The notes under the pieces: model-generated
What the model was told of the DNA's origin: nothing
What the model saw: only the letters and a program-made list of their open reading frames with translations
The model's database searches: none
IMG/VR virus record: IMGVR_UViG_2728369393_000013
Reading direction: 5' to 3' (one strand)
Source: a virus
Lineage: Duplodnaviria; Heunggongvirae; Uroviricota; Caudoviricetes
Length of the DNA: 36,573 nt
Shown: in pieces, positions 1 to 36,573 of the stretch
Position numbering within the stretch: position 1 is the stretch's first letter
How the letters are laid out: the number at the start of each line of letters is the position of its first letter
Made by a program: the position numbers and the translations under genes

Positions 1-234
1 ATGAAATCAAAAGACACCCTAAAGTGGTTCCCTGCGCAGCTTCCTGAAGTCAGAATTATCCTGGGAGATGCTGTCGTGGAAGTAGCAAAACAGGGAAGAC
101 CTATCAATACCAGAACATTGCTTGATTACATTGAAGGAAACATAAAGAAAAAGTCATGGCTGGATAACAAAGAATTATTACAAACAGCGATATCAGTTCT
201 TAAAGACAACCAAAATTTAAATGGTAAAGTGTAA
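1..234 (+). CDS. ydfK: Small YdfK/YnaE-like prophage protein (77 aa), complete ORF at window edge
   Basis: ATG at 1 to stop at 234; lies directly upstream of the pin gene as ydfK does in K-12 Qin; identity recalled from memory, not searched. Confidence 0.5.
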   Translation: MKSKDTLKWFPAQLPEVRIILGDAVVEVAKQGRPINTRTLLDYIEGNIKKKSWLDNKELLQTAISVLKDNQNLNGKV

Positions 235-613
235 TACCTCCCCTGAAAAATAATTTTTCAATGCATTAAAAAAATATCAACAACTACGTTATTCCGCAAC
301 AACCTACTTTTTTTACCATTTTTCCACTTTAACAACATTTTGCTCCACTTTACCACGACCAAACAACTTAAAATCTGGTTAAAATAACATACAACACTAT
401 TATTCGTCTTCCTCGAGTCCGCCCGGAGTTCGAAAAACAAACCGAGTTAAAGCCATTTTTCAAAAAATCGATTTTTGGTTACACCAAAATTACGGGACTG
501 CATCCGAATTCGTTTATTTTCGAACGTATACATACAAATATGTACAATAATAAGCGAAATAATTTTTGGATATGCATTATGATATGTACACCAATTTCGT
601 ATAGAGTCTCACT

Positions 614-1204
614 ATGTCTCGAATTTTTGCTTACTGTCGGATATCAACGCTGGATCAGACCACCGAAAATCAACGCCGGGAAATCGAAAGTGCAGGTTTT
701 AAAATCAAACCTCAGCAAATAATCGAAGAACACATTAGCGGCTCAGCAGCAACCAGTGAGCGTCCTGGTTTTAACCGGTTGCTTGCTCGCCTGAAATGTG
801 GTGATCAATTGATTGTGACAAAACTGGATCGCCTTGGTTGTAATGCAATGGATATCAGGAAAACAGTGGAACAACTGACCGAAACAGGTATCAGAGTGCA
901 TTGCTTAGCATTGGGGGGCATTGACCTGACCAGTCCAACAGGAAAAATGATGATGCAAGTAATTTCAGCAGTCGCTGAATTTGAACGAGACCTTTTACTT
1001 GAACGCACTCATTCCGGGATAGTAAGAGCCCGGGGCGCAGGGAAACGTTTTGGTCGACCACCTGTGTTAAATGAAGAACAGAAACAGGTGGTATTCGAAC
1101 GAATTAAGTCAGGTGTAAGTATAAGTGCCATTGCCCGGGAATTCAAAACCTCGCGGCAAACCATTTTAAGAGCCAAAGCAAAACTTCAGACACCTGACAT
1201 ATAA
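614..1204 (+). CDS. pin: Pin/Gin/Hin-family serine DNA invertase (196 aa)
   Basis: N-terminal [15 protein letters not shown] with catalytic-serine context typical of serine recombinases, C-terminal HTH; length matches PinQ/PinE/PinR; sits next to tail fibre assembly gene. Confidence 0.9.
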
Positions 1205-1759
1205 AAAATAATCTCGGTGTGAGATGCTTTACGTCTTCCAAGCCCCCTTCCTTGCCGTAAATGGAAAGATACATCTAATTATAGAATTTATATGTTTTAC
1301 CCTACGGCAGTGCTGGCCATTCAATATCCTGTGCAGTTGACGTATCAACACGGTTCAGCAATACCCGATACTTTTTCCATGCTTCCAGCAACGAGATTTC
1401 TTCCTCCGTTGCAATTTCCAGATCTGCAGCATCCTGAAGCGGCGCAATATGCTCACTGGCTACCTGCATCAGGTTGTTTTTTGTTTCTTCCGCCTCCCGG
1501 ATCCGGAACAGTTTTTCTGCTTCTGCATCTTTCACCCAGGCTGTGCCGTTCCACTTCTGAAACTCCCCTTCCGGCGATAACCAGGTAACATTTTCCGGTA
1601 ACGGACCGAGTTCAGAAATAAATAACGCGTCCCCTGACGCTACGTCATAAACCGTTTTACCCGATGGTCTTCAACGAGATGCCACGATGCCTCATTGAGG
1701 TAGCCTGAGTTTAACGGACACTCCTTCCTGAAATAGAATGGCATCAGAAGGAGCTAATA

Positions 1760-2062
1760 ATGAGCAGAAAAACCCAACGTTACTCTAAAGAGTTCAAAGC
1801 CGAAGCTGTCAGAACGGTTCTTGAAAATCAACTTTCGATCAGTGAAGGCGCTTCCCGATTATCTCTTCCTGAAGGCACTTTAGGACAATGGGTTACCGCC
1901 GCCAGAAAAGGGCTCGGTACTCCTGGTTCCCGCACGGTGGCTGAACTGGAATCTGAAATTCTGCAACTGCGTAAGGCGTTAAATGAAGCTCGCCTTGAGC
2001 GAGATATATTAAAAAAAGCAACAGCGTATTTTGCACAGGAGTCGCTGAAAAATACGCGTTAA
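1760..2062 (+). CDS. IS3-family transposase OrfA (HTH, leucine-zipper region), 100 aa
   Basis: MSRKTQRYSKEFKAEAVRTV... typical IS3 OrfA; ends just upstream of OrfB with slippery heptamer near 3' end. Confidence 0.85.
   Translation: MSRKTQRYSKEFKAEAVRTVLENQLSISEGASRLSLPEGTLGQWVTAARKGLGTPGSRTVAELESEILQLRKALNEARLERDILKKATAYFAQESLKNTR
2022..2028 (+). promoter_or_regulatory. Programmed -1 ribosomal frameshift slippery site AAAAAAG for OrfAB fusion transposase
   Basis: A AAA AAG motif in the orfA/orfB overlap region, the canonical IS3-family frameshift signal. Confidence 0.6.
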
Positions 2063-2097
2063 TCGAACAATGGCGACAACAATTTCCCATTGAAGCG

Positions 2098-2916
2098 ATG
2101 TGTCAGGTATTTGGTGTATCCAGGAGCGGTTATTACAACTGGGTACAGCATGAACCCTCAGACAGAAAACAAAGTGATGAGCGGCTAAAACTGGAGATTA
2201 AGGTGGCACATATCCGCACTCGCGAAACATATGGAACCCGGCGGCTCCAGACGGAGCTGGCAGAGAATGGCATCATCGTTGGTCGTGACCGACTGGCACG
2301 TCTTCGTAAGGAGCTAAGGCTACGCTGTAAGCAGAAACGCAAGTTCAGAGCGACTACGAACTCGAACCACAATCTGCCAGTTGCGCCAAATCTGCTGAAC
2401 CAGACGTTCGCTCCTACAGCACCAAATCAGGTCTGGGTGGCGGACCTGACGTATGTTGCCACACAGGAGGGATGGTTGTACCTCGCTGGCATCAAAGATG
2501 TTTATACGTGCGAAATTGTCGGCTACGCCATGGGAGAGCGCATGACAAAAGAGCTGACAGGTAAAGCCCTGTTTATGGCGCTCAGGAGCCAGCGCCCACC
2601 TGCCGGGCTAATCCACCACTCTGATCGAGGTTCACAGTACTGCGCATACGATTACCGGGTCATACAGGAGCAGTTTGGTCTGAAAACATCAATGTCGCGT
2701 AAAGGTAACTGTTACGACAACGCTCCGATGGAAAGCTTCTGGGGAACGCTGAAAAATGAGAGCCTGAGCCACTATCGTTTTAATAACCGGGATGAAGCCA
2801 TCTCAGTAATACGGGAATACATTGAGATTTTCTACAATCGTCAGCGTCGTCACTCTCGTCTGGGGAATATCTCCCCGGCAGCCTTCAGGGAAAAATATCA
2901 TCAGATGGCTGCTTAA
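2098..2916 (+). CDS. IS3-family transposase OrfB (DDE integrase core), 272 aa as annotated from first ATG
   Basis: Contains conserved integrase-core stretches ([32 protein letters not shown]); true product likely OrfAB via frameshift. Confidence 0.85.
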
Positions 2917-3142
2917 AAAAAGAACAAATGGTAGTGTCCGCTATTGCCAGTACACCTCACATCACTGTTGAAAACAGCCACAAAGCCAGCAGGAATATCT
3001 GGTGGTGCAATATCGGTACTGTTTGCTGGCAGACCTGTATGAGGCGGAATATATGCGTCACCTTCACCAATAAATTCATTAGTTCCGGCCAGCAGATTAT
3101 AAATTTTTATGGTCCGTGGTTGTTCACTCATTCTGAATGCCA

Positions 3143-3973
3143 TTATGCAAGCCTCACAATATAGTTAAATGCGATGTTTTTGACGGTGTTTTCCGTGTTA
3201 CCAGCAGCGTTAACGGTGATGGTGTGTCCATGTGAACCAATCGCAACGGAGTGCGTATGAGCACCAATACCGACAGTATGCGCGTGTGCACCTGCAGATG
3301 CTGCTGTGCCGGACAGTGAGTGGCTATGATTACCATCTGTACTGGTATTAGCTAACCACCCCGTAGACATACCTACTGAGCCTTGTACACCCCAGGTATT
3401 TTGACCTGAGCTTGTATAACCATATTGATAAGTATCTTTAAAAACACTGGGGTTAAATCGACGGCCATCTCTATGGCTGTGATTACCAGCTGCATTCGTG
3501 CTGCCACTTAAACTATGGGTATGCGCACCAGTGTTATTCGTGGATTTAGTGCCGTAATCAAACGACGATGTGGTTTTCGTCCCCAAATCCGTACTGGATG
3601 CGCTGGCGCTGTGGGTATGCGATTTAATGCCGTCCTGTTCCTGAGACAATACGGCCCGACCACTGGCAGGTTTGCCCTTAATCGTCCAGCCACGCATATC
3701 AGGGATCACGCCTGACGGATAAGCCGCTGCAAGTTTCGGGTAGGCAGATTTGTCAAAAGTCTGCCCCTGCATCAGGGCATAACCAGACGGAACGGTATCT
3801 GATGGCCACGGGATTGGTGCACCGACTGGATAAAACTCTGCAGGAGGATGAGCTGAGGTGTAAAGCTGCGCCCACGGCGACCAGTTTGCGTCGGTCGTAT
3901 CCCGTCGTGAACGAATAAATGCCGGAGCATGAGCACCGCTTGTATCCGGACGTGCTGACATCCTGTCCGGCAA
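3143..3973 (-). pseudogene. stf: Side tail fibre (stf) C-terminal receptor-binding remnant, 276 codons, lacking the N-terminal shaft
   Basis: Gly/Ser/Thr-rich sequence with repeated HxH motifs (GAHTHS, GNHSHR, GNHSHS, GAHAHT, GAHTHS, GSHGHT) typical of phage tail fibre tips; stop overlaps tfa start; upstream frame is the gene I remnant rather than stf N-terminus. Confidence 0.7.
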
Positions 3974-4162
3974 TACGCATCTGATACCAGCCGTCGCTCA
4001 GTTTCTGACGAAACGCAGGGAGCTGTGTGGCCAGCGCCCGGATGGCTTCGGCCCCGTTTTCACACGAAGGTCGATGCGGCGGCCAAATCGTTGCAAATCC
4101 CCGTAAAGGCAGATGCGTGCCATGCCCGGTGACGCCAGAGGGAGTGTGTGCGTCGCTGCCAT
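3946..4162 (-). pseudogene. I: Lambda gpI-like tail tip assembly gene remnant: 5' part only, frameshifted, 3' end deleted
   Basis: Minus-strand translation from ATG at 4162 gives MAATHTLPLASPGMARICLYGDLQRFGRRIDL, shifts frame at a G4 run (4052-4055), then [36 protein letters not shown]; homology stops at about 3946. Confidence 0.7.
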
Positions 4163-4802
4163 TTGTCGGTATACCTCTCTCGTTTGCTCAGTTGTTCAGG
4201 AATATGGTGCAGCAGCTCGCCGTCACCACAGTAAATGGCGGCATGATTCGGCACCGATGAACCAAAACAGCACAGCAGCACATCGCCCGGCTGCGCCGCT
4301 GACAACGGCACCTGATACAGCCCTGTGGCCTCCAGATTATCCAGATAGAGATTCTGACCGTGACGCCACCAGTCATCCTCGCGGTGAAAATCCGGAATCT
4401 CAATCCCCGCCAGATGGTAAGCATCCCGGAACAGCGTGTAACAGTCCGTCACCCCGTGCTCAAAGCGCCGCCCGGTAAGATGCGGCACACAGCGGAACTT
4501 GTGAATCGCCCCCGGCAGACCAGCCACCACGGCAAATCACTCTGCACCTGCAGCCGCCGGTCAGCCTCACTCAGCCAGGGCAGACCACCGGGATGACTGT
4601 GGACCAGCGCCACAATCTCACCCTGCATTTGTGCACGCAACCAGTCCTCCGGCGACATCCGGAAATACTCCTCCGGCTCACCGGAGATATTCACGCAGGG
4701 GAAATATCTTTCCCCCTCCGGCGTTCTCACTACGAAGCCGCACGACTCCGCTGGCGCACATCGTCGGGCGTGCGCCAGAATCGCTGATTCTGTCTCTGTC
4801 AT
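4060..4802 (-). pseudogene. K: Lambda gpK-like tail tip protein (NlpC/P60-type), frameshifted near 4500
   Basis: Two overlapping minus ORFs (4449-4802 and 4060-4530) carry N- and C-terminal halves of a gpK-like protein (ESCGFVV...HSHPGG and IHKFRCVPHLTGRRFEHGVTDCY). Confidence 0.75.
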
Positions 4803-4807
4803 GGGAT

Positions 4808-5506
4808 TTACTGCGAAAGTTTGTTAATGGAAAGGAAGCCGCCAAAGTTGCCGACATTATTGCGAAACTTACAGCCACTCAGGCATTTGCTGCATTTATC
4901 CTTCGTGATATCGGACGTCGGCTGGTCATATTCATCCGCGACCGCCGGACCGTGATAACCGCACTCATCACCGCGATAGGTCCAGGTGCAGGTATTAGCC
5001 AGCATGATGCGCCCCGGAAAAACGGCACCATCCGTTTCAGTCGGCGTGGACAGTACAAAGGAGGCACTGACCGCGCTCAGTTCGCTGCACTGCTCGATGC
5101 GCCAGCGGCTAATCACCTCCTGCTCCGGATCGGCGTCGCTGTTTCCGTTGACGAAGTTCACCGCATCCAGAAAACGGGCATAAACCTTACGCCTGACCAC
5201 CGTTCCGCCGACCAGACTCTGTAGATCTTCCGCCATCCCGGTGACCATGCCATACAGGTTAGAAACCGTCAGCGTGGGGCGCGTACTGGTGCCTTTGCCA
5301 TTCAGTTCGAAACCACTCCCCTGAATGGGATACGCCTGATACTGTCGCCCCTGCCAGGTGACCGGCTCACCTTTTTCGTTCTGCTCATTACAGAAAAAAT
5401 AACGTTCTCCACCAACCTCTGTCAGATCGATTTCCCAGAGCACCACGCTGGCAGACTGCTCCGCACGGGTGCATTCATTCAGTGTTTCCTGTCGGATATC
5501 CTGCAT
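4808..5506 (-). CDS. L: Lambda gpL-like tail tip assembly protein (232 aa)
   Basis: Length and position between M and K as in lambda; Cys-rich C-terminus; synteny. Confidence 0.75.
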   Translation of the reverse strand: MQDIRQETLNECTRAEQSASVVLWEIDLTEVGGERYFFCNEQNEKGEPVTWQGRQYQAYPIQGSGFELNGKGTSTRPTLTVSNLYGMVTGMAEDLQSLVGGTVVRRKVYARFLDAVNFVNGNSDADPEQEVISRWRIEQCSELSAVSASFVLSTPTETDGAVFPGRIMLANTCTWTYRGDECGYHGPAVADEYDQPTSDITKDKCSKCLSGCKFRNNVGNFGGFLSINKLSQ

Positions 5507-5835
5507 CAGTTCACCACCTGTTCAAACTCTGCGCTGAACTCAACACGCAGCATACTGACCCGCGACGACCATTTTGCGCAGGTCACCTTTATCTGCCGCC
5601 ACTCATAAGGCGGCGTCCACAGAAAGGATTTCCAGCCACCGTGCTCTTCCAGAAACGACTCCAGTACCGTGGCCTCCTCACGGGGGACAGAAAGCGTCAC
5701 GCTGTACGTTTTCAGGTTGGCATTCAGCCCGGCAGGCGCTCGCTGGGAATAGCCATCACCAAAGCGCACCTTTCTTACAGAAGGGGCCGAAGCCACATCC
5801 ATACCGGGTTTCACTTTCCAGCGGAAGGTCTTCAT
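5506..5835 (-). CDS. M: Lambda gpM-like minor tail protein (109 aa)
   Basis: Size and position immediately downstream of the tape measure gene; synteny. Confidence 0.75.
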   Translation of the reverse strand: MKTFRWKVKPGMDVASAPSVRKVRFGDGYSQRAPAGLNANLKTYSVTLSVPREEATVLESFLEEHGGWKSFLWTPPYEWRQIKVTCAKWSSRVSMLRVEFSAEFEQVVN

Positions 5836-8391
5836 CGTCCACCTCCGGAGAACAGGCCACCATCACGCATCTGTGTCTGAATTTCATCACGGGCACCCTT
5901 GCGGGCCATGTCATACACCGCCTTCAGAGCAGCCGGACCTATCTGCCCGTTCGTGCCGTCGTTGTTAATCACCACATGGTTATTCTGCTCAAACGTCCCG
6001 GACGCCTGCGACCGGCTGTCTGCCATGCTGCCCGGTGTACCGACATAACCGCCGGTGGCATAGCCGCGCATCAGCCGGTAAAGATTCCCCACGCCAATCC
6101 GGCTGGTTGCCTCCTTCGTGAAGACAAACTCACCACGGTGAACAATCCCCGCTGGCTCATATTTGCCGCCGGTTCCCGTAAATCCTCCGGTTGCAAAATG
6201 GAATTTCGCCGCAGCGGCCTGAATGGCTGTACCGCCTGACGCGGATGCGCCGACACCAACAGCCCCGCCAATGGCGCTGCCGATACTCCCGACAATCCCC
6301 ACCATTGCCTGCTTAAGCAGAATTTCTGTCATCATGGACAGCACGGAACGGGTGAAGCTGCGCCAGTTCTGCTCACTGCCGGTCAGCATCGCCGCCATAT
6401 TCTGTGCAATACCATCAAAGGTCTGCGTGGCTGCACTTTTTACCTGCGACATACTGTCCGTGGCGCTCTCTTCCCACTCACTCCAGCCGGACTTCAGGCC
6501 TGCCATCCAGTTCCCGCGAAGCTGGTCTTCAGCCGCCCAGGTCTTTTTCTGCTCTGACATGACGTTATTCAGCGCCAGCGGATTATCGCCATACTGTTCC
6601 TTCAGGCGCTGTTCCGTGGCTTCCCGTTCTGCCTGCCGGTCAGTCAGCCCCGGCTTTTCGCATCAATGGCGGCCCGTTTTGCCCGTTGCTGCTGTGCGAA
6701 TTTATCCGCCTGCTGCGCCAGCGCGTTCAGGTGCTCCTGATACGTAACCTTGTCGCCAAGTGCAGCCAGCTGGCGTTTGTACTCCAGCGTCTCATCTTTA
6801 TGCGCCAGCAGGGATTTCTCCTGTGCAGACAGCTGGCGACGTTGCGCCGCCTCCTCCAGTACCGCGAACTGACTCTCCGCCTTCCACAAATCCCGGCGCT
6901 GCTGGCTGATTTTCTCATTTGCTCCGGCATGCTTCTCCAGCGTCCGGAGTTCAGCCTGAAGCGTCAGCAGGGCAGCATGAGCACTGTCTTCCTGACGATC
7001 GCCCGCAGACATCTTCACGCCGGACTGTTTCGGCTTTCTCAGCGTCGCTTCATAGTCCTTTTTCGCCGCCGCCATCAGCGTGTTGTAATCTGCCTGCAGA
7101 ATTTTCCCGTCCTTCAGTGCCTTGTTCAGTTCTTCCTGACGGGCGGTATATTTCTCCAGCGGCGTCTGCAGCCGTTCGTAAGCTTTCTGCGCCTCTTCGG
7201 TATATTTCAGCCGTGACGCTTCAGTATCGCTCTGCTGCTGCGCATTTTTGTCCTGTTGACTCTGCTGTTCAGCCTTCTTTCTCGCGGCTTCAAGCGCAAG
7301 ACGGGCCTTTTCACGATCATCCCAGTAACGCGCCCGCGCTTCATCGTTAACAAAATAATCATCCTTGCGCAGACTCCAGATGTCGTCCGCTTTCTTAAAC
7401 GCAGCCTCTGCCTTAATCAGCATCTCCTGAGCGGTATCAGGACGACCAATATCCAGCACCGCATCCCACATGGATTTGAATGCCCGCGCTGTCCTGTCTG
7501 CCCAGGTCTCCAGCGTACCCATGTTCTCTTTCAGGCGGCGGGTCTGGTCATCAAACCCTTTCGTCGCGGCCTCGTTCGCCGCCTGCAATGCCCCGGCTTC
7601 ATCGCCGGAACGCTGCAACTGAGCAACATACGCAATCTGCTCCGCCGTCACGTTATGGAACTGGCGTGCCATCGCTGTCAGCCCTGACGTCGGGTCTGTG
7701 GTCAGCTTCCGAAGGCTTCAGCGACCTTGTCCACCTCCACGCCGGATGCAGAGGAGAAACGCGCCACACTCTGGCTGATGGATGCAATCTGAGCCTCACC
7801 GCTTACTCCCGCCTTAACCAGTGCGCTGAGTGACTCGCTGGTCTGGTTAAACGTCAGCCCTGCCGCCTGCCCGGCTCTGGACAGGACCAGCATACGATCT
7901 GCCGTCAGACCCGACTGATTGCCGGAAAGGACAAGCGTTTTGTTGAAATCGGACAGGGTTGAGTTGCCCTGATACCAGGCATACGCCAGCGCACCGGTCG
8001 CCACCGCCAGCGAGGTGGCCCCGACCATCGGCAGGGTGATCGCACCGGCAAGCCCCCGGAACATGGGGATCATCCCGCCGAAGGAGTCCTTCACCTGCCC
8101 CCCCTGTTGCAGCAGGATCAGCCACGGACTTTGCCCGCCTGCAAGCTGCGTGGCCACGTCAGTGAACTGCGCAGGCAGCATACGCATGGCGGCTTTATAC
8201 TGCCCGACGGAAATTCCCGCTTTCTGTGCAGCCAGCGCCTGCCGGTTCATCGACTGTTCAACGACTGCCGCTGTTTTTTTCGCATCACTTTCCGTACCGG
8301 AAAAATGACGCCTGACTCTGGCCATCTGCTCGTCAAATCTGGCCGCATCCAGACTCAAATCAACGACCAGATCGCCTACCGGTTCAGCCAT
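5832..8391 (-). pseudogene. H: Lambda gpH-like tail tape measure gene broken into three frames (8391-7702, 7672-6644, 6560-5832)
   Basis: N-terminal MAEPVGDLVVDLSLDAARFDEQ, middle MARQFHNV...coiled-coil Ala/Gln/Lys-rich, C-terminal MSEQKKTW...GGR; frame changes at AA-for-AAA near 7690 and G4-for-G5 near 6612. Confidence 0.8.
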
Positions 8392-8818
8392 ACCGGACTC
8401 CTCCTGCGATCCCTTCTGATACTGTCATCAGCATTACGTCATCCTCCGTCATGTCCGCCACATCCGGGGAAGTAGGGATAACTTCATTCCCGTCCGGGCC
8501 AAAGCGGACACCTCCGCCAAGCCCTGCCGCTTTCTGCATCAGCACATCATCTTCAGGCTCTTCGTCAGCCTCGCGCCGGTTCAGCAAACTGAAATCCAGC
8601 GGATGCATATCCGGATCGCTGAAAAACAGGCTGAGCACGGTGTACGTCAGCCCGGAAAAGTGCATATCCAGCAGAACATCATGAAAATAATGGGTACTGT
8701 AAAAGCGGTGCCAGTCGGCATACTCCGTGGATGACATCCCGGCAAGCATGGCACGCCAGTCGGGTCGCCCCATCTCACGCGCCAGTTTCAGGGCAAAACT
8801 CAGCTCACCGTCGAACAC
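8384..8818 (-). CDS. T: Tail assembly chaperone T region (expressed as G-T fusion by -1 frameshift)
   Basis: ORF in -1 frame overlapping 3' end of G; slippery GGGAAAG present at overlap. Confidence 0.7.
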   Translation of the reverse strand: MFDGELSFALKLAREMGRPDWRAMLAGMSSTEYADWHRFYSTHYFHDVLLDMHFSGLTYTVLSLFFSDPDMHPLDFSLLNRREADEEPEDDVLMQKAAGLGGGVRFGPDGNEVIPTSPDVADMTEDDVMLMTVSEGIAGGVRYG

Positions 8819-9222
8819 TTTCCCGCAGAAACAGGCTCTGCAGGCCCGGCGTCCTCTGCCTGTTCAGGGGCATCATTCACCACAAACTCATACATACCGG
8901 ACAGCCGGTACACCACGTTTTCAGCATGAGAAATTGCCTCTGTGGGCCAGGTGGTAAGCACTTCCTGCTCAATCTGTTTAACGGCTTCATTCATGGAAGG
9001 CTGCTTTGTCTTCTGCGGATGGTTATGCCACAGGGACATAGCCACCACAAAAGCACCGGTTCTGATGGCGTCTTCCACAGTAAACTTCCGGTTGCTGTCT
9101 GACTCCGCCTGTTCTGCCTGCCGTTTCATCAGGGCGAGATGCTCAATACGCTGCAGGGCTGACAGTTCAGAAAGCGTGACGGTCACGCCGTTATGTTCAA
9201 ATGATTCGGTTTTCAGGAACAT
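8800..9222 (-). CDS. G: Lambda gpG-like tail assembly chaperone (140 aa)
   Basis: MFLKTESFEHNGVTVTLSELSALQRIEHLALMKRQ...; position between V and H; overlap with T. Confidence 0.8.
   Translation of the reverse strand: MFLKTESFEHNGVTVTLSELSALQRIEHLALMKRQAEQAESDSNRKFTVEDAIRTGAFVVAMSLWHNHPQKTKQPSMNEAVKQIEQEVLTTWPTEAISHAENVVYRLSGMYEFVVNDAPEQAEDAGPAEPVSAGKCSTVS
8818..8824 (-). promoter_or_regulatory. Conserved G GGA AAG slippery heptamer for G to G-T programmed -1 frameshift
   Basis: Plus-strand CTTTCCC at 8818-8824 equals minus-strand GGGAAAG at the G/T overlap. Confidence 0.65.
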
Positions 9223-9237
9223 CGCTGACTCTCCGGA

Positions 9238-9978
9238 TTAACTGTCGGTGACAGTGATTTCTGCAACCGCAGCAAGTTCACCATTACCGGATACAACCGG
9301 AATGTTGACCTTACCTGCAGCAACGCCTTTCACGGTGATGGTCATACCACTGACCGACACGGTGGCTTTTGTTTTATCCGCTGACACCGCACGGAAGCTC
9401 TTGTCAGTTGCGCCCTCCGGCTGGAATGCCACGGTCAGCGTGGTGCTCTGCCCTTTCACCACCGAGGAGCTGGCAGGCGTCACGGTCATACCGGTTGCCG
9501 CCGTCACCGTACTGCGATCTTCTGCCATTGACGGACGGCCCACATTGGTGATCTTCACCGTACGGGTGATCACTTCCTTCGCCGTCACCGCCTTACCGAT
9601 ACTGCTGACCCAGCCACGGAACACATCGACCGTGCCGTTCGGGAAGCGGATTTTATAGGCACGGGTATCACCTTCATTAAACCACACCAGCAGCGCCTGC
9701 TGCCCCTGCTCTCCGGGCATCCACGCCAGCGTGAAGCTGGTATCTCCGGCGGATTTTTGCCCCTGTCCGGTCGCGGTCCAGTCTGCATCTTCATCATCGA
9801 GATAACTGTCGTCATAGGACTCAGCGGTCAGTTCGCCGGGCGTCAGGTCTTTAACTTTAGCCAGACGCGACCAGTCAACGTCTGAAAGCGGGTTCGCATA
9901 AGGGTCACCGTTCCCCTGATAAACCCACAGTGTGGTCCCGGCACCTTTCACCGGCATTACAGGATTTGGTACAGGCAT
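9238..9978 (-). CDS. V: Lambda gpV-like major tail tube protein (246 aa from MPVPNP start)
   Basis: [22 protein letters not shown]..., C-terminal Ig-like region; start chosen at ATG 9978 preceded by GAGG, 11 nt after U stop. Confidence 0.85.
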
Positions 9979-9985
9979 ATCGTCC

Positions 9986-10381
9986 TCACATTTCATAGGT
10001 AATGACATAAGTCAGATCGGCAGCACTCCACAGGCCCGCATCATCGTCGCGCCGGTAGTCATAGCCGCTGGCCACCATACTGGTGATCAAATCTGACAGT
10101 GCAGGGATATCGCTCATCACCGGATAAATCCGGGACTCCATCCACGCATCCAGCTCTGAATCCGGCACCTGAGCAGGCAGGAAAACTTCGATATGCAGCT
10201 CCGCCTGCCAGGTATCGCTGTCCAGCTCTTCGCCCGTGTATTCAGCGCCGGTGAGATAAACGGCAACTGCCGGAAAATCCGCCTCATCAAAAACAGCGGG
10301 GCGACCATCAAAAAACGTCGCCCCGGTGTCATGCTTCTCCAGTGCATCCAGTACGGCTGCACGGAGTTCAGTATGTTTCAT
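9986..10381 (-). CDS. U: Lambda gpU-like tail terminator protein (131 aa)
   Basis: [48 protein letters not shown]...; synteny. Confidence 0.85.
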
Positions 10382-10955
10382 CGCTTTATTACCATCCTCA
10401 GTTGATGCTGCAGCGCATAGCCCAGCTCTTTCGGAAGACGCTCACGCCGTATCCGCTCAATATTCTGTTTAAACGCCGTGGTCAGCGGCACCGCCATCGG
10501 GATTTTCACCACATCAATGGGGTAACGGTTTTTCCCGGCCACACGCTGCATGACATGCCAGCGGCCATTTTTCAGTTGCTGAATAAACGCGCCGGGAATA
10601 CGACGGTTTCCCACCACAAGCACGCTGCCGCCACCTTTCAGGGCTGAACGCTGCCCTTTTTACGACGCCTGCGTCGGGACAGGACAACCCGCGCGTTACC
10701 CAGCCTGATTACGGGCAAATCCCCCCGGTTAATTTTGATTCTGGCCTGCGGATTTTTGACCGTGGCCCTTTTCAGCCTGGCCCTTTCCTTTACCAGTTTC
10801 CGGTGTACCTTTGTCTCACGGGCAACCTGTGACGCCGACTGCGATATCGCGGATGAAGCAACGCGGTTAATGGCCATTGCGGAGGCACCGGGCACCGCCG
10901 TTTTGCTGATACGGCTGAGGTTTTCAACGGCCTGCTCAAGACCCTGTATGGCCAT
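10378..10955 (-). pseudogene. Z: Lambda gpZ-like tail completion gene, frameshifted (A5 instead of A6 near 10655)
   Basis: ORF 10638-10955 (MAIQGLEQAVENLSRISK...RRRRRKKG) and ORF 10378-10623 (VVGNRRIPGAFIQQLKNGRWHV...) are the two halves in different frames. Confidence 0.8.
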
Positions 10956-10966
10956 ACATCCCCCTT

Positions 10967-11320
10967 TCAGCGGCGACGGTTAACGGCAGGCGGTACGCCC
11001 CGTCCAAGCCAGAGATGACAACTTCCGCCATCATCCGGCGAAACCCGATCTACCCAGAAATTTTCCTCACCGATGGTCAGCGTGTCTCCACGCCGCAGCT
11101 GCCGCACCTCATCAGTCCGGACAAACAGGGACGGGCTGGAGCCTTCAACGCGCACGCCCTGTCCGGCATAGCTGATATTTTCAGGGTCATCAAAAACACC
11201 ACGTATCACCGCACCTGACTGCTCACCGGATGTCATGGTGGCTGACGTTCCCATGTACCCGCGTATCGTTTCATCGGCGCGGGCAATGGCAGCATCGAAC
11301 AGGTTATCGAAATCAGCCAC
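10967..11320 (-). CDS. FII: Lambda gpFII-like head-tail joining protein (117 aa)
   Basis: MADFDNLFDAAIARADETIRGYMGTSA...; synteny. Confidence 0.85.
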   Translation of the reverse strand: MADFDNLFDAAIARADETIRGYMGTSATMTSGEQSGAVIRGVFDDPENISYAGQGVRVEGSSPSLFVRTDEVRQLRRGDTLTIGEENFWVDRVSPDDGGSCHLWLGRGVPPAVNRRR

Positions 11321-11331
11321 AGCGCCTCCCG

Positions 11332-11716
11332 TTATTGCATTCTGGCCAGGCCGCGCTCTGTCATTTCGGCTGCCACACCGGCAGAGACACGAAACGCCGT
11401 TCCCGGCAGCACAAATGCCACAGGTTCATCCCGCGTGACGTGAAGTGCATCAGTATGCAGCTTCACCAGTGCCACGACCGTGACCAGTTCAGACGTATCC
11501 AGAATCACGGTATCCGGCTGCGCTGATCCCACCTCATTTTCATGTCCGGTCAGCACATTTTCCCGGCTGAGAGGGGTGTCCTGACCGGCAGTTTCATCCG
11601 TGTCATCAAGCTCCTCTTCCAGCTCTGCCACACGGAGCGCCAGTTCTTCTTTCGTCCCCGTCAGGCTGACATCACGGTTCAGTTGTTCACCCAGCGAGCG
11701 GAGACGGGCAATCAGT

Positions 11717-11730
<14 letters not shown>
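11332..11730 (-). CDS. FI: Lambda gpFI-like DNA packaging protein (132 aa from MTKDELIARL start)
   Basis: Acidic protein MTKDELIARLRSLGEQLNRDVSLTGTKEELALRVAELEEELDD...; listed ORF has a spurious N-terminal extension across the intergenic hairpin. Confidence 0.8.
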
Positions 11731-14321
<2,591 letters not shown>

Positions 14322-14347
<26 letters not shown>

Positions 14348-14670
14348 TCAGCAACCCCGGTATCAGTTCATCCAGTGCGGCTGCTTTGTTCATGGCTTTG
14401 ATGATATCCCGTTTCAGGAAATCAACATGTCGGTTTTCCAGTTCCGGAAAACGCCGCTGCACCGACAGGGGGATCCCGTCGAGAATACTGGCAATTTCAC
14501 CTGCGATCCGCGACAGCACGAAAGTACAGAATGCGGTTTCCACCACTTCAGCGGAGTCTCTGGCATTCTTCAGCTCCTGTGCGTCGGCCTGCGCACGCGT
14601 AAGTCGATGGCGTTCGTACTCAATAGTCCCTGGCTGGAGATCTGTCTCGCTGTCCTGCCTCAGTTCTTCA
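14322..14670 (-). pseudogene. Nu1: Terminase small subunit Nu1, C-terminal part, separated from its N-terminus by IS66-family insertion
   Basis: ...EELRQDSETDLQPGTIEYERHRLTRAQADAQELKNARD... continues the frame interrupted at 17203. Confidence 0.8.
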
Positions 14671-14755
14671 GTAAGCGTAAACTGACCGCCGTATGTAGCC
14701 ATCAGACGAGAATTGGTAACTTAGACGCCCATCTGATATAGACGGACATCTAAGT

Positions 14756-15181
14756 ATGGAATTACAGGACTGGCGAAAAGAACCTCGTAAAAACTATTCG
14801 AATGAATTCAAACTTCGTATGGTGGAACTGGCATCACAACCTGGAGCTTGTGTTGCACAGATTGCACGTGAAAATGGCGTCAATGATAATGTTATTTTCA
14901 AATGGCTCAGGCTCTGGCAGAACGAAGGGCGTGTTTCGCGGCGTCTTCCGGTAACGACCTCTTCTGACACTGGCGTTGAATTATTACCTGTAGAAATAAC
15001 GCCGGATGAGCAGAAAGAACCTGTGGCGGCCATTGCGCCGTCTTTATCCACTTCCACTCAGACCAGAGTCAGTGCCAGTTCCTGCAAGGTGGAATTCCGT
15101 CACGGTAACATGACGCTGGAAAATCCATCGCCAGAGCTGCTCACGGTGTTGATCCGTGAACTGACCGGGAGGGGAAGATGA
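14756..15181 (+). CDS. IS66-family accessory protein Orf1 (TnpA-like), 141 aa
   Basis: First ORF of IS66-type operon, overlaps next ORF by ATGA. Confidence 0.75.
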   Translation: MELQDWRKEPRKNYSNEFKLRMVELASQPGACVAQIARENGVNDNVIFKWLRLWQNEGRVSRRLPVTTSSDTGVELLPVEITPDEQKEPVAAIAPSLSTSTQTRVSASSCKVEFRHGNMTLENPSPELLTVLIRELTGRGR

Positions 15182-15528
15182 TCTCACTCCCATCAGGTAC
15201 CCGTATCTGGCTCGTTGCCGGCGTTACCGATATGCGTAAATCCTTCAACGGACTGGGAGAACAGGTACAACATGTGCTGAATGATAATCCCTTCTCCGGT
15301 CACCTGTTTATCTTCCGTGGCCGACGGGGTGACACCGTCAAAATTCTTTGGGCTGATGCTGATGGTCTGTGCCTGTTCACCAAACGCCTGGAGGAAGGCC
15401 AGTTTATCTGGCCTGCGGTACGTGACGGCAAGGTATCCATTACCCGCTCGCAACTGGCAATGCTCCTCGATAAGCTGGACTGGCGTCAGCCAAAAACATC
15501 CAGCCGTAACTCACTGACAATGTTGTAA
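15178..15528 (+). CDS. IS66-family Orf2 (TnpB-like), 116 aa
   Basis: Conserved IS66 Orf2 sequence (ISLPSGTRIWLVAGVTDMRKSFNGL...). Confidence 0.8.
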   Translation: MISLPSGTRIWLVAGVTDMRKSFNGLGEQVQHVLNDNPFSGHLFIFRGRRGDTVKILWADADGLCLFTKRLEEGQFIWPAVRDGKVSITRSQLAMLLDKLDWRQPKTSSRNSLTML

Positions 15529-15558
15529 AAAACTCCTGACCGCATTATAAAAACGGTC

Positions 15559-17172
15559 ATGAGTCAGAAATACCTCATTCGCATCGCAGAGCTGGAAAGA
15601 TTGCTCTCTGAGCAGGCTGAAGCCCTCCGTCAGAAAGACCAGCAACTGAGTCTGGTTGAAGAGACGGAAGCCTTCCTGCGCTCTGCACTGACACGTGCCG
15701 AAGAAAAGATCGAAGAAGATGAACGGGAAATAGAACATCTGCGGGCTCAGATAGAAAAACTGCGCCGGATGCTGTTCGGTACCCGTTCTGAAAAACTGCG
15801 TCGTGAAGTTGAACTGGCTGAGGCTCTGCTGAAACAACGTGAACAGGACAGCGATCGTTACAGTGGGCGGGAAGACGATCCTCAGGTTCCCCGCCAGTTG
15901 CGACAGTCGCGCCATCGTCGTCCGTTACCGGCACACCTTCCCCGAGAAATACACCGCCTGGAGCCAGAAGAAAGCTGTTGCCCGGAGTGTGGCGGTGAGC
16001 TGGATTATCTGGGGGAAGTCAGCGCTGAACAGCTGGAACTGGTGAGCAGTGCCCTGAAAGTGATCCGCACAGAACGGGTAAAAAAAGCCTGTACAAAATG
16101 TGACTGTATTGTTGAAGCACCGGCGCCGTCCCGCCCGATAGAGCGTGGTATCGCGGGCCCCGGATTACTTGCCCGCGTGTTAACGGGAAAATACTGCGAA
16201 CATCTGCCACTGTATCGTCAGAGTGAAATCTTTGCCCGCCAGGGTGTCGAACTGAGCCGGGCCTTACTCTCCAACTGGGTTGACGCGTGCTGCCAGTTAA
16301 TGACACCGGTGAATGATGCCCTGTACCGTTATGTAATGAACACCCGCAAGGTTCACACTGATGACACACCGGTAAAGGTACTGGCACCGGGTCAGAAAAA
16401 GGCGAAAACAGGGCGTATCTGGACGTATGTCCGGGATGATCGCAATGTGGGTTCGTCATCTCCTCCAGCGGTCTGGTTCGCGTACTCGCCGAACCGGCAG
16501 GGGAAACACCCGGAGCAACACCTCCGCCCCTTCCGGGGTATCCTGCAGGCGGATGCGTTCACAGGTTACGACAGGTTGTTCAGTGCAGAACGTGAAGGTG
16601 GTGCACTGACAGAAGTTGCGTGCTGGGCCCATGCCCGGCGAAAAATCCACGATGTATACATCAGCAGCAAAAGTGCGACGGCAGAAGAAGCCCTGAAGCG
16701 AATCAGTGAACTGTACGCCATCGAGGATGAAATACGGGGATTACCGGAGTCAGAGCGTCTTGCCGTCAGGCAGCAGCGAAGCAAAGTGTTACTGACGTCG
16801 CTGCATGAATGGATGGTGGAGAAGAATGGTACGCTGTCGAAAAAATCCAGACTGGGCGAAGCGTTCAGCTATGTACTGAATCAGTGGGATGCCCTCTGTT
16901 ATTACAGTGATGACGGTCTGGCGGAGGCGGATAATAATGCTGCGGAAAGAGCGCTTCGTGCAGTCTGTCTCGGAAAGAAAAAGTTTATGTTCTTTGGCAG
17001 CGATCACGGCGGCGAGCGTGGAGCACTGTTGTACGGGCTGATCGGCACCTGCCGTCTGAACGGTATCGATCCGGAAGCGTATCTGCGCCATATCCTGAGC
17101 GTACTGCCGGAATGGCCTTCCAACCGAGTTGATGAACTCCTGCCATGGAACGTAGTACTCACCAATAAATAA
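15559..17172 (+). CDS. IS66-family transposase Orf3 (TnpC), 537 aa
   Basis: N-terminal coiled coil, CxxC...CxxC zinc motif (CPECGG...CTKCDC), DDE-type core; stop 30 bp before right IR. Confidence 0.85.
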   Translation: MSQKYLIRIAELERLLSEQAEALRQKDQQLSLVEETEAFLRSALTRAEEKIEEDEREIEHLRAQIEKLRRMLFGTRSEKLRREVELAEALLKQREQDSDRYSGREDDPQVPRQLRQSRHRRPLPAHLPREIHRLEPEESCCPECGGELDYLGEVSAEQLELVSSALKVIRTERVKKACTKCDCIVEAPAPSRPIERGIAGPGLLARVLTGKYCEHLPLYRQSEIFARQGVELSRALLSNWVDACCQLMTPVNDALYRYVMNTRKVHTDDTPVKVLAPGQKKAKTGRIWTYVRDDRNVGSSSPPAVWFAYSPNRQGKHPEQHLRPFRGILQADAFTGYDRLFSAEREGGALTEVACWAHARRKIHDVYISSKSATAEEALKRISELYAIEDEIRGLPESERLAVRQQRSKVLLTSLHEWMVEKNGTLSKKSRLGEAFSYVLNQWDALCYYSDDGLAEADNNAAERALRAVCLGKKKFMFFGSDHGGERGALLYGLIGTCRLNGIDPEAYLRHILSVLPEWPSNRVDELLPWNVVLTNK

Positions 17173-17202
17173 GCGTCAATACGGTGCTCCGTTGACGCTT
17201 AC

Positions 17203-17407
17203 GTTCTTCAACTTCCCGGCGCAGCTTTTCGTTCTCAATTTCAGCATCCCTTTCGGCATACCATTTTATGGCGGCGGCAGAGTCATAAAGTACCTCATTA
17301 CCCTTGCCACCACCCCGCAGAACGGGCATTCCCTGCTCCTGCCAGTTCTGAATGGTACGGATACTCGCGCCGAAAATGTCAGCCAGCTGCTTTTTGTTGA
17401 CTTCCAT
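17203..17407 (-). pseudogene. Nu1: Terminase small subunit Nu1, N-terminal part (winged-helix DNA-binding domain) up to IS66 junction
   Basis: MEVNKKQLADIFGASIRTIQNWQEQGMPVLRGGGKGNEVLYDSAA...EKLRREVEE then reads into the IS. Confidence 0.8.
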
Positions 17408-17584
17408 TGTTCATTCCACGGACAAAAACAGAGAAAGGAAACGACAGAGGCCAAAAAGCCCGTTTTCAGCACCTGTCGTTTCCTTTCTTTTCAGGGGGTG
17501 TTTTAAATAAAAACATTAGGTTACGGCGAAGAAGAACGGAAACGCCTTAAACCGGAAAATTTTCATAAATAGTGAAAAACCGCG

Positions 17585-17596
17585 AGGTCGCCGCCC
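17585..17596 (-). other. Lambda-type cosN cohesive-end site (12-nt overhang sequence GGGCGGCGACCT on minus strand), with cosB/cosQ-like flanks about 17410-17700
   Basis: Plus strand AGGTCGCCGCCC preceded by CGCGAGG and followed by CGTAACCTGTCGGATC, the reverse complement of the lambda cos junction as recalled; lies upstream of Nu1. Confidence 0.8.
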
Positions 17597-17795
17597 CGTA
17601 ACCTGTCGGATCGCCGGAAAGGACCCGCAAAATGATAATAATTATCATCTACATGTCACAACGTGCATCTACGCCATCAAACCACGTCAAATAATCAATT
17701 ATGACGCAGGTATCGTATTAATTGATCTGCATCAACTTAACGTAAAAACAACTTCAGACAATACAAATCAGCGACACTGAATACGGGGCAACCTC

Positions 17796-17990
17796 ATGTC
17801 AACGAAGAACAGAACCTGCAGAACAACAACCCGCAACATCCGCTTTCCTAACCAAATGATTGAACAAATTAACATCGCTCTTGAGCAAAAAGGGTCTGGG
17901 AATTTCTCAGCCTGGGTCATTGAAGCCTGCCGTCGGAGACTAACGTCAGAAAAGAGAGCATATACATCAATCCAAAGTGATGATGGATGA
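17796..17990 (+). CDS. Small ribbon-helix-helix (Arc/CopG-like) DNA-binding protein, 64 aa
   Basis: RNIRFPNQMIEQINIALEQKGSGNFSAWVIEACRRRL matches beta-strand/helix/helix pattern of Arc-type repressors. Confidence 0.45.
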   Translation: MSTKNRTCRTTTRNIRFPNQMIEQINIALEQKGSGNFSAWVIEACRRRLTSEKRAYTSIQSDDG

Positions 17991-18240
17991 ACATCCCGGT
18001 TTCTTTACCTCCCCTCCCACCCCGCACAGGACTGGCGAGCGTGTGGGACAAATATGTGAGTCATAAACGCCTTATCCTCAGAAATGCAGTTGGCATCCGA
18101 ACAGGACGATATTGTAAATTCACCTAATTACGAGGCATTGCAGTAGTTGAATTGTAGTTCTGTATTAGCCTGACAGTGACAGAATGCGATATTGACTCTG
18201 TCACAGGTGAAATAGTTTGAATGGTTAGCAGTTATGGTGA

Positions 18241-18447
18241 TCAGTCAACCACCAGGGAATAATCCTTCGAATTCTTATCGTGCTTCACCAACGCTGCCTC
18301 AATTGCCCTGAATGCTTCCAGAGACACTTGATGTTCTATACATGCAATTACAACATCCGGATAACTCATAGAAATGGTGCTAGTGAGCATAGTTTTTACA
18401 CGGACCTGATCCAGGGATGAGTCATCAGTGTATTGATCTTTATGCAT
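18241..18447 (-). CDS. Hypothetical small prophage protein (68 aa)
   Basis: ORF only; position corresponds to ynfO/ydfO region of Qin-type prophages. Confidence 0.35.
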
Positions 18448-18742
18448 TTTGTCGCTCCATGCGTTTGCTCTTCACTTGCGGCTAAAAATATAACGTCAAA
18501 TCACTCAGCATGAAAGTGTGAAAGTTTCAGCGCGTTTCCCTTACATAATCTGTCGTTTGTATTCTCTCCAGGCATACCGAAAAGACTAGGTATTGTCACA
18601 CAACCAATACCACCGACTATCGAGATTTATATCTATTCGGTAATGTTTAAATATAACAAAACCCCGTAAAAACGAGGTTTATGGGTAAATTGTATTGTTG
18701 AATAGCATCTGACAAGAAATTGATGCTAATACTATAAACAGA

Positions 18743-18919
18743 CTAGATTAAATCAATCTTGATATCATAGCTTTCAAGACCAGTCATTTTTTCCCGTGCA
18801 GTAAACTGGATACTGGTAACTTCTTTCCCGGTCTTTTTCTTAAGCTCAATGATTTTTTTTGTTATATATTCAGAAATATCTGCTTCTGTTTTTGTTTTTA
18901 ACTCTTCAATGTTCATCAT
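18743..18919 (-). CDS. gnsB: GnsA/GnsB-family small protein (about 57 aa)
   Basis: MNIEELKTKTEADISEYITKKIIELKKKTGKEVTSIQFTAREKMTGLESYDIKI resembles GnsB; AGAGGA SD before tandem ATGs at 18919/18916. Confidence 0.7.
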   Translation of the reverse strand: MMNIEELKTKTEADISEYITKKIIELKKKTGKEVTSIQFTAREKMTGLESYDIKIDLI

Positions 18920-19088
18920 TTCCTCTTTTAGTCTGTTATGACTTTCCTGGTACACAGTAGTGTCAATTATATGGAGCAAACGTATAAAAGATAAGATGAA
19001 ACATCGCAATAATCAACATACGACGGTCTAAATTTCACACAAACAGATAAAGATGATTATCATTTATTATCAATGCATTAGAATCAAA

Positions 19089-19319
19089 TCAATTCAAGAG
19101 TCTCATTGCTGCTTCCAGAATTTCTTCTGAAGTTACATGTCGATCCGCTGCTACATAAATGACTTTATGATCTCCGGTCAGAGATGGAAACCCTGCAGCC
19201 ATTACAGTGAGGTGTGTTGTTTCGCCATTTGGATATTCACGCATGATGGTGTTAACTCCGGTCATCACTGGCACTACCATTGCTGGTTCAGAGTTAAAAA
19301 AAACTATTATTTTTTTCAT
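19089..19319 (-). CDS. YnfN-like small prophage protein
   Basis: ORF with start assumed at MKKIIVFF; synteny between gnsB and cspI. Confidence 0.4.
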   Translation of the reverse strand: MKKIIVFFNSEPAMVVPVMTGVNTIMREYPNGETTHLTVMAAGFPSLTGDHKVIYVAADRHVTSEEILEAAMRLLN

Positions 19320-19365
19320 AATGTTACCGTAATATGTGAGTATCCATCGACTAGACACTAAGCAA

Positions 19366-19390
19366 AAAAGCTCCCGAAGGAGCCTTCATT
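19366..19390 (-). terminator. Rho-independent terminator (minus strand) downstream of cspI
   Basis: Plus AAAAAAGCTCCCGAAGGAGC: on minus strand a GCTCC/GGAGC hairpin followed by T6. Confidence 0.55.
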
Positions 19391-19590
19391 TTCACTTTCT
19401 TAAATCTAACGACAGACGGCTAACATTTAAGTATTGTGAAATATTATCAAATGCAATCATCATTGATTTACAAAAGATACATTTTGCCCCGAAAGGATTC
19501 CTGTCAGAAACATCAAAAGATGATGTTCTATACTGAGAACCATGGCAACACGGGCATCTAAAGTGAATATGGTTTGTAATATTTTCTACC

Positions 19591-19803
19591 TCAAAGTGCC
19601 ACAACATGAACAGCCGCGGGGCCTTTAGGTCCGTTCTCAATACCAAATTCGACTTCCTGATTCTCAGTTAACGTTTTGAAATCGTTGCTCTGAATAGCTG
19701 AGAAATGGACAAACACATCTTTGCTACCATCTTTCGGCGTGATGAAACCAAAACCTTTTTCAGGGTTAAACCATTTCACTAAACCAGTCATTTTGTTAGA
19801 CAT
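19591..19803 (-). CDS. cspI: Cold shock protein, CspA family (70 aa)
   Basis: [38 protein letters not shown]... canonical CSD with RNP motifs. Confidence 0.9.
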
Positions 19804-20166
19804 CATTATTACCTTTTGAAGAAGTTAGCCCTTGGGCAGAATGGTCCGAAAAAAAATATCAGAGAGAAAAACCAACAAGGAAATCTCAAGAGGTACAAAT
19901 AATAAAATTATAACAATGACTGCTTCAGATAATTTTGTAACAAACCAGAACACCATTAACGCATGATTAACCAACCATAGCAAGGATTACTTTTGTAAAG
20001 AAAAACACACGAATGAAACAATAGCTTTATTTATTAATAAAACGTGTCATTCTGTCTAATGACCTTTTATCTTACCCTTAAGATTTCAAGGATTTTGACT
20101 CATGGAAGAGTCCTTTTTATTTAAATTTCACATTCAGCGCTAAAAATAATCCGATTTAATATTAAT

Positions 20167-21194
<1,028 letters not shown>

Positions 21195-21307
21195 GGATAT
21201 TTATCAGGATTTATCGGCTTCAAATCCCCGGATATGTTAAATCTTACCTCACCAGTGATGGGCACTGGCGGGAGGAGGATGTCAATCTGATAAACACAGA
21301 GGCGACT

Positions 21308-21568
21308 ATGGATTACACAAATCTACCAAAACAAACTTTTGCTGATTTAATCGCACTCAGGCAAGCAGTCGTAGCTCTAATCAACTTGTTGCCGGAGAAG
21401 GAAAAGGAATTAGTTAAAGCGCTTCTTAACAGAACTGCCGCCGATTTTTCATCATATCCACTGACAGATGACCTTGCGGACCTTCCTGAATTAATTGCAG
21501 CGTCCGCCAATAAGCTTACTGAAGAGATTTACCCTCCTCAAAAATCTTCACAAAATTCCTGCGAGTAA
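21308..21568 (+). CDS. Hypothetical small acidic protein (86 aa) on opposite strand inside lysis cassette
   Basis: ATG preceded by GAGG; followed 20 bp downstream by strong hairpin plus T8 terminator. Confidence 0.4.
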   Translation: MDYTNLPKQTFADLIALRQAVVALINLLPEKEKELVKALLNRTAADFSSYPLTDDLADLPELIAASANKLTEEIYPPQKSSQNSCE

Positions 21569-22088
21569 CTTCAATGCAATAATCGTAAAACGCCGCAAAC
21601 TGCTCATCGCGGCGTTTTTTTTCATCTTCAGAAGGAATCAGCACCGACAATTTTTTATTCAGATCAGCGACGCTGCCCTCCAGTTTTTCAATGGGCGATT
21701 CAATATCATCTTTTTCTGACCGCAATGCCGTCGGTGGCGTCTTCAGAGAACCAGTAATTCTTCCCGGTAGCTTTCCTTTGTAGGTTATCCACACATTCTG
21801 CGCCTCTAAAATTATGGGGCGCTTTTCCGGCGACTGCTCATCCCCTTCACATAACCCGGCAGCAACATCCAGGAAGACCTGTCTGATGCTCCTTCTGGCT
21901 GCTGCCTCATAAAACTCCAGCGCGGCACCTTCAACACGGTCCAGCGAGATGTCCAAGTCAAAAATTTCACCGTCAAAGTGTTTTTTGTCCCGTAAGGCTA
22001 CAGTTACCGCCACTTTATTCTCAAAATTGCGAACTCCTTTCACAACCAGTTCATAGTCTTGAGTCATTGGATTACTCTCTTCTCGCAA
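21516..22088 (-). CDS. Hypothetical protein between holin and endolysin (190 aa as listed; YdfR-position gene)
   Basis: Long ORF in lysis operon orientation overlapping holin stop; start uncertain (M1 or M8); 3' coding overlaps terminator hairpin. Confidence 0.45.
21590..21626 (+). terminator. Rho-independent terminator (hairpin ACGCCGC...GCGGCGT followed by T8), potentially bidirectional
   Basis: AAAACGCCGCAAACTGCTCATCGCGGCGTTTTTTTT seen directly. Confidence 0.65.
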
Positions 22089-22287
22089 CCTTACGCCTGT
22101 CTTCTTTAATCTTGAAATAAAGGTTTGTCAGATATGTCAGCAGGCCAAAAACCAGACTACCCAGCACACCGATTGCAGCCCACTGTGACGGAGTTACTTT
22201 ATCGAGTAACTGCAATGCCCAGAAACCAGCATTACCAGCCGATGTGCCATAGGCGATACCTGTTGTTAACTTATCCATTGATTTCAT
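22072..22287 (-). CDS. essQ: Lambdoid class II holin (71 aa)
   Basis: [66 protein letters not shown]: two TM segments, charged C-terminus. Confidence 0.8.
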
Positions 22288-22505
22288 ATCCTCACCCCGA
22301 TGTACACAGATGGTGCAATATGTTTGAAAAGATCGGAGTCTATGGGTTAGTTTTTATAGCAAACGTTGTTCTCAACGGCGCTAAAAAACAGACACATTAA
22401 AAATGTGGGTAATTATTTTAAAAGAAAATCATATATTAAATAATAATACGAGATATGTTTTCATATTTAGTGTACTGTATACGGCCATTTATACAGGAAA
22501 AGCCT

Positions 22506-22676
22506 ATGTCAGAACGTAAAGACTCAAAATCACGCCGTAATTATCTCGTTAAATGTTCCTGCCCAAACTGCACCCAAGAGTCAGAACACAGTTTTTCAAG
22601 AGTACAAAAAGGTGCTCTTTTGATCTGCCCTCATTGCAACAAAGTATTCCAGACAAATCTTAAAGCTGTAGCTTGA
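22506..22676 (+). CDS. Small zinc-ribbon protein (56 aa, CxxC...CxxC)
   Basis: MSERKDSKSRRNYLVKCSCPNCTQESEHSFSRVQKGALLICPHCNKVF; AGGA SD upstream of ATG at 22506. Confidence 0.45.
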   Translation: MSERKDSKSRRNYLVKCSCPNCTQESEHSFSRVQKGALLICPHCNKVFQTNLKAVA

Positions 22677-22735
22677 TTGATTTTATTCGTAACAAGTATT
22701 TTTTATATTTTAATAACATATTTAAAGCAGATAAT

Positions 22736-22760
22736 AAAAAACCCGCCTGAGCGGGTTTAA
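22736..22760 (-). terminator. Rho-independent terminator for cspB (minus strand; weaker on plus)
   Basis: AAAAACCCGCCTGAGCGGGTTT: CCCGC/GCGGG stem with T-run on minus strand. Confidence 0.65.
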
Positions 22761-23039
22761 TATTGTGGTGCTTTTTGTGGGAGTCATCCACTTACGCACT
22801 TTGTTTTGCTATGCTAGCAGTTAGCTTCTGCTGTAAAACTATTCATGCAGCAAACCTGCACTTCACCACAATGGTTAGCATACTTTTCCTGATTAAGTTA
22901 TTGCCAAATATGCTGGCCATTGTTTCATGTATTGGATCTCCTTACTATTTATTAAAGAGATCCAATATTCACCACTCTGTCTGTATCTCCACTCAGGCAT
23001 CAGCCTTCTTCGTTATCGTATACAGACAAACTATTAATT

Positions 23040-23255
23040 TTAATCAGTAATTATGACATTTGCTGCTGCAGGACCTTTAGCACCACTCTCTACAGAGAAG
23101 GTAACCTTTTGACCTTCAAATAAGGTTCGAAAATTATCATTCTGAATCGCAGAAAAATGCACAAACACATCTTTACTACCATCAACAGGAGAAATAAAGC
23201 CAAAACCTTTATCAGCGTTAAACCATTTTACTAAACCAGTCATTTTATTTGACAT
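23040..23255 (-). CDS. cspB: Cold shock protein CspB-like (71 aa)
   Basis: [53 protein letters not shown]... Confidence 0.9.
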
Positions 23256-23555
23256 TCTACATTCCTTAACTTGAGCCTTTCGGCATAAATGGCTTGTATA
23301 ACAGAAACGACTTCGTACTTAATTGGAGAGACTCAAAGAAGGAATAAGTGAATAACACCTGAAATGAGAACTGCTTTAGTAAACTACTTCGTATATCGTC
23401 TGTTCTTCAAACCGACGCAATCATTAACGCATAGTTGAACATATGAAGCAATGTTTATTTTAGACATCCAGCCATCTTCAACCCCATCAAAAAACTATAG
23501 CTTTCTTCAGGAACGTGTGTATAGTGCGCCAAGTTATCAGTATTAAGGAATTTTT

Positions 23556-23768
23556 TTGTCCCGTAAAATGACAGGAATTGTCAAAACCTTTGACGGCAAA
23601 AGCGGCAAGGGTCTTATCACCCCATCCGATGGTCGTATCGATGTCCAGCTTCATGTTTCAGCGCTCAATCTCCGCGATGCAGAAGAAATTACCACCGGAT
23701 TACGCGTGGAATTTTGCCGGATAAATGCTCTGCGTGGCCCTTCAGCTGCCAATGTTTACCTTTCATGA
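23556..23768 (+). CDS. cspF: Cold shock domain protein CspF/CspH-like (70 aa)
   Basis: [41 protein letters not shown]...; divergent from cspB as in Qin. Confidence 0.85.
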
Positions 23769-24060
23769 GCTATATTAAAGCTTTAATTTCAGGCCCCATC
23801 GGATCACACATGGAGAGTTTTTATGAATAACCCCGTCTGTCTTGATGACTGGTTGACTGGCTTTAAAAGCTTATGCTGTACTTTGGCCGTAATAGCTCTG
23901 CTAATAATATAATAAGCAGACTCATTGTGTTTAGGGACATTGTACTGGAAGAAAACATTTTAAACATCAGGCAAATAACCAAGTCACCAGCTAAATAATA
24001 AGTTAACAGACATGAGTCCCGGGATGAGATTCAACATTACCATTGCCCCATTTAAAGCAC

Positions 24061-24090
24061 AAAACCCGCTCATCAGCGGGTTTTCTACTT
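24061..24090 (+). terminator. Rho-independent terminator (CCCGC/GCGGG hairpin plus T-rich tail)
   Basis: AAAACCCGCTCATCAGCGGGTTTTCTACTTTTT seen directly. Confidence 0.55.
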
Positions 24091-24537
24091 TTTCTTAACC
24101 TCGGGTATACAAAGCCCATCGTTGAAAAAATTTTATCCATATTTTTTGAAAAATGCAAGCATCACGTTACCATCTTCATTGAAAAACCTTTATCGTGTTA
24201 CTTTTATCAATTGCACTTCAGTATAGAGTTATCCCAGACAGCACTTTAAAGACTTCTACATTACACACACCTTGTCTCCCCTTCTCGTCATATCTGCAAG
24301 ACCGATATGCATGACGCAGTACATACGCTGAACTGCTTTATCCATCTGCATATTCTAGTGCTAAAGCGACTTCAGTAGCAGAAGCAAAATTCTGCTACTG
24401 TGCCAAACAGGAGTAAACGTCATTTTATGTAATGTTGATTGAGTGGTCATAGTATCACCTCAATAACAACTCTCCGCCCTATCATTGAAAGCATATCTGC
24501 TATAATTAAAAAGCCACTTAACATCAGGACTTCAAAC

Positions 24538-24723
24538 ATGACTTCAAATCAATCTGAAAACGAAATAGTTAATACTGTCAAAAAATATGCATCATGTGCT
24601 GACGATGCTTTGCAGGGAGGCAAAGAAAACGTTAAAGATAAATTTAGAAATTATCCACTGACTAGCGTGGTGGTTGCTCTAAGCATAGGGTTAACGCTTG
24701 GTTTTATTATTGGCAGAAAATAA
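24538..24723 (+). CDS. Small tail-anchored membrane protein, DUF883 (ElaB/YqjD)-like C-terminus (61 aa)
   Basis: Hydrophilic N-terminus then NYPLTSVVVALSIGLTLGFIIGRK TM anchor; ATG at 24538; hairpin terminator downstream. Confidence 0.45.
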   Translation: MTSNQSENEIVNTVKKYASCADDALQGGKENVKDKFRNYPLTSVVVALSIGLTLGFIIGRK

Positions 24724-24775
24724 TCTTAAGCCTCCCATAAGTCGTACACAATCACATCTGCCAATTAATGTTCCA

Positions 24776-24808
24776 TTAGTAAAAAACCACCTCCTGTGGA
24801 GGTGGTTT
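24776..24808 (-). terminator. Rho-independent terminator, strong on minus strand (CCACCTCC/GGAGGTGG hairpin plus T6), weak on plus
   Basis: AAAAACCACCTCCTGTGGAGGTGGTTT seen directly. Confidence 0.6.
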
Positions 24809-24859
24809 AAGGATAGCAACAAAACACAACCTACTTTAAACGGCTATATTCTGCTATAT

Positions 24860-24979
24860 CTAAATAATAGGATCTCTTTTATCATCCGGTGAAAAAGGGT
24901 TCAATGGTTGCCCCTCATCAGGACGCTCAACGGGCTCATCATCAGGCTTACGGTCATCAAAATCTGGATGTTCTGACAT
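24860..24979 (-). CDS. Candidate micro-ORF, acidic proline-rich (39 aa)
   Basis: ATG preceded by GGGTGGA SD; MSEHPDFDDRKPDDEPVERPDEGQPLNPFSPDDKRDPII; followed by minus-strand terminator. Confidence 0.3.
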   Translation of the reverse strand: MSEHPDFDDRKPDDEPVERPDEGQPLNPFSPDDKRDPII

Positions 24980-25014
24980 ATTCCACCCTAGTATTTTTAT
25001 GCAGGAAAGATTAT

Positions 25015-25122
25015 TTACTCTTTCCGGTTGTCTTTTTTATTATCCTTACCCTTACTATCCTCATTGTTTTTATTCCTGTCATGAGATTTTTCATTTGAAT
25101 CACTTACATATAATGTATTCAT
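25015..25122 (-). CDS. Candidate micro-ORF, Lys/Asn/Asp-rich hydrophilic (35 aa)
   Basis: ATG preceded by GGAG SD; MNTLYVSDSNEKSHDRNKNNEDSKGKDNKKDNRKE. Confidence 0.3.
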   Translation of the reverse strand: MNTLYVSDSNEKSHDRNKNNEDSKGKDNKKDNRKE

Positions 25123-25883
25123 GGGGACTCCAGTTTTTTAACAGCACAATGCTGTATCTGTAATTATAGATGCAATTAATCATTATGATATGTATGTTTC
25201 ATGCACAAATCAGAAACGCATCTAGTGCTTTAATTAATATGGATTTTATTGCTGTAGATTTACAAAAATTTTCATAATTAACCAGCAATATAAGACAAAT
25301 ATCTCATAACATGAGGAAAATCAAGCTAATTTAAAGCAATTTATAATTTTCATCCTACTGTTTTCCCTGCACTGCCAACACAAGTTTCATCGCAACACTC
25401 TGACAAGACACCTATAAAATCAGTTTCGTTATCACCTTAATTTTCTTCATGGGTAACAAACCGGTAATACATCGATAGCCAGATTTCCGGCGTAAGCCAT
25501 TTATTTGCAGCCTGATTGATGCGCGTTACTGTTACCTCTTCCCTGCATCAGGATGGCTTCTCCAGATGATATGGTTAATCACACTGGAACATTCACGCAT
25601 AACCGTTTCCTTCATATCCTGCCGTTTTAGCATGTCTTTTCCCCTTCTTGTTAATATCAATAACTAACACAAATCTAAAAAAGCCAGCAATGTAAAAAAA
25701 CTGCATTCACGGCAACCATAATGGTTACCGTTCTGCACAAAGTTTATGTCCACAAAAAAACCACTCTGCGCGGCTTATTGATATTTTCCACCGGTATGCA
25801 TATAAGGCTCATCATTGGAAAACTCTTTGCACGTTTCCTTAGAAAATACAATCGTTATGTCGCCATCGTTCGGTGAAAATCAT

Positions 25884-26636
25884 TTATCTCGTCACTTTTC
25901 TTAATTGCACCTCAGCATATGCTTCTTCCTGCCAGCACTTTGTAACCAGTTTATCAATGACATCTGCATATCCTTTGTACCACTGATAATCCGTCAGGTC
26001 TGGTACCAGCTTCTGGACATGACACCGCGCCAGTGTCGTTGGTAAACGACTAAACCGGTTTCCATTGCAACGCCCACAAACCTTATAAACAGGCGTGCTA
26101 TGAAGCCGGGTTCTTTTTTCATCCAGGACAATACCTTTCCCCTTACACCCTCTGCACGCTGTGCTGACTTCTCCCTTACCATGGCAATGCTGACATAGTT
26201 CCTTCACCCACTCTTCCTTGATAACAGATTCCCCACTTCTGGAGTGTTTCACCACTTCGCGCAATACATTATGAAATCCAGTACCAGCACAATACTCACA
26301 GCGAGCCTTACTTGCCGCAGACCTGGAATAATCAGCAAAGGCAAAATTCACAAGGTAAGGGATGATCTGTAACCGGATTTCTTCACTCAATTTGTTCAAT
26401 GTCGGATTATCCATTGCCATCGCGTAATTGAGCAGACCTTCAATCGCAAACTGAGGATCCTGAACACCAACTTTTGCCAGGAATAAGGCAAAACCAAGCG
26501 GAGCTTTCGACTGCACCATCCCCTGCGCAGCCATCACATCTGTTATTGTTAAACCACCCGAGCCTGTCGCCGGTGCGTCATCACTCAATTTTGGAGATTT
26601 TGGGGAGTAATATTTTGGTAAAGCTTCAAGGTTCAT
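25884..26636 (-). CDS. quuQ: Late-gene antiterminator Q (250 aa, zinc-finger type)
   Basis: Cys-rich motifs (CEYCAGTG, CQHCHGKG, CRGCKGKG, CGRCNG); length and position upstream of lysis region. Confidence 0.8.
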   Translation of the reverse strand: MNLEALPKYYSPKSPKLSDDAPATGSGGLTITDVMAAQGMVQSKAPLGFALFLAKVGVQDPQFAIEGLLNYAMAMDNPTLNKLSEEIRLQIIPYLVNFAFADYSRSAASKARCEYCAGTGFHNVLREVVKHSRSGESVIKEEWVKELCQHCHGKGEVSTACRGCKGKGIVLDEKRTRLHSTPVYKVCGRCNGNRFSRLPTTLARCHVQKLVPDLTDYQWYKGYADVIDKLVTKCWQEEAYAEVQLRKVTR

Positions 26637-26649
26637 GCTCGTTCTCCAC

Positions 26650-27645
26650 TTACGCCAGTACGCCTATTGCCAGCGCACGATCGATAAAACGAAATATCAG
26701 CTCCAGCTGGGAGCCATAATTCTCTTCAAATGCCACGGTATTCGCATGCAGCTCGTCGTGATGCTTTCTGCACAAAGGCAACACAAAAAGGTCATGCGCT
26801 TTTGTACCCATTCCACCCTGACCGTGGCCTATCAGGTGGTGGGGATCATCAGCGGGCTTTCCACAACATGCACACGGCTGTGTCTTAACCCAGCGCGTGT
26901 ACTTTTCATTAACCCAGCGGCGACGTTTTGGGCGTAACATAAAAGACTCCGGCGACTCCGGATCCACTTTCAGCGCCAGCACCTTTTTCGCTTTATCCTG
27001 GATGATGCTGGTGGCAGGAACCGAAGGCACAAGGTCACTTTCCCGGGTGACAGACGGCACAACAGGCTTCGGTAATCTCAGTGCCTTACGGGCTGCACTT
27101 TCCGGTAAGGCATCCGCCAGGTCATTACGAACCAGCCACCAGCACAGTTCCGGCATTGTCACTACGTGACTGTCATCAAAACCGAGATCCCGACGCACGA
27201 CAGATAACACCCAGTGGGCACAGTTATCCGTTGCCATTGATTCCAGCCGTTCCGTGAACTGATCACGCAACTGGTTATCGCAGTGCCAACACAGACGGAT
27301 TGCGCCCGGCGCGTGTCGCATTGTGGTCATGTTCTCGCTGTGCCAGTCGGAATGAGGCCACTGACAGCCCTTTTCACGAAGTAACCAGCTTTCAAGACAT
27401 TCCACGCCACCAGCACGACGGATCACTGCCTCATTGCGGAACACGGCCCGAACGGCAGGATCATCCGCCAGCGGTTGTGATGCCGCCGGAACGGCACCAC
27501 TGGCGAAAGATGAATAACGTTCCGGCTCAGGCTCCAGCAGGACACGCCCCTGCATAAACAGGGGCATCAGCTCTGAACCTGGCCTGAACAATACGATCCC
27601 CATACGCGGGGCAATTTCAGGGGTCAGTAGTGCTCTCACGGTCAC
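26650..27645 (-). CDS. ydfU: DUF968-family protein (YdfU-like), C-terminal Cys/His-rich HNH-like region
   Basis: C-terminal CACCGKPADDPHHLIGHGQGGMGTKAHDLFVLPLCRKHHDELH; adjacent to Q as ydfU is in Qin. Confidence 0.6.
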   Translation of the reverse strand: MTVRALLTPEIAPRMGIVLFRPGSELMPLFMQGRVLLEPEPERYSSFASGAVPAASQPLADDPAVRAVFRNEAVIRRAGGVECLESWLLREKGCQWPHSDWHSENMTTMRHAPGAIRLCWHCDNQLRDQFTERLESMATDNCAHWVLSVVRRDLGFDDSHVVTMPELCWWLVRNDLADALPESAARKALRLPKPVVPSVTRESDLVPSVPATSIIQDKAKKVLALKVDPESPESFMLRPKRRRWVNEKYTRWVKTQPCACCGKPADDPHHLIGHGQGGMGTKAHDLFVLPLCRKHHDELHANTVAFEENYGSQLELIFRFIDRALAIGVLA

Positions 27646-27646
27646 C

Positions 27647-28522
27647 TCAATGAACGGTATCGAGCAGCTTTAACAGCTCAGGGAATCGGGATTCGAAGAA
27701 ATGCGGCTGCGTCTCGCGCGGATTTGCAGGACTGGTGATGTTCTTGCCGAACATGCAGCCTTTCGCCGTCAGCGACCAGAATTTTTTGATGTTGTTAATC
27801 GCGGTACGGCTGTATCGTTCGCGTTGTTCAACGATCCCCAGCTTCACCATCTGGTGATATGCCTGATTAGCCGTCAGGCGGATACCATACTGTTTCAGCA
27901 GTGCACTCAGCGACAGCGTGGGGCGACTTGAGCCATCAGGCGCGTCAGCAGGAGCATCAATGGCATAGCGCGGTGCCAGATTCGGTAAGCCAACAGCCTC
28001 CTGAAGCTTCTGACAGGCTCCAAGCACTGATGAGTTAGACAGGTTTAATTCCCGGCGCATAAAGTCCAGCAGGATCACGCCAGCCTGCATCTTGTCAGCA
28101 GCCTGCCCGGATAATTTTTCCGGTGTGCTGGTTACCATATCGAAAGTACGGATCACCTTCAGATGGAATGACGGGCTGATCCACATTGCATAGGCATACA
28201 CCAGTTCCTTGCAGACATACGTTCCTCCATTCCGCCCTTCTATTTTACTTACTGGTTTACTACCCAAATTTTGGGTAGTTTCATTGAATGAACCGACACC
28301 CAAATTTTGGGTATCGATCAATTCCTGAACCAGCTCAGTAATCTGTTGGCTGGAAAGAAACTTTCCCGGCTCCTTAGTTCTGGCATTTGCACCAGATGCA
28401 ACAGCAGCCCGATGCAGATCGTTCAGGCTGTAACGCCCATAAGCATCACGACGAACTTCAATACCATCAATGACCATCAGATTATTCATACTTCGTTTCT
28501 CCTCTTGATCAGGCGGCTGCAC
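27647..28522 (-). CDS. KilA-N domain protein, antirepressor-like (291 aa)
   Basis: N-terminal MVIDGIEVRRDAYGRYSLNDLHRAAV typical of KilA-N/APSES domain; internal TQNLG repeat. Confidence 0.55.
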   Translation of the reverse strand: MQPPDQEEKRSMNNLMVIDGIEVRRDAYGRYSLNDLHRAAVASGANARTKEPGKFLSSQQITELVQELIDTQNLGVGSFNETTQNLGSKPVSKIEGRNGGTYVCKELVYAYAMWISPSFHLKVIRTFDMVTSTPEKLSGQAADKMQAGVILLDFMRRELNLSNSSVLGACQKLQEAVGLPNLAPRYAIDAPADAPDGSSRPTLSLSALLKQYGIRLTANQAYHQMVKLGIVEQRERYSRTAINNIKKFWSLTAKGCMFGKNITSPANPRETQPHFFESRFPELLKLLDTVH

Positions 28523-28898
28523 CCGCCGTTTTCTCGTACTTACTGATAGTGATCTCGACCTTCCCTTCCGGGATAACCGGTCCCCACTCCACCAGCATTC
28601 TTTTCACCTGACTGTCGTCTTCCCACACACCCGCGTGGGTCAGGGCGTCAAACAGCGCCTTGTTATAGTTGTCCAGATCGCGGATCCGGTTATCCGGAGG
28701 AAACAACACGATCTCCACTGAAGCAGGTGCCGACGTTGGTTTCGGCAGACGACGTAACTGCTCAACTATTGCTGCACACGCCGCGCTCTGGAATTTGCGC
28801 CCCGCCGCGCTTATCAGGCTCTTACCTGCAAACGCCCCTTTGTTGGGGTGTCGCCAGTACGTGTTCACGCTGGGCGGAAAAGGCAGGATCAGCTTCAT
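28509..28898 (-). CDS. rusA: RusA-family Holliday junction resolvase (129 aa)
   Basis: Conserved DLDNYNKALFDALTHAGVWEDDSQV block and size. Confidence 0.8.
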   Translation of the reverse strand: MKLILPFPPSVNTYWRHPNKGAFAGKSLISAAGRKFQSAACAAIVEQLRRLPKPTSAPASVEIVLFPPDNRIRDLDNYNKALFDALTHAGVWEDDSQVKRMLVEWGPVIPEGKVEITISKYEKTAGAAA

Positions 28899-29581
28899 GC
28901 CACTATCTCCCTGACCAGCCGTTCTGCCTGCTGGCGAACCTGCGCCAGAAACGCCTCACCACATGCCTCAAGTTCATCGCGCCCGATGTAGCTGATTGCC
29001 GGTCCCTTCCAGGTCTTGTCAAAAACAGCAATAGCACCAGCGAAGAAAGCGCCTGTCGGCACCTGCTTCTCGTCTTTCGGGATAAACCAGGCAGGCACTT
29101 CAAAACCAATACGCCCGCGAATAAAAGCAATATGATCTGCATCTTCCGGCCACCACACTTCGCTGGTGGCAGCTTTGATCAGGAAAACATAGCGTCCGCC
29201 CTTATCACGCATGGCACTGGCATGCTTCATGATGTAACGCATGCCGGTGATGTATTGCCCCTCATGCTGACTGGCGCGGCTGTATGGGGGATTACCAAAG
29301 GCAGCACCTTTAAGCTCCGCAAGACGTTCTGACCAGTCATGCGCCAGCGCGTTGTCTTCCGCCGTGTAATACGCGGTACATTTGGCGTTATCACCGTCAG
29401 TAAACAGATCCAGGACAAACGGGCCAAACAGGGTGTTAATTCCCCAGAAAATGTTATCCGGCGTGCGCCACTGATCGCCCACTTCCTTCAGTTCATGGGC
29501 TGGTTTGTTCCGCAGCTCCACCAGCTCCTGGCAATATTTATTACTCATTAAGCCCCCACGTAATTCCCTGACAGATACCAC
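28895..29581 (-). CDS. Phage-type N6-adenine DNA methyltransferase (228 aa)
   Basis: NPPY catalytic motif (FGNPPYSR) and overall phage Dam-like architecture. Confidence 0.7.
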   Translation of the reverse strand: MVSVRELRGGLMSNKYCQELVELRNKPAHELKEVGDQWRTPDNIFWGINTLFGPFVLDLFTDGDNAKCTAYYTAEDNALAHDWSERLAELKGAAFGNPPYSRASQHEGQYITGMRYIMKHASAMRDKGGRYVFLIKAATSEVWWPEDADHIAFIRGRIGFEVPAWFIPKDEKQVPTGAFFAGAIAVFDKTWKGPAISYIGRDELEACGEAFLAQVRQQAERLVREIVA

Positions 29582-30042
29582 TCATCACCCGATACAGCGC
29601 GCTTGCTGCTTTTCCGTAAGCACCGCTCACGACGTGCCAGAAAATTGTTTCGTTCTGGCTGGGAGTGGCTTTCACGGAATGCCGCCATCCACACGGTTGC
29701 AGCACGACGGTATAAGCCCCTGGACTCCAGTTCTTCAGCCTGGCGGGTCAGGCACAAAATCACCCGGGGATCGTTAGTGCCGACATAGAAATTGCGCACA
29801 GGTCTGGTTTCACGAACTGGTTGTGGTTCCGGCTCCTGCGCTCTCTCAGTCAGGCGCGGGAAATGTCTGCGTGTATCTCCTTCACAACGGTGAGCCACAC
29901 GCCCACTCTGACGTAACTTGCTTGCAGACTGCAGAACGCGCTGCCGTGAGTAACCTGCAAAAGCATCCGCAATGTCTCCGGAAGTACACCCCGGATGGGC
30001 TTCAATGAATTTCTGAACTTCATTCAAAAGACTCATGATCAC
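29548..30042 (-). CDS. Putative PerC-family (Pch-like) transcriptional regulator with N-terminal extension (164 aa)
   Basis: AEELESRGLYRRAATVWMAAF resembles the PerC core motif as recalled; not verified by search. Confidence 0.4.
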   Translation of the reverse strand: MIMSLLNEVQKFIEAHPGCTSGDIADAFAGYSRQRVLQSASKLRQSGRVAHRCEGDTRRHFPRLTERAQEPEPQPVRETRPVRNFYVGTNDPRVILCLTRQAEELESRGLYRRAATVWMAAFRESHSQPERNNFLARRERCLRKSSKRAVSGDEWYLSGNYVGA

Positions 30043-30857
30043 CCCCTGAATCCTGCCGGGATCTGGCTGTAGTCCACGTTGTCGTAACTGGCTTTGAAGT
30101 ACGGGTCCTCGCGTCTGGCTGCAGATACCGCAGGAACTTCCCAGGATTCTTCGAAATGACGATCCGGACCAAAGAACGTGACAGCCTGTTTCACAAATTG
30201 TGTGCCGCTGTTACCCATCGCAGATACCCAGCCCGCGTAGCGTTTCACACCTTCCAGCATGGTTTCGGGTTTTACCCCCTCATTCAAACGGGCTTTCCAG
30301 GCTTTGAAGGCTGCAGATTTTGAATTGCCACCAGCACGTTTGGGATATGCCAGCCATGCCTGCTCAAACTCCGGAGAGTATTCCGGTCGGTTTGAACGAA
30401 CTCGCACAGACTCATCAGCAGATGCACCAACAGCTATTGGTTCTTTGACTGGTTCTTTGACTGGTTCAAAAGAGTGACTGGTTCTGGGTGAATCTCCTGC
30501 ACTACCCCCTGGTGCAACTCCTGCACTACCTGGTGAATTTGCTGCACCAGATAGTGAATTATTTGCACTACCCCCTAGTGAATCTCCTTCACCATCCAGA
30601 TGAAGGAGATAGATATTACTTGAGTTACCTTTTTCACCTTTCCGGGTGACTTTTTTTACCAGCCCGGACTCACAAAGGGCCGCAATATGATTCATCACAG
30701 AACGTTTGCTAATCTCGCACTGGTCAGCAATATGCTGGTAGCTGGGCCAGCACTCACCCTGATCGCTGGCATTATCAGCCAGCTTGATCAGAACCAGTTT
30801 TCGCAATGGATTACCCACTCGAATTTTCATCGCTTTAACCATCAGCTCCATACTCAT
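30039..30857 (-). CDS. Putative replication initiator (N-terminal HTH domain, Gly/Ser-rich linker encoded by iterons)
   Basis: N-terminal winged-helix-like region (LVLIKLADNASDQGECWPSYQHIADQC...); central protein repeats coincide with direct DNA repeats; position downstream of cro/cII-like genes. Confidence 0.5.
   Translation of the reverse strand: MSMELMVKAMKIRVGNPLRKLVLIKLADNASDQGECWPSYQHIADQCEISKRSVMNHIAALCESGLVKKVTRKGEKGNSSNIYLLHLDGEGDSLGGSANNSLSGAANSPGSAGVAPGGSAGDSPRTSHSFEPVKEPVKEPIAVGASADESVRVRSNRPEYSPEFEQAWLAYPKRAGGNSKSAAFKAWKARLNEGVKPETMLEGVKRYAGWVSAMGNSGTQFVKQAVTFFGPDRHFEESWEVPAVSAARREDPYFKASYDNVDYSQIPAGFRG
30437..30600. repeat. Iteron-like direct repeats inside the replication gene (candidate phage origin)
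   Basis: GGTTCTTTGACT tandem x2.5 at 30437-30467 and five imperfect ~21-bp units GTGAATCTCCTGCACTACC-like at 30485-30595, followed by AT-rich stretch 30600-30640. Confidence 0.55.
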
Positions 30858-31090
30858 GCTGCACCTCCGAGATGCTTCATGTTTTTTCCGGAGCGAAAGG
30901 CTATAAGCGGCATACTGACGCGGTAATTACGGCCCAGCGGTTCACAAACCACCTTCTGACATTCACGGTCAACCAGGCTAACACGTAGAACATGCCCTGC
31001 AGGCGTGGTGTACCACTGACCAACGGTAGGAATTGATGTTTTTTTACGCTGAAGCAAACGGCAAATATTGAGGATCAACGGATTAAGCAT
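30854..31090 (-). CDS. Hypothetical protein (78 aa), translationally coupled to neighbours
   Basis: ORF overlapping stop of upstream and start of downstream gene by 4-8 nt. Confidence 0.4.
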   Translation of the reverse strand: MLNPLILNICRLLQRKKTSIPTVGQWYTTPAGHVLRVSLVDRECQKVVCEPLGRNYRVSMPLIAFRSGKNMKHLGGAA

Positions 31091-31919
31091 GACGATGCCC
31101 TCCGCTGATATTCAGGAAACGGTGAATATGAAGATTAGCCTTATCCGCCAGACGAATACGTTCAGCCTGCAAGTTAAGAAGGGTTTCTACCAGAACCTGA
31201 TGCGCCTGCGGATCCGAAAGAGTTACCTTGCGCAGAGCACGTAGTGCAGTTGTTACATAGCTGAGTTTATGTAAGTCTTCATCATTCAGACGAGTGAGGG
31301 CTGGGACAGTAGCCATGATGGCAGCCTCCGTATGCAATGGATAACTTCCACCACCGGAAACGCCAATTTCGCTGGTGGTGAACTGAGCAGGGTTGGCGTA
31401 ACCGGCGCATACGGAAACCGGCGCACCTTTCGGTGCCCCCACCCAGCCCACCATAATTTGGGTATAGCTGAGTTGTAGCAACAAAAAAGACGCTAACGCG
31501 CCAATTGTCGCCGTATGCAATTCCAGGACGCCAATCCCGGCACCCGCTTTATAAGGTGCCTGAACAGTGTAACGTCCCGGAATGGCAGAATCAATGTGCT
31601 GGTGGTCCTTCACACTCAACAAAATCACGCCTGAATTTCCACAAAGGGCTAAAGCACTCATGCGGGTAGTCTTTGCGAAGATAGATAACGCGCTGTGTTT
31701 CTGGCTCCCAACGAATAACATGAACATAAAGTCCTCTTCCGTCACGAAACCAGCGGTTAAGTTCCTGCACAACTCGCCCCCCACAGTCAGGTAAAGTTCT
31801 CTGTGGTTACTTACAGCCAGGAGATTTGGTAATCTGCATTCATGCCGTAACAACAGGTGTTCAGCGACGCTGACCACCAGCTGTTGCGACAAACGGTTAT
31901 TTGCCGTTAAACTGTTCAT
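31083..31919 (-). CDS. Hypothetical protein (278 aa) in replication module
   Basis: Long ORF in operon orientation; no motif recognised by eye (no Walker A). Confidence 0.45.
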   Translation of the reverse strand: MNSLTANNRLSQQLVVSVAEHLLLRHECRLPNLLAVSNHRELYLTVGGELCRNLTAGFVTEEDFMFMLFVGSQKHSALSIFAKTTRMSALALCGNSGVILLSVKDHQHIDSAIPGRYTVQAPYKAGAGIGVLELHTATIGALASFLLLQLSYTQIMVGWVGAPKGAPVSVCAGYANPAQFTTSEIGVSGGGSYPLHTEAAIMATVPALTRLNDEDLHKLSYVTTALRALRKVTLSDPQAHQVLVETLLNLQAERIRLADKANLHIHRFLNISGGHRHA

Positions 31920-32427
31920 GCGTTAGTTTCTCCACAGACACAAAACGCCACGACGCCCGGAGCTGCACACTCGCGGCGTCACTCTTTTCTGGAGCGCAAA
32001 AGATTTTGTAGACCAGTGCTGCATGCTCCTGGAGCTTCGAAATTGACAGATACAACTCATCATTAATTGCTGTCTGCTCGTGTGGCTCTACTACCCCATC
32101 TTCGATTGCCGAACGAATCTGCTTTGAGTAACTCCCGATCTGTTCGATGACTTCCAGCAGGCGCTGGTTTATATCGGCGTTCTCTACTTCCTCAATTTCA
32201 GGAAGCGATACAAACACCCCACCAGCAGACTGTGCGACAGCATCCGCAATGTAGTGAGTGCCAGCCGCGCGCTGTAAAATCATTGCCCATCCCAGCGGGA
32301 AAATCTGATCGCCATCTGCACGAAGGCGGTTGAATAAAGCGTTCTCTGTTACATCCAGCCACTCAGCAGCTTCAGCGTAACCCCCGGCAACGCCGCGATA
32401 GTTTTTCTGACAGCTTTCACGTACCAC
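31897..32427 (-). CDS. Putative YdaT/CII-like regulatory protein (176 aa)
   Basis: Position immediately downstream of cro-like gene; family assignment from memory only. Confidence 0.35.
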   Translation of the reverse strand: MVRESCQKNYRGVAGGYAEAAEWLDVTENALFNRLRADGDQIFPLGWAMILQRAAGTHYIADAVAQSAGGVFVSLPEIEEVENADINQRLLEVIEQIGSYSKQIRSAIEDGVVEPHEQTAINDELYLSISKLQEHAALVYKIFCAPEKSDAASVQLRASWRFVSVEKLTHEQFNGK

Positions 32428-32508
32428 TCAGGCTGTTTTTCTACTTTCCAGTGATGCTTACCCACGGTTAGCCTCATCGTTCTGTGGTTAAAAATTGAAG
32501 GTGTTCTG

Positions 32509-32709
32509 TTAATCTTTCGGATAGATATCCGGTCTTAAGTCAGATTTCGTAATTGCACCTGACGTGCATTGCTCAAGTTTTTTAGCCAGCACAAAACTGG
32601 CTTTTTTATAACCATTGAAAACCAGCCGTAAGTAGCCTGGTGTTGAGCCAACTTTTCCGGCCAACTCGCCCTGCTGTTCTTTGGTTAAAGAGTCCCAATA
32701 CGCTTTCAT
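32509..32709 (-). CDS. Cro/YdaS-like HTH protein (66 aa)
   Basis: MKAYWDSLTKEQQGELAGKVGSTPGYLRLVFNGYKKASFVLAKKLEQ has HTH; GGAGG SD 8 nt upstream; divergent from cI. Confidence 0.6.
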   Translation of the reverse strand: MKAYWDSLTKEQQGELAGKVGSTPGYLRLVFNGYKKASFVLAKKLEQCTSGAITKSDLRPDIYPKD

Positions 32710-32799
32710 ACAATATGTACCTCCGGTATACATATTACATGATTGAGATGAATCTTCAAGATACTTGTACCTTATCGGTACAAAGGTTTTAATTTCTTT
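32710..32799. promoter_or_regulatory. Divergent cI/cro promoter-operator region with perfect palindrome TTGTACC-TTATC-GGTACAA (32765-32783)
   Basis: Palindrome seen directly; TTGAAG-16-TAATAT on minus strand toward cro; TTGTAC-18-TTTAAT on plus strand ending at cI ATG. Confidence 0.55.
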
Positions 32800-33474
32800 A
32801 TGAAAACAGTCCATGACATCCGGCGGTCTAACGCCAGAAAACTGAGAGATGGTGTTGGCGGGAATTCTTCCTTTGCCACCATGATTGATCGCGAGCCAAC
32901 CCAGACCAGCAGGTTTATGGGAGATGGTGCTACTAAAAATATCGGTGACAGCATGGCACGACACATCGAAAAATGTTTCGACCTGCCTGTCGGATGGCTC
33001 GATCAAGAACACCAGACAACGAACATCACAAAAAAACCTGATGTTTCAATCACTAATAAACAAATCACATTAGTCCCTGTCATATCATGGGTACAGGCCG
33101 GAGCATGGAAAGAAGTTGGATATTCTGAGGTTGATTTGAGCACAGCAGAAACGTATCCCTGCCCTGTACCCTGTGGGGAAATGACTTATATCTTGCGGGT
33201 GATAGGTGATTCAATGATTGATGAGTACCGCCCGGGAGACATGATTTTTGTCGATCCTGAAGTACCTGCCTGCCACGGTGACGACGTTATTGCATTGATG
33301 CACGATACAGGTGAAACCACCTTCAAAAGGTTGATAGAAGATGGGACACAGCGTTATCTCAAAGCGTTAAACCCAAACTGGCCTGAGCCTTACATTAAGA
33401 TCAACGGTAATTGCTCTATAATTGGTACTGTGATTTTCTCAGGAAAACCAAGAAGATACAAAATCAAAGCCTAA
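32800..33474 (+). CDS. CI-type repressor with C-terminal S24 (LexA-like) autopeptidase domain (224 aa)
   Basis: C-terminal GDSM (Ser nucleophile) and downstream Lys; architecture like P22 C2/lambda CI. Confidence 0.8.
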   Translation: MKTVHDIRRSNARKLRDGVGGNSSFATMIDREPTQTSRFMGDGATKNIGDSMARHIEKCFDLPVGWLDQEHQTTNITKKPDVSITNKQITLVPVISWVQAGAWKEVGYSEVDLSTAETYPCPVPCGEMTYILRVIGDSMIDEYRPGDMIFVDPEVPACHGDDVIALMHDTGETTFKRLIEDGTQRYLKALNPNWPEPYIKINGNCSIIGTVIFSGKPRRYKIKA

Positions 33475-33488
33475 TCAATGTTTATGAA

Positions 33489-33510
33489 CCTGCTTCGGCA
33501 GGTTTTTTTA
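33489..33510 (+). terminator. Rho-independent terminator after cI
   Basis: CCTGCTTCGGCAGG hairpin followed by T7. Confidence 0.75.
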
Positions 33511-33513
33511 TAC

Positions 33514-33542
33514 TTGACAGTGTACCTTTGAGATACATAATG
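33514..33542 (+). promoter_or_regulatory. Candidate sigma70 promoter (TTGACA-16-CATAAT) immediately after cI terminator
   Basis: Near-consensus -35 and -10 hexamers seen directly; overlaps TGTACC operator-like motifs. Confidence 0.45.
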
Positions 33543-33624
33543 TACCCAAGAGAAACAACAAACAGGCAGGACGCCCACGAAGTAGCCGCCTGGGGCATAT
33601 GAAGTCCAGGATGATTCGTTAGCA

Positions 33625-33650
33625 ACAAAAAAGCGCCCTATAGGACGCTT
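33625..33650 (-). terminator. Rho-independent terminator (minus strand) for DUF1311-like gene
   Basis: On minus strand AGCGTCC-TATA-GGGCGCT hairpin (one mismatch) followed by T6. Confidence 0.5.
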
Positions 33651-33676
33651 CGCTCTTTAACAATCTGGATGACTTA

Positions 33677-34189
33677 TTACTCAGATTTGAACTTTGGTTC
33701 TGGCAAAAGAGGAGGAGTTGAGTCCTCGAATCGTAGCCAGTGCTCCCAGATATCGTGGGATTGTAATTCCAGAAGACCAATTTGACGTGATGCAACTGCA
33801 GTGCCAGCTATAGTTCCTCCTGCATAATCAACCTGGACGGACTTTGACGCTTTCTCAATTAATTCTGTCCAAGCTTCACTTTCCGCGTTAAAAGAAGCAG
33901 TTAATTCCTGCAGACGCTGTGGATCATCCTTGTTGTCTTGTTTCAAACGATTCAGGGCGGCCACCGAATACTTATTCTTAACCCAACTAACCTGAGCTAA
34001 CTGAACTCTCTGACAAGCGTCCATATCAGTAGTTGTTTCCTGAGGCATATCAAAGCAGGAAATAAAAAAAGTCTCAACACCATCATTTAGACTACTGCTC
34101 GGCTGGTTCAAAGCATCAGAAGCATTGGATGCTATCGGTATTATCAGTGCTACCGACAGAATCAAACGTTTAACATAAATCGCTCCCAT
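33677..34189 (-). CDS. Secreted DUF1311 (LprI lysozyme-inhibitor-like) protein, 170 aa, moron between cI and pL
   Basis: N-terminal signal peptide (KRLILSVALIIPIASNA); C-terminal EAWTELIEKASKSVQVDYAGGTIAGTAVASRQIGLLELQSHDIWE matches DUF1311 pattern as recalled; SD GAGGGG before ATG. Confidence 0.5.
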   Translation of the reverse strand: MGAIYVKRLILSVALIIPIASNASDALNQPSSSLNDGVETFFISCFDMPQETTTDMDACQRVQLAQVSWVKNKYSVAALNRLKQDNKDDPQRLQELTASFNAESEAWTELIEKASKSVQVDYAGGTIAGTAVASRQIGLLELQSHDIWEHWLRFEDSTPPLLPEPKFKSE

Positions 34190-34477
34190 TTAATTATCCC
34201 CTCTAAGAACAGAGTCATCCAGATTAGCCGAATCCTTGTTGTTGGGGAATAACCAGGCCCACCTCGCCTGATGTGGCTAAAAGCAGGCACATAACAGCTA
34301 AGTATTTTCAACCAGAGAGAATCCTTAGCGTTGTGGTGAATGCGGCTCAGCGCACGCGGGTTAAGGTTGAGGCTGACAGTCGACCTTCTGTGGATACCCA
34401 CCCGCCTGGTGTGCAACCTTCGCCAGGCACCGGGAGGCACCCGGCACCACAACTTTATGCTGTGTGTAGTCCTGGCG

Positions 34478-34511
34478 GTACCAGTTTGTACCCTTGCTTC
34501 CGGCTGGTACC
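34478..34511. promoter_or_regulatory. Putative OL/pL operator region with three GTACC-core motifs
   Basis: GGTACC (34478-34483), TTGTACC (34486-34492), GGTACC (34506-34511) resemble half-sites of the OR palindrome. Confidence 0.4.
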
Positions 34512-34608
34512 GCTCTTTTTACAAAACAGAGAAGAGCATCACCGGACGACGGGCTCATAACCCAATCCATCCGGGCGGCTGCCACCGCAGGTGTTCTTCT
34601 CTGTTTTG
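34512..34608 (+). other. Structured leader element: boxA-like CGCTCTTTTTA followed by long imperfect stem-loop (arms 34522-34536 and 34594-34608)
   Basis: Inverted repeat CAAAACAGAGAAGAG / TTCTTCTCTGTTTTG (14 of 15 bp complementary) enclosing 57 nt with internal GC-rich pairing. Confidence 0.4.
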
Positions 34609-34657
34609 TGGAGAAACCAACCGACCTTGCAGGGTCGATATGATTAGGAGTAGCAAA

Positions 34658-35020
34658 ATGGCTAGCGAACGCAGTACCAACGTGCAGGAATTTATCGTAG
34701 AACTGGACGGCGGCGTATTTGAAACCAAACTCGGCGCAGTTCTCAGCGAAGTCGCTTCCGGTGTGATGAACACGAAAAACAAAGGTAAAGTCTCGGTCAA
34801 TCTGGACATCGAACCGTTTGATGAGAACCGTGTGAAAATCAAACACAAACTCTCATATGTTCGCCCGACTAACCGCGGGAAAATTTCCGAAGAAGACACC
34901 ACCGAAACGCCGATGTATGTCAATCGCGGTGGTCGCCTGACTATTCTGCAGGAAGACCAGGGACAGTTACTGACTCTTGCCGGTGAACCTGACGGAAAAC
35001 TCCGCGCAGCAGGTCGTTAA
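34658..35020 (+). CDS. Hypothetical early protein (120 aa), first gene of leftward operon
   Basis: AGGAG SD 7 nt upstream of ATG at 34658; longer listed ORF is an upstream extension across the leader. Confidence 0.55.
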   Translation: MASERSTNVQEFIVELDGGVFETKLGAVLSEVASGVMNTKNKGKVSVNLDIEPFDENRVKIKHKLSYVRPTNRGKISEEDTTETPMYVNRGGRLTILQEDQGQLLTLAGEPDGKLRAAGR

Positions 35021-35085
35021 TATCGTTTTTAATAAACTGATTATTTATCTCATCACTGAATATCTTTATATAGTGAGGACTTATT

Positions 35086-35910
35086 ATGTCTCAGAACTTA
35101 GACGCAACCGCAATTAATCAAATCCATGCTCTTATTTCTGCTCAGGGTGTTAATGAAATTATCAGTAAGATTGGTGCCGATGCCGTGGCATTGCCTGAGA
35201 ATTTCCGCATTCATGATCTGGAAAAATTTAATTTAAATCGCTTCCGTTTCCGTGGTGCGCTTTCCACTGCCAGCATTGATGACTTTACCCGTTATTCTAA
35301 AGATCTTGCAGATGAAGGCACCCGCTGCTTTATCGATGCCGATAATATGCGAGCCGTCAGTGTGCTTAACCTGGGTACTATTGATGAACCAGGTCACGCA
35401 GATAACACCGCCACTCTCAAACTGAAAAAGACAGCACCGTTCTCTGCCCTGTTGTCTGTTAACGGCGAGCGTAACTCCCAGAAGTCACTGGCAGAATGGA
35501 TTGAAGACTGGGCCGACTACCTTGTGGGCTTTGATGCTAATGGTGACGCCATTCAGGCAACAAAAGCGGCTGCGGCAGTCCGTAAAATCACGATTGAAGC
35601 AAACCAGACCGCTGATTTTGAAGATAGTGACTTCAGCGGCAAACGCTCCCTGATGGAATCTGTCGAAGCGAAGACCAAAGACATTATGCCAGTGGCATTT
35701 GAATTTAAATGCGTTCCGTTTGAAGGCCTGAAAGAACGTCCGTTTAAATTACGCCTCAGCATTATCACTGGCGATCGTCCTGTACTGGTTCTGCGCATTA
35801 TTCAGCTGGAAGCAGTGCAGGAAGAAATGGCTAACGAATTTCGTGATCTGCTTGTTGAGAAATTCAAAGACAGCAAAGTAGAAACCTTTATTGGTACTTT
35901 TACCGCCTGA
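35086..35910 (+). CDS. yfdQ: YfdQ-like (DUF2303) prophage protein, 274 aa
   Basis: Length and gene order match CPS-53 yfdQ-yfdR pair; assignment from memory. Confidence 0.5.
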
Positions 35911-36036
35911 TTTCCTTACTGCAAATGCCCCTGCGGGGCATTTATGGAAACATAATTGACTCAATAATCGCCTGATGGCGAGGGTTTTCTTTAACCAAAA
36001 TTCAGCGCGGTGCAGCGCATATACGTGGAGAACAAA

Positions 36037-36573
36037 ATGTCATTTATTAAAACTTTTTCCGGGAAGCATTTTTATTATGACAAGATAAATAAAGACGACA
36101 TCGTGATTAACGATATCGCGGTTTCCCTTTCAAATATCTGTCGCTTTGCAGGACATCTTTCACACTTCTACAGCGTCGCCCAGCATGCGGTGCTTTGCAG
36201 CCAGCTGGTACCGCAGGAATTTGCTTTTGAAGCGTTAATGCATGATGCAACAGAAGCGTATTGCCAGGACATCCCGGCTCCACTGAAACGCCTTCTTCCT
36301 GATTATAAACGGATGGAAGAAAAAATAGACGCCGTAATCCGTGAGAAATACGGGTTACCCCCGGTTATGAGCACACCTGTGAAATATGCCGATCTCATCA
36401 TGCTGGCAACCGAACGCCGCGATCTCGGACTTGATGATGGCTCTTTCTGGCCTGTACTGGAAGGCATCCCGGCAACAGAGATGTTCAAAGTTATTCCACT
36501 GGCTCCGAGCCATGCCTACGGGATGTTTATGGAGCGCTTTAACGAGTTATCGGAGTTACGCACATGCGCATGA
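36037..36573 (+). CDS. yfdR: HD-domain phosphohydrolase, YfdR-like (178 aa)
   Basis: HD-domain motifs H...H (LSHFYSVAQHAV) and HD (ALMHDATEAY); start at MSFIKTF; stop at window end. Confidence 0.6.
   Translation: MSFIKTFSGKHFYYDKINKDDIVINDIAVSLSNICRFAGHLSHFYSVAQHAVLCSQLVPQEFAFEALMHDATEAYCQDIPAPLKRLLPDYKRMEEKIDAVIREKYGLPPVMSTPVKYADLIMLATERRDLGLDDGSFWPVLEGIPATEMFKVIPLAPSHAYGMFMERFNELSELRTCA

Follow-up and report, generated by a model that had tools for sequence, protein, structure and literature searches.

The window analysed in this work (the whole 36,573-nt stretch of DNA, in which all positions are counted) contains two divergent regulatory genes, a cro-like gene on the minus strand and a cI gene on the plus strand, separated in the list of open reading frames by a 90-nt spacer (32710–32799). 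The features recognised on the cro side are as follows:

31897–32477, minus strand: ymfL, similar to CII of the phage 186 type (CP76; Pfam PF06892, E 8.6e-13), located downstream of cro.
32509–32709, minus strand: cro-like gene of the ymfT/croE type, an open reading frame of 66 aa with a weak Pfam match to YdaS/HTH_3.
32720–32724, minus strand: Shine-Dalgarno (SD) sequence of cro, GGAGG, inside the putative operator Oa (see below), with an anti-SD duplex of −10.9 kcal/mol.
32732–32759, minus strand: predicted cro promoter (PR-like), with −35 TTGAAG at 32759–32754, a 16-nt spacer, and −10 TAATAT at 32737–32732.

And those of the cI side are:

32765–32793, plus strand: cI promoter (PRM-like), with −35 TTGTAC at 32765–32770, a 17-nt spacer, and −10 TTTAAT at 32788–32793.
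32800, plus strand: inferred cI transcription start, at the A of the ATG, transferred from K-12 differential RNA-seq by 99% identity.
32800–33474, plus strand: cI repressor gene (YmfK/CohE type, 224 aa), assigned by open reading frame, Pfam, alignments, and an AF2 model.
33097–33102, 33211–33213, and 33325–33327, plus strand: codons of the cI residues A100-G101, S138, and K176, respectively, placed by alignment.
33486–33512, plus strand: intrinsic terminator of cI, a stem-loop (33486–33505) and then a T run.
33514–33541, plus strand: PL-like early promoter, TTGACA and CATAAT with a 16-nt spacer, agreeing with the consensus at 11 of 12 positions.

The RefSeq names of these genes (ymfK, ymfT, and ymfL) are those of the K-12 cryptic prophage e14, the cro-like gene being ymfT, a YdaS family HTH protein, and the cI protein of the window is identical to K-12 YmfK (CohE) at 223 of 224 residues. 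At the DNA level, the 1.3-kb region comprising cro, spacer, and cI shares 98–99% identity with phages SfV and SfIV, and 96–99% with Stx2c-converting phages, phage cdtI, and others. Matches to this region were found in 2587 of 5426 complete E. coli genomes, 1316 of which had at least 80% of the region covered. No RNA family was detected by Rfam at the gathering threshold within 32400–33700. It is very probable that 32710–32799 represents the right-operator/promoter region of a lambdoid immunity module of the e14/SfV type. As the immunity regions of e14 and SfV are the same element, we have rated the module as already known, namely the repressor/anti-repressor control region of e14/SfV-type E. 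coli prophages. Its weight as a discovery is little, GenBank having annotated the operator region (26377..26445 of the SfV record, 69 bp labeled "putative operator region" and equivalent to 32715–32783 of the window) and the leaderless ymfK start having been published (see below), and the immunity type is a common one, found also in Stx2c-, cdt-, and serotype-converting phages.

Five related 17-mers with the consensus TGTACC-N5-GGTACA appear at the locus, three between cro and cI and two just after cI, and they have been labeled as putative operators:

32716–32732, no strand: putative operator Oa, TGTACCTCCGGTATACA, centered at −76 from the cI ATG, a member of the repeat family and a conserved block.
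32749–32765, no strand: putative weak operator Om, TGAATCTTCAAGATACT, centered at −43 from the cI start, a conserved block.
32765–32783, no strand: putative operator Ob, the palindrome of the original prediction, TTGTACCTTATCGGTACAA, with its 17-mer TGTACCTTATCGGTACA at 32766–32782, found by repeat and motif scans.
33521–33537, no strand: putative operator Oc, TGTACCTTTGAGATACA, located within the PL-like promoter spacer.
33541–33557, no strand: putative operator Od, TGTACCCAAGAGAAACA, over the predicted PL start and 20 bp from Oc.

The stretch annotated in SfV begins with Oa and closes with the palindrome. What the original prediction described as a perfect 19-bp palindrome is instead a 7+5+7 inverted repeat, in which only the 7-nt arms (TTGTACC and GGTACAA) are complementary, the 5-nt center TTATC being non-symmetric. 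The window contains six such repeats with perfect arms versus about 2.2 expected, and a single one, taken alone, is no more than chance. The feature that exceeds chance is the recurrence of one 17-mer and not the lone repeat. A scan of the complete window, as had been suggested together with the palindrome, revealed that TGTACC-N5-GRTACA is enriched (16 strand-hits with up to two mismatches versus 3.1 expected, a number reached by none of 100 shuffles) and that its best sites flank cI. The matches with 0–1 mismatch were exclusively Oa, Ob, Oc, and Od, the same four copies that the repeat finder grouped as a 17-mer family, and the two operator clusters, 132 bp in total, contain 5 of the 25 TGTACC hexamers of the window. 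Matches with two mismatches at 1341, 3818, 21986, 22301, and 33165 were taken as chance, about three being expected; the one at 33165, which most relatives lack, is explained by the conserved codons for CPVPCG.

For the comparative analysis 70 loci encoding cI relatives were fetched, and 32 were analysed, i.e., the window and 31 others with a match starting at or near residue 1, covering cI identities of 40–100% and hosts from Enterobacterales to Halomonadaceae. The proposal of an immunity switch with GTAC-core operators is well sustained by them, the palindrome being one of five related sites around a divergent cI/cro pair whose positions are conserved in the 31 related loci. Among the sites, Ob comes closest to the symmetric consensus, scoring 11–12 of 12 in 31 of the 32 loci (10 of 12 in the remaining one, L034), and its center is located at −26 from the cI start in the window and at −26 to −30 from the cI ATG in the enterobacterial loci, window included. 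The center of Oa lies at −76 to −80 across the 32 loci, and the distance between Oa and Ob is exactly 50 bp in 31 of them. Om, which adjoins Ob (17 bp center to center), is typically TGAACC-N5-GGTACT and reaches at least 9 of 12 at −43/−45 in 23 of 32 loci; it agrees with the consensus at only 8 of 12 positions in the window versus 9–10 in relatives because of T32753, which is a C in K-12 and SfV. On the other side of the gene, each of the 26 enterobacterial-group loci (window included) has Oc 45–77 nt 3′ of the cI stop codon, and Od is usually 20 bp beyond Oc.

In the multiple alignment of the spacer (phylogenetic footprinting) the half-sites are conserved and the 5-nt centers are variable, a pattern that bears on whether the palindrome could act as a plus-strand RNA hairpin or intrinsic terminator rather than as a protein site. 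The consensus scan does list 32765–32783 and its T-rich tail as terminator-like; however, the arms are conserved as sequence, compensatory changes being absent and the loop free to vary, and there are four further occurrences of the 17-mer, not all of which could fold into a comparable hairpin. Furthermore, the palindrome is upstream of the cI start mapped in K-12 (see below) and hence outside the PRM transcript, and a terminator at this point would block upstream transcripts from reaching cI. Given arm conservation, recurrence, and position we have discarded the terminator as highly improbable. Even harder to credit is the binding of a host factor such as LexA, instead of phage proteins, to the GTAC sites. 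It would suit the SOS connection of e14, but TGTACC-N5-GGTACA departs from the LexA box (CTGT-N8-ACAG), the CTG...CAG arms being absent, for which it was rejected on sequence. In addition, the e14 division inhibitor is reported to be SOS-inducible and not LexA-controlled, and the sites accompany cI and cro from one bacterial family to another.

Taken as operators of the phage regulators, the five sites may add some detail to the described module, although nothing surprising. Our literature search retrieved no experimental operator mapping or binding data for YmfK or YmfT, and the map with its conserved spacing offers ready targets for footprinting, being useful as well for predicting homo-immunity between prophages.

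The operators can be placed on the promoters of the locus. Oa spans the cro SD and the predicted cro transcription start (near 32725, read from the sequence), and Om overlaps the −35 of the cro promoter. In relatives, the TAATAT and TTG blocks of the cro promoter are conserved, a GGAGG precedes cro in most cases, and the cro homologues are likewise divergent from cI, with a conserved helix of the GYLRLVFNG type. The original prediction had the palindrome overlapping candidate promoters, which is correct for the plus-strand cI promoter (−35 and spacer), while the core of the minus-strand cro promoter does not include the palindrome, located upstream of it. The second cluster (Oc and Od) lies over the PL-like promoter, operators and promoter together taking up 33514–33557. 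Phage Ayreon has an annotated promoter here, and an equivalent cI terminator is annotated in both SfV and Ayreon.

All this architecture is shared with K-12 e14 (ymfK/cohE, ymfT/croE, and ymfL), including gene order, the 91-bp ATG-to-ATG distance, the five operators, the cI promoter hexamers, the terminator, and the PL-like promoter. The spacers differ at six of 90 nt (32728, 32747, 32753, 32775, 32784, and 32797), none of them in the cI −35, −10, or ATG, although two weaken Oa and Om in the window. A further difference is that ymfL is frameshifted in the window, where a run of five G (32381–32385) replaces the six found in SfV and CFSAN004176. The flanks are also different, ymfM/ymfN and ymfJ/intE in e14 versus an Ash/C4/isrK region and yfdQ/yfdR-type genes in the window prophage. 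SfV and SfIV differ by a few SNPs in operator centers, SfV being a viable phage; the authors of both phages stated that no cII was present, despite which orf36 matches the CII (CP76) Pfam family.

The plus-strand −10 that had been predicted close to the cI ATG is indeed found, TTTAAT at 32788–32793 preceding the ATG (A at 32800) by 6 nt. Transcription starts have been mapped in K-12 by differential RNA-seq (Romero et al., 2014; PMC4681348), with five leaderless mRNAs only in MG1655, three of which correspond to the prophage regulators dicA, racR, and ymfK (PMC4681348). In their Table S3, ymfK has a class I transcription start site (TSS), RVS_(I)-1202156, with a leader length of 0, one base away from the 1202157 of the general TSS table (PMC4681348). 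Counting back from the K-12-mapped start, TTGTAC occupies −35 to −30 and TTTAAT −12 to −7. Since the −35, −10, and ATG of the window are identical to those of K-12, the start mapped in the K-12 allele can be transferred by identity, and the cI mRNA of the window is probably leaderless, as originally proposed. A start well upstream, giving an SD-led cI, would have spoken against it, and the sole K-12 TSS near ymfK is the one at the ATG. The general TSS table contains no start on the cro side or the PL side (PMC4681348), as expected because the prophage is repressed.

The sequence around the ATG is in line with a leaderless message. There is no SD sequence before the cI ATG in the window and none is conserved in the alignment of relatives, the anti-SD pairing amounting to −3.8 kcal/mol for cI versus −10.9 kcal/mol for cro. 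A TnTAAT-type hexamer ends 6–7 nt before the cI ATG in 27 of the 32 loci scored, or in 30 of 32 if an alternative register is allowed, with no conservation of the bases between hexamer and ATG. At the protein level M1 and K2 of cI are invariant, and the homologous proteins share the start position. The −10 itself deviates from the usual pattern: A is found at −11 in just four of the 32 loci, i.e., this near-invariant base is missing in 28, which makes the cI core promoter unusual and probably weak. Alternative plus-strand promoters upstream of Ob were sought by eye (e.g., TTACAT-18/19-GATACT) and rejected, as they have poor spacing and hexamers that are unconserved in relatives.

An alternative explanation is that cI is expressed mainly from an upstream promoter, e.g., a CII-dependent one inside cro or ymfL, as an SD-led or long-leader mRNA, the −10 at the ATG being a coincidence. 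The CII (CP76)-like ymfL downstream of cro means that an establishment promoter may exist, and there are K-12 reverse-strand TSSs about 0.9 kb upstream of ymfK (PMC4681348), which could be taken in its favor. Nevertheless, the only K-12 TSS near ymfK contradicts it for maintenance expression, and neither the lack of a conserved SD before the cI ATG nor the −10 position conserved over 32 loci would be expected from it. Besides, ymfL is frameshifted in the window, and an establishment promoter would supplement PRM and not replace it. We regard this explanation as quite improbable; an additional CII-dependent establishment promoter may exist alongside the leaderless start. With a native leaderless mRNA expected from it, the module could be useful for studying how such messages are translated.

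The repressor carries a C-terminal Peptidase S24 domain (Pfam PF00717, E 1.5e-26, residues 93–212), in agreement with the original prediction. Inspection for a LexA-like cleavage site revealed both an Ala-Gly site and a Ser/Lys dyad, with A100-G101, S138, and K176 aligning to A111-G112, S149, and K192 of lambda cI (PVISWVQAGAW/PVFSHVQAGMF, GDSM/GNSM, and TFKRL/TFKKL in window and lambda, respectively, the lysine of TFKKL being the position of K192A in 2HNF/8GMU). S138 and K176 are nearly invariant among the homologues, and the only one without both (P0080) is also devoid of the A-G site. Among solved structures the nearest relatives of the repressor, by sequence and by fold, are the C-terminal domain of lambda cI and the full-length lambda repressor, the latter (3BDN) being the best Foldseek match of the AF2 model (E 1.9e-9), and for the C-terminal domain they are lambda cI, LexA, and UmuD. 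All of this points to an SOS-cleavable repressor, as had been suggested, and YmfK is listed in the literature as the SOS-sensitive repressor of e14. The iModulon named after YmfT places sulA and recN together with e14 genes, and a Reg-Seq preprint found no consistent footprints for this iModulon.

In the N-terminal domain (about 70 residues) Pfam detected no HTH, unlike in lambda cI. However, the AF2 model predicts four helices within residues 4–59 (pLDDT 81–91), and there are weak matches to the N-terminal domains of SPC32H Rep and of a phage CI, from which residues 1–70 would be a helical DNA-binding domain, consistent with an HTH. R31, T34, Q35, S37, and R38 of the predicted recognition region are invariant in relatives. 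The nearest solved relative of this domain is SPC32H Rep (PDB 5D50; phmmer E 7e-4 over residues 1–75), with 78–80 aligned columns and 34–35% identity in Foldseek, although the match is confined to the first 75–80 residues or so of cI. Rep is reportedly inactivated by an antirepressor and not by self-cleavage.

Of the other K-12 prophage regulators, racR (Rac) and dicA (Qin) were reported together with ymfK as having leaderless mRNAs (PMC4681348). Their proteins and operators are unrelated to those of ymfK. To our knowledge, neither RacR nor DicA has an S24 cleavage domain.

A close parallel in organization is the lambda OR/PRM/PR region, which likewise has divergent cI and cro genes with three related 17-bp operators between them, a further group of operators over the other early promoter, a PRM transcript that starts at the AUG, a middle operator centered at about −42/−43 from the PRM start, and a repressor whose C-terminal domain contains what by alignment appear to be the same Ala-Gly/Ser/Lys self-cleavage residues. 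The operator sequence is unrelated to that of lambda, the operators are 33 and 17 bp apart in the window versus 24 and 23 in lambda, and the promoter-proximal site is over the cI −35 in the window and on the −10 side in lambda. The two transcription starts are separated by about 75 bp (about 83 in lambda), and the window module has no N or cIII and a CII of the phage 186 type.

From this arrangement a mechanism can be proposed, in which the assignment of proteins to sites, the sequence in which these are filled, the activation from Om, and the cleavage itself are inferred. Two back-to-back sigma-70 promoters would produce divergent transcripts, an SD-led cro mRNA on the minus strand and a leaderless cI mRNA on the plus strand. 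In the lysogen, cI dimers bound at Oa (cro start and SD) and Om (cro −35) would shut the cro promoter, and cI on Oc/Od would shut the PL-like promoter. Ob, which covers the cI −35, would be filled either by cI when it is in excess or, once induction has occurred, by Cro, turning the cI promoter off, and from Om cI may have a stimulating effect on its own weak promoter, as lambda cI has from OR2. Upon DNA damage, RecA-stimulated self-cleavage at A100-G101 would release repression and allow Cro to be made.

A debatable step is the sign of autoregulation. In lambda, cI bound at OR2 (about −42) contacts sigma and activates PRM. Om is centered at −43 from the K-12-mapped start, close to the OR2 position, which makes positive autoregulation of the cI promoter plausible; we would still regard a lambda-like positive loop here as somewhat doubtful. 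The same architecture could work with a cI promoter that is only negatively autoregulated, with cI filling Ob first, Om as a helper, and a low and steady level of leaderless transcript. Ob is the best consensus match (11–12 of 12 in 31 of 32 loci) and covers the cI −35, so that plain negative autoregulation fits at least as well as the positive loop; moreover, the 17 bp between the centers of Om and Ob would suit a cooperative pair, and Om is weak in the window (8 of 12). On the other hand, Om at −43 in the enterobacterial loci coincides with the activating position of lambda OR2, the missing −11A in most loci suggests dependence on an activator, and the class I TSS of ymfK was detected in K-12 cells carrying the repressor, indicating that the cI promoter fires while the prophage is repressed. 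With these points on both sides, purely negative autoregulation is a serious possibility that falls a little short of an even chance.

The activated version can be extended to the whole set of loci, as a family that has kept the GTAC operator specificity, the three-site geometry, and a −10 devoid of the −11A from Enterobacterales to Halomonadaceae (cI identity down to about 40%), with a cI promoter obligatorily activated by cI at −43. In this extended form we find it rather unlikely. If true, the logic of the lambda positive loop would here be realized with an operator of unrelated sequence and a core promoter of unusual type.

In the leaderless cI promoter, the -10 hexamer (32788-32793 in the window, and the same position in the related loci L003-L053) carries an A at -11 in only four of the 32 loci compared, and across the related loci it reads mostly TTTAAT, TCTAAT or TGTAAT. 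Position -11 is usually the most conserved one in sigma-70 promoters, and the rarity of A there suggests that we are dealing with a weak promoter, possibly dependent on an activator. Farther upstream, inside cro, we found a hairpin that would halt transcripts coming toward cI from points beyond it, and that may be a by-product of the codons for KKASFVLAKK:

32584-32602, plus strand (antisense to cro): terminator-like hairpin, AGCCAGCACAAAACTGGCT followed by T6

The Halomonadaceae loci (L030-L034, L039, and L053) keep the spacer with three operators, but the distance between the middle and cI-proximal ones (Om and Ob) is 16 rather than 17 bp. No site of the type of the two predicted operators just 3' of cI (Oc and Od) was found within 400 nt past the cI stop in these loci, and therefore the left operator arrangement is different in this clade. 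Of the 5426 complete E. coli genomes searched, 2587 had a match to the immunity region, at as many as six places in one genome; thus, some strains host several prophages or remnants that share this immunity module wholly or in part.

A second immunity system, based on RNA and of the P1 c4 / P4 CI type, may be encoded nearby, since two RNAs detected with Rfam are overlapped by the Ash domain (ca. 31289-31571) of a 278-aa ORF (31083..31919) that contains both:

31371-31458, minus strand: C4 antisense RNA (80.7 bits)
31483-31559, minus strand: isrK (61.2 bits)

This ORF is annotated as "immunity region" in SfV and matches the "Ash protein family" of Pfam, which, given the same overlap, may be a translation artefact. 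Elsewhere in the window, Rfam also identified three other elements:

19545-19961, minus strand: cspA-type thermoregulator 5' UTR
22977-23416, minus strand: cspA-type thermoregulator 5' UTR
1336-1534, minus strand: IS009 RNA element

The cII gene has been stated in the literature to be absent from SfV and SfIV, whereas ymfL matches the Pfam family of phage 186 CII (CP76; E 8.6e-13). In the window the G run at 32381-32385 has lost one base (G5, versus G6 in SfV and E. coli CFSAN004176), which breaks this gene in two; the gene is a pseudogene, unless the missing G is a sequencing error in the homopolymer:

32349..32477, minus strand: ymfL piece
31897..32427, minus strand: ymfL piece

Past ca. 33600 the sequence departs from e14 and SfV, and hence the gene that separates the PL-like promoter from the early-left genes (of yfdQ/yfdR types, starting at 35086) has the look of a moron whose transcription opposes that from PL:

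33677-34189, minus strand: 170-aa gene with a weak match to LprI (lysozyme inhibitor) and its own terminator (33651-33630)

Follow-up and report, generated by a model that had tools for sequence, protein, structure and literature searches.

The near-consensus promoter behind the repressor gene of this lambdoid prophage (SfV/SfIV/e14 type) is very probably its early-left promoter (pL), under repressor control, and the product of pL the leader of an operon mRNA, not a small RNA. The interesting part of this leader is a folded RNA at its 5' end, previously unannotated and without an Rfam match. An earlier note on this DNA had proposed that the promoter, overlapped by two operator-like motifs, drives a short RNA ending near a hairpin, perhaps a repressor-controlled small RNA. 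Our analysis covered the whole stretch of 36,573 nt (hereafter the window), in which the regulatory region is laid out as follows:

32509–32709, − strand: cro-like gene (ymfT), divergent from cI; its coordinates are those of SfV cro and of RefSeq ymfT after offset
32716–32782: OR operator region, with dyads at 32716–32732 (2 mismatches) and 32766–32782 (perfect, TGTACC-N5-GGTACA)
32800–33474, + strand: cI-type repressor (ymfK/cohE homologue), a LexA-like S24 peptidase (Pfam Peptidase_S24, E 1.5e-26)
33486–33510, + strand: cI intrinsic terminator, a hairpin (33486–33505) with an 8-bp stem, plus T7
33514–33541, + strand: pL promoter, with −35 TTGACA (33514–33519), a 16-nt spacer and −10 CATAAT (33536–33541)
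33520–33558: OL operators, with OLa core 33521–33537 and OLb core 33541–33557, by mismatch count against the OR palindrome

The promoter stands where the earlier note had placed it, 9 nt past a cI terminator that folds well (−11.6 kcal/mol, z −4.9) and is already marked as a terminator in the SfV and Ayreon records. It matches the consensus at 11 of 12 positions, and no other site in the window scores 11/12 or better. The match alone is not beyond chance, with 43% of dinucleotide shuffles holding at least one such site (mean 0.53), and the weight therefore rests on position and conservation. The promoter is of sigma-70 type and lies downstream of cI on the same strand, with cro divergent, the arrangement of a lambdoid early-left promoter; in SfV, SfIV and PhiR29_1 the repressor gene is annotated as cI. 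Its −35 and −10 elements are kept across e14, SfV, Ayreon and PhiR29_1, while spacer and cargo differ, and the Ayreon record labels the site "promoter". In spite of the shuffling result, a chance or cryptic promoter-like sequence without function is hardly credible, given the exact placement between the cI terminator and a conserved leader, the two overlapping operator dyads, the conservation of both hexamers despite varying surroundings, and the SOS induction of the downstream gene in e14.

The operator-like motifs proved to be real dyads. TGTACC occurs at 33521–33526 and 33541–33546, each time opening a 17-bp dyad (TGTACC-N5-GRWACA) that differs by 1 and 2 mismatches, respectively, from the perfect palindrome of the cI-cro gap. 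OLa falls between the −35 and −10 elements, and OLb over the predicted transcription start near 33548. The window holds 22 dyad matches with at most 3 mismatches, compared to 10.1 ± 2.8 in shuffles (none of 100 shuffles reaches 22), and of the seven sites that have no more than 2 mismatches, four fall at OR or OL. The OR stretch is marked "putative operator region" in the SfV record; reading by eye adds a weaker candidate dyad at 32746–32764. The predicted repressor control agrees with two dyads covering the spacer and start site, and with the near-identical e14 promoter preceding the SOS-induced ymfJ. In a lysogen, the cI-type repressor would occupy both operators over the promoter core and keep pL off; upon DNA damage, cleavage of the repressor would allow host RNA polymerase to start near 33548.

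Prophage e14 of E. coli K-12 offers the closest comparison. Over the terminator, promoter, operators and 5' RNA motif, its ymfK(cohE)-ymfJ gap shares about 94% identity with the window, making it a direct homologue, and the same promoter precedes ymfJ-xisE-intE. In K-12, ymfJ, intE and ymfM are jointly induced at a late stage of the SOS response, as expected under CI-like control (PMC11002266). The pL promoter itself is ordinary, as it belongs to a very common prophage family that includes e14; part of the region is matched in 1820 of 5426 complete E. coli genomes.

Like pL/OL-nutL of phage lambda, the locus has an early-left promoter that follows cI on its strand and lies under OR-like operators, a boxA in the leader, and an operon leading to recombination or excision genes in relatives (xis/int in e14; RecE in SPN3UB and mEp237). 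It differs from lambda in having two operators instead of three, in lacking rex genes between cI and pL as well as a boxB 3' of boxA, and in showing no N-like gene within the window, while it carries an extra conserved 5' RNA motif and a reverse-oriented moron inside the leader.

Downstream of the promoter and the 5' motif, the window presents these elements:

33625–33650, − strand: intrinsic terminator of the convergent moron, with stem 33631–33650 and a − strand U run from 33630 to 33625
33651–33663, + strand: boxA CGCTCTTTAACAA, with flank TCTGGAT to 33670; exact consensus, the only exact match in the window
33677–34189, − strand: moron encoding a 170-aa secreted protein, weakly LprI-like (Pfam LprI, 17.3 bits, short of the cutoff of 22)
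34300–34522, + strand: STnc100-like RNA (Rfam RF02076, 46.5 bits against a gathering score of 47, E 1.7e-8)
34474–34520, + strand: intrinsic terminator of the STnc100-like RNA (−29.4 kcal/mol, z −4.1)
34658–35020, + strand: yfdP (RefSeq name, as for the next two)
35086–35910, + strand: yfdQ
36010–36573 (window end), + strand: yfdR

Two further claims of the earlier note were sound: the roughly 100 nt past the promoter contain no convincing ORF (no + strand ORF of at least 20 aa starts within 33548–33668), and the transcript is antisense to the moron, as a consequence of the moron being convergent. The hairpin at 33625–33650 also exists, but is weak as a stop for the + strand. Folded on that strand it reaches −7.2 kcal/mol (z −0.23), contains a C.A mismatch and lacks a U tract, being followed by CGCUCUUUAAC; the − strand version reaches −14 kcal/mol and runs into U6. 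The GC-rich hairpin with a U tail that a small RNA would need as its own + strand terminator was not found at 33631–33650, and a cmscan of Rfam 15 with E up to 10 returned no + strand match in 33548–33670.

A short transcript ending at the hairpin is the one claim left unsupported: the terminator belongs to the − strand, boxA comes next, and relatives carry + strand genes after the leader. We regard a stand-alone, repressor-controlled small RNA of about 70–105 nt, made on induction only and ended or processed near the hairpin, as quite improbable. Its appeal lies in the first ~120 nt without an ORF, in the weak hairpin at 33631–33650, and in a 5' motif that moves as a module behind many different promoters and is compact, structured and strongly conserved, like elements that accumulate as stable RNA. 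Against it stand a + strand hairpin no better than shuffled sequence and without a U tract, a boxA directly after it (an elongation signal, not a stop signal), the absence of any matching Rfam small-RNA family, and + strand ORFs after the motif in SfV, e14, ZF40, SPN3UB, mEp237 and the genome loci L053 and L087; in SfV (orf33), e14 (ymfJ), L053 and L087 the ORF follows directly. Kati-type phages also carry an ORF past the hairpin. In the Kati/689R6 type this is a 68-aa ORF located after hairpin and boxA, with the ribosome-binding site GAGGAG-N7-ATG; it is intact in 30 loci, and its position requires read-through in these relatives. A stable RNA may still be processed out of the 5' leader.

The cargo behind the conserved cI-terminator-promoter unit is otherwise variable: SfV has orf33 (+), e14 ymfJ (+), Ayreon small ORFs, and PhiR29_1 and p10B reverse genes; what occupies the moron slot differs among SfV, Ayreon, PhiR29_1, Kati and e14. 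The hairpin is a recurring module with a variable loop, and e14 has neither the hairpin-boxA module nor a reverse moron, with ymfJ placed directly after the motif.

The boxA fits the consensus GYTCTTTAANA (PMC5725501), or UGCUCUUUAACAA, exactly, with a mean of 0.145 such matches in shuffles. It is identical to the rrnH leader boxA over 13 of 13 nt, and together with its flank it matches the spacer boxA region at 18 of 19. The same boxA 17-mer sits 25–110 nt past consensus promoters in many unrelated phages. Of 58 motif loci from an unbiased set of genomes, 14 have a boxA in the 200 nt that follow the motif, and none has one on the opposite strand or in the 200 nt that precede it. About 75% of motif loci thus do without a boxA. 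We rejected the idea that boxA is specifically needed to cross antisense cargo, since its presence is uncorrelated with a reverse-oriented first gene (22/72 vs 8/27). At this locus, boxA may conceivably be hitch-hiking with the − strand terminator hairpin, as it lies just upstream of that terminator. As for a second boxA after cro, we found only ACTCTTTAACCA. It lies inside the coding sequence of cro and deviates at 2 positions, one of them the first G, and we judged it a chance match.

Of the parts of a lambda-type N/nut system, the window showed a boxA (CGCTCTT(T)A) in the early leader. Downstream of pL no candidate N protein with an arginine-rich motif was found; the + strand ATG ORFs of at least 20 aa in 33548–34657 are a 38-aa ORF at 33669 and 107 in-frame codons upstream of the yfdP start. 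Nor did SfV, e14, Kati and Ayreon yield an N-like protein, their first + strand ORFs showing no arginine-rich motif and no Pfam match. No conserved boxB hairpin (5-bp stem, GNRA-like pentaloop) was found 3' of boxA, where the relatives diverge right after TCTGG. A Xenorhabdus locus (L266) does combine the motif and a boxA with a subsequent boxB-like CGCTGAAAAAGCG, a by-eye reading.

The E. coli rrn signals (leader boxB-boxA-boxC and 16S-23S spacer boxA, acting with Nus factors, SuhB and S4) resemble this leader in their identical boxA, in a hairpin immediately 5' of boxA at a position similar to that of rrn boxB, and in having no evident need of a phage protein. Here, by contrast, no clear GU-rich boxC follows 3' of boxA, the adjoining hairpin is weak on the + strand, has an unconstrained loop and doubles as an opposite-strand terminator, and the setting is a repressor-controlled phage operon. 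Targets of Nus factors with a boxA only, namely the suhB 5' UTR and the leaders of CRISPR arrays (PMC5725501, PMC7665894), share a lone consensus boxA near the transcript start and a long untranslated or poorly translated transcript on which boxA counters Rho, a role we predict here; the present boxA differs in being phage-borne and preceded by a separate conserved structured motif.

Taken globally, we propose a leader of about 100–120 nt assembled from modules in the order folded 64-nt motif, opposite-strand terminator hairpin and rrn-type boxA. Once transcribed, boxA would recruit NusB and NusE (S10) and, with NusA, NusG and SuhB, render the elongation complex Rho-resistant. The complex could then get through about 1 kb of RNA that is untranslated and antisense to the moron, and continue in the direction of the STnc100-like RNA and yfdP-yfdQ-yfdR; because of this proposed read-on past boxA, we describe the pL transcript as an operon leader instead of a terminated small RNA. 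The untranslated + strand RNA contains stretches with C exceeding G (C/G at least 2) near 33808, 33960 and 34150, possible Rho entry sites judging from their composition. The strong + strand terminator at 34474–34520 stands in the path of pL transcripts, between pL and yfdP, and is conserved, with the STnc100-like RNA, in SfV and e14. Complexes of boxA and Nus factors are known mainly for countering Rho, a point against pL transcripts passing this intrinsic terminator to yfdP. An rrn-type boxA would offer lambdoid prophages without N a concrete route across untranslated, antisense, terminator-containing DNA.

The 5' motif of the leader has the following parts in the window:

33557–33620, + strand: the whole 5' leader RNA motif, 64 nt, defined by covariation (covariance model R1, 90.1 bits)
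33557–33562 with 33615–33620, + strand: helix P1, with an A.C mismatch at 33560/33617 in the window's variant
33563–33588, + strand: invariant junction CAGGCAGGACGCCCACGAAGTAGCCG
33589–33593 with 33606–33610, + strand: helix P2
33594–33605, + strand: loop GGCATATGAAGT
33611–33614, + strand: ATGA between P2 and P1

Both helices covary among 130 variants. P2 is paired in 96.9–98.8% of them, with double changes in four of its five pairs, and P1 occurs in at least 5 sets of pairs; none of 500 shuffles reached the observed pairing. RNAalifold had drawn an inner helix (ACGAA/UUCG), which we replaced by the outer P1, using the CGAA upstream of CAGG. P1 is preferred because it alone explains the covariation of CCACC/GGTGG, GGAAC/GTTCC, GTCATC/GATGAC, TTCGG/CCGAA and the fifth pair. 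The model finds a single copy in the window, the next best score being 11.4 bits.

More than 25 genera have the motif behind cI-like genes; its range spans Enterobacterales and Aeromonas, and lytic phages of the T5-like and KP34-like kinds contain it too. For most of the contexts read, its start is a few nucleotides past the −10 element, with many promoter and operator types represented. Upstream of it, 58 of 66 genome loci have a cI/LexA-like gene on the same strand, and this was the only near-universal neighbour of the motif in our search for a conserved protein partner, which we therefore discarded. In the BLAST hit table, the phage records have no annotated RNA, repeat or regulatory feature where the motif matches, and among the papers searched in full text none contained the core sequence. 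A few phage records place the motif under ORFs for hypothetical proteins.

Judging from its position, its invariant junction and the boxA that often accompanies it, the motif may be a cis-acting element working on transcription elongation or leader stability. Two other roles were set aside: mimicry of rRNA, as only chance words of at most 10 nt are common to the motif and rrnH, and pairing with the phage's C4-like or IsrK-like RNAs (31371–31559), for which the long imperfect duplexes (z about −0.7 and −2.6) have energies not convincingly better than those of shuffles.

A different weighting would make the motif, and not boxA, the key element: an RNA-polymerase-bound, protein-independent antiterminator, putL-like though unrelated, which would carry transcription past terminators such as that at 34474–34520. 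We consider this unlikely, with arguments on both sides. HK022 putL is also an RNA of about 65–70 nt with two helices, right after pL in a lambdoid phage without N, and in most contexts read the motif follows the pL start just as putL does (PMC9378689). No N-like gene is seen between pL and the early-left genes of these prophages, and the junction hardly changes from one bacterial family to another, which would fit an interaction with a conserved host machine. Furthermore, e14 has the motif without boxA, yet intE responds to SOS along with ymfJ despite lying past an intact terminator-like hairpin (PMC11002266), although intE may have its own promoter. On the other hand, the motif is present in a single copy per phage, with none after pR, and in lytic T5-like and KP34-like phages, and at L266 it co-occurs with a boxA and a by-eye lambda-type boxB, suggestive of a conventional N/nut system. 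With filters off, the covariance model gave no match at HK022 putL or putR. Homology to put was likewise dismissed upon aligning putL and putR (NC_002166) with the leader, as the only words in common, GGATGA and CGAAC, occur in different structural contexts.

Somewhat unlikely, in turn, is a post-transcriptional motif with boxA as an accessory, either a 5'-terminal fold that governs processing or shields early-left mRNA against 5'-end-dependent decay, or a switch responding to a ligand or protein. An extreme 5' position and a closing helix such as P1 are what 5' stabilisers typically show, an invariant junction between covarying helices resembles the architecture of an aptamer, and three quarters of the loci have no boxA. 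However, no expression platform (a terminator or an RBS-sequestering helix) is consistently linked to the motif, the sequence downstream is highly variable, and the enrichment of boxA there points to the elongation phase.

We advance only as a rather speculative idea that the motif represents a new class of cis-acting phage RNA that reprograms the elongation complex without a phage protein, alone or with boxA. If true, phages would have a protein-independent device for antitermination or against Rho that is neither put nor N/nut, placed at the start of the early transcripts that the host RNA polymerase makes in temperate lambdoid, T5-like and KP34-like phages. Since e14 carries the motif upstream of ymfJ, its function is directly testable in K-12, the best-studied bacterium.

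Finally, the STnc100-like RNA is likely mis-annotated where it is called the ORF ymfH or a frameshifted pseudogene. The papers on Pas/STnc100 concern other loci.

The window, a lambdoid prophage of SfV/SfIV/e14 type, shares 96-98% identity with SfV, SfIV and PhiR29_1 over positions 33400-33700. Its repressor region and the promoter that follows it are arranged as listed here.

Repressor and promoter region
32509-32709, minus strand: cro-like gene, on one side of the operator region
32716-32732: operator dyad of OR (operators between cI and cro), a copy with 2 mismatches
32766-32782: OR dyad, perfect palindrome TGTACC-N5-GGTACA
32800-33474, plus strand: cI-type repressor (Peptidase_S24, E 1.5e-26), on the other side of the operator region
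33486-33505 plus a T run, plus strand: cI intrinsic terminator (-11.6 kcal/mol, z -4.9)
33514-33541, plus strand: promoter TTGACA-16-CATAAT
33521-33537: operator dyad OLa, 1 mismatch, filling the promoter spacer and overlapping the -10
33541-33557: operator dyad OLb, 2 mismatches, over the expected start near 33548

The earlier note was correct in placing a near-consensus promoter after the cI terminator: the site matches at 11 of 12 positions, lies 9 bases past the terminator, has two operator dyads across it and is the only one of this quality in the window. Since 43% of shuffled windows hold an equal match somewhere, the case for it rests on position and conservation and not on the hexamers alone. 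Relatives keep cI, terminator and promoter as a block, with a variable cargo slot coming next, and the Ayreon record annotates a promoter at exactly this site.

In lambdoid phages, pL is the promoter that follows cI in the same orientation and is under OR-type operators. Because the promoter has all of these properties, and comparison with relatives agrees, we identify it as pL; as the pL/OL region of a prophage family that is very common, the feature is known and ordinary. K-12 e14 has the same promoter, with one base different within the promoter/operator stretch, in the order ymfK (cohE), promoter, ymfJ, ymfH, xisE, intE. In K-12, ymfJ, intE and the pR-side ymfM show joint late-SOS induction, ascribed to a CI-like repressor (PMC11002266). 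By analogy, this lends indirect backing to repressor control of pL and to its production of mRNA.

Beyond pL, the plus strand carries a folded leader RNA (the 5' motif, 33557-33620, helices P1 and P2), a hairpin (stem 33631-33650) and a boxA, a signal for Nus factors.

Leader and downstream elements
33557-33562 with 33615-33620, plus strand: P1, five core pairs 93-99% paired
33589-33593 with 33606-33610, plus strand: P2, 97-99% paired
33651-33663, plus strand: boxA CGCTCTTTAACAA, directly 3' of the hairpin
33677-34189, minus strand: convergent moron gene, 170-aa secreted protein, weakly LprI-like
34300-34522, plus strand: STnc100-like RNA (RF02076 at 46.5 bits, gathering score 47, E 1.7e-8)
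34474-34520, plus strand: strong intrinsic terminator, end of the STnc100-like RNA (-29.4 kcal/mol, z -4.1)
34516-34613, plus strand: 25-bp near-perfect hairpin (-51.2 kcal/mol, z -7.5)

It had been proposed that this promoter drives a repressor-controlled small RNA of about 100 nt ending near this hairpin. The proposal holds in part: repressor control stands, with the operators and the K-12 SOS data in its favour, but the terminated small RNA is not supported, as the hairpin is no plus-strand stop. On that strand its fold (-7.2 kcal/mol, z -0.23) is no better than shuffles and is followed by CGCUCUUUAAC; on the minus strand it reaches -14 kcal/mol and is followed by U6. The cause is a base pair that forms as G.U on the minus strand but is mismatched as C.A on the plus strand. 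On the minus strand the hairpin lies 26 nt past the moron stop codon, and is therefore the moron terminator. The hairpin with its flank is a recurrent module in many phages, with free loop sequence and unchanged asymmetry. In Kati/689R6-type phages, a 68-aa plus-strand ORF (GAGGAG-N7-ATG, intact in 30 loci) sits beyond the module, and transcription from pL can express it only by passing the hairpin.

The boxA that follows has no other exact match in the window. It agrees with the E. coli rrnH leader boxA at 13 of 13 positions and, with its flank (GCTCTTTAACAATCTGGAT), with the rrnH 16S-23S spacer boxA region at 18 of 19. It also fits the gamma-proteobacterial consensus GYTCTTTAANA (Baniulyte et al., PMC5725501), which shuffles reach 0.145 times per window on average. 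When viral contigs were scanned for the boxA 17-mer, it turned up at 120 loci or more, representing 47 sequence contexts; many unrelated phages have it 25-110 nt past a same-strand consensus TTGACA...TATAAT promoter. Among 58 distinct loci from an unbiased bacterial genome set, picked by the 5' motif, 14 have a same-strand consensus boxA no more than 200 nt downstream (9 with the hairpin, 5 without), and none has one on the opposite strand or in the 200 nt upstream (about 0.02 expected by chance). Because of this one-sided placement, boxA is a genuine, oriented component of these leaders. The idea that it is tied specifically to reverse-oriented cargo failed on testing.

In Xenorhabdus and Kluyvera prophages (L266, L262, L263, L231, L255, L246), the 5' motif is followed at variable distance by a boxA, and the terminator hairpin is missing. 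At L266, the stretch CGCTGAAAAAGCG, 5 nt past boxA, reads as a lambda-type boxB, which with boxA would form a canonical nutL. In the window, a boxA-like ACTCTTTAACCA with 2 mismatches (32682-32693, minus strand), near the cro coding start, is kept with cro in all relatives and is probably due to chance.

The first 75 nt or so of the leader are far better conserved than the promoter, and the 5' motif is found behind at least 12 different promoter/operator types. An alignment of 130 distinct variants gives two helices around an almost invariant junction, CAGGCAGGACGCCCACGAAGTAGCCG. P1 occurs as AACGAA/TTCGTT, AGCGAA/TTCGCT, ATCGAA/TTCGAT, AGCAAA/TTTGCT and CCACC/GGTGG; P2 has seven fully complementary stem variants, with double changes in 4 of its 5 pairs. 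The loop has 12 nt (GGCRUAYGAAKN), and the G of a GAUGA 3' of it closes P2. The observed pairing was reached by 0 of 500 shuffles and drops to 15-55% in slid registers. The motif has no matching family in Rfam 15, and none of the papers searched in full text has its core sequence.

In one-genome-per-species bacteria, the core occurs at 66 loci in more than 25 genera, among them Escherichia, Shigella, Citrobacter, Kluyvera, Kosakonia, Phytobacter, Leclercia, Yersinia, Serratia, Pantoea, Erwinia, Pectobacterium, Photorhabdus and Xenorhabdus; a single Xenorhabdus genome has as many as four copies. Of the 66 loci, 58 have a cI/LexA-like gene upstream in the same orientation, and no other protein is consistently linked to them. 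Temperate phages with the motif include ST64B, SfII, SfIV, SfV, mEp237, mEp460, SPN3UB, SEN34, ZF40, YeP1-3 and phiNP; it heads the early-left operon in all three records read (SPN3UB, ZF40, mEp237), and none of the phage records in the BLAST hit table has an RNA or regulatory annotation at the match. New, compensatory P1 sequences occur in temperate Aeromonas phage pAEv1818 (L288 1197-1256, GTCATC/GATGAC) and in two lytic phages, the KP34-like E. coli phage Minorna (L289 996-1045, TTCGG/CCGAA) and the T5-like Providencia phage PR1 (L287 585-660, GGAAC/GTTCC). In PR1 the motif lies within the terminal repeat, behind a TTGCTT-17-TATACT early promoter and 11 nt ahead of a boxA that matches the rrn spacer boxA at every position. 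Separately, a second conserved leader segment, roughly TTAACGCGCAGnAGGT...AAACGTTCCGCcaGCCnGGCGAnAAGGGCAAAC, follows the variant with P1 CCACC/GGTGG or GTCATC/GATGGC at L221, L236, L253, L274, L290 (mEp237) and L291 (SPN3UB).

A covariance model of the motif hits the window once, at 90.1 bits (11.4 for the next best), and has no match at HK022 putL or putR. One candidate role is that of a put-like, polymerase-bound antiterminator, with which its position and the absence of N agree; however, there is no homology, only one copy is present, and in the Xenorhabdus locus L266 the motif sits beside an apparent boxA and boxB nut site. It could also be a partner of boxA within an rrn-like complex, or a 5' stabiliser or switch. 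The annotations of these genomes lack two parts of the leader: the rrn-type boxA, which comes with neither boxB nor N, and the 5' RNA motif, which is widespread, covaries and has no Rfam match. Both are open to direct testing in K-12 e14.

At its N terminus the moron product carries a signal sequence, and its match to the lysozyme inhibitor LprI falls below threshold (17.3 bits, cutoff 22). Between pL and the STnc100-like block the cargo differs from relative to relative (orf33 on the plus strand in SfV, small ORFs in Ayreon, a reverse gene in PhiR29_1 and p10B), so that this slot looks like an insertion hot spot. Past it the conserved block returns in all, the STnc100-like RNA and then yfdP, yfdQ and yfdR. 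This RNA block is annotated as ORF ymfH in K-12 e14 (L006 3879-4190) while RefSeq prophages label it 'frameshifted hypothetical protein'. Probably it does not encode a protein and is instead a leader module or an RNA gene. Its terminator and the 25-bp hairpin, upstream of yfdP, are both kept in SfV and e14; the hairpin overlaps the U tract of the terminator, ends 45 nt ahead of the yfdP start, and may be cut by RNase III or act as a terminator/antiterminator alternative.

BoxA RNA binds NusB/NusE and, with NusA, NusG and SuhB, shields elongation complexes from Rho. The pL transcript runs for about 1 kb without a credible plus-strand ORF, antisense to the moron and with C-rich, G-poor stretches, which is the kind of RNA on which Rho acts. 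Beside the observed anatomy, conservation, covariation, strand asymmetry and boxA identity and enrichment, we infer the following steps. In the lysogen, cI on OLa and OLb would keep pL silent. Upon induction, RNA polymerase would start near 33548 and the nascent RNA would fold into the 5' motif; the weak plus-strand hairpin would be passed and boxA would load Nus factors. The complex would then cross the moron antisense, heading for the STnc100-like RNA, with collision with and opposition to moron expression as a side effect.

Elsewhere in the window, Rfam matches to C4 antisense RNA (80.7 bits, 31371-31458, minus strand) and IsrK (61.2 bits, 31483-31559, minus strand) are both above gathering score and lie within the long pR-operon ORF equivalent to SfV orf37 ('immunity region'), which suggests a second immunity or anti-repressor control, P1/P7-like or Gifsy-like. 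The window further holds an IS009 RNA (221 bits, 1336-1534, minus strand) and two cspA-type thermoregulator leaders with their cold-shock genes, at 19545-19961 and 22977-23416 (both minus strand).

Follow-up and report, generated by a model that had tools for sequence, protein, structure and literature searches.

A GC-rich hairpin cluster in a tailed-phage genome is the folded core of a divergent member of the STnc100/PasD family of prophage small RNAs

PasD1 and PasD2, which are encoded by prophages of enteropathogenic E. coli, are visible on Northern blots, depend on Hfq for their stability and have targets identified by RIL-seq (PMC8550237), and the most abundant CsrA-bound chimera contains PasD2 (bioRxiv 10.64898/2026.08.12.744399). 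EcOnc27/sRNA103 of EHEC, which overlaps STnc100, is bound by Hfq as well (PMC12711010), and PasD and STnc100 have been reported to be structurally related (bioRxiv 10.64898/2026.05.13.724894). Typical STnc100 copies are late-region elements, flanked by Q or stx2 on one side and by the lysis genes on the other, and PasD adjoins Q and LpxR, also in the late region. Lambda 6S RNA and StxS are short leader RNAs of lambdoid late promoters, and C4/IsrK and DicF are, like the element described here, small RNAs embedded in phage operons. The put RNAs of phage HK022 are about 70 nt long and are composed of two stems and a triplex; they function as folded nascent RNA in early operons, upstream of terminators, and are found both at promoter starts and inside operons (PMC9378689).

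We analyzed a 36,573-nucleotide stretch of tailed-phage DNA (IMG/VR record IMGVR_UViG_2728369393_000013), referred to here as the window, in which about 120 bp at 34340-34460 had been marked as unusually GC-rich. The G+C content is indeed 0.66 at 34350-34449 and 0.63 at 34340-34460, compared to 0.49 for the whole window, which places 34350-34449 in the top 0.7% (0.74% of all 100-nt windows are equally G+C-rich). The two stem-loops that had been pointed out, at 34404-34428 and 34430-34444, are both present in the minimum-free-energy (MFE) fold. The hairpin core was thus correctly located, but not its extent, since the plus-strand RNA element reaches from about 34297 to about 34520. In the MFE fold, five hairpins are enclosed by a 9-bp helix (34330-34338/34445-34453); this core folds at -58 kcal/mol (z = -2.55; equalled by 1 of 200 shuffles), and the 34290-34670 leader folded as a whole has a z-score of -7.5. 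What had been marked as GC-rich is the folded core of an STnc100/PasD small RNA of prophages, in a divergent form that had not been annotated. It is an RNA domain of about 125 nt with a 9-bp closing helix, four to five hairpins inside and a pseudoknot, and is followed by an unpaired GU-rich spacer of 20 nt and a terminator made of a hairpin and a U-tract. The parts of the RNA are:

34297-34329, plus strand: 5' hairpin, directly abutting the core (fold -10.4 kcal/mol, z = -4.8).
34330-34453, plus strand: core domain, based on the MFE fold, the Rfam STnc100 alignment and covariation in a 30-sequence alignment.
34330-34338 with 34445-34453, plus strand: closing helix P0, GUUGUGGUG/CACCACAAC, from the MFE fold.
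Within the core between P0 and helix P1, plus strand: AAU linker.
34342-34357, plus strand: helix P1 hairpin.
34363-34369, plus strand: 5' strand of the pseudoknot, AAGGUUG, with its partner CAACCUU in the P3 loop.
34370-34403, plus strand: variable P2 region.
34404-34428, plus strand: P3 hairpin, GCCTGGTG/CGCCAGGC (34404-34411 with 34421-34428), with a 9-nt loop.
34414-34420, plus strand: 3' strand of the pseudoknot, CAACCUU, inside the 9-nt P3 loop.
34428-34449, plus strand: invariant 22-mer CACCGGGAGGCACCCGGCACCA, comprising the P4 hairpin (loop AGGCA) and the start of the P0 3' strand.
34430-34444, plus strand: P4 hairpin, CCGGG/CCCGG (34430-34434 with 34440-34444), loop AGGCA.
34454-34473, plus strand: GU-rich spacer UUUAUGCUGUGUGUAGUCCU, unpaired in the folds.
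34474-34520, plus strand: intrinsic-terminator-like hairpin followed by CUUUUU, with a 13-bp stem (34474-34486 with 34502-34514), 20 nt past P0.

The original prediction offered two possibilities, a small RNA or a structured 5' region, and named Rfam and conservation in related prophages as checks; both support it. The Rfam model STnc100 (RF02076) matches the element end to end (model positions 1-206 of 206, terminator included), and although its score of 46.5 bits falls 0.5 bit short of the curated gathering score of 47, the match is far beyond chance, with E-values of 3.4e-8 in a 3-kb search and 2.7e-9 in a 241-nt search. The STnc100 features present are the closing helix UGGUG/CACCA with a covarying extension, the AAU linker, and the P1, P3 and P4 hairpins. 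The window copy resembles STnc100/EcOnc27/sRNA103 of EHEC in the 22-nt 3' motif, the P0/P1/P3/P4 layout, the spacer and terminator, and the prophage location co-oriented with an operon. It differs in helix P1, which is GCGGC.../GC(A)CGC instead of the CCCCC.../GGGG of STnc100, in extra hairpins in P2, and in its place in the early-left (PL) operon upstream of yfdP, where it has no promoter of its own. PasD1 and PasD2 are linked to the window copy through their description as structural relatives of STnc100, and the late-region location of PasD is unlike that of the window copy.

Pairs changed on both sides were found in P0 (5), helix P1 (3), P3 (6) and the pseudoknot (6/7) of the 30-sequence alignment, and these compensatory changes are accompanied by many G-U pairs. 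Of all cells, 81.9% were paired, compared to 36-46% with slid partners, and the covariation score was 0.322 versus at most 0.135. The pairing of P3 and the pseudoknot is undercounted in this alignment, because their MAFFT column registers differ between subfamilies. Covariation among the relatives in every variable helix shows that the conserved feature is an RNA structure on the plus strand. The pseudoknot, which connects the segment after helix P1 to the P3 loop, was derived in the present analysis and is absent from the Rfam STnc100 consensus line; it recurs with differing sequences in 26 non-redundant relatives, and its complementarity scored 17.3 in cis versus 11.5 in trans, with 0 of 20000 permutations reaching the observed value. 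The 3' hairpin CCGGG-AGGCA-CCCGG is invariant. Exact copies of the 22-mer occur in at least 120 IMG/VR viral contigs, and the copy in the Qin prophage of K-12 has a compensatory P4 variant, CCUGG/CCAGG, with an unchanged loop.

The flanking parts were compared with ST64B, where the 5' hairpin has one compensatory change (C-G to A-U), the terminator stem is rebuilt from different bases, and the spacer string UGCUGUGUG is retained despite the divergence of the adjacent hairpin. The terminator hairpin (fold -24.6 kcal/mol, z = -3.8) aligns to the terminator part of the Rfam STnc100 model, and UGCUGUGU precedes the terminator also in four other sequences (L014, L052, L062 and L231). Its 5' arm is DicF-like, as GGCGGUAYCAGUUU is common to this hairpin and DicF. 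Orthology to DicF (RF00039) was rejected, since 34461-34515 reaches 15.7 bits where the gathering score is 48; K-12 dicF scores 76.7 bits. Riboswitch-like switching between the P3 3' strand and the terminator 5' arm was rejected as well: the 7 complementary bases found in the window have not been kept in ST64B, and phage mEp460 has the terminator but not the core.

About one in three complete E. coli genomes has the element, and it is conserved in phages of the SfV/SfII/SfIV/ST64B type as well. A terminator of their own follows P0 by 25-35 nt in nearly all relatives, and 45 of the 72 other members have a sigma-70 promoter of which the -10 ends 6-7 nt before P0; these terminators and promoters constitute an sRNA-like build. 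In many members this promoter, TTGACN-N17/18-TAAATT, is located downstream of the Q gene and the terminator before the lysis genes, which is the PR'-tR' leader anatomy of lambda 6S RNA and StxS. The window copy, in contrast, is not at a late promoter, and a -10-like pause element, with A at position 2 and T at position 6, is not obvious at the start of the transcribed region. Window-type sequences reach 6-7/13 in the promoter score used for the family members. The window copy belongs to a sub-threshold subfamily and, like that of ST64B, has no convincing promoter of its own; no promoter is apparent by eye in the upstream sequence of the other subfamily copies either, which places the subfamily inside operons. 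Unannotated copies of the same subfamily are found in the ban operon of phage P1 and between dicF and dicB in Qin, scoring 33-38 bits with Rfam. They share with the window copy the AAUGCGGCUNAGCGCACGCGG P1 hairpin, the pseudoknot, P4, the location in an early operon and the lack of an own promoter; Qin differs in the order of parts, with the DicF terminator ahead of the core, while the DicF-like hairpin of the window comes after it. A genome-wide scan for the subfamily pattern gave 120 loci, of which 14 were real after a P4 filter, the rest being mostly chance matches in high-GC genomes; where the source was listed, the real loci came from E. coli, E. ruysiae, E. albertii, Escherichia sp. and Pantoea species.

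The original prediction had also placed the hairpin cluster beside putative OL operators, and here it was mistaken. The operators lie beyond the moron, so that OL/PL and the element are on opposite sides of it. The features of the operon are:

33514-33557, plus strand: PL promoter (TTGACA-16-CATAAT) and two OL operator-like sites, from a promoter scan and operator matches.
33652-33663, plus strand: boxA-type GCUCUUUAACAA, the sole exact match in the window, about 105 nt past the PL start.
34511-34523, plus strand: boxA-like CGCUCUUUUUACA, overlapping the terminator U-tract, from sequence reading and a pattern search.
34516-34614, plus strand: yfdP-leader hairpin of about 25 bp, of which the 5' strand begins in the U-tract (fold -51.2 kcal/mol, z = -6.1).
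34658-35020, plus strand: yfdP homologue (phrog_204; RefSeq annotation of an E. coli prophage).

The sigma-70 promoter at 33514-33541, just past the repressor gene, scores 11/12 and is overlapped by operator-like sites at 33521-33537 (1 mismatch) and 33541-33557 (2 mismatches), as compared to the OR palindrome TGTACC-N5-GGTACA at 32766-82. Therefore, the element lies within the PL transcript, which begins about 780 nt before it, and we infer that PL is the source of transcription through it; a plus-strand promoter scan of 34200-34330 found no promoter-like site. The exact boxA is preceded by a hairpin at 33631-33650, and L129 has this pair together with the same immunity module but beside another neighbor. 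The boxA suggests Nus-factor-dependent read-through in the PL operon. The boxA-like CGCUCUUUUUACA is present also in L001, mEp460 (L125) and L129. A lambda-type nut site would combine boxA with a boxB hairpin bound by an N protein. No N-like gene was found here; the gene that comes first after the element is yfdP, followed by yfdQ-type and yfdR-type genes. P4 is boxB-shaped, with a 5-bp stem and a 5-nt loop, but the loop AGGCA is not GNRA-like. The yfdP-leader hairpin shows a compensatory G-C to A-U change in ST64B, and its long helix suggests an RNase III substrate. The window also contains a true C4 and isrK pair at 31371-31559 on the minus strand.

Our best reading, for which we put the chances at about even, is that this plus-strand phage RNA of the STnc100/EcOnc27/PasD family acts as a riboregulator like its Hfq- and CsrA-bound relatives. 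Upon removal of the repressor, the window copy would be transcribed within the early-left (PL) transcript, and termination around 34520 together with processing at the 5' hairpin or shortly before it would free a discrete RNA of about 190-225 nt. This RNA would act in trans in association with Hfq and/or CsrA, as the studied relatives do, with the conserved core as a stable scaffold or protein-binding platform and with target specificity provided by variable or unpaired parts such as the spacer and the P2 region. The spacer at 34454-34473 is a candidate seed or Hfq-contact region; its complements within the window, which would be phage-internal targets, were no commoner than chance, and none was notable. 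Polymerases that pass the terminator would express yfdP-yfdQ-yfdR, probably helped by the boxA near PL. By analogy, the experimental footing of this trans-acting role would be the work on PasD1 and PasD2. The terminator is not specifically that of a small RNA, since it is common to phages without the core.

It is possible, if doubtful, that the element is instead a cis-acting part of the operon, its core acting on its own transcription complex or transcript to allow expression past terminators. This could occur as in HK022 put, which binds RNA polymerase and suppresses terminators further along in cis by way of the beta' zinc-binding domain, or by a boxA/Nus-dependent antiterminator, or the core could be a processing or 5'-stabilizing module that sets the RNAs before it apart from the mRNA that follows. 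A long operon always follows the core in the same orientation (the nearest large gene downstream is co-oriented with it in 89 of 91 cases), which a cis-acting element would predict and with which a free-standing gene is compatible, and a strong terminator that late or early genes have to pass usually follows within 25-35 nt. As with put elements (PMC9378689), some cores stand where a promoter starts and others within an operon. A boxA-like UGCUCUUU(CC) is, in the window subfamily, often found directly 5' of P0, in addition to the boxA-like strings at 34511-23 and the exact boxA at 33652 in the window itself, and RNAs that bind a conserved machine typically have, as here, invariant nucleotides at the junction along with covarying helices and a pseudoknot. 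The copies of phage P1 and Qin, which are untranslated leaders with no terminator past the core and with just 25-40 nt between them and the start of tciA or dicB, look more like mRNA leaders than sRNA genes. However, the late-region copies examined have Q-type antiterminators upstream and therefore do not need an RNA antiterminator, and in mEp460, where the yfdP leader is the same but just ~17 nt remain from the end of the core, neither the terminator nor the genes that follow are different, so that the core looks dispensable. Moreover, relatives accumulate as discrete Hfq/CsrA-bound sRNAs with targets in trans.

The likeness to put may be a functional analogy only; unlike put, the element is a closed multi-helix junction with a pseudoknot. 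Identity with put was rejected, because putL and putR (two stems and a conserved CAGGAUGA region), both reconstructed from HK022 and putL by the numbering in PMC9378689, showed no sequence or structure similarity to 34297-34520 when aligned. The Rfam STnc100 model gave no match on HK022, and the conserved PL leader at 33560-33625 has just GGAUGA in common with put and is not significantly structured (z = -0.69). A stronger version of the cis-acting explanation seems unlikely to us. It holds that the core is not primarily a base-pairing sRNA but a cis RNA machine placed by phages at the head of long operons or within them (late after Q, PL, ban and dicBF), which binds the elongation complex or Nus factors as a put analogue with an unrelated fold, or directs processing, so that genes beyond the usual terminator are expressed, the sRNAs of lysogens being a terminated by-product.

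Quite improbable is a third explanation, in which P0 stacked on P4 mimics an acceptor/T-arm minihelix and the core is a tRNA-like signal for cleavage by RNase P (or RNase III/E), comparable to that of C4 RNA in phage P1, that frees neighboring RNAs such as DicF-like RNAs and tRNAs from polycistronic transcripts. The layout is cloverleaf-like, with a closing helix, a 3-nt linker, hairpins and a last hairpin that is continuous with the P0 3' strand; the copy in phage P1 shares its operon with three tRNA genes and a dicF-like region, and the Qin copy, with a P0 of 17 bp, comes directly after dicF. Against this, ARAGORN found no tRNA or tmRNA in the window, the P4 loop has 5 nt and not 7, CACCA is base-paired and not a free 3' end, and many relatives are primary transcripts that start at P0, for which 5' processing is unnecessary. 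For DicF, the sites of RNase III and RNase E that have been mapped are located upstream of dicF and not in the element (bioRxiv 10.1101/2023.04.14.536235). The C4 antisense RNA model (RF01695) does not match the element, although it finds the true C4 at 31371-31458 on the minus strand with 80.7 bits, and a C4-like idea raised by BLAST matches to phage P1 was dropped, as these are located in the ban operon and not in immI.

That the region is a degraded protein-coding gene, the outcome that would have overturned the original prediction, is hardly credible. PGAP/RefSeq annotates a frameshifted pseudo-CDS ('hypothetical protein') over the 231-nt element in the prophage of another E. coli genome, where it is 100% identical, and a mechanical ORF at 34340-35020 is in frame with yfdP. 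Yet, as the original prediction had it, there is no convincing ORF: none of the four overlapping ORFs has a Pfam match, indels of 1, 7 and 20 nt in the ST64B alignment break every frame, variation tracks base-pairing, including G-U pairs, and not codons, and the CPS-53 prophage of K-12 has yfdP but lacks the element, with none of this sequence upstream of the gene. A DNA-level site, whether OL operators or another cluster of protein-binding palindromes, has next to no chance of being the explanation, because the GGTACC and TGTACC strings in 34478-34513 that resemble operator half-sites are unlike an operator in spacing and orientation (no match within 3 mismatches at 34460-34520), the real OL/PL is at 33514-33557, the same sequence is joined to different sets of neighboring genes on the repressor side, and G-U pairs point to constraint at the RNA level.

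The STnc100 family occurs in roughly a third to a half of the complete genomes of E. coli, and Shiga-toxin phages, P1 and K-12 have it too; because the subfamily found here falls below the Rfam threshold, it has been annotated as a broken 'hypothetical protein'. With a covarying pseudoknot, an invariant hairpin, and copies at dicF-dicB of K-12 and ban of P1, its function can be tested in standard strains. A cis action of the RNA on transcription or processing would make it the second class of put-like phage RNA, unrelated to the first. Should it act in trans, as in the small-RNA reading that we prefer, it would add an induction-linked riboregulator to the SfV/ST64B-type serotype-converting phages.

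The G+C content of positions 34350-34449 is 66%, against a window mean of 49%, and only 0.74% of the 100-nt windows in the whole window are equally rich, which bears out the original prediction of an unusually GC-rich stretch. Both stem-loops named there (P3 and P4) are present, and the plus strand of 34326-34456 folds as a single closed domain in which a 9-bp helix encloses five hairpins.

34330-34338 with 34445-34453 (+): closing helix P0, GUUGUGGUG/CACCACAAC
34404-34411 with 34421-34428 (+): stem-loop P3, GCCUGGUG/CGCCAGGC
34430-34434 with 34440-34444 (+): stem-loop P4, CCGGG/CCCGG, loop AGGCA

The fold energy of this closed multi-hairpin domain is -58 kcal/mol (z = -2.55; matched by 1 of 200 shuffles), whereas the minus-strand fold is weaker (z = -1.98), with a poorly defined ensemble. 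The entire non-coding stretch 34290-34670 reaches z = -7.5.

An Rfam search and conservation in related prophages had been proposed as further checks, and both gave positive results. The full STnc100 model (RF02076, a prophage small-RNA family; positions 1-206) aligned end to end to 34300-34522 (+) with 46.5 bits, just below the gathering score of 47 (E = 3.4e-8, or 2.7e-9 in a 241-nt search). No other Rfam family scored meaningfully on the element; the DicF model reached 15.7 bits on the terminator hairpin, whose 5' arm resembles that of DicF. With high confidence, the element is a structured plus-strand RNA belonging to the STnc100 family. A 231-nt stretch, labelled in RefSeq as a frameshifted 'hypothetical protein', occurs in 2748 of 5426 complete E. 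coli genomes and is at least 80% covered in 1828. Phages SfV, SfII, SfIV, PhiR49 and others are 95-99% identical to the element, Salmonella ST64B is 87% identical in the core and 77% over a longer 308-nt match, and Cronobacter phiES15 and the P1-like RCS47 and SJ46 carry more distant copies. The exact 22-mer CACCGGGAGGCACCCGGCACCA (34428-34449) was found in at least 120 IMG/VR viral contigs, and the family comparison is based on the approximately 80 distinct cores of 110-176 nt that these yielded.

All cores share one order: P0, (N)UGGUG...CACCA(N') with a covarying extension; a linker AAU after its 5' strand; hairpin P1, CCCCC-UNNGC-G(N)GGGG in the family and GCGGC-UCAGC-GC(A)CGC in the window, with equal column pairs; the variable region P2; hairpin P3; and the invariant hairpin P4. 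In nearly every member, the stretch directly 3' of P1 is complementary to the P3 loop, with diverse sequences: AAGGUUG/CAACCUU in the window, UGGUUAU/AUAACCA in phage P1, CAGUUAA/UUAACUG in K-12 Qin, and in other members CCAGUC/GACUGG, AUCAGC with GCUGAU or GCUGGU, CUGGUG with CACCAG, CACCGG or UACCAG, and AGACUGACAAA/UUUGUCAGUCU. Since P3 itself covaries, this loop-to-single-strand pairing is a pseudoknot, which is absent from the STnc100 consensus line as printed in the Rfam search output. Complementarity scores of 26 non-redundant members averaged 17.3 within a molecule versus 11.5 between molecules, and none of 20000 permutations reached the observed value. An unfitted MAFFT alignment covered 30 members, among them P1, RCS47, ST64B and the window; 81.9% of its cells were paired versus 36-46% with the partner slid, the covariation score was 0.322 versus at most 0.135, and both sides had changed in 5 P0 pairs, 3 P1 pairs, 6 of the 7 pseudoknot pairs and all 6 P3 pairs. 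The invariance of P4 in this set is by construction, and the K-12 copy has the variant CCUGG/CCAGG with an unchanged loop. G-U pairs are frequent in the family helices, indicating that the constraint acts on the plus-strand RNA.

The core is flanked by further structures.

34297-34329 (+): 5' hairpin abutting P0 (z = -4.8), with a compensatory change in ST64B
34454-34473 (+): GU-rich unpaired spacer of 20 nt after P0
34474-34520 (+): terminator, 13-bp hairpin and CUUUUU (-24.6 kcal/mol, z = -3.8)
34516-34614 (+): long near-perfect hairpin of ~25 bp in the yfdP leader (z = -6.1), its 5' strand starting in the terminator U-tract
34658-35020: yfdP, downstream of the element

ST64B retains the spacer string UGCUGUGUG, and related members again have UGCUGUGU ahead of their terminators. 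The terminator stem is built from other bases in ST64B, and a boxA-like CGCUCUUUUUACA overlaps the U-tract. The ~25-bp hairpin, likely an RNase III substrate judging by its helix length, shows a compensatory change in ST64B and is also found in mEp460. The latter phage has the same leader from the terminator on, adjoined by another moron, and only the final ~17 nt of the core; the core is thus an optional module, which a viable phage can lack. A motif with a hairpin after it, UGUGGAGAAAYC, is present at 34608-34620 and in six compared loci (L156, L166, L184, L229, L240 and L246); it recurs 3' of the core across the E. coli, Salmonella and Pantoea copies, whose intervening sequences differ. Downstream of yfdP are a yfdQ-type and a yfdR-type gene, and in an E. 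coli prophage with a 100%-identical 231-nt element, xis and int come next.

On the other side of the element lies the immunity region.

32766-82: OR palindrome TGTACCTTATCGGTACA
32800-33474 (+): repressor gene (phrog_4, transcriptional repressor)
33514-33541: PL, rightward sigma-70 promoter (11/12)
33521-37 and 33541-57: relatives of the OR palindrome (OL), overlapping PL
33652-63 (+): exact boxA-type GCUCUUUAACAA, the sole exact copy in the window
33677-34189 (-): moron (phrog_7681), with a weak LprI-like lysozyme-inhibitor match

The element had been placed between the moron and OL, but PL/OL (33514-33557) directly follow the repressor gene, with the moron between them and the element, which therefore lies within the PL transcription unit, ~780 nt from its start. 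Inverted repeats of 24 nt (33662-33685 and 34202-34225, 79% complementary) flank the moron and homology to other phages starts again at 34217, past it, which looks like a cassette-insertion scar. About 105 nt past the PL start, a hairpin is followed by the boxA-type sequence (CGCUCUUUAACAA, 33631-33663, +); read on the minus strand, this hairpin is the moron terminator. The unit belongs to the PL/immunity module and travels with it in a locus that has a different neighbour (L129), and it suggests Nus-factor-dependent antitermination, but no gene resembling N was found. Over its first ~70 nt (33560-33625, +), the PL transcript is conserved in ST64B (L126, 2165-2235). This leader, whose fold is not significant (z = -0.69), contains in a small hairpin loop the sequence CCAGGAUGA, which we take to fit the CsrA-site consensus and whose GGAUGA is common to HK022 put stem II.

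Other Rfam families also matched the window. In the immunity region, on its PR side, an isrK-type RNA (31483-31559, -; 61.2 bits, gathering score 50) has a genuine C4 antisense RNA directly downstream (31371-31458, -; 80.7 bits, gathering score 45), a P1 immI-like/Gifsy IsrK-like module; the equivalent place in ST64B has isrK and a weak, sub-threshold c4-a1b1 target-site match (22.7 bits versus 46.7). Two cspA thermoregulator matches (19545-19961 and 22977-23416, both -; 110 and 159 bits, gathering score 78) indicate that the prophage has two cold-shock-protein genes with structured leaders, and IS009 matched strongly at 1336-1534 (-; 221 bits, gathering score 117).

Within the family, the window falls in a separate subfamily, below the Rfam threshold, that is marked by the P1-hairpin sequence AAUGCGGCUNAGCGCACGCGG.

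L003 2504-2623 (AF234172 ~70080-70199): phage P1 copy; as in RCS47, it sits in the ban operon with upl on one side and tciA ~40 nt downstream, scores 33-38 bits and lacks a terminator
L128 2447-2588 (~1649446-1649587): E. coli K-12 MG1655 Qin copy, 34.4 bits, unannotated
Pantoea and other Escherichia prophages: copies in front of various genes

The Qin copy, with a P0 of 17 bp, directly follows the dicF terminator and ends 25 nt before the dicB start codon; a text search of a recent dicBF-operon study returned no mention of it. The P1 ban operon also holds three tRNA genes and a region annotated as dicF-like; DicF-like sequence thus accompanies the core in P1 ban, in Qin dicBF and in the window, three operons that are unrelated. 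Several subfamily copies have UGCUCUUU(CC) immediately 5' of P0, and no promoter is evident in any of them, with promoter scans covering the window and ST64B. While the family itself is already known, this subfamily, the operon-internal placement and the pseudoknot are absent from current annotation.

Typical members are found in the late region, downstream of Q antiterminators (PF03589, PF06530, phrog_753), a DNA methylase or stx2AB, and upstream of holins, endolysins and what we take, from its sequence, to be a NanS-p esterase. Among the matches listed, the closest large gene on the downstream side shares the element's orientation in 89 of 91 cases, and nearly all typical members carry a terminator of their own 25-35 nt past P0. 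Of 72 distinct members, 45 have a sigma-70 promoter (TTGACN-N17/18-TAAATT-like) with its -10 ending 6-7 nt before P0, which would put the RNA start at P0. In L009, L023, L067, L105, L011, L030 and other loci, a near-consensus promoter, TTGACN-N18-TAAATT, stops 7 nt short of the closing helix, and such RNAs would run from the start of the structure to the terminator before the holin gene. This is the lambdoid PR'-tR' leader layout, yet the Q gene can sit 0.6-2 kb upstream. The late-region placement is consistent with the literature.

The original prediction offered a structured 5' region or a small RNA; the structured RNA stands, as a member of STnc100, and for action as a small RNA, the best-supported reading, we see about even chances. 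The fold, the membership of the family, the terminator and the location within the PL unit are established, and what follows on the mode of action is inferred from them and from the relatives. After induction, PL transcription would yield the RNA, and termination at ~34520 with 5' processing would free a molecule of ~190-225 nt, acting like its relatives PasD1/2 and EcOnc27/sRNA103, with the conserved core as a possible scaffold or protein-binding platform and target specificity perhaps provided by the spacer and P2 loops. PasD1/2 are sRNAs that depend on Hfq and have many partners in RIL-seq (PMC8550237), and the most abundant CsrA-bound chimera contains PasD2 (bioRxiv 10.64898/2026.08.12.744399). 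EcOnc27/sRNA103 is Hfq-bound, and its overexpression led to higher fimZ and espA transcript levels (PMC12711010).

The main rival holds that the element acts in cis within its operon, in antitermination, anti-pausing or processing; we regard this as possible but rather unlikely. Such a role would fit the strict co-orientation with the downstream operon, the position of the core upstream of terminators, the presence of copies both at promoters and within operons, the boxA-like neighbours, and the P1 and Qin leader copies that lack a terminator; however, no resemblance to the HK022 put RNAs was found, Q genes lie upstream of the late-region copies examined, and mEp460 has lost the core. A tRNA-like processing signal is improbable, as ARAGORN detected no tRNA or tmRNA. 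That the region is a coding remnant, for which one might cite that ORF 34340-35020 shares its frame with yfdP, was rejected as very improbable: the mechanical ORFs overlapping the element have no Pfam match, in line with the earlier view that no convincing ORF explains it, the ST64B alignment contains indels of 1, 7 and 20 nt, and K-12 CPS-53 carries yfdP without the upstream sequence. We give hardly any weight to a DNA site. The interest of the element comes mainly from the tractable K-12 and P1 copies and from a possible action of the fold in cis.

Follow-up and report, generated by a model that had tools for sequence, protein, structure and literature searches.

A predicted small-RNA terminator and a conserved folded RNA ahead of the first early-left gene of an N-less Escherichia coli prophage

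In phage lambda the early-left operon is ordered pL, nutL, RNase III site and N, and rrn leaders carry boxB followed by boxA. The HK022-type put RNAs of N-less phages, ~70 nt in length, bring about protein-independent antitermination by way of the beta-prime zinc-binding domain and are not known to need Nus factors, and the STnc100-type small RNA (sRNA) family is expressed from its own promoters. A put RNA consists of two stem-loops arranged in a V shape (PMC9378689). A relationship between STnc100 and PasD, both sRNAs of prophages, has been described (bioRxiv 10.64898/2026.05.13.724894). In EHEC lysogens STnc100 copies give rise to transcripts, one of them being verified by Northern blot (PMC5331693), and in Salmonella LT2 STnc100 displays a pattern of RpoD and RpoN binding at promoter regions (PMC10794520).

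The locus described here belongs to an N-less E. coli prophage, contained in a window of 36,573 nt (IMG/VR record IMGVR_UViG_2728369393_000013). Directly before the first gene of the early-left operon, a stretch of 192 bp (34466-34657) comprises two adjoining RNA elements, a predicted terminator (T) and then a three-way junction (3WJ), within a long pL leader. The reading that we favour, with a probability of about 0.7, is that this stretch consists of the terminator that ends an sRNA of the STnc100/PasD family, followed by a conserved folded RNA in front of the first early gene. What had originally been taken for operator, boxA and nut elements is thereby reinterpreted as a terminator, and pL, the operators and the true boxA are placed further upstream.

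Promoter, operators and leader RNA upstream of the stretch

The following features precede the stretch:

32800-33474, + strand: cI-type repressor gene (LexA/S24 family; an open reading frame that PGAP names 'ymfK: LexA family protein')
33514-33541, + strand: probable pL promoter, TTGACA-16-CATAAT (11 of 12 consensus matches)
33556-33622, + strand: PLE, a conserved structured leader RNA (alignment and covariance model), lying outside 34466-34657
33630-33663, + strand: hairpin with an exact rrn-type boxA (C-GCTCTTTAACAA); boxA with its leading C at 33651-33663
33677-34189, - strand: convergent moron for a secreted protein of 170 aa (phrog_7681; weak LprI match)

The cI-type gene, with a terminator-like site at 33486-33505, has the length of SfV cI and the same arrangement. 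The probable pL is overlapped by the operator TGTACCTTTGAGATACA (33521-33537), with repeats that agree with those of the two OR sites (32716-32732 and 32766-32782), all three being 17-bp inverted repeats of the form TGTACC-N5-GGTACA. The stretch is not directly downstream of these operators or of pL; pL lies ~930 bp upstream of it, at the head of a leader that is ~1.1 kb long up to the first leftward gene and mostly untranslated.

PLE begins ~10-15 nt past the predicted pL start and is ~67 nt long, with helices P1 and P3 around the invariant core AGGCAGGACGCCCACGAAGUAGC. At least 120 viral contigs and many genera of Enterobacterales contain an 18-mer of PLE, and the layout of promoter, operator-like repeats and PLE was found in every related locus sampled. 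Its alignment clearly supports the structure, with 97.6% of cells paired, as opposed to 24-46% when the partners are slid, and nine pairs changed on both sides. With the covariance model, PLE is recovered just once in the window (85.8 bits), and comparison of PLE with Rfam gave no match at E<=10. A second copy on the PR side (compare putR and nutR) was found neither in the window with filters off nor in 20 loci, and apparent occurrences in Planctomycetes, Myxococcales and other distant groups were chance matches inside coding sequence, with low model scores and no Rfam match.

The original prediction was right that the locus lacks an Arg-rich N-like open reading frame: Pfam and PHROGs yield only a Q-type antiterminator in the window (25884-26636), and the one Arg-rich frame nearby (34162-34452, - strand), considered as a hidden N, runs antisense to the structured RNA and does not stay open in ST64B, Kp4866-6 or HK639. 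N is also absent from phages of the SfV, ST64B, SPN3UB, ZF40 and mEp237 types. In such phages PLE might itself be a put-like processive antiterminator, the nascent RNA binding polymerase and carrying it past T and Rho sites, so that T would be a regulated barrier and the flagged stretch a target rather than an effector. We consider this unlikely. It would account for the promoter-proximal position and size, which are those of putL, for a core that is invariant across Enterobacterales and suggests a conserved host partner, for the presence of one copy on the left-operon side only, as in the annotation of HK639 putL, and for a strong conserved terminator downstream in phages of these N-less types. 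However, PLE resembles the put elements of HK022 and HK639 neither in sequence nor by its model, which scores nothing on put (Rfam holds no put model, and the comparison was made by eye and with the PLE model). Nor is the flagged hairpin, which had been likened to put or nut sites, similar to either put by eye. PLE also coexists with a canonical nutL (boxA-boxB) and N-like proteins in Xenorhabdus prophages, the boxB-like GCGCUGAAAAAGCGC being seen only in Xenorhabdus locus L222, which argues that PLE is not simply an alternative to N. Furthermore, of 95 distinct PLE loci only 44 have a terminator-like site within 1.3 kb downstream, and 27 have one on the opposite strand, a weakly informative difference, and the mEp phages were collected as Nus-dependent (PMC11893012).

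Behind PLE, the boxA 12-mer (33652-33663) occurs once in the window, 0.14 matches being expected even with one mismatch allowed. The hairpin before it doubles as terminator of the convergent moron (terminator-like site on the - strand, 33651-33630), and the unit of hairpin and boxA lies behind PLE in 16 of 152 distinct loci (~10%), from several genera. The moron itself is flanked by 24-nt inverted repeats (I2; 33662-33685 and 34202-34225), and SfV has orf33 on the + strand in its place. Since SfV has T and 3WJ and lacks both boxA and N, boxA cannot be the general solution for these phages.

Predicted terminator T and the STnc100/PasD-like element

Two overlapping features make up the next part of the leader:

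34300-34522, + strand: putative RNA element of the STnc100/PasD family (Rfam RF02076)
34474-34520, + strand: predicted intrinsic terminator T (GGCGGUACCAG, 19-nt loop, CUGGUACCGC, then UCUUUUU), which Rfam places on the terminator hairpin of STnc100

RF02076 aligns to 34300-34522 along its full length (model positions 1-206) with 46.5 bits and E = 1.9e-8, against a gathering score of 47; the HK639 copy reaches 52.6 bits, above the threshold, and the SfV copy only 39.5 bits. Aligned to the model are the closing helix, in which GUUGUGGUG (34330-34338) pairs with CACCACAAC (34445-34453), the conserved 3' hairpin CCGGG-AGGCA-CCCGG (34430-34444), which is followed by a linker, and then the terminator. 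Hundreds of Stx phages carry the 22-mer at 34428-34449 unchanged, and the STnc100-like region as a whole folds with a z-score of -7.0. T is, as predicted from its sequence, a Rho-independent terminator that would form the 3' end of an sRNA of the STnc100/PasD type. A promoter search and a reading of 34260-34300 revealed no convincing sigma-70 promoter just upstream of the element, and the RNA may therefore arise only within the pL transcript. A second promoter upstream of the element, at which Q might act, was also considered, and the region downstream of Q (~25880-25700) proved to be unlike 34200-34300. Expression data from the CPS-53 element of E. coli K-12 were considered and rejected, T and 3WJ having been lost from the yfdO-yfdP spacer there.

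The two arms of T, GGCGGTACCAG (34474-34484) and CTGGTACCGC (34504-34513), form a G+C-rich hairpin directly before a U-tract, as is expected of an intrinsic terminator, with a stem (GGCGGUACCAG/CUGGUACCGC) of 11 bp, or 13 bp if two G-U pairs are included, and a predicted stability of -20 to -33 kcal/mol. Relatives display at least six different stem sequences, every one of them paired: GUCGGCGUC/GACGCCGAC in ST64B and GGCGGUUAUCCA/UGGAUAACCGCC in Kp4866-6 are compensated replacements, stems are likewise replaced with compensation in loci L127, L128 and L108, and the change from CGCTC to CGTCC in SfV preserves pairing. A U-tract of the form YYUUUUUAC follows the stem in all relatives except L108 and L115 (UUUUUCAGG; U-tract and then CAGG). 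The unit of T and 3WJ is also found without the STnc100 core (L115, L108 and L109) and ahead of different first genes, indicating a leader module in its own right.

T contains all three GTACC copies (34478-34482, 34488-34492 and 34507-34511) and the boxA-like string on which the original prediction was based. The GTACC motifs are present as described; they are not operators. They cluster because the palindrome GGTACC sits in both arms of one hairpin, the third copy lying in its loop, and GGTACC is not enriched in the window (six found, 4.5 expected). As half-sites they are everted (GGTACC-N4-TGTACC) or 13 nt apart, which is not the TGTACC-N5-GGTACA arrangement of the cI operators, and the same hairpin is carried by phages whose operators are unrelated, mEp460 and L019 among them.

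That the segment is a nut-like site, with a boxA-like motif and a boxB-like hairpin downstream of GTACC operators and an N-like factor encoded elsewhere, appears very improbable. The string CGCTCTT does match seven of the eight bases of lambda boxA, a hairpin does follow it, and mEp460, which shares the segment, belongs to a set of phages collected as Nus-dependent (PMC11893012). However, CGCTCTTTTTA (34511-34521) is the end of the T stem with its U-tract, and compared with the nut-site boxA (CGCUCUUA / UGCUCUUUAACA) it is not conserved: relatives, among them SfV, ST64B and Kp4866-6, have CGTCCTTTTTA, CGCCCTTTTTA or CGACCTTTTTA there. The GTACC and boxA-like strings are not kept in relatives, whereas pairing and U-tract are kept on other stem sequences. 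A few bases further on, where a boxB would be a short (15-nt) hairpin with a purine-rich pentaloop, the RNA forms a three-way junction of 89 nt. The window yielded no N-like protein, and the true consensus boxA is the one at 33652-33663.

The three-way junction and the first early gene

The remainder of the leader and the first gene are arranged as follows:

34521-34609, + strand: 3WJ, a conserved three-way-junction RNA (fold and alignment A3)
34610-34617, + strand: conserved GGAGAAAC, read from the sequence
34622-34637, + strand: small hairpin CGACC-UUGCAG-GGUCG, likewise
34646-34650, + strand: Shine-Dalgarno motif AGGAG, likewise
34658-35020, + strand: yfdP-like first gene (ATG at 34658-34660; phrog_204 match; PGAP 'yfdP')

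The long imperfect hairpin noted originally is real (folded alone, -51.2 kcal/mol, z = -7.8, with none of 200 shuffles as good), and it is kept in relatives with compensatory changes, so that the missing conservation that was to refute the original prediction is not observed. Its arms (34521-34545 and 34585-34609; inverted repeat I1) contain an outer stem of 20 bp (34521-34540 / 34590-34609), which encloses hairpin 1 (34542-34574) and hairpin 2 (34575-34588). In alignment A3, 96.4% of cells are paired, compared with 42-55% when slid, and seven pairs are changed on both sides. The tip of hairpin 1, CGACGGGCUCAUAACCCAAUCCA (34547-34569), includes GGG-CUCAUAA-CCC, which resembles a CAU anticodon arm; across genera this 23-nt sequence varies at three positions only (W and two single-locus variants). 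The 3WJ has no match in Rfam. Past it, relatives again show GGAGAAA and a small hairpin whose sequence varies, even where the first gene differs. A leader peptide across the 3WJ was considered and rejected: an open reading frame in Kp4866-6 overlaps the yfdP start, and its frame is not conserved in the window.

The 3WJ is probably derived from a tRNA. A further possibility is that the 3WJ, and perhaps the STnc100-like core as well, is a decaying tRNA gene cluster without function that is carried along by recombination, a reading we hold to be improbable. In its favour, the 14-mer CGGGCUCAUAACCC of the tip is also found in the anticodon arm of E. coli tRNA-fMet, although by our estimate a single 14-mer in common with one of ~40 tRNA species could by itself be due to chance; a relative in Klebsiella phage GZ7 lies downstream of Q and directly follows a tRNA-Arg, ending in ...CAGGCCACCA; T-arm-like GGUUCGAUUCC hairpins occur in the same leaders (L019 and Kp4866-6); and STnc100 cores lie near tRNA genes in P7 and HK639. 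Against decay, the compensatory changes that preserve the outer stem and hairpin 1, together with the nearly invariant tip, point to selection on the present structure. Nor do tRNA models match the 3WJ, ARAGORN finding no tRNA cloverleaf in the window and the Rfam tRNA model none at E<=10 over 33400-35100; the anticodon-arm-like tip is the one part with a likeness to tRNA.

Read-through of T and comparison with known systems

Taking the stretch as a terminator followed by a conserved folded RNA, T would in the lysogen end the sRNA and insulate the early-left genes, which presumably include the excision and integration genes beyond it, as in SfV. After induction, polymerases from pL would have to pass T before yfdP and the genes behind it could be expressed. 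Either T would be leaky, or the elongation complex would have been modified upstream; candidates for such a modification are PLE and, for this prophage, the rrn-type boxA/Nus site. The 20-bp duplex of the 3WJ would, to judge from its geometry alone, most plausibly be a processing or stabilising structure, for example an RNase III substrate, and it may also act in translational control of the downstream mRNA.

If an N-less phage conserves a terminator between pL and its early genes, some mechanism of read-through is implied. The unusual antitermination arrangement that had been proposed is therefore plausible in general, although the put or nut identity given to the hairpin is not upheld, and an RNA basis of antitermination is no more than a possibility. 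It is also possible, with the odds somewhat against it, that there is no dedicated antitermination at all, T being a leaky attenuator that lets through enough transcription from pL or the sRNA promoter, and the 3WJ only processing or stabilising the mRNA. The large loop (13-19 nt), a U-tract broken by C and the viability of SfV, which has T without boxA or N, are consistent with this. However, a stem of -20 kcal/mol or stronger with 5-6 U behind it, which different genera preserve through compensatory changes, speaks for selection on efficient termination, and the untranslated leader of ~1 kb would also be exposed to Rho.

A more far-reaching proposal, to which we give only low credence, is that N-less lambdoids of Enterobacterales of the SfV/ST64B type use an undescribed, protein-independent RNA control in which PLE, by modifying the elongation complex, causes T to be read through, and the tRNA-derived 3WJ, with its mimic of a CAU anticodon arm, processes or gates the message. 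If true, PLE would represent a second class of put-like antiterminator RNA, unrelated to put and present in hundreds of prophages. A group of prophages that is very common in E. coli, Shigella and Salmonella (SfV, SfII, SfIV, ST64B, mEp460, CPS-53-like elements and some Stx2c phages) has no N and has kept a strong terminator between pL and the early-left genes. This terminator is set in a mosaic of conserved folded RNAs, of which PLE and 3WJ covary clearly and belong to no Rfam family. The locus hence offers a defined, testable system for early read-through in N-less lambdoids and for the action of an STnc100-type RNA in cis.

Comparison with lambda nutL and the RNase III hairpin of the N leader shows, in this order, a promoter, a boxA and a long duplex just before the first early gene in both; in contrast to lambda, the boxA of the window has no adjacent boxB, there is no N gene, an intrinsic terminator and an sRNA element lie in between, and the first gene is yfdP-like. 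With HK022 and HK639 the prophage shares the lack of N and a structured RNA in the pL leader with terminators downstream. It is PLE, not the flagged segment, that occupies the promoter-proximal position of putL; the flagged hairpin is ~1 kb from pL, past a terminator, and has no sequence similarity to put, and in both 3WJ and PLE an outer helix closes a junction, as opposed to the V shape of put. As in rrn boxA/Nus antitermination, a hairpin precedes the exact 12-mer (GCUCUUUAACAA), which stands at the start of a long untranslated stretch on which Rho would otherwise be able to act. Here, however, the setting is a phage pL operon, no boxC was identified, and boxA is found in only about one in ten PLE loci and is missing from SfV. 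The usual site of STnc100/PasD RNAs is the late operon near Q, stx and lysis genes, whereas the window copy lies in the pL (early-left) leader and is fused to the conserved 3WJ, scores 0.5 bit under the gathering score and has unlike internal hairpins, the core being swapped or missing in its relatives. It nevertheless shares with this family the prophage location, the closing stem, the GGUGAAU motif, the 3' hairpin CACCGGGAGGCACCCGGCACCA, the single-stranded linker with the intrinsic terminator behind it and an alignment to the full-length model.

Position of the leader relative to pL and its operators

The chromosome of E. coli CFSAN004176 contains a segment identical to the window, which represents a lambdoid prophage of the SfV / ST64B / CPS-53 kind, partly IS-disrupted, with IS3- and IS66-family insertions interrupting the late region. 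Its immunity region and early-left leader comprise:

Ending at ~32709, - strand: cro-like gene, before OR
32800-33474, in + strand order after OR: cI
33486-33505: cI terminator, directly before pL/OL
33514-33541: consensus promoter (pL), TTGACA-16-CATAAT
33556-33622, + strand: PLE, a structured leader RNA of ~67 nt, directly after pL
33652-33663, + strand: exact rrn-type boxA, GCTCTTTAACAA, after PLE
33677-34189, - strand: convergent moron
34330-34338 paired with 34445-34453: closing helix of an STnc100-like element that also has several internal hairpins, a 3' hairpin and a single-stranded linker
34474-34520: T, a predicted terminator hairpin with U-tract
34521-34609: 3WJ, a three-way-junction RNA
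~470 bp between moron and yfdP-like gene: non-coding DNA
+ strand, downstream of the non-coding stretch: yfdP-, yfdQ- and yfdR-like genes

Two 17-bp inverted repeats TGTACC-N5-GGTACA occur in the OR region (32716-32732 and 32766-32782), and a third (33521-33537) lies between the hexamers of the 33514-33541 promoter. This promoter agrees with the consensus at 11 of 12 positions and has an extra TGTACC after its -10 hexamer. This promoter with its operator, directly after the cI terminator, is the expected pL/OL, and the order promoter, immunity-specific repeats, conserved leader is common to every related locus sampled. The segment at 34466-34657, originally described as lying downstream of GTACC operators, begins ~930 bp downstream of pL, and that description does not hold.

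Inverted repeats of 24 nt (33662-33685 / 34202-34225, 79% complementary) bracket the moron exactly and could be the marks of a mobile cassette; alternatively, they could form a long-range helix in the pL transcript, looping out the antisense insert. In the PR operon, downstream of a CII-like gene, the - strand has C4 antisense RNA at 31371-31458 (80.7 bits) and isrK at 31483-31559 (61.2 bits), indicating a second control of immunity or antirepressor that is RNA-based and of the P1/P7 type; a 278-aa ORF overlapping them (31083-31919) is unlikely to be real along its full extent. The prophage also carries an IS009 RNA (1336-1534, - strand) and two thermoregulator leaders of the cspA type, which belong to cold-shock genes (19545-19961 and 22977-23416, - strand).

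A conserved predicted terminator closing an STnc100-like RNA

The Rfam STnc100 model (RF02076) aligns over its entire length with 34300-34522 (46.5 bits against a gathering score of 47, E = 1.9e-8), which places the model's terminal hairpin and U-tract at GGCGGUACCAG (34474-34484) ... CUGGUACCGC (34504-34513), then UCUUUUU. The GTACC copies taken for operators are bases of this hairpin: GGTACC is palindromic and therefore present in both arms of T, the third GTACC copy is in its loop, and no GGTACC enrichment is seen across the whole window. Pairing is kept where the stem differs, namely in ST64B (5' arm GUCGGCGUC, 3' arm GACGCCGAC), in Kp4866-6 (5' arm GGCGGUUAUCCA, 3' arm UGGAUAACCGCC) and in L127, L128 and L108, which have other sequences in both arms; in SfV, CCGUCC replaces CCGCUC, so that a G-C pair and a G-U pair trade places. 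It follows that the string CGCTCTTTTTA, read in the original prediction as boxA-like, is not conserved, while the terminator is. YYUUUUUAC follows the stem in nearly all relatives, the exceptions being L108 and L115 (UUUUUCAGG). The same hairpin is found in phages of unrelated operators, e.g., mEp460 and L019, and for this reason is not an immunity site. T is thus a predicted intrinsic terminator that is conserved and lies at the 3' end of the STnc100-like RNA.

Published work places STnc100 among the prophage small RNAs, as a relative of PasD (bioRxiv 10.64898/2026.05.13.724894). All 11 copies in EDL933 have transcriptome reads (RPKM ~100-1900) and one is verified by Northern blot (PMC5331693), and STnc100 of Salmonella LT2 is shown with its pattern of RpoD and RpoN binding at promoter regions (PMC10794520). 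HK639 carries a bona fide STnc100 (52.6 bits) downstream of Q, and the ban operon of P7 contains a copy of the core only. The copy studied here is a borderline, divergent member of the family at an unusual site, the pL leader, and its 3' hairpin sits inside a 22-mer, CACCGGGAGGCACCCGGCACCA, found identically in hundreds of Stx phages. The core is exchanged for a shorter or different one in mEp460, L019 and L123 and absent in L115, L108 and L109, T and the following part being retained in each case. At 34259-34290 (+ strand; also in L115, L019, L109 and Kp4866-6) a conserved hairpin CCACCNCGCCUGAUGUGG, with UAAAAGCAGGC after it, marks a boundary for the exchange of leader modules and morons. 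ST64B, L019 and L115 have a further large leader module, which the long-range helix GGUGUCUUCGGGAGGGG...CCCCGCCCGAAGAUACC closes, and T-arm-like GGUUCGAUUCC hairpins occur in these leaders too.

Two conserved leader RNA structures, 3WJ and PLE

The long hairpin of the original prediction is borne out: 34521-34609 folds into a 20-bp outer stem round two hairpins (-51.2 kcal/mol, z = -7.8), and across 18 distinct aligned relatives pairing holds in 96.4% of cells (42-55% with partners slid), with both-side changes in seven pairs. Hairpin 2 varies in length. Hairpin 1 has a 23-nt tip, CGACGGGCUCAUWACCCAAUCCA, that is conserved except for W and two single-locus variants. 3WJ is an RNA structure under selection; it has no Rfam match and no tRNA call, and a coding role was rejected as the reading frame is not conserved. 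The tip includes GGG-CUCAUAA-CCC and has a 14-mer in common with the E. coli initiator tRNA anticodon arm (tRNA sequence confirmed), a match that, as one among ~40 tRNA species, we estimate to be not beyond chance. A relative in Klebsiella phage GZ7, downstream of Q and ending ...CAGGCCACCA, directly follows tRNA-Arg, and neighbouring leader modules contain T-arm-like hairpins, which together make an origin of 3WJ from a tRNA cluster plausible. Relatives of 3WJ and of the STnc100 core adjoin tRNA genes in late or ban operons (L006 2503-2590 in GZ7; L004 2812-2896 and 3009-3124 in P7, with a tRNA-Sec-like match of 46.6 bits), suggesting that both RNAs derived from phage tRNA clusters.

The junction is followed by conserved GGAGAAAC, a small hairpin of variable sequence and a ribosome-binding site. 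The first gene thereafter is not the same in all loci, and T with 3WJ is therefore a leader module rather than an appendage of yfdP. The segment thus described combines an undescribed conserved leader structure with a divergent representative of a small-RNA family that is already known.

PLE consists of helices P1 and P3 round an invariant core, AGGCAGGACGCCCACGAAGUAGC, with 97.6% of aligned cells paired, against 24-46% when slid, and both-side changes in 123 cells. A model built from this alignment detects a single copy in each phage and none in HK022, HK639 or mEp460. PLE is present in at least 120 viral contigs, in many Enterobacterales genera and in one Pseudomonas genome; it has no Rfam family. 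Matches in Planctomycetes and similar groups were rejected as coincidental, within coding sequence. In the HK639 record (L009 6911-6970) an 'M3-like RNA' is annotated after cII, besides a putL-like RNA.

Absence of N and passage through T

As originally proposed, no N-like gene was found: Pfam and PHROGs searches of the window matched cro-, CII-, replication-, KilA-N-, RusA- and Q-type proteins and no N, and a scan for Arg-rich N-termini returned out-of-frame artefacts and one ORF antisense to the STnc100-like RNA, rejected as it is interrupted in ST64B, Kp4866-6 and HK639. SfV orf33, in the moron's place, is not Arg-rich, and no N is listed among annotations of relatives sharing the leader (SPN3UB, ZF40, mEp237). 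SfV carries PLE, T and 3WJ without boxA and without N.

The hairpin before the rrn-type boxA (unit 33630-33663) serves in addition as the convergent moron's terminator, and 16 of 152 distinct loci have this unit after PLE. In Xenorhabdus prophages, boxA is followed either by a boxB like that of lambda (L222) or by N-like proteins that carry ...RRYERRAAFLAKK... motifs (L224, L213); PLE can therefore occur together with canonical nutL/N, and does not simply replace it. The original prediction is partly confirmed, in its long hairpin and missing N, but its operator, boxA and nut reading was wrong; its broader suspicion, that read-through in this N-less phage is arranged unusually, may hold and is testable.

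T would end the small RNA and insulate the early-left genes in the lysogen, and pL transcripts would have to pass ~1.1 kb of mostly untranslated RNA and then T. Read-through could reflect leakiness or an elongation complex modified upstream, the candidate modifiers being PLE or, in this prophage, boxA with Nus factors. A crude census is mildly supportive, with a terminator-like site within 1.3 kb on the + strand in 44 of 95 PLE loci, as against 27 of 95 on the - strand. The 20-bp duplex of 3WJ is likely a processing or stabilising element. The lambda N leader has an RNase III hairpin, to which this duplex is comparable.
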